The position numbers and the translations under genes were made by a program. A stretch of 20,000 nucleotides of DNA from an uncultured virus (IMG/VR IMGVR_UViG_3300042350_005045) (Duplodnaviria > Heunggongvirae > Uroviricota > Caudoviricetes): IMG/VR virus record IMGVR_UViG_3300042350_005045; one strand, 5' to 3'. Positions 1 to 20,000 of the stretch are shown here, in pieces (positions within the stretch are counted from its first letter, which is position 1; every line of letters begins with the position of its first letter). The notes beneath the pieces were generated by a model that was given only the letters and a program-made list of their open reading frames with translations, had not been told where the DNA came from and made no database searches.

Positions 1-99
1 TCTGTTGAGAACTTTCTGTACTCCAACAGAAGCGAGTAGACCCAGACCAGTGCCAAGAATGAGAGCAACACAGGCGTCAGAAAAGTAATTACGTTGCAT
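1..99 (-). CDS. Small membrane-anchored hypothetical protein, N-terminal part only (runs off window start)
   Basis: Manual translation from ATG at 99: MQRNYFSDACVALILGTGLGLLASVGVQKVLNR, open to base 1; starts 3 nt after the stop of the ORF at 103; hydrophobic segment. Confidence 0.6.
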   Translation of the reverse strand, partial: MQRNYFSDACVALILGTGLGLLASVGVQKVLNR

Positions 100-102
100 G
101 AA

Positions 103-291
103 TCAGTTACCTTGCTTGGGTTGGATGACGAATGCCATGTCGTTAGGCATCATGAGTGCCGCTGCACGCAGCCGATACTCATTCACCTTAGTACCGATAT
201 CTTCCTTGGTAGGAAGCTTGGCATTGTCGATAGCTACCGCTGTGTTAAACAATGCAGCAGCAATGTTCTTGCGGATGTTGAGCTTAGTCAT
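103..291 (-). CDS. Hypothetical protein (62 aa, MTKLNIRK...)
   Basis: ORF track 103..363, restarted at ATG 291; tiles with neighbours; A/C-rich leader like other genes in the array. Confidence 0.65.
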   Translation of the reverse strand: MTKLNIRKNIAAALFNTAVAIDNAKLPTKEDIGTKVNEYRLRAAALMMPNDMAFVIQPKQGN

Positions 292-344
292 GAGCTGAGT
301 TGAGTTGGACAGCAGGCTTGATTGCCTGCAGAAAACCCACCGTC

Positions 345-365
345 CGATACGAATTCGTATCAACG
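345..365. repeat. 21-bp repeat copy 1 with perfect 16-bp palindrome GATACGAATTCGTATC (346-361)
   Basis: CGATACGAATTCGTATCAACG identical at 345-365 and 1772-1792; both intergenic. Confidence 0.9.
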
Positions 366-384
366 GAAGGGTTAAGTGCAGGAG

Positions 385-633
385 TCAGAAGATAGTTCCA
401 GCCATTGTGTCGAGATGGAGTTGGCTGATGTACTGATAGTAATCAGACATCGCAGCCAGCAACTCTTTGGTACCACAAGGGATACCTCCACCAAGTGTCT
501 GGGAGTAACGGTCGATCCAGTCAGGATCTCCCTTGTAGTCATCCACCTGCACTTGGTAGTGAAGCATGGTTGATTCTCCTCCATGCCAGGTGATGCGCTC
601 GGTTGCACCTTCGTAAGGGTAGTAGCAGAGCAT
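385..633 (-). CDS. Hypothetical protein (82 aa, MLCYYPYEG...)
   Basis: ORF track 385..657, restarted at ATG 633 downstream of repeat copy 1. Confidence 0.65.
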   Translation of the reverse strand: MLCYYPYEGATERITWHGGESTMLHYQVQVDDYKGDPDWIDRYSQTLGGGIPCGTKELLAAMSDYYQYISQLHLDTMAGTIF

Positions 634-651
634 AGTGTTGAGCTGAGTAGA

Positions 652-719
652 TGCCACGGGATTGTGGCAATACTGAAGGCAGGGATTGCACCTGCCAATG
701 CCGCTTATACGGACTCAGT
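652..719 (-). repeat. Structured intergenic repeat copy 1 (tRNA-like element 719-672 plus hairpin 669-652)
   Basis: Minus strand ACTGAG-T-CCG TATAAG CGG-CATT-GGCAGG TGCAATC CCTGCC-TTCAGT-AT-TGCCAC AATCCC GTGGCA. Confidence 0.85.
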
Positions 720-912
720 GTTGCAGACGGCAGTACTCATCTGTTAGTCCCCGGTATGCCGGATACTCCTGTGAGCGCTGCACGTCTGCTTGCCATCGAG
801 ACTGGAACGGACCTGCAGTGACTTGTTCCACATACTGGAACTCGGTAATTGCAAAGACTTCCTGGAGGAAGTACTGACCGTTACGCTCGATGATGTTGAC
901 GGTGTAATCCAT
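715..912 (-). CDS. Hypothetical protein (65 aa, MDYTVNIIERNG...)
   Basis: ORF track 715..936, restarted at ATG 912; TGA stop lies inside repeat copy 1. Confidence 0.65.
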   Translation of the reverse strand: MDYTVNIIERNGQYFLQEVFAITEFQYVEQVTAGPFQSRWQADVQRSQEYPAYRGLTDEYCRLQH

Positions 913-930
913 AGTATGGTGTGGTGTAAA

Positions 931-998
931 TGCCACAAGATTGTGGCAAGTCTGAACCAGGGGATTGCACCCTGGAACGCCGCTTATACGGACTCAGA
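931..998 (-). repeat. Structured intergenic repeat copy 2
   Basis: Minus strand TCTGAG-T-CCG TATAAG CGG-CGTT-CCAGGG TGCAATC CCCTGG-TTCAGA-CT-TGCCAC AATCTT GTGGCA; compensatory changes versus copy 1. Confidence 0.85.
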
Positions 999-1005
999 TA
1001 CGAAC

Positions 1006-1185
1006 TCAGATGTCGTAACCGTTGGTGATGCACCAGTTACGGTGGAGTGTGTCATGCTCCTTAGGCCAGTCATGGTTGATGCATTGGTGAGCAGTTGCCT
1101 TATCTGTCAAATAGATAACGGCTTGCCCACCAATACCCATGATGGAAGCAGCGATGATCACGTAGGTTGCAATGCGTTGAGTCAC
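1006..1185 (-). CDS. Small protein with N-terminal hydrophobic anchor and two Cys (59 aa, MTQRIATYVIIAAS...)
   Basis: 3' part of track ORF 1006..1407; GTG at 1185 just downstream of repeat copy 3. Confidence 0.6.
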   Translation of the reverse strand: MTQRIATYVIIAASIMGIGGQAVIYLTDKATAHQCINHDWPKEHDTLHRNWCITNGYDI

Positions 1186-1201
1186 TGTCGTTTGGTGTAG
1201 A

Positions 1202-1268
1202 TGCCACGGGATTGTGGCAATAACTGGGCAGGGGTTTGCACCCTGCCTCCCGCTTAGACGGATCAGTC
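1202..1268 (-). repeat. Structured intergenic repeat copy 3
   Basis: Minus strand GACTG-AT-CCG TCTAAG CGG-GA-GGCAGGG TGCAAAC CCCTGCC-CAGTT-AT-TGCCAC AATCCC GTGGCA. Confidence 0.85.
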
Positions 1269-1343
1269 GGTGATGTAACCGATCACACATGCCACCACGA
1301 AGATGGCGGCGAGTGTGAGTGTTTCGGTAACGGTGAAGGTCAC
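1263..1343 (-). CDS. 26-aa hydrophobic micropeptide (MTFTVTETLTLAAIFVVACVIGYITD)
   Basis: GTG at 1343 preceded by GGAG SD; fills the space between repeat copies 4 and 3; stop lies inside copy 3. Confidence 0.55.
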   Translation of the reverse strand: MTFTVTETLTLAAIFVVACVIGYITD

Positions 1344-1364
1344 GGGTATTCTCCGTGTGTGCGG

Positions 1365-1434
1365 TGCCCATCTCCGCTGGGGGCAATAACTGTGGGAGGG
1401 TTTGCACCTCCCAACCCGCTTTAACGGATCAGTT
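1365..1434 (-). repeat. Structured intergenic repeat copy 4
   Basis: Minus strand AACTG-AT-CCG TTAAAG CGG-GT-TGGGAGG TGCAAAC CCTCCCA-CAGTT-AT-TGCCC...GGGCA. Confidence 0.8.
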
Positions 1435-1590
1435 GTTCTCCAGCATCTCGTCCACGTAGGACTTGATGACCTGGAGGTGCTGCGCTCCGAGAGTCTGGCT
1501 ATGACCATGCTCAAGGAGATCAAGGATCTCAAGCATGATCTTGTCGCCAACCTCTTCGCGAGAGAGCAGCTTGGTGGGGTTGATGGTCAC
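1429..1590 (-). CDS. Hypothetical protein (53 aa, MTINPTKLLSREEVG...)
   Basis: Track ORF 1429..1644, restarted at GTG 1590 with GGAG SD; stop lies inside repeat copy 4. Confidence 0.65.
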   Translation of the reverse strand: MTINPTKLLSREEVGDKIMLEILDLLEHGHSQTLGAQHLQVIKSYVDEMLENN

Positions 1591-1771
1591 GGTGTTACTC
1601 CGTAGGGTGAGCTTGGGCTTACACCACTGAAGTGTGGATGCCAAGGTCGTGACCGACCGCCGAGTTGTCTGCTACGTTTAACGTCCAGCTTGACGAGCAA
1701 TCGCTGAGATCCCTTGCGCGAGAACGATTCTTGGCGAATCAGTGCCGCGGGAAGCCTAAAACCCGCACGCG

Positions 1772-1792
1772 CGATACGAATTCGTATCAACG
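1772..1792. repeat. 21-bp palindromic repeat copy 2 (palindrome 1773-1788)
   Basis: Identical to 345-365. Confidence 0.9.
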
Positions 1793-1817
1793 AAGCAGGT
1801 ATTGAGGGCTACATAAA

Positions 1818-1835
1818 CCCCTGGTCGCCCAGGGG
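1818..1835 (-). terminator. GC-rich hairpin with GCGA tetraloop after ORF 1848-2159; possible weak intrinsic terminator
   Basis: Minus strand CCCCTGG GCGA CCAGGGG followed by TTTAT. Confidence 0.4.
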
Positions 1836-1847
1836 AAGAGGTAACCT

Positions 1848-2159
1848 TCAAACGTAGTCAGATACCTTGACAACCTTTGCCTTGAACACATACTTGTCTC
1901 CGCACTTCGTGCAGTAAACAACATGTGTACGCTCACGGCGGCTGCCACGATACAGATGTTCCGCTTCCCAGCAGGCTTCTTGCTCTTCCGAACGAAGCCA
2001 ACCGCTCAGCTCCGCTATCACTTGGTGCGGCGTTACGTCATACCACTCAAGCTGCTTCGCAGTCATCGTGACAGACTTGCCTTCCCACAGATAGCTGGCA
2101 ACCATCTGACAACGGTTGTCGAAATCAACAACCTTCTGCTCTTCCTTGGTCAATTGCAT
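1848..2159 (-). CDS. Hypothetical protein (103 aa)
   Basis: ORF track, ATG start; contains a CxxC (YCTKCG). Confidence 0.7.
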   Translation of the reverse strand: MQLTKEEQKVVDFDNRCQMVASYLWEGKSVTMTAKQLEWYDVTPHQVIAELSGWLRSEEQEACWEAEHLYRGSRRERTHVVYCTKCGDKYVFKAKVVKVSDYV

Positions 2160-2391
2160 TGAACTAAACGCGATGGTACTCTGCGTTCTACGGATGCGCA
2201 GCCCCCGATAACTATTTCAACCCCTCACACCTTTCTTTTTTTCTATACGTATTTCACTACGCGTGGGGTGTTGGAGAAGCCTCAGATAATTTTTTATCCT
2301 TTTTTGACCCTATAGGGGGCCTTCTTTTGTAGCACAACGTACCAAAACTTAAAAAGTGTCGCGCTATTTAAGGTTTTACCCTAATTTACAG

Positions 2392-2419
2392 ACAAAAATG
2401 CCGGGGTATTATCCCCGGC
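2392..2419 (-). terminator. Rho-independent terminator of ORF 2452-2658
   Basis: Minus strand GCCGGGG ATAATA CCCCGGC followed by ATTTTTGT. Confidence 0.7.
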
Positions 2420-2451
2420 TGTATGTGAATTTACTTTTGTGTTACCTAAAA

Positions 2452-2658
2452 TCAAAAACTGTTCTTTGCTTTCTTTGCGGCAACGGCTGCATCAAAGTAA
2501 TTTTCTACATCTGGCCGTTGATCAGCTAGTTCTTTCCTGGCGCCAACCGTAAAACTCTTCACGGTAAGGGGATCAGCGCCACTTGCCGCTAGCTTTTCTG
2601 CTTCTTCGGTAATTGCATCTAATGCAACAACGCGTTCTGCCCGGTTTTTAGGGTTCAT
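2452..2658 (-). CDS. Hypothetical protein (68 aa)
   Basis: ORF track; helical composition; followed by terminator; divergent from the 2781 gene. Confidence 0.7.
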   Translation of the reverse strand: MNPKNRAERVVALDAITEEAEKLAASGADPLTVKSFTVGARKELADQRPDVENYFDAAVAAKKAKNSF

Positions 2659-2780
2659 CTCGTGTTAAATCCCTAGATTCAGGGTATTCTTACGTCTTCT
2701 GCTACTACTTTAACGCATCTACGTGCGTTTTAATACCCTAAAATACAAATAACAGGATCACATAAGCAAATAAAGGACTC

Positions 2781-5700
2781 ATGGCACTAGCACCCGCTGA
2801 CTTTTACGCTTACAGCCGTGCAACCGGGGTGCCGGTACCAGAAGATCCGGAAGAAAGGGCTGAAATGGCTCCAGAGGTCCTGGAATTCCGCCGTAATCAG
2901 CTCAAAGCCCCTGATCAAGGCGGTAATCTCCTTGGTGCCGTGGGAGCTGCTCTTGCCGGCGCTGGCATTTTGGGTGGCGGGTTCCTTGGCGTCCGTGCAT
3001 TACGTGGGCGAGAGGCGCAAAAAACGCCACAAGCCCCCTTGGGGGTAAATCTGACGGATCTTGGCAAGGTCAAAGAGACTCCTTTGCGGTCAACAGCACC
3101 TGCTCCTTCAAAAATTGCTGATCCATGGGGCGCTCCAACTGCAATTCCTCGTTCAACTGTCGATTTAACTCAGTTACAAGAACAACAAACCCCACTTGTT
3201 GCCAAACAACAAGTAGAAGCAGCAGATACTGGATTAGATCAACAAGATTTTGAAATTAATCGCGCTGTGCAAGCTGATATTGATACGACACGCTTTGGCG
3301 GCACATCTTCTGTTAGTTTGCCAATTGTTTTTAAGCGTCAGGATTCTCCCCTGGTAGATGCAGTAGGCACCGTCTTGCCAGTAGGCGACTCTCTCATTGC
3401 TAAATTAAATCGTAATAAGACGCGTCGTCAACTTGCGTTAAACCAAGCAAGGGCAACCCTGGGCCTAGAGCAGGCAGATGCGCCTTTGCCAGAAGGTTTC
3501 AGCATGGTTGCCGAGGCACAAGAAGGTGGTCGTATCGGTGAACTTGCTGCACAAAAACTTAGAGAAGCAAAGGAGCGTAGGCAAAACCAAACCGCTGCTC
3601 CTATTTCACAGCAATGGCAAGAACTTTTATTCGATGAATCTGGTTTGTTGAATAAAAAGGTAATTGCTCAAAACCTGGGAGACGAAAAAGTATTTCCCAA
3701 ATCTTTGGCCGATCTCTTGACCAAGGGCATGTCATCATCTTCTTCAATACAAGCTTTGCGTACTGGCAATTTTGAAGATATTGATATTGATCCCGCCATT
3801 CACGCAGCGGTCACTCAACATGTCAAGGAAAATGTTATTAAATACGACGACGCTGATTCCATTAAAAGTTATTTACTCGGCGGTGGCGCTGGTGGTGAAT
3901 ATCAGTCACCTAGTACCAAAGGCTTTGGGTACACTGGTACTACCTCAATGCCCACTCAAGTTATTTCTATTTCCAAAAAAGGAGGTGAAGAAACTGTTTC
4001 AATCTCTGGCCCCAGGACATCTAGCCGTAGAACACGTAGTGATTTAGAACCCCTCTTCTTTGATCCTGACACTAATACATTAATCAGCAAGTCTGATATT
4101 GGTGCGACACAATCCAGTGAGTCTGTCGCTGGTTCAGGCATTGGCGAAGAAGTGGGTCAAGCAGTGGCTTTTGTTCCTCGCAAGGAAGTCGCTGGTTTTG
4201 TTAGCTTGCCAGGTGTTAGTGCCTCTGGCCCTGAAGATGTAGCTAAAGCTCAAGGGGTTGGTTACGCTTTTGGTGGCGTTAAAGAATACGGATCTGCCGG
4301 CACCCGACAAATTTCTCCCGAAGCTTGGAAACAAATCCGTGAGCGCAGGAAGGAACTTGGTTTAAAACCAAACGAAACCAACGAAGAAATCGAAGGCATG
4401 CTTGCACGTGCCCGTGGAACAGAGGAAATTGATCTTTCCGTTGAACTGCGGCCTTTATTTAGCGATCCAAGGGATGCTCTTGAGCAAGACAAAGTTAAAC
4501 TTTCAAAAACCAATCAACCTTACTTAAGAATTGATCCGCTTATGTTACAAGCCAATCCAGGGCTTGAGCGGCATTTAAATTCTGATCCGCAATATGGCAA
4601 CACTTTATTCATTAATCCGGCTACTGGTAAAAACTTTGCGTCACCGCATGAAGCAACAAGTGCATATAACAGATTTGCAAATAATCTCAATGCAAAACTA
4701 ATTTCTTCTGCCGAAGGACGTATAGAAGCCCTGGAAAAAGGTGAGAATTTAAATATTCAATTAACGGCACCCGGTAACAAAAAAGTTACAACTGCCTTAA
4801 ATCCAAACCTCGTTGTTGATCAAGTTGTCCGTCGTAATCCAAAAGGTGAAACCGTTGTTTCGGACGTTACTCTATCGCAGGCAATTCGCAATCAATTACT
4901 GTCGCCATTTGTCAAAGATAACAGTGGCGGCATTGTGCGCGATGCAGCAGGGTTGCCCATGAGAAGTGCTCCTCTTATTCAGGAGCACACCATGATTGAC
5001 GAGGAGGGTTACGAAGGCGCTAAGTACTTCAAGCAAGCTCGCTACCTGGTACCTGAAGACAGGACTTATGTTGATAAAGAAACCGGCGAGACTAGAGCAA
5101 GCATGCTTGGCTTAGGTGATACTGGACTAGAGCTTGCCCCAACCACTCGCACAGCAGGAAACGCAGATACACGTTTAACCGCAAAGAACAATTACCTCTT
5201 CTTACAAGGAGTTAATAACGCATTAGAAAGTGTTACCGGTCAACGTGCCAAGGTTATTGATGATGCGTTGTACTTAGGACAAACCAAAGGTTTTGAATTT
5301 CTTGGCGGACCAAGTAAAAACCCTGTCTTACGTGAGGCTTTAGCAATTGCCAATACATTGGCTCAAACATCTGAAAAATCTCGAGTCCGTGTACAAGAAC
5401 CTGGCGAAGACTTTGGCTTAGGCGAACGCTATGGACTTGGTGCTAGCCGTTCTGAACGTCCCCGCCGTAATGTTCCTAGTGGCGTTCAACTGACTGATCT
5501 ACCACTTCAAAAAGTTGTTGAAACTGAAGTTAGAGATCCAAGCAGCGGAGAAATGCGTCGTGTTTCTCAACTTGTCGGTACAAATCAAATTTTGACACGT
5601 AATTTAAGTCCTGAAGTTATTGGCGGCAAACGCCTTGCTGCTTTCGTCCTTGATTATACACAGACATCTGGCAGGCCAATGCGTGCCGCTGATTTCAATC

Positions 5701-6221
5701 AGGCGGTCTTAGATCTTGCTGGCCAACTTGGCGCAAATCCAGCAGAACTAAGTAAAGAAGCAGCAAAATCGCTCCGTGGAGCTAGAACACAAGCACGTGT
5801 TGGTCCAACGATGGCACAAGGTCGTCAGGCACTTTCTGTAATGGACCGACTATCTCCCACCGAAGAAATCGCACAGACCATTGCAGAGTATGACTTTGGC
5901 GAAGTACTTGAATCTCCTGCACTTGCCGCTGAACTAGACACTGTTCATTTGGTCAGAAATAATAAAACCGGCAAAACCGAGAAAATGACCCTCAGGGAAA
6001 TGAACGCAAGAAATTATCCGGAAATATTTGGAAATCAGTTTGTTTCTACAGCTCCTTTAGACGTTGACATGGAGTTAACAACGCGTCAAGCGCAACGCTC
6101 TAGAGTAGAACCAGCGGGGTCCACTGAGCAATTTACAGTTGATGATCAAATGCTCTCGGGTAAAATAGGTCAATTGATGGCCCAGGCAGGACGTCGTGCT
6201 GGTAAACGGAGGAATCGTTAA
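2781..6221 (+). CDS. Large hypothetical protein (1146 aa), possibly virion-associated
   Basis: Long ORF, AAGGA SD, Gly/Ala hydrophobic stretch near the N-terminus; no catalytic motif recognised. Confidence 0.85.
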   Translation: MALAPADFYAYSRATGVPVPEDPEERAEMAPEVLEFRRNQLKAPDQGGNLLGAVGAALAGAGILGGGFLGVRALRGREAQKTPQAPLGVNLTDLGKVKETPLRSTAPAPSKIADPWGAPTAIPRSTVDLTQLQEQQTPLVAKQQVEAADTGLDQQDFEINRAVQADIDTTRFGGTSSVSLPIVFKRQDSPLVDAVGTVLPVGDSLIAKLNRNKTRRQLALNQARATLGLEQADAPLPEGFSMVAEAQEGGRIGELAAQKLREAKERRQNQTAAPISQQWQELLFDESGLLNKKVIAQNLGDEKVFPKSLADLLTKGMSSSSSIQALRTGNFEDIDIDPAIHAAVTQHVKENVIKYDDADSIKSYLLGGGAGGEYQSPSTKGFGYTGTTSMPTQVISISKKGGEETVSISGPRTSSRRTRSDLEPLFFDPDTNTLISKSDIGATQSSESVAGSGIGEEVGQAVAFVPRKEVAGFVSLPGVSASGPEDVAKAQGVGYAFGGVKEYGSAGTRQISPEAWKQIRERRKELGLKPNETNEEIEGMLARARGTEEIDLSVELRPLFSDPRDALEQDKVKLSKTNQPYLRIDPLMLQANPGLERHLNSDPQYGNTLFINPATGKNFASPHEATSAYNRFANNLNAKLISSAEGRIEALEKGENLNIQLTAPGNKKVTTALNPNLVVDQVVRRNPKGETVVSDVTLSQAIRNQLLSPFVKDNSGGIVRDAAGLPMRSAPLIQEHTMIDEEGYEGAKYFKQARYLVPEDRTYVDKETGETRASMLGLGDTGLELAPTTRTAGNADTRLTAKNNYLFLQGVNNALESVTGQRAKVIDDALYLGQTKGFEFLGGPSKNPVLREALAIANTLAQTSEKSRVRVQEPGEDFGLGERYGLGASRSERPRRNVPSGVQLTDLPLQKVVETEVRDPSSGEMRRVSQLVGTNQILTRNLSPEVIGGKRLAAFVLDYTQTSGRPMRAADFNQAVLDLAGQLGANPAELSKEAAKSLRGARTQARVGPTMAQGRQALSVMDRLSPTEEIAQTIAEYDFGEVLESPALAAELDTVHLVRNNKTGKTEKMTLREMNARNYPEIFGNQFVSTAPLDVDMELTTRQAQRSRVEPAGSTEQFTVDDQMLSGKIGQLMAQAGRRAGKRRNR

Positions 6222-6223
6222 TC

Positions 6224-6439
6224 ATGGCTGAAAAGAAAACGAAAGACAAAAAGTGGATTCAAGGCATGGAGATGAAAGAGGGTGCCTTTACTGCTAAAGC
6301 AAAACGTAAAGGCATCACCACCGCTCAACTCCAAGAAAACGTGCTATCCAATCCAGATGAGTACGATGAAAAAACTGTGAAGCAAGCACGGCTTCGTCAG
6401 ACGTTGGTAGGATTGAAAAAACGTAAAGATAAGAAGTAA
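6224..6439 (+). CDS. Small basic phage protein (KKWIQ...GAFTAKAK...ARLRQTL)
   Basis: ORF track; Lys-rich; tightly coupled to neighbours. Confidence 0.8.
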   Translation: MAEKKTKDKKWIQGMEMKEGAFTAKAKRKGITTAQLQENVLSNPDEYDEKTVKQARLRQTLVGLKKRKDKK

Positions 6440-7017
6440 TGGCAAAGGATCATCGCTTAGCTTTAGATCGTTACATTGACTACACAAAGGATCCTTTTCT
6501 TAAAAAACGTCAAGTCAACTTTGACGATTCTTTTGCATCTAAACCATCCAGTGGTGCGGCACCGTGGATGCCAAGCCGATTCGAGCAATCGGACTTATTG
6601 CGTCGTATTCAAACACGTAAGCTAGCACTGAACCCAGGCCTCAACTTCGTTGGTAATACACCAGAAGAATATGAGGTGTTTGCTGACATCGGTCGTTTTG
6701 TGCGCAACGAAAGCTATGACTTCAACGAAGGACGCGCTCTGACAACCTTGCGTCCTGAGGACCAACCAGGCTTTTCTCCTGTGTGGGTAGAAGCCTATCG
6801 CATCAGTCCAACCGTTAATCCGGATAAGCGAGCAAGTAATCCAATGCCACGTATGGCTAACCCTGATCCTAAGGGTTATATGATGGCATCAGCAGAGAAG
6901 CGTGCATTAGATGAGATGGAAGATAATAAGTCTGTTGCTCAACTACTTGATAAACCTTCAGCAGAAGACAGCAAGGAAACGTTTAAAAAGAACAATGAAA
7001 AGCCAGGAAAAGCCTAG
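6439..7017 (+). CDS. Hypothetical protein (192 aa)
   Basis: ORF track; TAATG stop/start overlap. Confidence 0.8.
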   Translation: MAKDHRLALDRYIDYTKDPFLKKRQVNFDDSFASKPSSGAAPWMPSRFEQSDLLRRIQTRKLALNPGLNFVGNTPEEYEVFADIGRFVRNESYDFNEGRALTTLRPEDQPGFSPVWVEAYRISPTVNPDKRASNPMPRMANPDPKGYMMASAEKRALDEMEDNKSVAQLLDKPSAEDSKETFKKNNEKPGKA

Positions 7018-7043
7018 GTCTATAATAGAGAAAAAGTAATAAC

Positions 7044-7592
7044 ATGGCGTCGTTAGCAGGGTTTGGTCAATTATTAAAAGAAGTAGCCAGACCCGCCTTG
7101 ACGAGCGGTGGACTTGCTAGCGTCATGTCTTTAATGGGCGGTGGAACTCCGCTGCAAGCTCTCGCGTCAGGTGCTGTTGATGCTGCTGCAGACGTTGTGA
7201 CCCTTGGGGCGCTGCGCAAATTATCTCCAAAGTCGTATACCAAGCGTACGTTAATTGACGAAAAAACAGGAGAAAAAACAGTCCAACAAGGCTCGCATCC
7301 TTTAGAGACTCCCCTTAACATTGCCACTTCCCTTGGCGCTGGCTATGTAACAGCTCCACTCATTTACGGAACTGGACAGTCGCAGCAGATTGCACAACAA
7401 GTTGAGCAACGCGCTTTAATCAATAACCTGGCACAAGAACAACTCCTGTCCCCTGGCACTAATTTTCAAATGGCAGGAATGCCTGACCCTCAGGATTTTC
7501 AACAGCTCTTAAATCAACGCAACAACTGGACTCAGTACTTAAGTCCTGAAGATCAAGCGCTAATGCAACAAACCCTGGGAGGAGTAGTGTAA
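7044..7592 (+). CDS. Gly/Ala/Gln-rich hypothetical protein, putative virion protein
   Basis: ORF track; TATAAT at 7021 upstream. Confidence 0.8.
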   Translation: MASLAGFGQLLKEVARPALTSGGLASVMSLMGGGTPLQALASGAVDAAADVVTLGALRKLSPKSYTKRTLIDEKTGEKTVQQGSHPLETPLNIATSLGAGYVTAPLIYGTGQSQQIAQQVEQRALINNLAQEQLLSPGTNFQMAGMPDPQDFQQLLNQRNNWTQYLSPEDQALMQQTLGGVV

Positions 7593-8650
7593 TGGGTTTC
7601 CAGCAGCTACTGAATGCCCTTTCTACTGGCGCAAGTAAAAGCGCAGAAGCCAGTCGTCTTGCTTACTTAGAAGGTGAATATCACCCTAGTATTTTAAAAA
7701 GTGTTCCAGGGGTTAAAAATCTTGGTCGCCAACAAAGAGCACCTAAAGAACCAGCAAAAAAACTTGGCTTAGATGAAGCTGACGCACCTTTACCCGAAGG
7801 TTTCAGCATGGTCGCTGAAACAGAGGAAGAATCGCAGGCAATCCCTCTTGGTTACGAAGGTCATTTGAAAAGGTTAGGTGTTTCCTTTAAGGAAACACCT
7901 ATTGAAGCCTTAGGTGCTTTTGGAACACGCTTACTTACAGACCTTACAAACGATGGTACACGAGGCATCTATTGGCGTTATAACGATCCAAGGGCCATTG
8001 TTGATATTGCAGGACGCAAAGTAATTGGCGCAAAAGCATATGAAGAATTAGGTCCCACAAAGACGGGTCTTATTGGCGCTTCCATTATCATTCCAGCCAC
8101 AGCCGCCGCTGGTCACTATGACATATTCAATCCTGGAGAGCTATTCAGGCCTAAGGGTTACGCACAAGCCTATGCAGAAGAAGGCTCTGAAGATCGTAGA
8201 GAAACATCTCAACCTGTACCAGAATTGTTTGAACGCTTTTTCTTGGGGCGAACTGGGCGCCCATTAAATTACGAGACTGCAAAAAAAGATATTCCTTCTT
8301 TAACGCCCGAACGTTATGGAAACTATATGCGTAATTATTATCAAGACAAGGGTTTCCTTGGTCTTATAAAAGCAACCCCAGAGAATTTACAAGGCGTACC
8401 AGAAGTGCGTATGTTGGGCGTACCTGTAACTATTCCTTCTGCAACGGCAGCAATAGGTGGTATTGCCGGTGCTGCAACTGCAATTAAAACCGCGCCAACA
8501 GTGCGTGCTTCTTTTAAACGTGGTTTAGCAGGCGCCGCATTAGGTTCTGGTGCTGGCATCATTGCAGGCAACTTGGCTAACACTGTCCTTGCTGCAAAAG
8601 CAACCGAGCAAAAACTACCGACCATTGGTCAGTATGAAATAATGCAGTGA
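7592..8650 (+). CDS. Hypothetical protein (352 aa) with C-terminal glycine-zipper-like segments
   Basis: ORF track; TAATG coupling; GLAGAALGSGAGIIAG. Confidence 0.8.
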   Translation: MGFQQLLNALSTGASKSAEASRLAYLEGEYHPSILKSVPGVKNLGRQQRAPKEPAKKLGLDEADAPLPEGFSMVAETEEESQAIPLGYEGHLKRLGVSFKETPIEALGAFGTRLLTDLTNDGTRGIYWRYNDPRAIVDIAGRKVIGAKAYEELGPTKTGLIGASIIIPATAAAGHYDIFNPGELFRPKGYAQAYAEEGSEDRRETSQPVPELFERFFLGRTGRPLNYETAKKDIPSLTPERYGNYMRNYYQDKGFLGLIKATPENLQGVPEVRMLGVPVTIPSATAAIGGIAGAATAIKTAPTVRASFKRGLAGAALGSGAGIIAGNLANTVLAAKATEQKLPTIGQYEIMQ

Positions 8651-8681
8651 TAGAATTTATTCTATAAAGGTAACCAAATAA

Positions 8682-9551
8682 ATGGCACGTATTTTCACTG
8701 ATCCAACAACTGGCAAGACCTATGAAGGTGATCCAGTAACTGGGGACGTCCGTGAAGTTATTGGGTCAGGCCCTAGCACCGGTCTTCGCCAACGTGGTTC
8801 ACAAGTATTTGAGCAAGGTAAAGCAGGCTTAAAACAAGGTGCTGAAGCAGCACAGCAATTCCTTGGGCGTTACGGTAAATATGCTTTACCAGCCGGAGCA
8901 CTTGCCGTTGGTGTAATGCCAGCAGTTGGTGAAACTCTCCAAGAAATTGAAGCAGGCCGTCCCCTTGGCGCTTTAGGTGCACTCGCTCCTGCCGGTTTAT
9001 CCGCAGTCGGTGCGGGCATGCTGGGCCGTACAGGACAGGCAATGATTGGTAAAGGCGGTGTTGTTGGTAGCGCTATCGGCCTGGGTCTTATGGGTCTAGG
9101 TGCCATCCTCCCTGGCATTACTTCATCGGCTGCTTCGTCAGCTTATCAGTCAGCAACAGGCAAGCCGACTAAAGGCAAGGAGGGTGAGTTCAGCACCCAA
9201 ATGGCCATGAATAAGCAATTGGCTGAGCTGGGCACTACGCAATATCGTGACAACATGGGTGTTTATACCAGTAGTCTTATTGATCTAAGTAAGGCAACCG
9301 CCGATCAGGAATATCTTAATTTGCAACGTAATCTTCCTTTAATCAATAAAATGAAGAATGCTGATCTTGTTCGTCAGCAAGCATTGATGAATACACAGAA
9401 CCAAGGCTATATGCAACAAGGTGTCTTGGCAACAGCAGGTTCCTTGGCTCTTGGCGCACAACAGAATGTTGCCCAACTTACTAATACTGCCCTGCAAACC
9501 AATCCATACGCTGGCGCCATCATGCAAGCTCCTCAGATTCGTTTTGGGTGA
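8682..9551 (+). CDS. Gly/Ala-rich then Gln-rich protein, putative internal virion/ejection protein
   Basis: ORF track; composition; function is inference. Confidence 0.75.
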   Translation: MARIFTDPTTGKTYEGDPVTGDVREVIGSGPSTGLRQRGSQVFEQGKAGLKQGAEAAQQFLGRYGKYALPAGALAVGVMPAVGETLQEIEAGRPLGALGALAPAGLSAVGAGMLGRTGQAMIGKGGVVGSAIGLGLMGLGAILPGITSSAASSAYQSATGKPTKGKEGEFSTQMAMNKQLAELGTTQYRDNMGVYTSSLIDLSKATADQEYLNLQRNLPLINKMKNADLVRQQALMNTQNQGYMQQGVLATAGSLALGAQQNVAQLTNTALQTNPYAGAIMQAPQIRFG

Positions 9552-9556
9552 TACCA

Positions 9557-10024
9557 ATGACTTTTTTTGCGCAAGGACAACCTTTTAGCAGTGGCCCGAT
9601 CTGGGATCAGATGCGTTTTGGTGGCGAGCAAACTACCGGAACAATACCAATCGCAGGCAGTTACATGTCTGATTTTATTAGCTTTGCTTCCAATCCAGAT
9701 CTGGCAAAGTTACCCGAAGACATGAGGGGCTTTGCTGTGATGGGTGGAATATTAGGCATGCGTGATTTAGAGCAAGCCAAAAGATCAGAGGCAATGGCGG
9801 ATAAATATTTAGCCTATCAAGAACGCGCATCAGAAAGAGCGAATGAAATGGGTATCCGAAATCAAATTATCGGTTCCTTCCTTAAAGATGTACCGGCGGC
9901 AATTGGTGGCGCGTTCCGTGCACGTAATGCGTACCTGCCTGAACAAGTTCAAATTGCTGCAGCAGGTGCTGGTAGAGGCATTCCTTCCGTTACTTCTCCT
10001 AACTATTACGGATTTGTCCGATAA
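9557..10024 (+). CDS. Hypothetical protein
   Basis: ORF track 9548..10024; ATG 9557 preferred. Confidence 0.75.
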   Translation: MTFFAQGQPFSSGPIWDQMRFGGEQTTGTIPIAGSYMSDFISFASNPDLAKLPEDMRGFAVMGGILGMRDLEQAKRSEAMADKYLAYQERASERANEMGIRNQIIGSFLKDVPAAIGGAFRARNAYLPEQVQIAAAGAGRGIPSVTSPNYYGFVR

Positions 10025-10049
10025 AATAAACCTATAGAGGTAAACAACT

Positions 10050-10445
10050 ATGGCCGGTATTGCAGGACCACTTAGTTTTCTTGGCGCCGGCGCTAATGCT
10101 GGTGCAGGCGCAGCCGGCGGCGCAAGCATGGCAGCTTTAGGTCCATGGATGTTGGGTGCCACTGCTCTACAAGGCGGCTTCCAAGCAATTGGCGGTGCTA
10201 TGGAGCAGCAAGCAGCCGAGAAGGCGATGGAGGAAGCGCGGCGAACCAAGATTGTTGATGTAGGAATTGCTGGTTGGCTTGGTGAACGTGATAAAGCAAA
10301 TCAGATGGCTGCATTACGTGAAGGCAATTATTTCATGCAGAGCCCAACATTTCAATTCAATAAAGAACAAGATTTTAGCCAAGGGTTTATGACTGCTGGT
10401 AAGTTTAGTCCTTACTTGACTGGTTTGGCTGCAAGGTTGTCTTAA
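10050..10445 (+). CDS. Gly/Ala-rich putative internal virion (pilot-like) protein
   Basis: ORF track; GAGG SD; small-residue N-terminus followed by a helical Q/E/A segment. Confidence 0.7.
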   Translation: MAGIAGPLSFLGAGANAGAGAAGGASMAALGPWMLGATALQGGFQAIGGAMEQQAAEKAMEEARRTKIVDVGIAGWLGERDKANQMAALREGNYFMQSPTFQFNKEQDFSQGFMTAGKFSPYLTGLAARLS

Positions 10446-10487
10446 GCCTTTTGTCTTACAATAGTTTTAAGATAATTTTTGATAGAT

Positions 10488-11054
10488 ATGGCGTCAACAT
10501 TTGGCATTAACCCGAACGAAAGTCATCATACATCTTATTCGATGTTTGAAGACTACCCCGCCAAGACAGCTCGCCTTTCCGCGCAAGAACGCAAAGGAAT
10601 CAAAAAAACTGCCAGGGCTCTTTTTGAAACAAGTCCTGGTGATGCCATTAGTTATTTAGCGGGTCAGCGAGGCTATACCAATTTCAGGCCCGACTTGTTG
10701 ATGGGCAAGTTGATGACAAAACCGGTTGATTATGACCGGTTTAGGCTTGTTGGTGAGACTGCATTCCAAGATTTGCTTGGGCGTTCCATGTCTGATACAG
10801 ACTGGCAACAGGCAGCTGATTACGCTAAGGCAATGGGTGTAAAAGATCCCAATGCATTTGAGGCTTTACTTTCCAGGCGTCTTGCCTCTACACCGGAAGG
10901 TCAATCTAAAATCAAATCAGAAGCCGACTTAGCATGGGAGTCTCAATATGGCACAATGCAACGTGACGCAGAGAACAATTTATTGCGCGGTCTCTTTGCT
11001 TACGATCCAAATACAGTTAAACAACTCACCGCTTCAATGTTAGGCACTGCTTGA
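10488..11054 (+). CDS. Hypothetical protein
   Basis: ORF track 10479..11054; ATG 10488 preferred. Confidence 0.75.
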   Translation: MASTFGINPNESHHTSYSMFEDYPAKTARLSAQERKGIKKTARALFETSPGDAISYLAGQRGYTNFRPDLLMGKLMTKPVDYDRFRLVGETAFQDLLGRSMSDTDWQQAADYAKAMGVKDPNAFEALLSRRLASTPEGQSKIKSEADLAWESQYGTMQRDAENNLLRGLFAYDPNTVKQLTASMLGTA

Positions 11055-11113
11055 TTATTTTTGTTATTGATATACTGTTAAAATAAAAATAAAAGCAAAG
11101 CAATCTTACGGAT

Positions 11114-11635
11114 ATGTCAAAAAACAAGAACGAAGACAAGGATAAAAATAAGCAAGCGGCAGCCCTTGCAAAAAGCGCCCAACAAATCCTAGCTATTCAT
11201 CAGTCTAGCCAGACTCCTGCTGAAAAACAAAGCGCTATACAATCACTGGGCTTTACCCCAGTTGTTATAGGCGGTCAATCAGTTGCATCACAATCAGCTC
11301 AAGCTCAAAATACTCAACAAAATTCCTCGTCTTTCGATCAGCCTCAAGCTGGAGGCGCCGGAGCTATTCCTCCTGGCTTAATAAACCTACCAATGTACGA
11401 CGCGGCAAGAGAAGCCGCAAATCTTCAAATACAAAAAGACATTGAAGATCTTCGTCAAGCTGGCCAGACTGAACGCCAAAAACTTGTTAATGAAAACAAC
11501 GAGCTAATTAAAGGCATGGAATTAAAAGGAGAGCTGGATCTCCAAGGCATTGTGAATGCTGGTTACAAGAACATTGCCAATATTGAACGGGGTTCAAATA
11601 TGTTCTCTAGCATCATGGGTGCATTCAACTTCTAA
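11114..11635 (+). CDS. Gln-rich/coiled-coil hypothetical protein
   Basis: ORF track. Confidence 0.75.
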   Translation: MSKNKNEDKDKNKQAAALAKSAQQILAIHQSSQTPAEKQSAIQSLGFTPVVIGGQSVASQSAQAQNTQQNSSSFDQPQAGGAGAIPPGLINLPMYDAAREAANLQIQKDIEDLRQAGQTERQKLVNENNELIKGMELKGELDLQGIVNAGYKNIANIERGSNMFSSIMGAFNF

Positions 11636-11678
11636 GTTGTTTGTACTAAAATACTTGTAGAGTCTATCCTTTGTCCAA

Positions 11679-11984
11679 ATGGCTTACACCACAAGAGATT
11701 ACCTGGCAAATCCGGTTCAACGTGCGGGTGACCGAACTAATTTTAGGGCCACCAAGGAACAGCTCATGGGTGAGGGCATGAGCGAACCAGAGGCTCAAGC
11801 ATTGGCCGACGAAATCACTTCTCGAAAGTATGGTGGTGGCATGTCGAATGCTGAGCTGCAAGACTTTGAAACTCTCATCGGTCGCCTTGAGCAATCCAAA
11901 ATGAAACAAGCTGCTCAAGGTAATCGCGCTCGCCAACGTGATGTGATGGCCGGTGGTCTTGCCAGCATGATGACTAACTTCTGA
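11679..11984 (+). CDS. Hypothetical protein (101 aa)
   Basis: ORF track. Confidence 0.75.
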   Translation: MAYTTRDYLANPVQRAGDRTNFRATKEQLMGEGMSEPEAQALADEITSRKYGGGMSNAELQDFETLIGRLEQSKMKQAAQGNRARQRDVMAGGLASMMTNF

Positions 11985-11988
11985 TGAC

Positions 11989-12153
11989 ATGAAGGCTGAT
12001 AACGCTGGCTCTAGCGAACAAGCTGAATTCAATCGTTATCGTCAGGCTGCAGATGTGGCGTATCGATACGCAAAGAACAAGCTTGAATCCAAAATAAAAC
12101 CAGAAAAAGACCTAGGTGAGTCAGCGTTCGGCCCTGCTAAAGAAGAGGTTTAA
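11989..12153 (+). CDS. Hypothetical protein (54 aa, MKADNAGSSEQAEFNRYRQAADVAYRYAK...), not in the ORF track
   Basis: Manual translation; fills the gap between 11984 and 12157. Confidence 0.65.
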   Translation: MKADNAGSSEQAEFNRYRQAADVAYRYAKNKLESKIKPEKDLGESAFGPAKEEV

Positions 12154-12156
12154 AAA

Positions 12157-12453
12157 ATGGCATCCCCGTATACAGGCACTTCTGCTGATTGGGAGACACC
12201 CGAAAATCTTGATCCGTACGATCTACTATTTGACGAGGAAAAAGCTCGTAAAGCTGCATCTGCCGTTAAGATCTTCCAAGATGTTTCCGTTGGTTCTACC
12301 AAGGCAAAGATGAAGGAAGAAGGCGCTCAGCAACGTGCAACCATTGGAACCTCTGGTAAAGAACAACGTGAGACAGCAGCTCAAGCCCAGCGCTTCGCTC
12401 AGGAAGACGAAGCACGAGACTATAATCAGTCCCAAAGGGCATATCGATATTGA
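12157..12453 (+). CDS. Hypothetical protein (98 aa)
   Basis: ORF track; ATG 3 nt after the previous stop. Confidence 0.75.
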   Translation: MASPYTGTSADWETPENLDPYDLLFDEEKARKAASAVKIFQDVSVGSTKAKMKEEGAQQRATIGTSGKEQRETAAQAQRFAQEDEARDYNQSQRAYRY

Positions 12454-12940
12454 GATCTTCGGCCAATGGGTCGATAATCTTGATGCACCAACCGAAGAAG
12501 CGTTCACGGGTTTTTGCTCTGAAAACTATTCGGTCATTGAGTGCTATCTCTATGCACGTTTTCTTGGTTACACAGGCAGTATTGCAGGTTGTGATCTATG
12601 GGTACAAAAGAACTATCCCAAGCCTGATCACAGGGCGGTTCTTTTGAATGAAATTGAAGAGATGCAGGAAGATATTCGTAAACTTCGTGCGGACGTTGAT
12701 GACGGAATTGTTAAACGTGACGCTGGTGTTGCACGCATCGCTGGTATGCAAAAAGAATTGCGTGGTACTATCGCACAAGTTGAGCTGAGCACGGCCAATA
12801 AGGATCGCAAGGGCTTGCTTATGGCTGGCGCCGATCGTGCCATTCGTGAACTTCTCACCATCTTCAAAGACGACCCGATTGAAGTCCCCCTGGAAGAAGC
12901 ATCGATGAGTGTATGGGCTCATATGCAACTTGAAGAGTAG
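12368..12940 (+). CDS. Helical hypothetical protein, candidate terminase small subunit; start uncertain
   Basis: ORF track 12335..12940; globular-looking N-part plus coiled coil; close upstream of TerL; last standard start before the core is GTG 12368. Confidence 0.55.
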   Translation: MRQQLKPSASLRKTKHETIISPKGHIDIEIFGQWVDNLDAPTEEAFTGFCSENYSVIECYLYARFLGYTGSIAGCDLWVQKNYPKPDHRAVLLNEIEEMQEDIRKLRADVDDGIVKRDAGVARIAGMQKELRGTIAQVELSTANKDRKGLLMAGADRAIRELLTIFKDDPIEVPLEEASMSVWAHMQLEE

Positions 12941-12958
12941 ACCAAGTAAACTTGAAGG

Positions 12959-13228
12959 ATGAAGCAACCAGTTTCACAACCGCAATACGGGGAAAACATC
13001 GCTGGACGATTATTTGATGTTGCACGTCAACTTCAAAAGAATCGTGAGCGTGTAACTGGTTTTCGTCGTCCCACACCTGTTATTGATAAAGTAGCTGACG
13101 GCGAAAAAGTCATTGCTGCTTTACAAGCCAATAAACAAGATGAGCAAGAACAAGATGCCGCCAGAACTCCTGGAGCTCTTCAAAAAGAAGGAGGCCAAGA
13201 GGGAGGACGGCAGCGAAATGTCCGATAA
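12959..13228 (+). CDS. Hypothetical protein (89 aa)
   Basis: ORF track. Confidence 0.6.
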   Translation: MKQPVSQPQYGENIAGRLFDVARQLQKNRERVTGFRRPTPVIDKVADGEKVIAALQANKQDEQEQDAARTPGALQKEGGQEGGRQRNVR

Positions 13229-13304
13229 AGAGAAAAGGAAAGCAGCTCTGGACAAGGCTCGTAAATACAAGGAACAGAAGAAAAACAACAAGGACGAAGA
13301 ATAA
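13140..13304 (+). CDS. Small Lys/Glu-rich protein (MSKNKMPPELLELFKKK...)
   Basis: Track ORF 13113..13304, restarted at ATG 13140. Confidence 0.65.
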   Translation: MSKNKMPPELLELFKKKEAKREDGSEMSDKEKRKAALDKARKYKEQKKNNKDEE

Positions 13305-13339
13305 GGTAGTATTCAGTAATACACTGAACGATACTTATT

Positions 13340-14866
13340 GTGCCTGCTTACCAACATCTTGCATACCGTCGTAACGCACAAGCGGCTGCTCGCAGGCAAC
13401 AAATCCGAATTCCACGAAATCTTGAATCCCTGGAACGGGCACGCGAAGATTTTGGCTTTTTCTGTGAATACGTAGCAGATAAACCTCCGGCTGAACACCA
13501 CAAAGAATGGCATCGTCACTTTGTTACCAACGAAGACAGTAGCTGTTTACGTAAAATTGCTGGACCGAACGTTGATCTCTTGGCACCACGGGGTTCTGCC
13601 AAATCAACAGTTTTAGGCCTGTTTACCGCCTGGGCCATTGGTGTTCATACAGCAGCCAAGTTGCCGCTACAGATCCTGTACTTGTCATACACGGTTGACA
13701 TCGCACGTTCCAAGTCGGCAACCATTAAACGCATCATTGAAAGCAAGCGGTACCAAGAAGTCTTTCCGACCGTACGCCTTTTAAAGAACGTTACCAGTAA
13801 TGAGTACTGGTCCATTGACCACAAGTTTGCAGGCATAGATACCACTGGTGAGGAACAATTTACACTCTGCGCTGCAGGCCTTAAGGGTTCGGTGACCTCC
13901 AAGCGTTCACATCTGGTCATCATTGATGACGCCATCAAATCTGCTGCGGACATCTCCAACCCTGACATCAGGAAACAGATGCAGGACAACTGGAATGCTG
14001 TGATTGCACCCACCATGTTTGAAGGCGGTCGGGCAATCTGCCTTGGTACGCGCTTTAGACACGATGACATTCATGCCACAACTTTCAACCCGCAGAATAA
14101 TTGGCTGCAGATTGTTCTATCCGCCATCCTCAACGATCCCAAAACTGGGGACGAGATGTCGTATTGGCCATCGATGTGGTCTTTAGATTACCTAAAGGAA
14201 AAGAAACGACAGGCACCAATTGCTTTCTCGTTCCAGTACATGAATCAAGTCATCAGGCAAAACGAATTGTCGTTGGCGCCAGAGCTGATTGTCAAGGCGG
14301 AAATTGCAACGGAGTTTGATTCTCTTGGTATTGGAGTTGACTTGTCGGTTGGGACAAAAGAAAAAAATGATTACACTGTTATGGTTCTTGGCGGTCGCAT
14401 TGGCGACCAGATCCACATCATTGATTACAGACGTCTACGCGTCATGGGCAACCTGGAAAAACTGGATGCCCTTAAGGAGTTGCTCAACGATTGGTCGATC
14501 CTTGGCAAGGATGAAGGCGGTCATTACTTCCCGACCTACTCCACGTGTGATATCTGGAGTGAGGCGGTTGCGTACCAGGCATCCCTGGAGGCCGACTTCA
14601 AACGTGTATGCCTTACGAACGAGAGCCTATATAACCTGAATTGGCATGCTGTCAAAGGATTCCGCGCCGATAAATTAGCTCGTTTCCGTGGTTGCATGGG
14701 CATGTTTGAAGATCGCAAGATTATCTTTAATCGTTTCCGCAACTTCACAGTTATGTTTGAAGAATTGACTAACTTTGGTGTCAGTAGTCATGATGACTGC
14801 GTTGATGCATTGGTTTATCTATTGACCGGATTGATGCGCAAGGGGCAACTTCAACTTGATTACTAA
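13340..14866 (+). CDS. terL: Terminase large subunit
   Basis: Walker A LLAPRGSAKST, Walker B LVIIDD, coupling motif GTR, RNase H-like nuclease motifs GIGVDLS and HDDCVDA. Confidence 0.95.
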   Translation: MPAYQHLAYRRNAQAAARRQQIRIPRNLESLERAREDFGFFCEYVADKPPAEHHKEWHRHFVTNEDSSCLRKIAGPNVDLLAPRGSAKSTVLGLFTAWAIGVHTAAKLPLQILYLSYTVDIARSKSATIKRIIESKRYQEVFPTVRLLKNVTSNEYWSIDHKFAGIDTTGEEQFTLCAAGLKGSVTSKRSHLVIIDDAIKSAADISNPDIRKQMQDNWNAVIAPTMFEGGRAICLGTRFRHDDIHATTFNPQNNWLQIVLSAILNDPKTGDEMSYWPSMWSLDYLKEKKRQAPIAFSFQYMNQVIRQNELSLAPELIVKAEIATEFDSLGIGVDLSVGTKEKNDYTVMVLGGRIGDQIHIIDYRRLRVMGNLEKLDALKELLNDWSILGKDEGGHYFPTYSTCDIWSEAVAYQASLEADFKRVCLTNESLYNLNWHAVKGFRADKLARFRGCMGMFEDRKIIFNRFRNFTVMFEELTNFGVSSHDDCVDALVYLLTGLMRKGQLQLDY

Positions 14867-14897
14867 ACTCTAGAATTAGAAAAAAGCATTGTGTGCG

Positions 14898-15194
14898 GTG
14901 GGACCTGAATACTTAGCCATCGGCTTGACAGCCGTCATATCGGCTATCACAGGCGGCGGCTGGGCCGCATCTAAAATCTTGAGTCGTTATAACGATCAGG
15001 TCCAGCAAGCCTATAGTTACATAGGATCACAAAAGCGAAGGATTGATGTTTTGGAAGAAGATCTGAAACGCTTGCCATTGGAATATGTACTAAAGGTTGA
15101 TTTTTTAAGAGAAATCCAAGACATGCGCGACAACTTTCGCGAAATTAATAATAAGCTTGATAAACTAATCGAGACGATGCTTTCCGCTAAATGA
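14898..15194 (+). CDS. Small protein with N-terminal transmembrane segment and coiled coil (possible holin-like)
   Basis: Track ORF 14889..15194, GTG 14898; LAIGLTAVISAITGGGWAA followed by a heptad-rich region. Confidence 0.65.
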   Translation: MGPEYLAIGLTAVISAITGGGWAASKILSRYNDQVQQAYSYIGSQKRRIDVLEEDLKRLPLEYVLKVDFLREIQDMRDNFREINNKLDKLIETMLSAK

Positions 15195-15373
15195 GCTACA
15201 TCCTCGAGGTCCAGGAGGACGAAAACGGTGATCAGTACATCACCCTGCCTGACGAGGTAATTGAAGATTTGGGCTGGCAAGAAGGCGATATTCTTAATTG
15301 GGACGTACGCAGTAACGGCATTGTCCTCAGCAAAGTAAATGACGCTGCTGGCTACGAGGTTATAGAAGAGTAA
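15191..15373 (+). CDS. AbrB/MazE/SpoVT-family swapped-hairpin DNA-binding protein
   Basis: Signature ITLPDEVIEDLGWQEGDILNWDV...IVLSK. Confidence 0.8.
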   Translation: MSYILEVQEDENGDQYITLPDEVIEDLGWQEGDILNWDVRSNGIVLSKVNDAAGYEVIEE

Positions 15374-15398
15374 AATAAAAAGATTGGCGAGCAGTTAG

Positions 15399-15851
15399 AT
15401 GCGTTTTTACGGTGGTCAACCAGTTGACATGGGCAATGCTGGCGCACTTCAAGCGCAGTCACCCTTGTACACAACACCTCTTTACCCTGTGTGGGGTGGA
15501 GGTCCGCTTGTGCCAGGTGATGTCCCTGGGCGTGAAAGTTTCCTGGGACCTGCTCCTAAGCAACGCTACAAAATGTCAGCAGGCGTGGATGGGATTGGAA
15601 ATGTTGGTGGCCTAGTGTCCCAGGCTTATCCAATGGTTGGTGACACAATTAACATGGGTCCAGGAGAATATGATTATTCGAATATGCCTGTAATTCCTGA
15701 CGCACAAGAAGAGCAGTATCAACGAGAAATGATGATGGATGAGTTTCGTAACAGGGCATTCCCTCGTCCACAGCAAGAGTATGCAAACCCTGGACAATAT
15801 TTTGCGCAAAGCACACCATTGATAGGTATTGGTGGCAAAACTGTTTCTTGA
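15399..15851 (+). CDS. Low-complexity Gly/Pro-rich hypothetical protein
   Basis: ORF track; three GNxG-xxx-AQ-like motifs. Confidence 0.7.
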   Translation: MRFYGGQPVDMGNAGALQAQSPLYTTPLYPVWGGGPLVPGDVPGRESFLGPAPKQRYKMSAGVDGIGNVGGLVSQAYPMVGDTINMGPGEYDYSNMPVIPDAQEEQYQREMMMDEFRNRAFPRPQQEYANPGQYFAQSTPLIGIGGKTVS

Positions 15852-15885
15852 ACTGCTAAGCTTTAACTAACACAAGAGATAGATA

Positions 15886-18174
15886 ATGGCAGACGCTAAA
15901 GCCAGGCTCCAGGAAATCATCAATGCTTATCTTGATAAAGATAGTGACATTGTTGTAGACACTGGTGTTGTCGCGTCTCACATTGCACAGATGAAACTCT
16001 TTGGTATCCGCCAGGGAGTTGAATTTTTTCCATCACAAGATAACTTTGGCAACCAACGCAAAGACTTTATCGATCGTGTAGCCAAGTACAACAAACTTGA
16101 TACACGCCTGGATTCAATCTGGGAGTACTTCCTGTGTGATGGCAAAGGCCTTTTCTACATTCGCCCTACAAAACAAAATTATCGCCTCTATTATTTCCGC
16201 GAGCATGAGTACCGTGCGTACTACAACGTTGACGGTGAACTTGACGAAGTTGTAATCATCTATAGCTATAAGGTCCGTAAGGCCAATGGCTTCGGTGATC
16301 AGCTTGCAACTACATCGCTAACAGGTGGTCTAAGCACTGGTAGTCCTGGTGCAAAGCGTTATATCAGGCTTTCGATCAAACCTAGAGAGATTGAAGAGAC
16401 GCACTCGGATTCCGAGATGTCGTTTGAGATGCCGACCTACGCATTAACCGGTCATACCAAGACGTTCAAGAATAGTCTTGGCTTTATTCCATGCGTTGAA
16501 ATTATCAATAATCCCCAAGGTTTTTCTTCGGAGGGCACTGGTGAATTTGACGCACTAGCCAATCACATTTGTACGCATGACGAAATGATGCGTACGATGC
16601 GTAAAAATATTACCTTCTTTGGTAACCCAACGCTTCTGTCGTCTCGCCCCAAGACTGACCTTATGGAGGCAGGGGGAGACGCTATTGTCCAGCGTCCTTC
16701 TATTGCTGCAAACTCTGGCTTTACGAGTCCATCACCGATGAGTCGGTCGATGTTTAAAGCTGATCCCGTCAGCCGTGGTGTTGATGGTCAGATCCGTGTT
16801 CCACGCGTCATTGCAAACCTGGAACCAAACGACCGTGTTGGTTATATCGTTCCAGATGCAATCACTGGAGATCAAAACGCATTTGCTCGTCAGTATCGAG
16901 AAGAGATTCGTACTGCCCTTGGTGGCGTAGACGAACTATCAATTTCTGCTGGCGTGACAGCAACTGAGTACAAATCATTGTTTGGACGTGTTGCTGCAAC
17001 ATCCAAGAAAAAAGCAAATGCCATTTATACACATGGCTTATGTCGTTGTTTTGAATTGATTATCTACCAAGAGGAACAATTATTCAAGGCGACACTTGCA
17101 TCAGCGGCAGGGCTCGAGAAGCCCGTAGATCTAGCTCCAGATGCTTCACCGGAAGATGAAGCTGGTTATGAAGCAGCAGAAAAGCAATACAACGAACAAC
17201 TCAAGAGCCTTATGATGGCTTGCGTGGAAGCACAACAGATCCCACCTAGTGTTATTGGCTTAATTCCAGATGGTGACGTCACTATCTTATGGCGTTGGCT
17301 GGGACCTGTATATGAGGATTCCACACAGGACATCCTTAACAACTCCATCGTGGTTCGCAACCTTCAGGAGTTAGGTGTTGATAGCATTGAAGCACTGAAA
17401 TACCTCTTCCCGTCTAAGACGGATGAGGAAAGGGCCGAGATGTTATCTGGGTTCCCATTCAGGATGGTGAACGAATTACAGGGTGCATACTCTCAATTCG
17501 CTCGCTTGGTGGGGGGCATGATGCAGACTCCTCACCCGCAAGCACCGGATCTTCCGATGGCTGCGGATCCAAGATTGGATTTAACTCCATATCTGTATCG
17601 AACCTTAGAAGCTCTACAAAAGGAGATGAGTTATGCAGGACGCTACCGTCCAATCGATCCCACAGACGAGCCAAGTCCCGGCAGCGGTGGCTCCAAGCAG
17701 CTACGTGGCTCCAGCCCCGGTCAATTACCAGGTGGCACAGAGCCCGGCTCCAGTGGCGTATCAAGTGGGTACCAGTTACCCCCAAGCGGTGCCTCAGGCG
17801 GCCCCCAATTACCAATCAGCCCCTACGCAGTACGCCCCCCAATACCAGTCGGAAGCACCGAACAGCAACCCCTGGGAGTCGGCGTTCAACAAGGTGGTGA
17901 ATCTGCTGAGCGCACCAGTTCAATCCCCGTTCCAGGGTCAACCGTCTCAGACGACTCAATACGCTCCAGCCAATTACGGCCAGCAGTACAGCAACCCAGC
18001 TACGCAACAATTGGGTCAGCAGACCTGGTCACCCAACCAGGCTTACTTGCCCAGCTCTTCCCAAATCTCCTCGGCAGTTTACTCAACCCTGGACGGGCTG
18101 AACCCAACGTCCGAGGTGCAGACCGCGATCGCGGATTACCTGCAACTAAACAACGAAAGTCGTCACGTCGTTGA
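15886..18174 (+). CDS. Probable portal protein with a long C-terminal extension overlapping the next gene
   Basis: ~580-aa globular-looking core between TerL and the scaffold/capsid genes; assignment rests on synteny and size. Confidence 0.7.
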   Translation: MADAKARLQEIINAYLDKDSDIVVDTGVVASHIAQMKLFGIRQGVEFFPSQDNFGNQRKDFIDRVAKYNKLDTRLDSIWEYFLCDGKGLFYIRPTKQNYRLYYFREHEYRAYYNVDGELDEVVIIYSYKVRKANGFGDQLATTSLTGGLSTGSPGAKRYIRLSIKPREIEETHSDSEMSFEMPTYALTGHTKTFKNSLGFIPCVEIINNPQGFSSEGTGEFDALANHICTHDEMMRTMRKNITFFGNPTLLSSRPKTDLMEAGGDAIVQRPSIAANSGFTSPSPMSRSMFKADPVSRGVDGQIRVPRVIANLEPNDRVGYIVPDAITGDQNAFARQYREEIRTALGGVDELSISAGVTATEYKSLFGRVAATSKKKANAIYTHGLCRCFELIIYQEEQLFKATLASAAGLEKPVDLAPDASPEDEAGYEAAEKQYNEQLKSLMMACVEAQQIPPSVIGLIPDGDVTILWRWLGPVYEDSTQDILNNSIVVRNLQELGVDSIEALKYLFPSKTDEERAEMLSGFPFRMVNELQGAYSQFARLVGGMMQTPHPQAPDLPMAADPRLDLTPYLYRTLEALQKEMSYAGRYRPIDPTDEPSPGSGGSKQLRGSSPGQLPGGTEPGSSGVSSGYQLPPSGASGGPQLPISPYAVRPPIPVGSTEQQPLGVGVQQGGESAERTSSIPVPGSTVSDDSIRSSQLRPAVQQPSYATIGSADLVTQPGLLAQLFPNLLGSLLNPGRAEPNVRGADRDRGLPATKQRKSSRR

Positions 18175-18634
18175 GGCATACGGCTGGAACGCACCTGCCG
18201 TTCTTAACAACTACGCCCTTCAACTGGAAGGGATGCTGGATAGTGCTGTTGCCTGGGGAACCGAGGCCCAAAATGTCCTGCAGCGTTACGCCAACTTCTC
18301 TGTCGCTGAGCACCAAGAGAATCTGGCTTACAACGAAATCTTGACCAATCCTGATGTACTCAGCGATTACACGCTGAAGTTCTTTGGTCCTGAAGGTCCG
18401 TACCCTGTGTATGAGGATGAGTCCCAACTGGAGACCCGTGGTTATCCCACCACATCTGCTTACCAAGCCCTGGGTCAATTCCCTGCACCTCCTGCAGCCT
18501 CCGCTCCCCAACAGCCTGAAAACTTCTGGGGTTCCTTTAAGCAGCAAATGGATGTAGATCCCGCACAAGCCTGGCGCCTTCTGAACCAAGCTCAGCCTCA
18601 AGTTGTTGCCAACAAACTGTTTGTAATGGAGTGA
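17633..18634 (+). CDS. Probable capsid scaffolding/assembly protein
   Basis: AAGGAG SD at 17620-17625; Pro/Gln/Ala-rich disordered N-half and helical C-half; position between portal and capsid gene. Confidence 0.7.
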   Translation: MQDATVQSIPQTSQVPAAVAPSSYVAPAPVNYQVAQSPAPVAYQVGTSYPQAVPQAAPNYQSAPTQYAPQYQSEAPNSNPWESAFNKVVNLLSAPVQSPFQGQPSQTTQYAPANYGQQYSNPATQQLGQQTWSPNQAYLPSSSQISSAVYSTLDGLNPTSEVQTAIADYLQLNNESRHVVEAYGWNAPAVLNNYALQLEGMLDSAVAWGTEAQNVLQRYANFSVAEHQENLAYNEILTNPDVLSDYTLKFFGPEGPYPVYEDESQLETRGYPTTSAYQALGQFPAPPAASAPQQPENFWGSFKQQMDVDPAQAWRLLNQAQPQVVANKLFVME

Positions 18635-18638
18635 GGCG

Positions 18639-19190
18639 ATGCGTAATCGCTTAGCTTATGGCGTACCTATTGCCGCTGGCTTAGCCACGGGTGGGTACGC
18701 CCTTTCTCAAGGTGAAGATCCAGGCTCTGCTGCTCTTGCTGCGGCTGCCGGTGGACTTGGTGCTTATGGTGGCTTAAGGCTGGCGGGACGTTACGCGCCA
18801 GAGCTTGCTGCTCGTGCAGGTGCTTTACTCAAAGGTGAAAAAGCAAGCGGCTTGACTAAGGAACAAATTCTTGCCGCCCCAATTGCCCCTGGAACAATCG
18901 GAAAAGGCAAAGTTGCACAAGGTCCCGTCAACCCTTCTCTTAATGCACCACCAGAAAAGGGCTTAGGTCCTTCCACACGTTCATACGGAAAAGTTGCTGC
19001 TGCTGGTCTTGTTCCAGCCGCTGCACTTACCGCTGGTCTCGGCGGTGTGGCACTTGGCGCTATTCCTGGTGCTATGGGTGTTCCAGGTTTTGGTCAAGGC
19101 GGTGCAATTGATCCAGAATCCCCTGGTTCTAGCAACACTGCAAGTGCCAAATATGGCGTAACACCTTACGCTAGTACGCAGTACATGTGA
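18639..19190 (+). CDS. Gly/Ala-rich hypothetical protein with hydrophobic segments
   Basis: ORF track; GAGG immediately upstream. Confidence 0.75.
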   Translation: MRNRLAYGVPIAAGLATGGYALSQGEDPGSAALAAAAGGLGAYGGLRLAGRYAPELAARAGALLKGEKASGLTKEQILAAPIAPGTIGKGKVAQGPVNPSLNAPPEKGLGPSTRSYGKVAAAGLVPAAALTAGLGGVALGAIPGAMGVPGFGQGGAIDPESPGSSNTASAKYGVTPYASTQYM

Positions 19191-19210
19191 CATCTAAGTT
19201 CACTACCTGC

Positions 19211-19248
19211 TAAAATTTGTGTTAGATAAGACGTAAATGTCTTTATCT
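19211..19248 (+). promoter_or_regulatory. -10-like TAAAAT followed by a leader hairpin upstream of the probable capsid gene
   Basis: TAAAAT 19211-19216; AGATAAGAC GTAAAT GTCTTTATCT 19224-19248. Confidence 0.5.
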
Positions 19249-19288
19249 TTCACCCGATAAAAACATCGACACTGGAGGATAAACCAAG

Positions 19289-19300
19289 GTGTTTATTGAT
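19289..19300 (+). CDS. Exon 1 (M-F-I-D) of probable major capsid protein gene
   Basis: GGAGG SD at 19274-19278; GTG TTT ATT GAT, then in-frame TAG two codons later inside the intron; position after the scaffold gene. Confidence 0.7.
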
Positions 19301-19302
19301 AG

Positions 19303-19857
19303 CTAGTTCAGATCCTGGTAGGTATAGCCCTTCAAGATTTGGTAAATAGCTCCGTGGTTACAGTTAAACTTTTCAGCAATCTTTCGATAAGAAAGTCCCG
19401 CTTCTTTTAAAGCTTTAATCTGAGCCACATCCTCCGAAGAAAATTTTCTCAAAGATTTCTTCGGTGCTCCTTTACTGGCAAAGCCATTGTTTTTATAACA
19501 ACCGCTCTTCCAGGCTCTTGTTAAGTTCTCTTGTTTGGTAACGATCTCTAGATTGTCAAGTCGATTATTCCTCTTGTCGTTATCTTTGTGATCAACTTGT
19601 AAGGAAAAGTTACTGGTTCCATGTGAACGCAGGTCTAATCCTAAGAAAGCAACCGCCATCAAGACATGAAGATGAAAACGTTTTCTCTTCCCATCTACAA
19701 GAACTGAAATACGGTCGTAAACACTGGTTGAACGAATGGGGATCTCTTGAAAATATTCTTGATTATCGGGATCAAGTTGTTTTTCAAAAGCTTTTCCCTC
19801 TTCCGTTAAGTAAAGGTTACCAAATCCAGGAACAAGTTTTGGATCCATGTTGTTCAT
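19303..19857 (-). CDS. HNH homing endonuclease (NUMOD4-like N-terminus, HNH_3 core, C-terminal HTH), intron-encoded, antisense
   Basis: LHVLMAVAFLG...VDHKDNDKRNNRLDNLEIVTKQEN; C-terminal LSYRKIAEKFNCNHGAIYQILKG; ATG 19857 preferred over 19881 because of the promoter position. Confidence 0.9.
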   Translation of the reverse strand: MNNMDPKLVPGFGNLYLTEEGKAFEKQLDPDNQEYFQEIPIRSTSVYDRISVLVDGKRKRFHLHVLMAVAFLGLDLRSHGTSNFSLQVDHKDNDKRNNRLDNLEIVTKQENLTRAWKSGCYKNNGFASKGAPKKSLRKFSSEDVAQIKALKEAGLSYRKIAEKFNCNHGAIYQILKGYTYQDLN

Positions 19858-19871
19858 AAACAGCTTTCCAA

Positions 19872-19900
19872 AGCATAGCATGCCTCAACTGAACGCTCAA
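19872..19900 (-). promoter_or_regulatory. Sigma70-type promoter for the HNH gene
   Basis: Minus strand TTGAGC (19900-19895), 17-nt spacer, extended -10 TGcTATGCT (TATGCT 19877-19872). Confidence 0.65.
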
Positions 19901-20000
19901 CGTTGTCACCCCACCGAGCAATCGATGGGTGCAAACCGGATGAATTCAGGGAAGCCCTAACGTAAAGACGAGGGTAATCCTGAGCCAAGCCAATCAAGTC

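Follow-up and report, generated by a model that had tools for sequence, protein, structure and literature searches.

A group I intron, very probably mobile and with an antisense HNH endonuclease gene, close behind the start codon of the capsid gene of S-EIV1-like freshwater cyanophages

How can a phage make its capsid protein from a gene whose reading frame, taken straight from the DNA, closes after five residues? This question is raised by the right-hand end of the window, by which we mean the whole 20,000-nt stretch of viral DNA that was analysed and whose source record stops 23 bases short of the window end. An earlier inspection of the letters alone (the sequence-only reading) had proposed that a group I intron follows the fourth codon of a probable major capsid gene. 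Its coordinates all hold, including those of GTG TTT ATT GAT (19289-19300) and of the guide sequence (19901-19908), and its placement of the intron after codon four is borne out by a match to the Rfam family RF00028 and by boundaries drawn against intron-less relatives. It missed the antisense HNH gene that makes up most of the stretch it called intron. Our results indicate that the locus is, very probably, a mobile group I intron whose insertion point is 12 nt past the GTG of an HK97-fold capsid gene in an S-EIV1-like freshwater cyanophage, with an HNH homing endonuclease gene on the opposite strand. The features on which this reading draws are listed in Table 1.

Table 1 Features of the capsid gene start and its intron, in window coordinates.
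Feature	Positions	Strand	Basis or remark
Promoter-like hexamers GTGACA and TAAAAT, 18 nt apart, TG ahead of the second	19187..19216	+	Consensus match only, 10/12
Shine-Dalgarno sequence GGAGGA	19274..19279	+	Read directly; 9 nt 5' of the GTG start
Capsid exon 1, GTG TTT ATT GAT (M-F-I-D), a 4-codon micro-exon	19289..19300	+	Sequence and intron-less relatives
P1 5' strand, exon UGAU and intron AGC	19297..19303	+	Partner GUUGUCA 19902-19908
Group I intron, first 700 nt	19301..20000	+	RF00028; about 825 nt in full, last 125 nt beyond the window
HNH homing endonuclease gene	19303..19881	-	Antisense to intron and capsid gene; longest ORF 192 aa
In-frame TAG, one codon inside the intron	19304..19306	+	After AGC; unspliced message would read MFIDS-stop
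P1-loop extension, 5' strand GUUCAG	19306..19311	+	Partner CUGAAC 19889-19894
HNH cassette	19321..19884		Present in long introns; a 16-18 nt hairpin instead in ORF-less introns
Weak promoter-like site for HNH, TTGAGC, 17 nt, TATGCT	19872..19900	-	23 nt before the conserved ATG
P1-loop extension, 3' strand CUGAAC	19889..19894	+	Pairs with GUUCAG
Internal guide sequence CGUUGUCA	19901..19908	+	GUCA pairs with exon 1 (P1), CGUU with exon 2 AACG (P10)
P2 hairpin, GCAA loop	19910..19929	+	Helix 2: both-side changes in 4/7 pairs
P3 5' strand	19936..19942	+	Helix 3: 1 compensatory pair; partner beyond the window
P4-P5 domain	19946..19983	+	Helix 4: 10/11 pairs invariant
P6 start, cut by the window end	19984..20000	+	Rfam alignment and consensus structure

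The match to RF00028 lies at 19876-20000 on the plus strand (34.6 bits, E 5.7e-07) and covers positions 1-113 of the 253 in the model, with the 3' end cut. A whole-window Rfam scan at the gathering threshold (50 bits for this family) returned 0 matches, and the only reason why the window scores below that threshold is that it ends there; complete copies of the intron in relatives reached 90-97 bits, with L035 at 97 bits and L005 at 90.3 bits, both above the gathering score. The window holds this one intron only. The 5' boundary was defined by relatives that carry no intron, which read GTG TTC ATT GAT AAC GAC (MFIDNDFPK...) and whose blastn alignments to the window end at 19301. The sequence-only reading had predicted by P10 pairing that exon 2 begins with AACG, and exactly this, giving M-F-I-D-N-D, was seen in the intron-less relatives as well as 3' of the intron in relatives that have it. 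All 85 hits at the locus that contain the whole intron have a terminal G followed by AACGA.

The 3' half of the intron was sought in the source record (CheckV completeness 31%) and is absent from it; the other end of the record offers no continuation, and the record is not circular. Further contigs besides the source record also stop in or near the intron. The last 100 bases of the window are present in four contigs, L169 (100% identical to the window over the overlap), L171 (99.7%), L130 (99.1%) and L005 (98%, over 19018-20000), all of which run 125 nt past the window end to ...CCAGGAG and then into AACGAC. The terminal G expected downstream and the AACG of exon 2 are hence confirmed in near-identical relatives, rather than in the source record itself. 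From these contigs (98-100% identical over the overlap) we infer an intact ribozyme in the source genome. It could instead be argued that this copy is a decaying or non-splicing intron, and that the phage is defective or the assembly a chimera ending here. This would suit a record of such completeness that stops inside the intron, and the other contigs that end in or near it, as happens when strains differing by the insertion break assemblies. We consider this very unlikely, given that the 700 nt present are 98% identical to L005 with its complete intron of 90.3 bits, that the HNH ORF is intact, that P1, the guide, P2, P3, P4 and P5 are canonical, and that contigs matching the last 359-547 nt at 99-100% identity carry on as normal.

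The pairing of the guide with the exon could be followed across lineages. CGTTGTCA was read at 19901-19908, exon 1 ends in U, and the splice-site wobble is formed by U19300 and G19905. The proposed duplex of guide GUCA and exon UGAU, in which U-G falls at the splice site, gained support from a compensatory change in a second lineage: exons in ..TGAT occurred with guides in ..GTCA in 42/42 introns, and those in ..CGAT with ..GTCG in 8/8, that is, exon position -4 covaried with the last base of the guide in 50/50 distinct introns (42 U-A, 8 C-G). The stem that extends the P1 loop reads ACUCAG/CUGAGU in the second lineage, which amounts to two compensatory pairs. This stem was absent from the minimal intron L160, in which P1 is a 7-bp stem with a UAAC loop. 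With regard to P10 (columns 1-4 with 228-231), 100% of cells were paired and zero pairs had changed on both sides.

For the structure from P2 to P9 together with P7 and P10, 97.0% of cells in 42 distinct cores were paired, compared with 28.8-40.7% when the partners were slid. Changes on both sides were found in 14/66 core pairs (in P2, P3, P6, P7.2, P8, and P9) against 0-3 in the slid controls, and 0/500 shuffles reached the observed values of pairing and covariation. RNAalifold, used independently, gave 12 compensatory pairs among 53. P4, P5, and P7 are invariant across the cores and therefore neutral as covariation evidence. The P4-P5 stretch matched introns of unrelated cultured phages at 82-94%, and a distant DNA search of cultured phages recovered only a 45-70 nt P3-P6 core, again in unrelated phage introns (29 records, each covering less than 80% of the query). 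In introns of subgroup IA, P7 and the 3' strand of P3 are separated by two additional hairpins, P7.1 and P7.2. In the Rfam alignment, our intron has a 38-nt insertion of two nested stems at this place; the letters differ in the second lineage and are still complementary there, with the MAFFT columns misaligned in this part for 7 rows. We tentatively describe the element as an IA-like group I intron with a putative P7.1/P7.2 insertion.

Most of the intron is taken up by the gene on its opposite strand. The start codon common to relatives (ATG, 19848-19846) gives an HNH protein of 181 aa. This protein was assigned to Pfam HNH_3 (PF13392; E 3.4e-10, 39.8 bits against a cut-off of 24.8, residues 88-119), with the HNH motif VDHKDNDKRNNRLDNLE visible in the translation and a C-terminal helix-turn-helix (HTH), and to the HNH endonucleases of phrog_59 in PHROG (E 8.5e-28). 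A phmmer search reached the I-HmuI structure 1U3E (E 8.6e-05, residues 54-186). By family, the protein is an I-HmuI-like homing endonuclease; it would presumably be active as an endonuclease, with a target and a role in homing, and its antisense gene would be transcribed. The ORF was intact in 41/43 distinct long introns and shortened to 118 aa in 2/43. Purifying selection on the gene was apparent from a median dN/dS of 0.11 over 612 pairs, in a table that, like the one for HNH promoters, omits 7/43 long introns in which the start-motif pattern was unmatched. The last six HNH codons and the stop overlap conserved ribozyme sequence. Upstream of the gene, a TTGAGC-type hexamer, a 17-nt spacer, and TAnnnT at 22-24 nt from the ATG were found in 31/36 relatives, with at least 9/12 matches in only 3/36, and a minus-strand scan of this upstream region gave no sigma-70-type promoter above threshold. 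We treat the site at 19872-19900 as a candidate promoter and a lead.

Such a gene could also be free-standing, placed between a short leader peptide ORF and an ORF-less intron, with the capsid gene starting downstream. The opposite-strand ORF does fill the space from GAT (19300) to the start of the Rfam match (19876), and T4 segD offers a precedent as a free-standing antisense endonuclease gene beside the capsid gene, between genes 23 and 24 (PMC2988022). Nonetheless, we find this extremely improbable. GAT is joined directly to AACGAC in the intron-less relatives, so that everything from 19301 onward is an insertion. The ORF-less introns retain 19301-19320 and the part from 19885 on, linked by a small hairpin (alignments to, for example, L002, L009, L035, and L063 reach 19320 and resume at 19885, with ~16 nt between). 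Moreover, the stem that flanks the cassette covaries, and the guide covaries with an exon 600 nt upstream of it. Inside the intron, no start codon with an open frame occurs before exon 2, and the frame that leads into exon 2 is open for just the last 18 nt of the intron.

A capsid gene that begins in a micro-exon is the remaining part of the intron reading, and its product was difficult to place by sequence. No Pfam-A family was found for the capsid protein and the PDB sequence search gave nothing useful, so its fold had to be predicted. PF25209, precomputed for some capsid homologues, was not reproduced at E <= 0.1 on three homologues. The AlphaFold2 model (pLDDT 75.9, pTM 0.77) had 343 Foldseek matches at E <= 0.001, and its best PDB matches were phage capsids, those of P-SCSP1u (a cyanophage), Pan3, and the Ralstonia phage GP4 among them (E 3.3e-13 to 6e-12, probability 1.00, TM 0.47-0.55). 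The PHROG search returned the major head protein family phrog_1357 (E 7e-11), and tblastn showed 87% identity to Synechococcus phage S-EIVl. Judged by these matches and the predicted fold, the host gene codes for an HK97-fold major capsid protein and belongs to the S-EIV1 lineage of cyanophages, as the sequence-only reading had supposed with regard to the capsid. The called capsid protein on some contigs starts LGAELY... and has 377 aa instead of 387, and the GenBank record of S-EIVl, the only cultured relative, is without a correct capsid CDS. The promoter-like site ahead of the capsid gene lies between the stop codon of the upstream gene and the capsid start (11347-11376 in L005, where L005 coordinate + 7840 = window coordinate); the promoter scan of that region returned 3 sites against 1.9 expected.

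Splicing in nature is partly supported by RNA contigs (positions below are L005 coordinates). In metatranscriptome X17, two contigs join 11460 to 12286 and so skip exactly the 825-nt intron; this joint (side 29, likeness 90) was flagged weak, and transcripts or DNA of intron-less strains in the same water could explain it. X17 also holds a back-joint from the last base of the intron (12285) to 12054, in one contig (side 65, depth 2.94). Position 12054 corresponds to window position 19894, inside the CUGAAC strand, and the back-joint fits a circle in which the last G is joined into the intron. In X18, GTGTTCATTGAT precedes 12286; both X17 and X18 have stretches that no contig covers. Contigs in both X15 and X16 cross the 5' junction, and X16 also spans the whole intron unspliced; these unspliced contigs may be precursor, antisense RNA or DNA. 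A further joint from 11278 to 11367 (side 24) and one from 11392 to 12288 (side 26), each in a single contig, are taken to be from divergent relatives. No experimental work on this element was found.

To place the intron among relatives, we used loci sampled by portal (80 loci, 62 covering the insertion site). The relatives were found in three states, which are no intron, an ORF-less intron (230-277 nt), and an intron with HNH (808-827 nt). Among the 62, 41 were without the intron and 21 had it (15 with HNH, 5 ORF-less, and 1 cut too early to tell), and all three states were seen among relatives with portals 97-100% identical. The natural variants GAC|AAC, GAT|ACC and GAT|ACA of the insertion site were only ever seen free of the intron. 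The series of states was found in many lake metagenomes. The intron is dispensable, because 41 of the 62 site-covering relatives do without it, and it behaves as a mobile element, one that is selfish and optional.

The same counts bear on the suggestion of the sequence-only reading that the intron is a regulatory device, in which splicing gates capsid synthesis and the micro-exon with its early stop serves as a timing switch for late expression; in a variant, antisense HNH transcription would modulate the gating. It is correct, as had been read in the sequence, that translation of the unspliced RNA would stop after five residues. The 5' splice site is 12 nt from the GTG start, a distance at which, on the basis of the footprint size of a ribosome, the initiating ribosome and P1 would compete. 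In addition, the P1 loop of the pre-mRNA and the HNH gene are exact complements, and TAnnnT upstream of HNH on the minus strand is conserved. However, the intron-free relatives (41/62) include some with portals 97-98% identical, so the phage can do without the intron, and the ORF-less and minimal 230-nt forms fit a homing cycle and not a fixed regulator. No sequence feature was found that links splicing to a signal. Pairing of intron AUCCU (19312-19316) with the Shine-Dalgarno AGGAU appeared in the minimum-energy fold of 19250-19330 and would have made an anti-Shine-Dalgarno; it folds no better than shuffles (z 0.57; 147/200 shuffles fold as well), the second lineage is without such a Shine-Dalgarno sequence, and this candidate was ruled out. 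We find no support for a timing switch and consider it distinctly improbable.

As a mobile intron, the element would act in the following way. The pre-mRNA would present the Shine-Dalgarno sequence, the GTG with four codons, and then the intron, with P1 formed by exon UGAU and intron AGC against guide GUUGUCA. Splicing would start with guanosine attack after U19300; CGUU of the guide would then hold AACG of exon 2 in P10, and ligation would yield MFID-NDFPK..., the start of a 387-aa capsid protein. Without splicing, translation would end after MFIDS. The P1 loop is lengthened by the GUUCAG/CUGAAC stem, and the opposite strand of its terminal loop carries the endonuclease gene with its HNH and HTH parts. 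This enzyme presumably nicks or cuts intron-less capsid alleles in co-infection, whereupon repair would copy the intron in.

It is conceivable, if unlikely, that the HNH gene and the capsid intron further form an antisense circuit with a circular end product. In such a circuit, transcription of the HNH mRNA would begin at the weak candidate promoter, which has its -35 element within the ribozyme. This mRNA would be a full complement of the P1 loop in the capsid pre-mRNA and would run head-on into the capsid promoter. Strong late capsid transcription would then turn the endonuclease off, and P1 could be masked by HNH transcripts made early. Once splicing is over, the last G of the intron would attack behind UGAA, a mimic of exon UGAU, so that the 593-nt part with the antisense HNH gene would be discarded and a 232-nt circular ribozyme would be left. 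If true, this would be a natural phage case of homing endonuclease control based on orientation, and a defined truncated intron circle in environmental RNA.

The capsid intron has consequences for the annotation of these viruses. Gene callers miss or shorten the major capsid gene in a widespread freshwater cyanophage lineage, and capsid-based surveys and phylogenies will be distorted by this as long as the 4-codon exon and the intron go unrecognised. The locus also occurs in nature as a series of forms: an empty site, a minimal intron of 230 nt, an ORF-less one of 275 nt, and one of 825 nt with the antisense endonuclease. This series lends itself to studying the cycle in which homing elements are gained and lost in wild populations of viruses. 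A splice site within reach of the initiating ribosome is an extreme case, and the interplay of translation and group I splicing, a subject of long discussion, would be testable here, given an intron-bearing isolate.

Among known endonucleases, I-HmuI from the SPO1 DNA polymerase intron (1U3E) shares with our protein the succession of HNH and helix-turn-helix within a phage group I intron. I-HmuI is encoded in sense orientation in the DNA polymerase gene; here, the gene is antisense and lies in the P1 loop of a capsid-gene intron, the sequence similarity is weak, and nicking is putative. An antisense homing endonuclease gene inside a group I intron is described for I-DirII in the nuclear rDNA of Didymium iridis, where it has its own promoter (PMC3073962). 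That system is unrelated to ours in sequence and host, being eukaryotic rDNA with a Pol II promoter, a spliceosomal intron, and a poly(A) tail.

The sequence-only reading had implied rarity by placing phage introns mostly in DNA-metabolism genes or psbA. This was overstated, as capsid-gene introns are already in print. Cyanophages do have group I introns in psbA (S-PM2 type) and in Pf-WMP3's gene for DNA polymerase, the latter with the HNH nickase I-PfoP3I (PMC3428280). These are group IA-type cyanophage introns, as ours may be, and that of Pf-WMP3 likewise encodes an HNH enzyme, but their hosts are photosynthesis and replication genes of another phage lineage, compared with a virion structural gene here. 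Group I introns in major capsid genes have been reported from crAss-like phages of the Delta and Zeta groups (Yutin et al. 2021, PMC7886860). Common to both cases are group I introns and endonuclease domains in core virion genes, known from metagenomic genomes; the crAss-like phages have many introns per genome and gene, whereas ours is the single intron in the window. Neither the orientation of the endonuclease nor a micro-exon is described in the passages on the crAss-like introns. In the passages covered on S-EIV1 and introns, no mention of this intron was found. Neither "antisense" nor "capsid" occurs in PMC3984707 (a review) or PMC11835236 (a database paper), PMC6669764 has nothing about capsid introns, and the orientation of endonucleases is not a subject of PMC10914365.

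For mycobacteriophage LittleE (Cluster J; Pope et al. 2013), a capsid-gene intron that is spliced and bears an endonuclease on the bottom strand has already been reported: an intron of ~820 bp lies in the major capsid gene, and splicing was shown by RT-PCR and N-terminal protein sequencing; a capsid-gene intron of the lactococcal phage Tuc2009 is described in the same source (PMC3706429). As far as that account extends, LittleE and our locus have in common a capsid intron near the part coding for the mature N-terminus, a first exon that ends in U and an intron that ends in G, an oppositely transcribed intron endonuclease, and close relatives without the intron. The endonuclease of LittleE is related to LAGLIDADG enzymes with an HNH-like C-terminus, whereas ours is I-HmuI-like with HNH and HTH. 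Splicing has bench proof in LittleE, whereas here it is partly supported by RNA contigs. The intron type, given for LittleE as "most likely group I", is settled here by the Rfam score and covariation, and our locus differs further in its 4-codon 5' exon, its cyanophage host lineage, and the coexistence of ORF-less and minimal forms of the intron.

Near the 3' end of the window, a 183-aa ORF (+ strand) ends at 19190, upstream of the capsid start. The sequence-only reading had placed a group I intron after four codons of a probable major capsid gene; the intron stood, with exon 1 as read in the window and the guide exactly where that reading had put it, but the 192-aa minus-strand ORF that separates the ribozyme core from the proposed splice site had gone unmentioned. 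The Rfam group I model matches 19876-20000 (+; E 5.7e-07); the end of the window cuts this match short, limiting it to positions 1-113 of the 253 in the model, and no Rfam match was obtained in the window at the curated threshold. The genome record, a linear virus fragment of 24,929 bases with a CheckV completeness of 31%, stops 23 bases short of the window end, at 19977; as this end falls inside the intron and the sequence is not resumed at the other end, this genome shows neither exon 2 nor the 3' half of the intron. The last 23 bases of the window (19978-20000) continue the Rfam alignment correctly and match the relatives, so the contig copy behind the window was evidently somewhat longer.

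Features at the 3' end of the window (window positions)
Feature	Position	Strand	Remark
Candidate capsid promoter, GTGACA, 18 nt, TG-n-TAAAAT	19187-19216	+	sigma-70-type, 10/12 matches
Shine-Dalgarno GGAGGA	19274-19279	+	nine bases, then GTG
Exon 1, GTG TTT ATT GAT	19289-19300	+	then AGC TAG
ORF, 192 aa	19303-19881	-	between proposed splice site and ribozyme core
Weak candidate HNH promoter site	19900-19872	-	looser scan
Guide sequence CGTTGTCA	19901-19908	+	read in window

The promoter-like site lies 73 nt upstream of the capsid GTG and overlaps the upstream gene's stop codon. Elsewhere in the window, the only large ORF with a Pfam-A match is a 508-aa ORF (13340-14866; Terminase_6C, E 2.4e-08); a 1146-aa ORF (2781-6221, +), like most other large ORFs, matched no Pfam-A family at E <= 0.01. 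The ORF of the 762-aa virion protein (15886-18174, +; phrog_20475, weak portal match) overlaps a 333-aa ORF (17633-18634, +) in another frame by ~540 nt. In relatives the match to the 762-aa protein stops either at residue 733 or at 750-762, which implies that some contigs have a variable or mis-framed C-terminal end of the gene.

To delimit the intron, relatives were gathered by a search with this upstream 762-aa protein (80 IMG/VR loci) and by an exact 48-base piece of the ribozyme core (99 further viral contig stretches). When window positions 18600-20000 were compared with all 180 loci by blastn, alignments fell into three classes: those ending at 19301 (intron-less loci), those reaching 19320 and restarting at 19885 with ~16 bases between, and those uninterrupted throughout. 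The segment missing in ORF-less introns is 19321-19884. Intron-less relatives, a comparison the earlier reading had proposed, join GAT directly to AAC GAC, as in L007 (GTG TTC ATT GAT AAC GAC TTT CCA AAG..., MFIDNDFPK). The viral contig L005, 98% identical to the window over 19018-20000, has 825 nt inserted after GAT; the insertion closes with ...CCAGGAG, and AACGAC comes next. Four contigs share the final 100 bases of the window, namely L169 (100% over the overlap), L171 (99.7%), L130 (99.1%) and L005, all of which run 125 nt further to the same intron end. The predicted terminal G (...CCAGGAG) and an exon 2 beginning AACG, in frame with a long ORF, were thus both found in these near-identical relatives. 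Intron and exon 2 both start with A, which leaves a one-base ambiguity of the splice boundary; this was settled by the group I requirement for U as the last exon base and G as the last intron base.

Complete copies scored well against the Rfam group I model: 97 bits for L035 (a 277-nt ORF-less intron) and 90.3 bits for L005, with a gathering score of 50. The 85 locus matches with complete introns reduced to 50 distinct sequences, 43 of them long (808-827 nt), six of 274-277 nt and one of 230 nt. In the Rfam alignments, 38 nt are inserted between P7 and the 3' strand of P3, where P7.1/P7.2 of phage-type IA introns sit; judged from these alignments, the insertion appears to occupy that position. 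RNAalifold predicted 53 pairs in 42 distinct cores, 12 with compensatory changes, and paired the guide CGUU with exon 2 AACG unprompted. We also scored a hand-written structure (P2-P9, P7 pseudoknot and P10; 66 pairs) on the same cores, with slid partners and 500 shuffles as controls. As written, 97.0% of cells were paired (28.8-40.7% with partners slid), counting as unpaired the P7.1/P7.2 of seven divergent rows misaligned by MAFFT, and 14 of the 66 pairs changed on both sides (0-3 with partners slid); none of the 500 shuffles attained the observed values. P4, P5 and P7 are invariant and so speak neither for nor against the structure. Stretches of 45-70 nt in 29 cultured phage records, among them phages of Ralstonia, Klebsiella, Escherichia, Vibrio and Staphylococcus, match the P3-P6 core (19941-19992) at 82-94% identity; they lie in introns or, mostly, in sequence without annotation.

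Pairing with exon 1 was supported by natural variation. In a second lineage the capsid gene starts ATG TTY ATC GAT and the guide reads ..GUCG, a compensatory change in P1. Exon ..TGAT occurs with guide ..GTCA in 42/42 distinct introns and ..CGAT with ..GTCG in 8/8, which backs the proposed GUCA-UGAU pairing. The minimal 230-nt intron (L160) has a bare P1, in which GUUGUCG pairs with exon CGAU plus intron AGC and the loop is UAAC; this is also its minimum-energy fold (z -2.35). The P1 loop of the window is enlarged by a stem, GUUCAG/CUGAAC (19306-19311 with 19889-19894), which in the second lineage is ACUCAG/CUGAGU, giving two compensatory pairs. P10 (CGUU/AACG) is invariant in intron-bearing copies. 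Among the 41 intron-less loci selected with the virion protein, 31 have the standard site GAT|AAC, four have exon 1 ending GAC and six have exon 2 starting ACC or ACA; no intron was found at these variant sites among the selected loci, which could reflect the pairing rules or, equally, shared ancestry.

The interrupted gene, read as a probable major capsid gene from the start, was identified as such by phrog_1357 'major head protein' (E 7e-11) and by structure comparison. Intron-less homologues have 387 aa, and in L005 the frame entering exon 2 opens 18 nt ahead of the splice site and reaches its stop 383 codons beyond it. The protein matched no Pfam-A family and had no relative among PDB sequences; a library-wide search gave 183 representatives at E <= 0.001, of which 36 full-length ones were aligned. 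With an AlphaFold2 model (pLDDT 75.9, pTM 0.77), phage capsids filled the top ranks of a Foldseek search of the PDB, led by that of cyanophage P-SCSP1u (E 3.3e-13) and including Pan3, Ralstonia phage GP4, LME-1 and N4, plus encapsulins. The gene encodes an HK97-fold major capsid protein. The sole cultured relative in the phage collection, Synechococcus phage S-EIVl, is 87% identical and intron-less. Its GenBank record (KJ410740.1 60859-61839; L181, locus 4001-4981) lacks a correct major capsid CDS; where the tblastn match (87% identity, 99% of query) falls, it annotates a minus-strand 'hypothetical protein' and a short one on the plus strand. In L007 (4110-5226) the ORF stops at 334 aa and the rest of the 387-aa C-terminus lies in a second frame, a frameshift near codon 330 that is either an assembly error or real. 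P0043 and similar public gene calls have 377 aa and start LGAELY..., ten residues short of the N-terminus, as would result from gene calling on intron-bearing contigs, the predicted source.

The minus-strand ORF matches Pfam HNH_3 (E 3.4e-10, above cut-off), with a C-terminal helix-turn-helix, as well as phrog_59 (E 8.5e-28) and the I-HmuI structure 1U3E (E 8.6e-05). It extends to 19303, its final six codons and stop lying inside conserved ribozyme sequence, and all copies share the ATG at 19848-19846. Of the 43 distinct long introns, 41 carry it intact (176-192 aa), and in the other two it has 118 aa. Median pairwise dN/dS was 0.11 (range 0.02-0.30; 36 ORFs, 612 pairs with dS > 0.05), seven ORFs being omitted because their start pattern was unmatched. 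Ratios this low mark it as a working gene, antisense to the intron and the capsid gene. The promoter tool found no site upstream of it; a looser scan gave TTGAGC, 17 nt, TAnnnT, 22-24 nt before the ATG in 31/36 copies, 9/12 promoter matches being attained by 3/36.

The insertion site was covered by 62 of the 80 loci selected with the virion protein: 41 had no intron, 15 an intron with HNH, five an ORF-less intron and one an intron cut too early to tell. All three states occur among relatives whose 762-aa protein is 97-100% identical to that of the window (no intron in L004 and L007, ORF-less in L002 and L009, with HNH in L005 and L006). Such a mix is expected of a homing element that is repeatedly gained, then loses its endonuclease and is finally itself lost. 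In addition, L118 (2960-3186) combines a second-lineage P7.1/P7.2 segment with a core that is otherwise of the first lineage, suggestive of recombination among intron variants. The idea that splicing acts as a capsid timing switch found no support, the intron being missing in two thirds of the relatives examined. A ribosome that initiates at GTG can reach the splice site, and without splicing the frame meets a stop immediately; both could matter kinetically. Pairing of the Shine-Dalgarno with an intron AUCCU was rejected as it folds no better than shuffled sequence.

Lake/freshwater metagenomes from 17 studies contain the stretch, and six RNA runs contain part of it; contigs of four RNA runs were mapped on L005:11200-12700 (likeness 90). 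In run X17, two contigs join 11460 to 12286, exactly skipping the 825-nt intron (ends AG..AG), and in X18 the letters GTGTTCATTGAT stand directly before 12286. Both observations fit splicing, but intron-less strains share the same waters, and the exon joint has side 29, flagged weak. In one X17 contig (depth 2.94, side 65) the final intron base, 12285, is connected back to 12054 (window 19894), a site following UGAA, which resembles exon UGAU. An intron-less genome cannot yield this back-joint; it is what a truncated 232-nt intron circle would give, a hint from a single contig. Contigs cross the 5' junction in X15 and X16 and span the whole intron in X16; these may be precursor, antisense RNA or DNA.

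Taken together, the comparisons give firm support to a genuine mobile group I intron that interrupts a cyanophage major capsid gene after its fourth codon and whose P1 loop carries an antisense gene for an HNH homing endonuclease, with homing activity predicted. Across literature on S-EIV1 introns, phage capsid group I introns and endonuclease orientation, this intron was not found among the matches listed; the original S-EIV1 description falls outside that scope. Particular to the element are its 4-codon exon, the endonuclease placed in the P1 loop, a full natural series of allelic states and a possible circle junction in environmental RNA. Group I introns are reported in major capsid genes of crAss-like phages (Yutin et al. 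2021, PMC7886860), a capsid-gene intron of lactococcal phage Tuc2009 is cited in PMC3706429, an antisense intron endonuclease is documented in Didymium (PMC3073962), and in phage T4 all endonuclease genes are sense-oriented but the free-standing segD, adjoining the capsid gene (PMC2988022). In mycobacteriophage LittleE, RT-PCR and protein sequencing showed the major capsid gene to be split by an 819-bp probable group I intron, and the endonuclease gene within that intron is transcribed the opposite way (Pope et al. 2013, PMC3706429). Capsid-gene introns with an antisense endonuclease are therefore an already known kind, shared by LittleE and our cyanophage, and what is new is the individual cyanophage element.

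What the first reader, a model, noticed from the sequence alone, without database searches (positions are those of the whole stretch)
19301..19908. Homing endonuclease sits antisense inside the P1 loop with its own promoter embedded in ribozyme sequence
Seen: about 600 nt separate the 5' splice site from its guide sequence and are filled by a minus-strand HNH gene. The ends can clamp by AGCTAGTTCAG (19301-19311) pairing with CTGAACGCT (19889-19897). The HNH stop lies in the 5' clamp strand, and the -35 (TTGAGC) of a 17-bp-spaced extended -10 promoter overlaps the 3' clamp strand. Established: phage intron endonucleases are usually sense-oriented in peripheral loops. Inference: the antisense layout decouples endonuclease expression from late transcription, and its mRNA could act as antisense RNA against the splice site and capsid start.
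Basis: partly seen in the sequence, partly recalled or inferred. Interest (0 to 1): 0.7.

Follow-up and report, generated by a model that had tools for sequence, protein, structure and literature searches.

The report
Antisense endonuclease gene inside capsid intron
A mobile self-splicing intron at the very start of a freshwater cyanophage's capsid gene carries its homing-endonuclease gene backwards inside the intron's first stem-loop, a rare layout that has been seen before.

Summary
Comparison with intron-less and endonuclease-less alleles in related viral contigs places the 5' splice site after U19300. The intron starts at 19301 and is cut by the window end. The guide sequence CGUUGUCA lies at 19901-19908, 601 nt downstream. 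A 6-bp helix (19306-11 x 19889-94) closes the P1 loop and has one compensatory variant. Inside the loop lies a minus-strand gene for a 181-aa I-HmuI-like HNH endonuclease (19848 to 19303). Its last two codons lie in that helix and its stop codon in P1.

Full-length copies pass Rfam's group I threshold (90-97 bits), and 19 of 63 core pairs covary. The HNH frame is intact in 67 of 67 complete copies (dN/dS 0.07-0.15). The intron is 98-100% identical between phages whose neighbouring gene is only about 50% identical, so it is actively mobile.

The proposed promoter is weak by consensus (8/12). However, TAnnnT is kept in 36 of 36 unique variants, and 29 of them also have the upstream TGn. Strand-specific expression and any antisense regulation remain untested.

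The host lineage is S-EIV1-like cyanophage. Antisense endonuclease genes are already described in the mycobacteriophage LittleE capsid intron and in Didymium rDNA introns, so this is a new variant of a known kind.

The parts
19187..19216 (+). Promoter-like site upstream of the capsid gene (GTGACA, 18 nt, TGcTAAAAT; 10 of 12)
   Evidence: It lies in the flank that is 100% identical among seven compared intron-bearing phages.
19224..19248 (+). Hairpin in the capsid 5' leader (AGATAAGAC / GTCTTTATCT)
   Evidence: Read from the sequence. The stem differs on both arms between alleles L004, L005 and L010 (by eye). Not tested formally.
19274..19300 (+). GGAGGA ribosome-binding site (19274-79) and exon 1 of the major capsid gene (GTG 19289 to U19300, four codons, MFID)
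   Evidence: The intron-less ORF L004:4110-5114 matches PHROG 1357 major head protein (7e-11) and is 87.3% identical to Synechococcus phage S-EIVl.
19301..20000 (+). Group I intron, 5' 700 nt. It is cut by the window and contig end. Full copies are 823-825 nt, so it would end near 20125.
19297..19303 (+). P1 5' strand, UGAU|AGC, with the 5' splice site between 19300 and 19301
   Evidence: Boundary from intron-less alleles. Pairs with GUUGUCA at 19902-19908, with U19300 opposite G19905.
19306..19311 (+). P1-extension helix, 5' strand GUUCAG. On the minus strand it encodes the last two HNH codons, Leu-Asn.
   Evidence: There is one compensatory variant, GCUCAG/CUGAGC.
19303..19848 (-). HNH homing-endonuclease gene, 181 aa, counted from the start codon kept in all copies (ATG, or GTG in three). 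An upstream ATG at 19857 is ATA, ATC or AAG in a number of variants. The ATG at 19881 lies upstream of the putative -10 and its codon is not kept in several variants (GTG in L015).
19850..19873 (+). Conserved box over the HNH start and leader (TGTTCATAAACAGCTTTCCAAAG) that resembles the intron-less homing site
   Evidence: Local alignment score 24; 11 of 500 shuffles reach it.
19872..19880 (-). Putative extended -10, TGcTATGCT, for the HNH gene
   Evidence: conservation; weak as a single site
19889..19894 (+). P1-extension helix, 3' strand CUGAAC. A circle junction seen in RNA contigs joins the intron's last G to C19894.
19895..19900 (-). -35-like TTGAGC, in the variable linker between the P1 extension and the guide sequence
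   Evidence: The linker has 7 different forms among 60 unique variants.
19901..19908 (+). Internal guide sequence CGUUGUCA. GUCA pairs with the exon 1 end UGAU, and CGUU pairs with the exon 2 start AACG (P10).
   Evidence: Read. It is invariant in 60 of 60 unique variants, but GTTGTCA was a search criterion.
19910..19929 (+). P2 hairpin with a GCAA loop
   Evidence: helix 1: 5 of 8 pairs change on both sides
19936..20000 (+). P3 5' strand (19936-41), P4-P5 (19946-83) and the start of P6 (19984 onward)

Best explanation
The region is the 5' part of a mobile group I intron. The intron has an extra hairpin between P7 and P3', as in subgroup IA2. It splits the major capsid gene of an S-EIV1-like freshwater cyanophage after its fourth codon.

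Shown:
- The intron boundaries are set by natural intron-less alleles.
- The ribozyme core is under structural selection.
- The 5' splice site and the guide sequence are 601 nt apart.
- The P1 loop between them is closed by a 6-bp helix.
- The loop holds a 181-aa I-HmuI-like HNH/helix-turn-helix endonuclease gene on the opposite strand. The gene is under strong purifying selection. Its last two codons lie in the closing helix and its stop codon in P1.
- The element occurs in three further natural states: no intron, intron with a small or minimal loop, and intron with an internally deleted endonuclease gene.
- The intron plus about 100-200 bp of flank is near-identical between otherwise divergent phages.

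Inferred:
- The enzyme nicks or cuts intron-less capsid alleles near GAT|AAC during co-infection, and repair copies the intron in with its flanks.
- Because the gene is antisense to the capsid transcript, it is transcribed from its own extended -10 promoter (TGnTAnnnT, 19880->19872) inside the P1 loop, starting near 19865.
- This gives expression independent of the capsid message and keeps ribosomes out of the P1 loop of the capsid pre-mRNA.
For: - Boundaries: intron-less and intron-bearing alleles. Of 80 related loci, 51 are intron-less, 18 have intron plus HNH, 9 have the intron without HNH, 1 is cut too early to tell and 1 lacks the region.
- Ribozyme: RF00028 scores 90.3 and 97.0 bits in full copies. 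In the core, 98.6% of cells are paired and 19 of 63 pairs have compensatory changes. None of 500 shuffles reached this, and slid controls gave 1-3 pairs.
- P1 and P10: the contiguous guide CGUUGUCA is complementary to the ligated exons UGAU-AACG, with U.G at the splice site.
- P1 extension: 59 of 60 unique variants have GTTCAG/CTGAAC and 1 has the compensatory GCTCAG/CTGAGC.
- Endonuclease gene: Pfam HNH_3 3.4e-10. I-HmuI (1u3e) is found by sequence at 7.6e-5. By fold it is the only significant match (Foldseek E=1.9e-7, TM 0.50/0.52; model pLDDT 78). The ORF is intact at 181 aa in 67 of 67 complete copies, giving 46 unique proteins. dN/dS is 0.07-0.15 in 21 of 21 pairs.
- Mobility: in seven compared loci (L065, L069, L027, L014, L075, L072, L052) the 100 nt before the intron is 100% identical to L005. 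In six of them (all but L052, 90.3%) the first 810 nt from 19191 are 98-99% identical to the window. The upstream gene falls to 26-63% identity in parts of the flank, and its protein is only 48-58% identical in four of them (L065, L027, L075, L072).
- Endonuclease-gene decay: L165 and L185 keep both ends of the gene but lack its body.
- Promoter: TAnnnT in 36 of 36 unique upstream regions (15 different hexamers), 30 of 36 at the same distance from a conserved box, 29 of 36 with TGn (alignment).
- RNA libraries, as contigs: in run X3 one contig joins the intron's last G (L005 1800) to L005 1569, which is window 19894 (depth 2.9, 65 letters on the shorter side). This is what a truncated circular intron RNA would give. 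In run X6 the core is at depth 59.6 against 4.2 over the HNH region.
- Host lineage: the capsid protein is 87.3% identical to Synechococcus phage S-EIVl.
Against: - The window holds only the 5' 700 nt of the intron. Alone it scores 34.6 bits, below Rfam's cut-off of 50.
- P1 and the guide sequence are invariant partly because they were search criteria, so they carry no covariation.
- The minimum-energy fold of 19289-19912 does not reproduce P1.
- The promoter is 8 of 12 by consensus and was not called by the scan. The motif is not enriched in the window (30 found, 37.6 expected).
- There is no Shine-Dalgarno-like sequence before the conserved ATG.
- RNA contigs cannot show strand, starts or ends. 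Contigs in X1 and X2 run unspliced from exon 1 through the HNH region and may be DNA or pre-mRNA.
- The exact 825-nt skip in X3 (depth 7.6, 29 letters on the shorter side) has an exon 2 that differs from L005 at several places. It may come from an intron-less phage.
- The circle junction rests on one low-depth contig.
- No relative of this HNH protein was found in 50,697 isolate phage records at E<=1e-8.
- Endonuclease activity and target are untested.
Confidence: 0.75

Rival explanations
1. The HNH gene is transcribed by read-through from a distant minus-strand promoter, or is barely expressed, and has no promoter of its own in the P1 loop. The conserved TAnnnT and TGGAAA block is kept for another reason, such as the RNA structure of the P1 loop or a protein-binding site.
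For: - The consensus match is weak and was not called by the scan.
- The motif is not enriched in the window.
- The conserved block also resembles the homing site.
- T4 segD is an example of an antisense endonuclease gene for which no promoter was found (PMC2988022, passage read).
Against: - Every ORF of 90 aa or more that lies clear of a larger + strand frame downstream of the intron is on the + strand in L004. The long minus-strand frames there overlap + strand genes. The window shows the same pattern, so no obvious upstream minus-strand transcription unit exists.
- T1, A2 and T6 are fixed while positions 3-5 vary (15 hexamers). This is the pattern expected of a -10 element.
Confidence: 0.2
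2. One reading: the HNH transcript works as a regulatory antisense RNA that blocks the 5' splice site, start codon and ribosome-binding site of the capsid pre-mRNA.
For: - The stop codon is only 2 nt inside the intron and 12 nt from the capsid start codon.
- No terminator-like site follows it, so overlap with the splice site and start region is likely if the transcript exists.
- An antisense RNA linking an intron-containing gene and an endonuclease gene is reported for cyanophage S-PM2 (Millard et al. 2010; seen only as a title in the reference list of PMC3428280).
Against: - There are no stranded data.
- The capsid message is expected to be in vast excess late in infection, so titration would more plausibly silence the HNH mRNA than the capsid mRNA.
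- Endonuclease-less introns persist (9 of 60 unique variants), so any such regulation is dispensable.
Confidence: 0.15
3. The HNH gene is a free-standing endonuclease gene beside the intron, and the intron starts downstream of it near 19880.
For: The Rfam match in the window starts only at 19876. Free-standing endonuclease genes next to introns are known in cyanophages (Zeng et al. 2009, seen only as a title in the reference list of PMC3428280).
Against: - Intron-less alleles lack everything from 19301 on.
- Exon 2 follows the intron's terminal G directly.
- No + strand reading frame links 19301-19880 to the capsid protein.
- Endonuclease-less introns keep 19301-19320 joined to 19885 onward.
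Confidence: 0.02

Closest known systems
Capsid-gene intron of mycobacteriophage LittleE with endonuclease gene gp14 on the bottom strand (Pope et al. 2013, PMC3706429; passages read)
   Same: It is a phage major-capsid gene split by a probable group I intron (U before the intron, G at its end). The endonuclease gene is transcribed in the opposite direction, relatives without the intron exist, and splicing was shown by RT-PCR.
   Different: - The LittleE enzyme is LAGLIDADG-like, not I-HmuI-like HNH.
- The intron type was left open, and neither the helix that holds the gene nor a promoter was described in the passages read.
- The host is an actinobacterium and the phage is temperate.
- Here the insertion is after codon 4, the gene lies in P1, and many natural variants allow covariation tests.
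Didymium iridis intron Dir.S956-2 with antisense I-DirII (PMC3679873 and PMC3073962; passages read)
   Same: It is a group I intron whose homing-endonuclease gene lies antisense to the ribozyme and is expressed from its own promoter. Endonuclease genes in P1, P2, P6, P8 or P9 are reported for nuclear introns.
   Different: [quoted passage not shown] Here the setting is a bacterial virus and a protein-coding host gene.
I-HmuI and its relatives I-BasI, I-TwoI and I-PfoP3I, nicking HNH endonucleases of phage group I introns (I-HmuI structure 1u3e; I-PfoP3I paper PMC3428280, passages read; I-BasI and I-TwoI recalled)
   Same: - The protein has an HNH motif followed by helical and helix-turn-helix DNA-binding parts.
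- It is about 180 aa and is encoded in a phage group I intron with a P7.1-type extra hairpin.
- I-PfoP3I comes from a freshwater cyanophage intron assigned to subgroup IA2.
   Different: - I-PfoP3I is read in the sense direction from P6a. The orientation and helix of the other three were not checked here.
- The known hosts are DNA polymerase or other early genes.
- Sequence identity to I-HmuI is only 22% over the structural alignment.
- Nicking versus double-strand cutting is not known here.
T4 td intron and I-TevI: own promoter plus an operator that mimics the homing site (PMC2988022; passages read)
   Same: An intron endonuclease gene has its own promoter. A sequence overlapping the promoter or leader resembles the enzyme's homing site. 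Here, TGTTCAT..AAC..CTTTCCAAAG is shared.
   Different: I-TevI is a GIY-YIG enzyme and autorepression by it was shown experimentally. Here the similarity is statistically modest (11 of 500 shuffles reach it) and no binding is shown.

Membership tests
Group I intron (Rfam RF00028) | Covariance-model score at or above the gathering score (50 bits) | tested here: met
   Full-length copies score 90.3 bits (L005, 99.5% identical to the window over 19191-20000) and 97.0 bits (L010). The window fragment alone scores 34.6 bits, truncated at model position 113 of 253.
Group I intron (Rfam RF00028) | 5' splice site after a U that forms a U.G pair with the internal guide sequence in P1, and a G as the last intron nucleotide | tested here: met
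   Boundaries from intron-less alleles are GAU|AGC...GGAG|AAC. U19300 lies opposite G19905 in UGAU|AGC x GUUGUCA. The terminal G is seen in 75 of 75 loci with a complete 3' end. It lies beyond the window.
Group I intron (Rfam RF00028) | Conserved P3-P9 core supported by covariation, including the P3/P7 pseudoknot | tested here: met
   43 unique cores. 98.6% of cells are paired. 19 of 63 pairs change on both sides. None of 500 shuffles reached this, and slid controls gave 1-3 pairs.
Group I intron (Rfam RF00028) | Self-splicing or splicing in vivo | tested here: inconclusive
   RNA-library contigs show an exact 825-nt skip and a junction from the last G back to 19894 in run X3. The skip may come from intron-less phages, and the circle junction rests on one contig at depth 2.9.
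Subgroup IA2 | P7.1/P7.2 insertion between P7 and P3' | tested here: inconclusive
   A 34-nt extended hairpin sits at that place, with 5 of 6 inner pairs covarying (helices 8-9). No formal subgroup classification was run.
I-HmuI-like HNH homing endonucleases | HNH (beta-beta-alpha-metal) nuclease motif | tested here: met
   Pfam HNH_3 E=3.4e-10, 39.8 bits against a cut-off of 24.8. The His of DH and the Asn residues (H87, N95, N99) are invariant in 29 of 29 aligned variants.
I-HmuI-like HNH homing endonucleases | Overall fold and domain order as in I-HmuI | tested here: met
   Foldseek gives 1u3e at E=1.9e-7, TM 0.50/0.52, and it is the only hit at E<=0.001. phmmer gives 1u3e at 7.6e-5 over residues 43-175. 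Model pLDDT is 78, with a low-confidence linker at 118-133.
I-HmuI-like HNH homing endonucleases | C-terminal helix-turn-helix DNA-binding domain | tested here: inconclusive
   HTH_38 scores 24.8 bits (cut-off 27) and HTH_23 scores 23.7 bits (cut-off 24.6), both just below the curated cut-offs. Three helices are modelled at 138-172.
I-HmuI-like HNH homing endonucleases | Site-specific nicking near the intron insertion site | not testable with these tools
   This needs purified protein and an intron-less substrate.
Mobile (homing) intron | Presence/absence polymorphism at one site, with co-conversion of flanks and spread across divergent genomes | tested here: met
   51 intron-less and 28 intron-bearing loci among 80. 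The intron and the 100 nt before it are 98-100% identical between phages whose upstream protein is 48-58% identical.
Introns with an antisense endonuclease gene (LittleE, Dir.S956-2) | Endonuclease ORF on the strand opposite to the ribozyme | tested here: met
   The ORF is on the minus strand in the window. The orientation is the same in all related copies.
Introns with an antisense endonuclease gene (LittleE, Dir.S956-2) | Own promoter and an antisense transcript | tested here: inconclusive
   TGnTAnnnT is conserved. No strand information is available from RNA contigs.

The most novel reading that the evidence does not exclude
The P1 loop carries a small self-contained regulatory unit made of three parts.
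- An extended -10 promoter fires against the late capsid promoter 650 nt away.
- Over the transcript start and leader sits a conserved box that copies the enzyme's own homing site (TGTTCAT..AAC..CTTTCCAAAG). The endonuclease would bind it and repress its own promoter, as I-TevI does.
- Convergent transcription and sense/antisense RNA pairing then switch the endonuclease off once capsid transcription starts. Before that, the HNH transcript covers the splice site, start codon and ribosome-binding site of any early capsid pre-mRNA.
Probability: 0.15. Interest if true: 0.65.

Novelty: new variant of a known kind. Interest (0 to 1): 0.45.

Why it matters
It shows that a phage group I ribozyme can still work with its 5' splice site and guide sequence held about 600 nt apart by a short clamp helix. 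It also shows that an endonuclease gene can be packed backwards into that loop while borrowing ribozyme nucleotides for its own stop codon.

The element is abundant in freshwater viral metagenomes and exists in every stage of the homing cycle: empty site, full element, decayed endonuclease gene and minimal intron. This gives a natural series for testing how orientation and loop size affect splicing and mobility.

It identifies the unannotated capsid gene and a mobile element in the poorly understood S-EIV1 cyanophage lineage. It also explains why assemblies of these phages tend to break at this spot.

Tried and rejected
- Rfam at gathering threshold on the window found nothing, because the intron is truncated. 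The permissive search and the full-length relatives settled the question. RF00028 in the own contig likewise gave no hit over the cut-off.
- The own contig ends at window 19977, so the 3' half of the intron could not be read from this genome.
- blastn against isolate phages matched only 50-70 nt of the conserved core of unrelated phage introns. tblastn of the HNH protein found no isolate relative at 1e-8.
- A minimum-energy fold of 19289-19912 (z = -4.46) instead pairs exon 1 with 19885-19897 and does not reproduce P1. It was not used as evidence.
- The 16-nt junction pattern also hit unrelated contigs by chance. They were filtered out by requiring the capsid start codon context.
- The RNA runs are held as contigs, so there is no strand, start or level information. 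Parts without cover are not interpreted.
- A 9-nt exact match of the exon junction, GATAACGAC, inside the HNH coding sequence is judged to be chance. About 0.26 such matches are expected by my own estimate from the sequence lengths.
- The search of earlier findings returned nothing for this genome.
- Literature searches for this intron in S-EIV1-like phages and for antisense or opposite-strand endonuclease genes in phage introns found only LittleE as a phage precedent. Only passages were read, and subscription journals are not covered.
Full report
**What is in the window.**
Positions 19876-20000 match the 5' half of Rfam's group I intron model. The score is 34.6 bits (E=5.7e-7, model positions 1-113 of 253), and the match is cut by the window end. 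Nothing reaches the gathering score in the window itself. The minus-strand ORF 19303-19881 carries Pfam HNH_3 (3.4e-10) and near-threshold helix-turn-helix matches. It also matches PHROG 59, HNH endonuclease (8.5e-28). The window's own contig ends at window position 19977, so the rest of the intron is not available from this genome.

**Natural variants fix the boundaries.**
The 183-aa protein encoded just upstream (18639-19190) was used to fetch 80 related viral loci. Comparing 19191-20000 with them gives three classes:
- 51 loci are intron-less. Their homology to the window stops at 19301.
- 18 loci have the whole 810 nt.
- 9 loci have the intron, but 19321-19884 is replaced by a short hairpin or loop.
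- One locus is cut too early to classify, and one lacks the region.

The intron-less allele reads GTG TTC ATT GAT AAC GAC TTT CC. It opens a 334-aa ORF that matches major head protein PHROG 1357 and is 87.3% identical to an unannotated frame of Synechococcus phage S-EIVl. Intron-bearing alleles read ...ATTGAT|AGCTAGTTCAG...CCAGGAG|AACGAC. Exon 1 is therefore 19289-19300, four codons. The 5' splice site follows U19300 and the intron ends in G. Intron length is 823-825 nt with the HNH gene, 277 nt with a small hairpin and 256 nt in the minimal form. Full-length copies pass Rfam's cut-off at 90.3 bits (L005) and 97.0 bits (L010).

**Structure.**
The guide sequence is CGUUGUCA at 19901-19908. GUCA pairs with the exon 1 end UGAU, with U19300 opposite G19905. 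GUU pairs with the first intron bases AGC. CGUU can pair with the exon 2 start AACG as P10, so the ligated exons UGAU-AACG lie on one contiguous guide.

A wider scan with the junction motif was filtered for the capsid start context. Together with the earlier loci and the window it gave 117 loci, though some contigs were fetched twice. Of these, 86 reach the guide sequence and give 60 unique P1-loop sequences: 51 with the HNH gene and 9 without.

The helix GUUCAG (19306-11) x CUGAAC (19889-94) is present in 59 of the 60. The other variant has GCUCAG x CUGAGC, a compensatory change. The linker between this helix and the guide has seven forms. P1 itself is invariant, but it was part of the search pattern and so carries no covariation evidence.

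For the core, 43 unique sequences give 98.6% paired cells and 19 of 63 pairs with changes on both sides. None of 500 shuffles reached this, and slid controls gave 1-3 such pairs. A covarying hairpin between P7 and P3' resembles the P7.1/P7.2 of subgroup IA2. No formal subgroup assignment was made.

**The endonuclease gene.**
The start codon kept in every copy is the ATG at 19848 (GTG in three variants). The ATG at 19857 is ATA, ATC or AAG in a number of variants. The ATG at 19881 lies upstream of the putative -10. The 181-aa frame is intact in 67 of 67 complete copies and gives 46 unique proteins. dN/dS is 0.07-0.15 in all 21 pairs of seven divergent copies, with dS up to 0.73.

The stop codon (CTA on the + strand, 19303-05) lies in the P1 5' strand. 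The final Leu-Asn codons are the complement of GUUCAG. These nucleotides are also present in introns that lack the gene, so the ORF is completed by ribozyme sequence.

I-HmuI (1u3e) is the only solved relative by sequence (7.6e-5). It is also the only significant structural match (E=1.9e-7, TM 0.50/0.52) to an AlphaFold model with pLDDT 78. No relative was found in 50,697 isolate phage records at 1e-8.

**Mobility.**
In seven loci (L065, L069, L027, L014, L075, L072, L052) the 100 nt before the intron are 100% identical to L005. In six of them (all but L052, at 90.3%) the 810 nt from 19191 are 98-99% identical to the window. The upstream gene drops to 26-63% nucleotide identity in parts of the flank. 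Its protein is only 48-58% identical in four of them (L065, L027, L075, L072). Exon 2 is 81-99% identical. This is the pattern of recent homing with co-conversion.

Two variants (L165, L185) keep both ends of the HNH gene but lack its body. Others keep only the TCCTGGTA remnant of its 3' end. All stages of the invasion-and-decay cycle therefore coexist.

**Promoter.**
They match the consensus at 8 of 12 positions and were not called by the scan. TGNTANNNT is not enriched in the window, with 30 sites against 37.6 expected.

The comparative evidence is better. In 36 of 36 unique upstream regions a TAnnnT hexamer lies just before a conserved TGGAAA box. There are 15 different hexamers. In 30 regions the distance to the box is the same, and in 29 the hexamer is preceded by TGn. 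Fixed T1, A2 and T6 with free middle positions fits a -10 element. From my own knowledge, TAnnnT is the usual form in cyanobacteria. The -35-like hexamer lies in the variable linker and is less convincing. No Shine-Dalgarno-like sequence precedes the conserved ATG.

**RNA.**
Four metatranscriptome runs from four studies hold parts of the element, but only as contigs, so there is no strand, start or level information.
- X1 and X2 have contigs running unspliced from exon 1 through the HNH region. These could be pre-mRNA or DNA.
- X3 has a contig that skips exactly the 825 nt of the intron. Its exon 2 differs from L005 at several places, so it may come from an intron-less phage.
- X3 also has a contig that joins the last intron G to C19894, 7 nt before the guide sequence (depth 2.9, 65 letters on the shorter side). 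A truncated circular intron would give this junction. Circularisation of excised group I introns is well known (PMC3679873, passages read; PMC13168695, listing only).
- In X6 the core (from the position matching window 19919 onward) is at depth 59.6, against 4.2 over the HNH region.

**Comparison with what is known.**
Phage intron endonuclease genes are, by recall, mostly read in the sense direction; of the papers read, only I-PfoP3I's placement was seen (from P6a). Antisense ones are described in two places:
- Mycobacteriophage LittleE has a capsid intron with gp14 on the bottom strand, and splicing was shown by RT-PCR (PMC3706429).
- Nuclear rDNA introns of Didymium carry I-DirII, which has its own promoter. 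Endonuclease genes in P1 are also reported for nuclear introns (PMC3679873, PMC3073962).

Searches for this element in S-EIV1-like phages found nothing relevant. I therefore rate it a new variant of a known kind. It is a real, well-supported and widespread element with an uncommon architecture, but the principle is not new.

**Open points.**
- Whether the minus-strand promoter fires.
- Where the HNH transcript ends.
- Whether the protein nicks or cuts, and where.
- Whether the 600-nt loop slows splicing.
- Whether the homing-site-like box at 19850-19873 is an operator, a relic of how the gene entered the intron, or chance.

Noticed in passing
window 19850-19873 (+), compared with L004:4111-4136: The conserved leader and start region of the HNH gene resembles the intron-less homing site. 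TGTTCAT, AAC and CTTTCCAAAG are shared with 3 nt less spacing. The local score is 24 against a shuffle mean of 17.5, and 11 of 500 shuffles reach it. The TTTCCAA core is kept in nearly all of the 36 unique variants (TTTCCCA in three). It could be an I-TevI-style operator, or a footprint of how the endonuclease gene invaded the intron (idea recalled from Loizos et al. 1994 and Bonocora & Shub 2009, not read here).
   Followed up: partly
L005:1569 and L005:1800 (window 19894); run X3: One RNA-library contig joins the intron's terminal G to C19894, inside CUGAA|C just 5' of the guide sequence. This implies a 232-nt truncated circle that excludes the antisense HNH region. The evidence is a single contig at depth 2.9.
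   Followed up: partly
window 19187-19216 and 19224-19248 (+): A good promoter-like site (GTGACA, 18 nt, TGcTAAAAT; 10 of 12) is followed by a hairpin that would lie at the very 5' end of the capsid mRNA. The stem sequence differs on both arms between alleles (L004, L005, L010).
   Followed up: partly
window 19301-19306: The palindrome CTAG supplies stops on both strands. On the + strand, TAG (19304-06) ends the exon 1 frame two codons into the intron, so unspliced RNA would give only MFIDS. On the minus strand, TAG (19305->19303) ends the HNH gene.
   Followed up: no
L165, L185, L121, L002, L003 (P1 loops): Endonuclease-less introns look like deletion derivatives. L165 and L185 keep both ends of the HNH gene. 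L121, L002 and L003 keep only its last codons and have a new small hairpin. L037 and L082 have minimal 10-nt loops.
   Followed up: partly
L201 (KJ410740.1, record positions 60784-62010): In the S-EIVl GenBank record the capsid frame (GTG start, 87.3% identical to L004's) is not annotated. A minus-strand hypothetical CDS and a short + strand CDS cover it instead. The isolate is intron-less at this site.
   Followed up: partly
window 19977-20000; ends of L002, L003, L015, L016, L024: The window's own contig and several related contigs end inside the intron. This suggests that assemblies break here because intron and endonuclease-gene states are mixed in the sampled populations.
   Followed up: no
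L012, L013, L031, L045, L049, L053, L061, L071 and others (first codons of exon 2): Some intron-less alleles read ACC, AAT or ACT instead of AAC at codon 5, or GAC instead of GAT at codon 4. All 75 intron-bearing loci with a complete 3' end have GAT|AACGA. These changes would weaken P10 or the U.G pair and might mark alleles that resist invasion.
   Followed up: no
window 19289-19299 with 19885-19897: The minimum-energy fold pairs the capsid start codon and exon 1 (GUGUUUAUUGA) with UCAACUGAACGC. This is an alternative to P1 and its extension, and it would hide the start codon in unspliced RNA. The A-to-C variant in L062-type exons does not keep the pairing.
   Followed up: no
window 15886-18174 and 17633-18634 (+): The 762-aa portal-like ORF (PHROG 20475, 1.4e-275) overlaps the next 333-aa Gln/Pro-rich ORF by about 540 nt in another frame. 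The tail of the first ORF is low-complexity.
   Followed up: no
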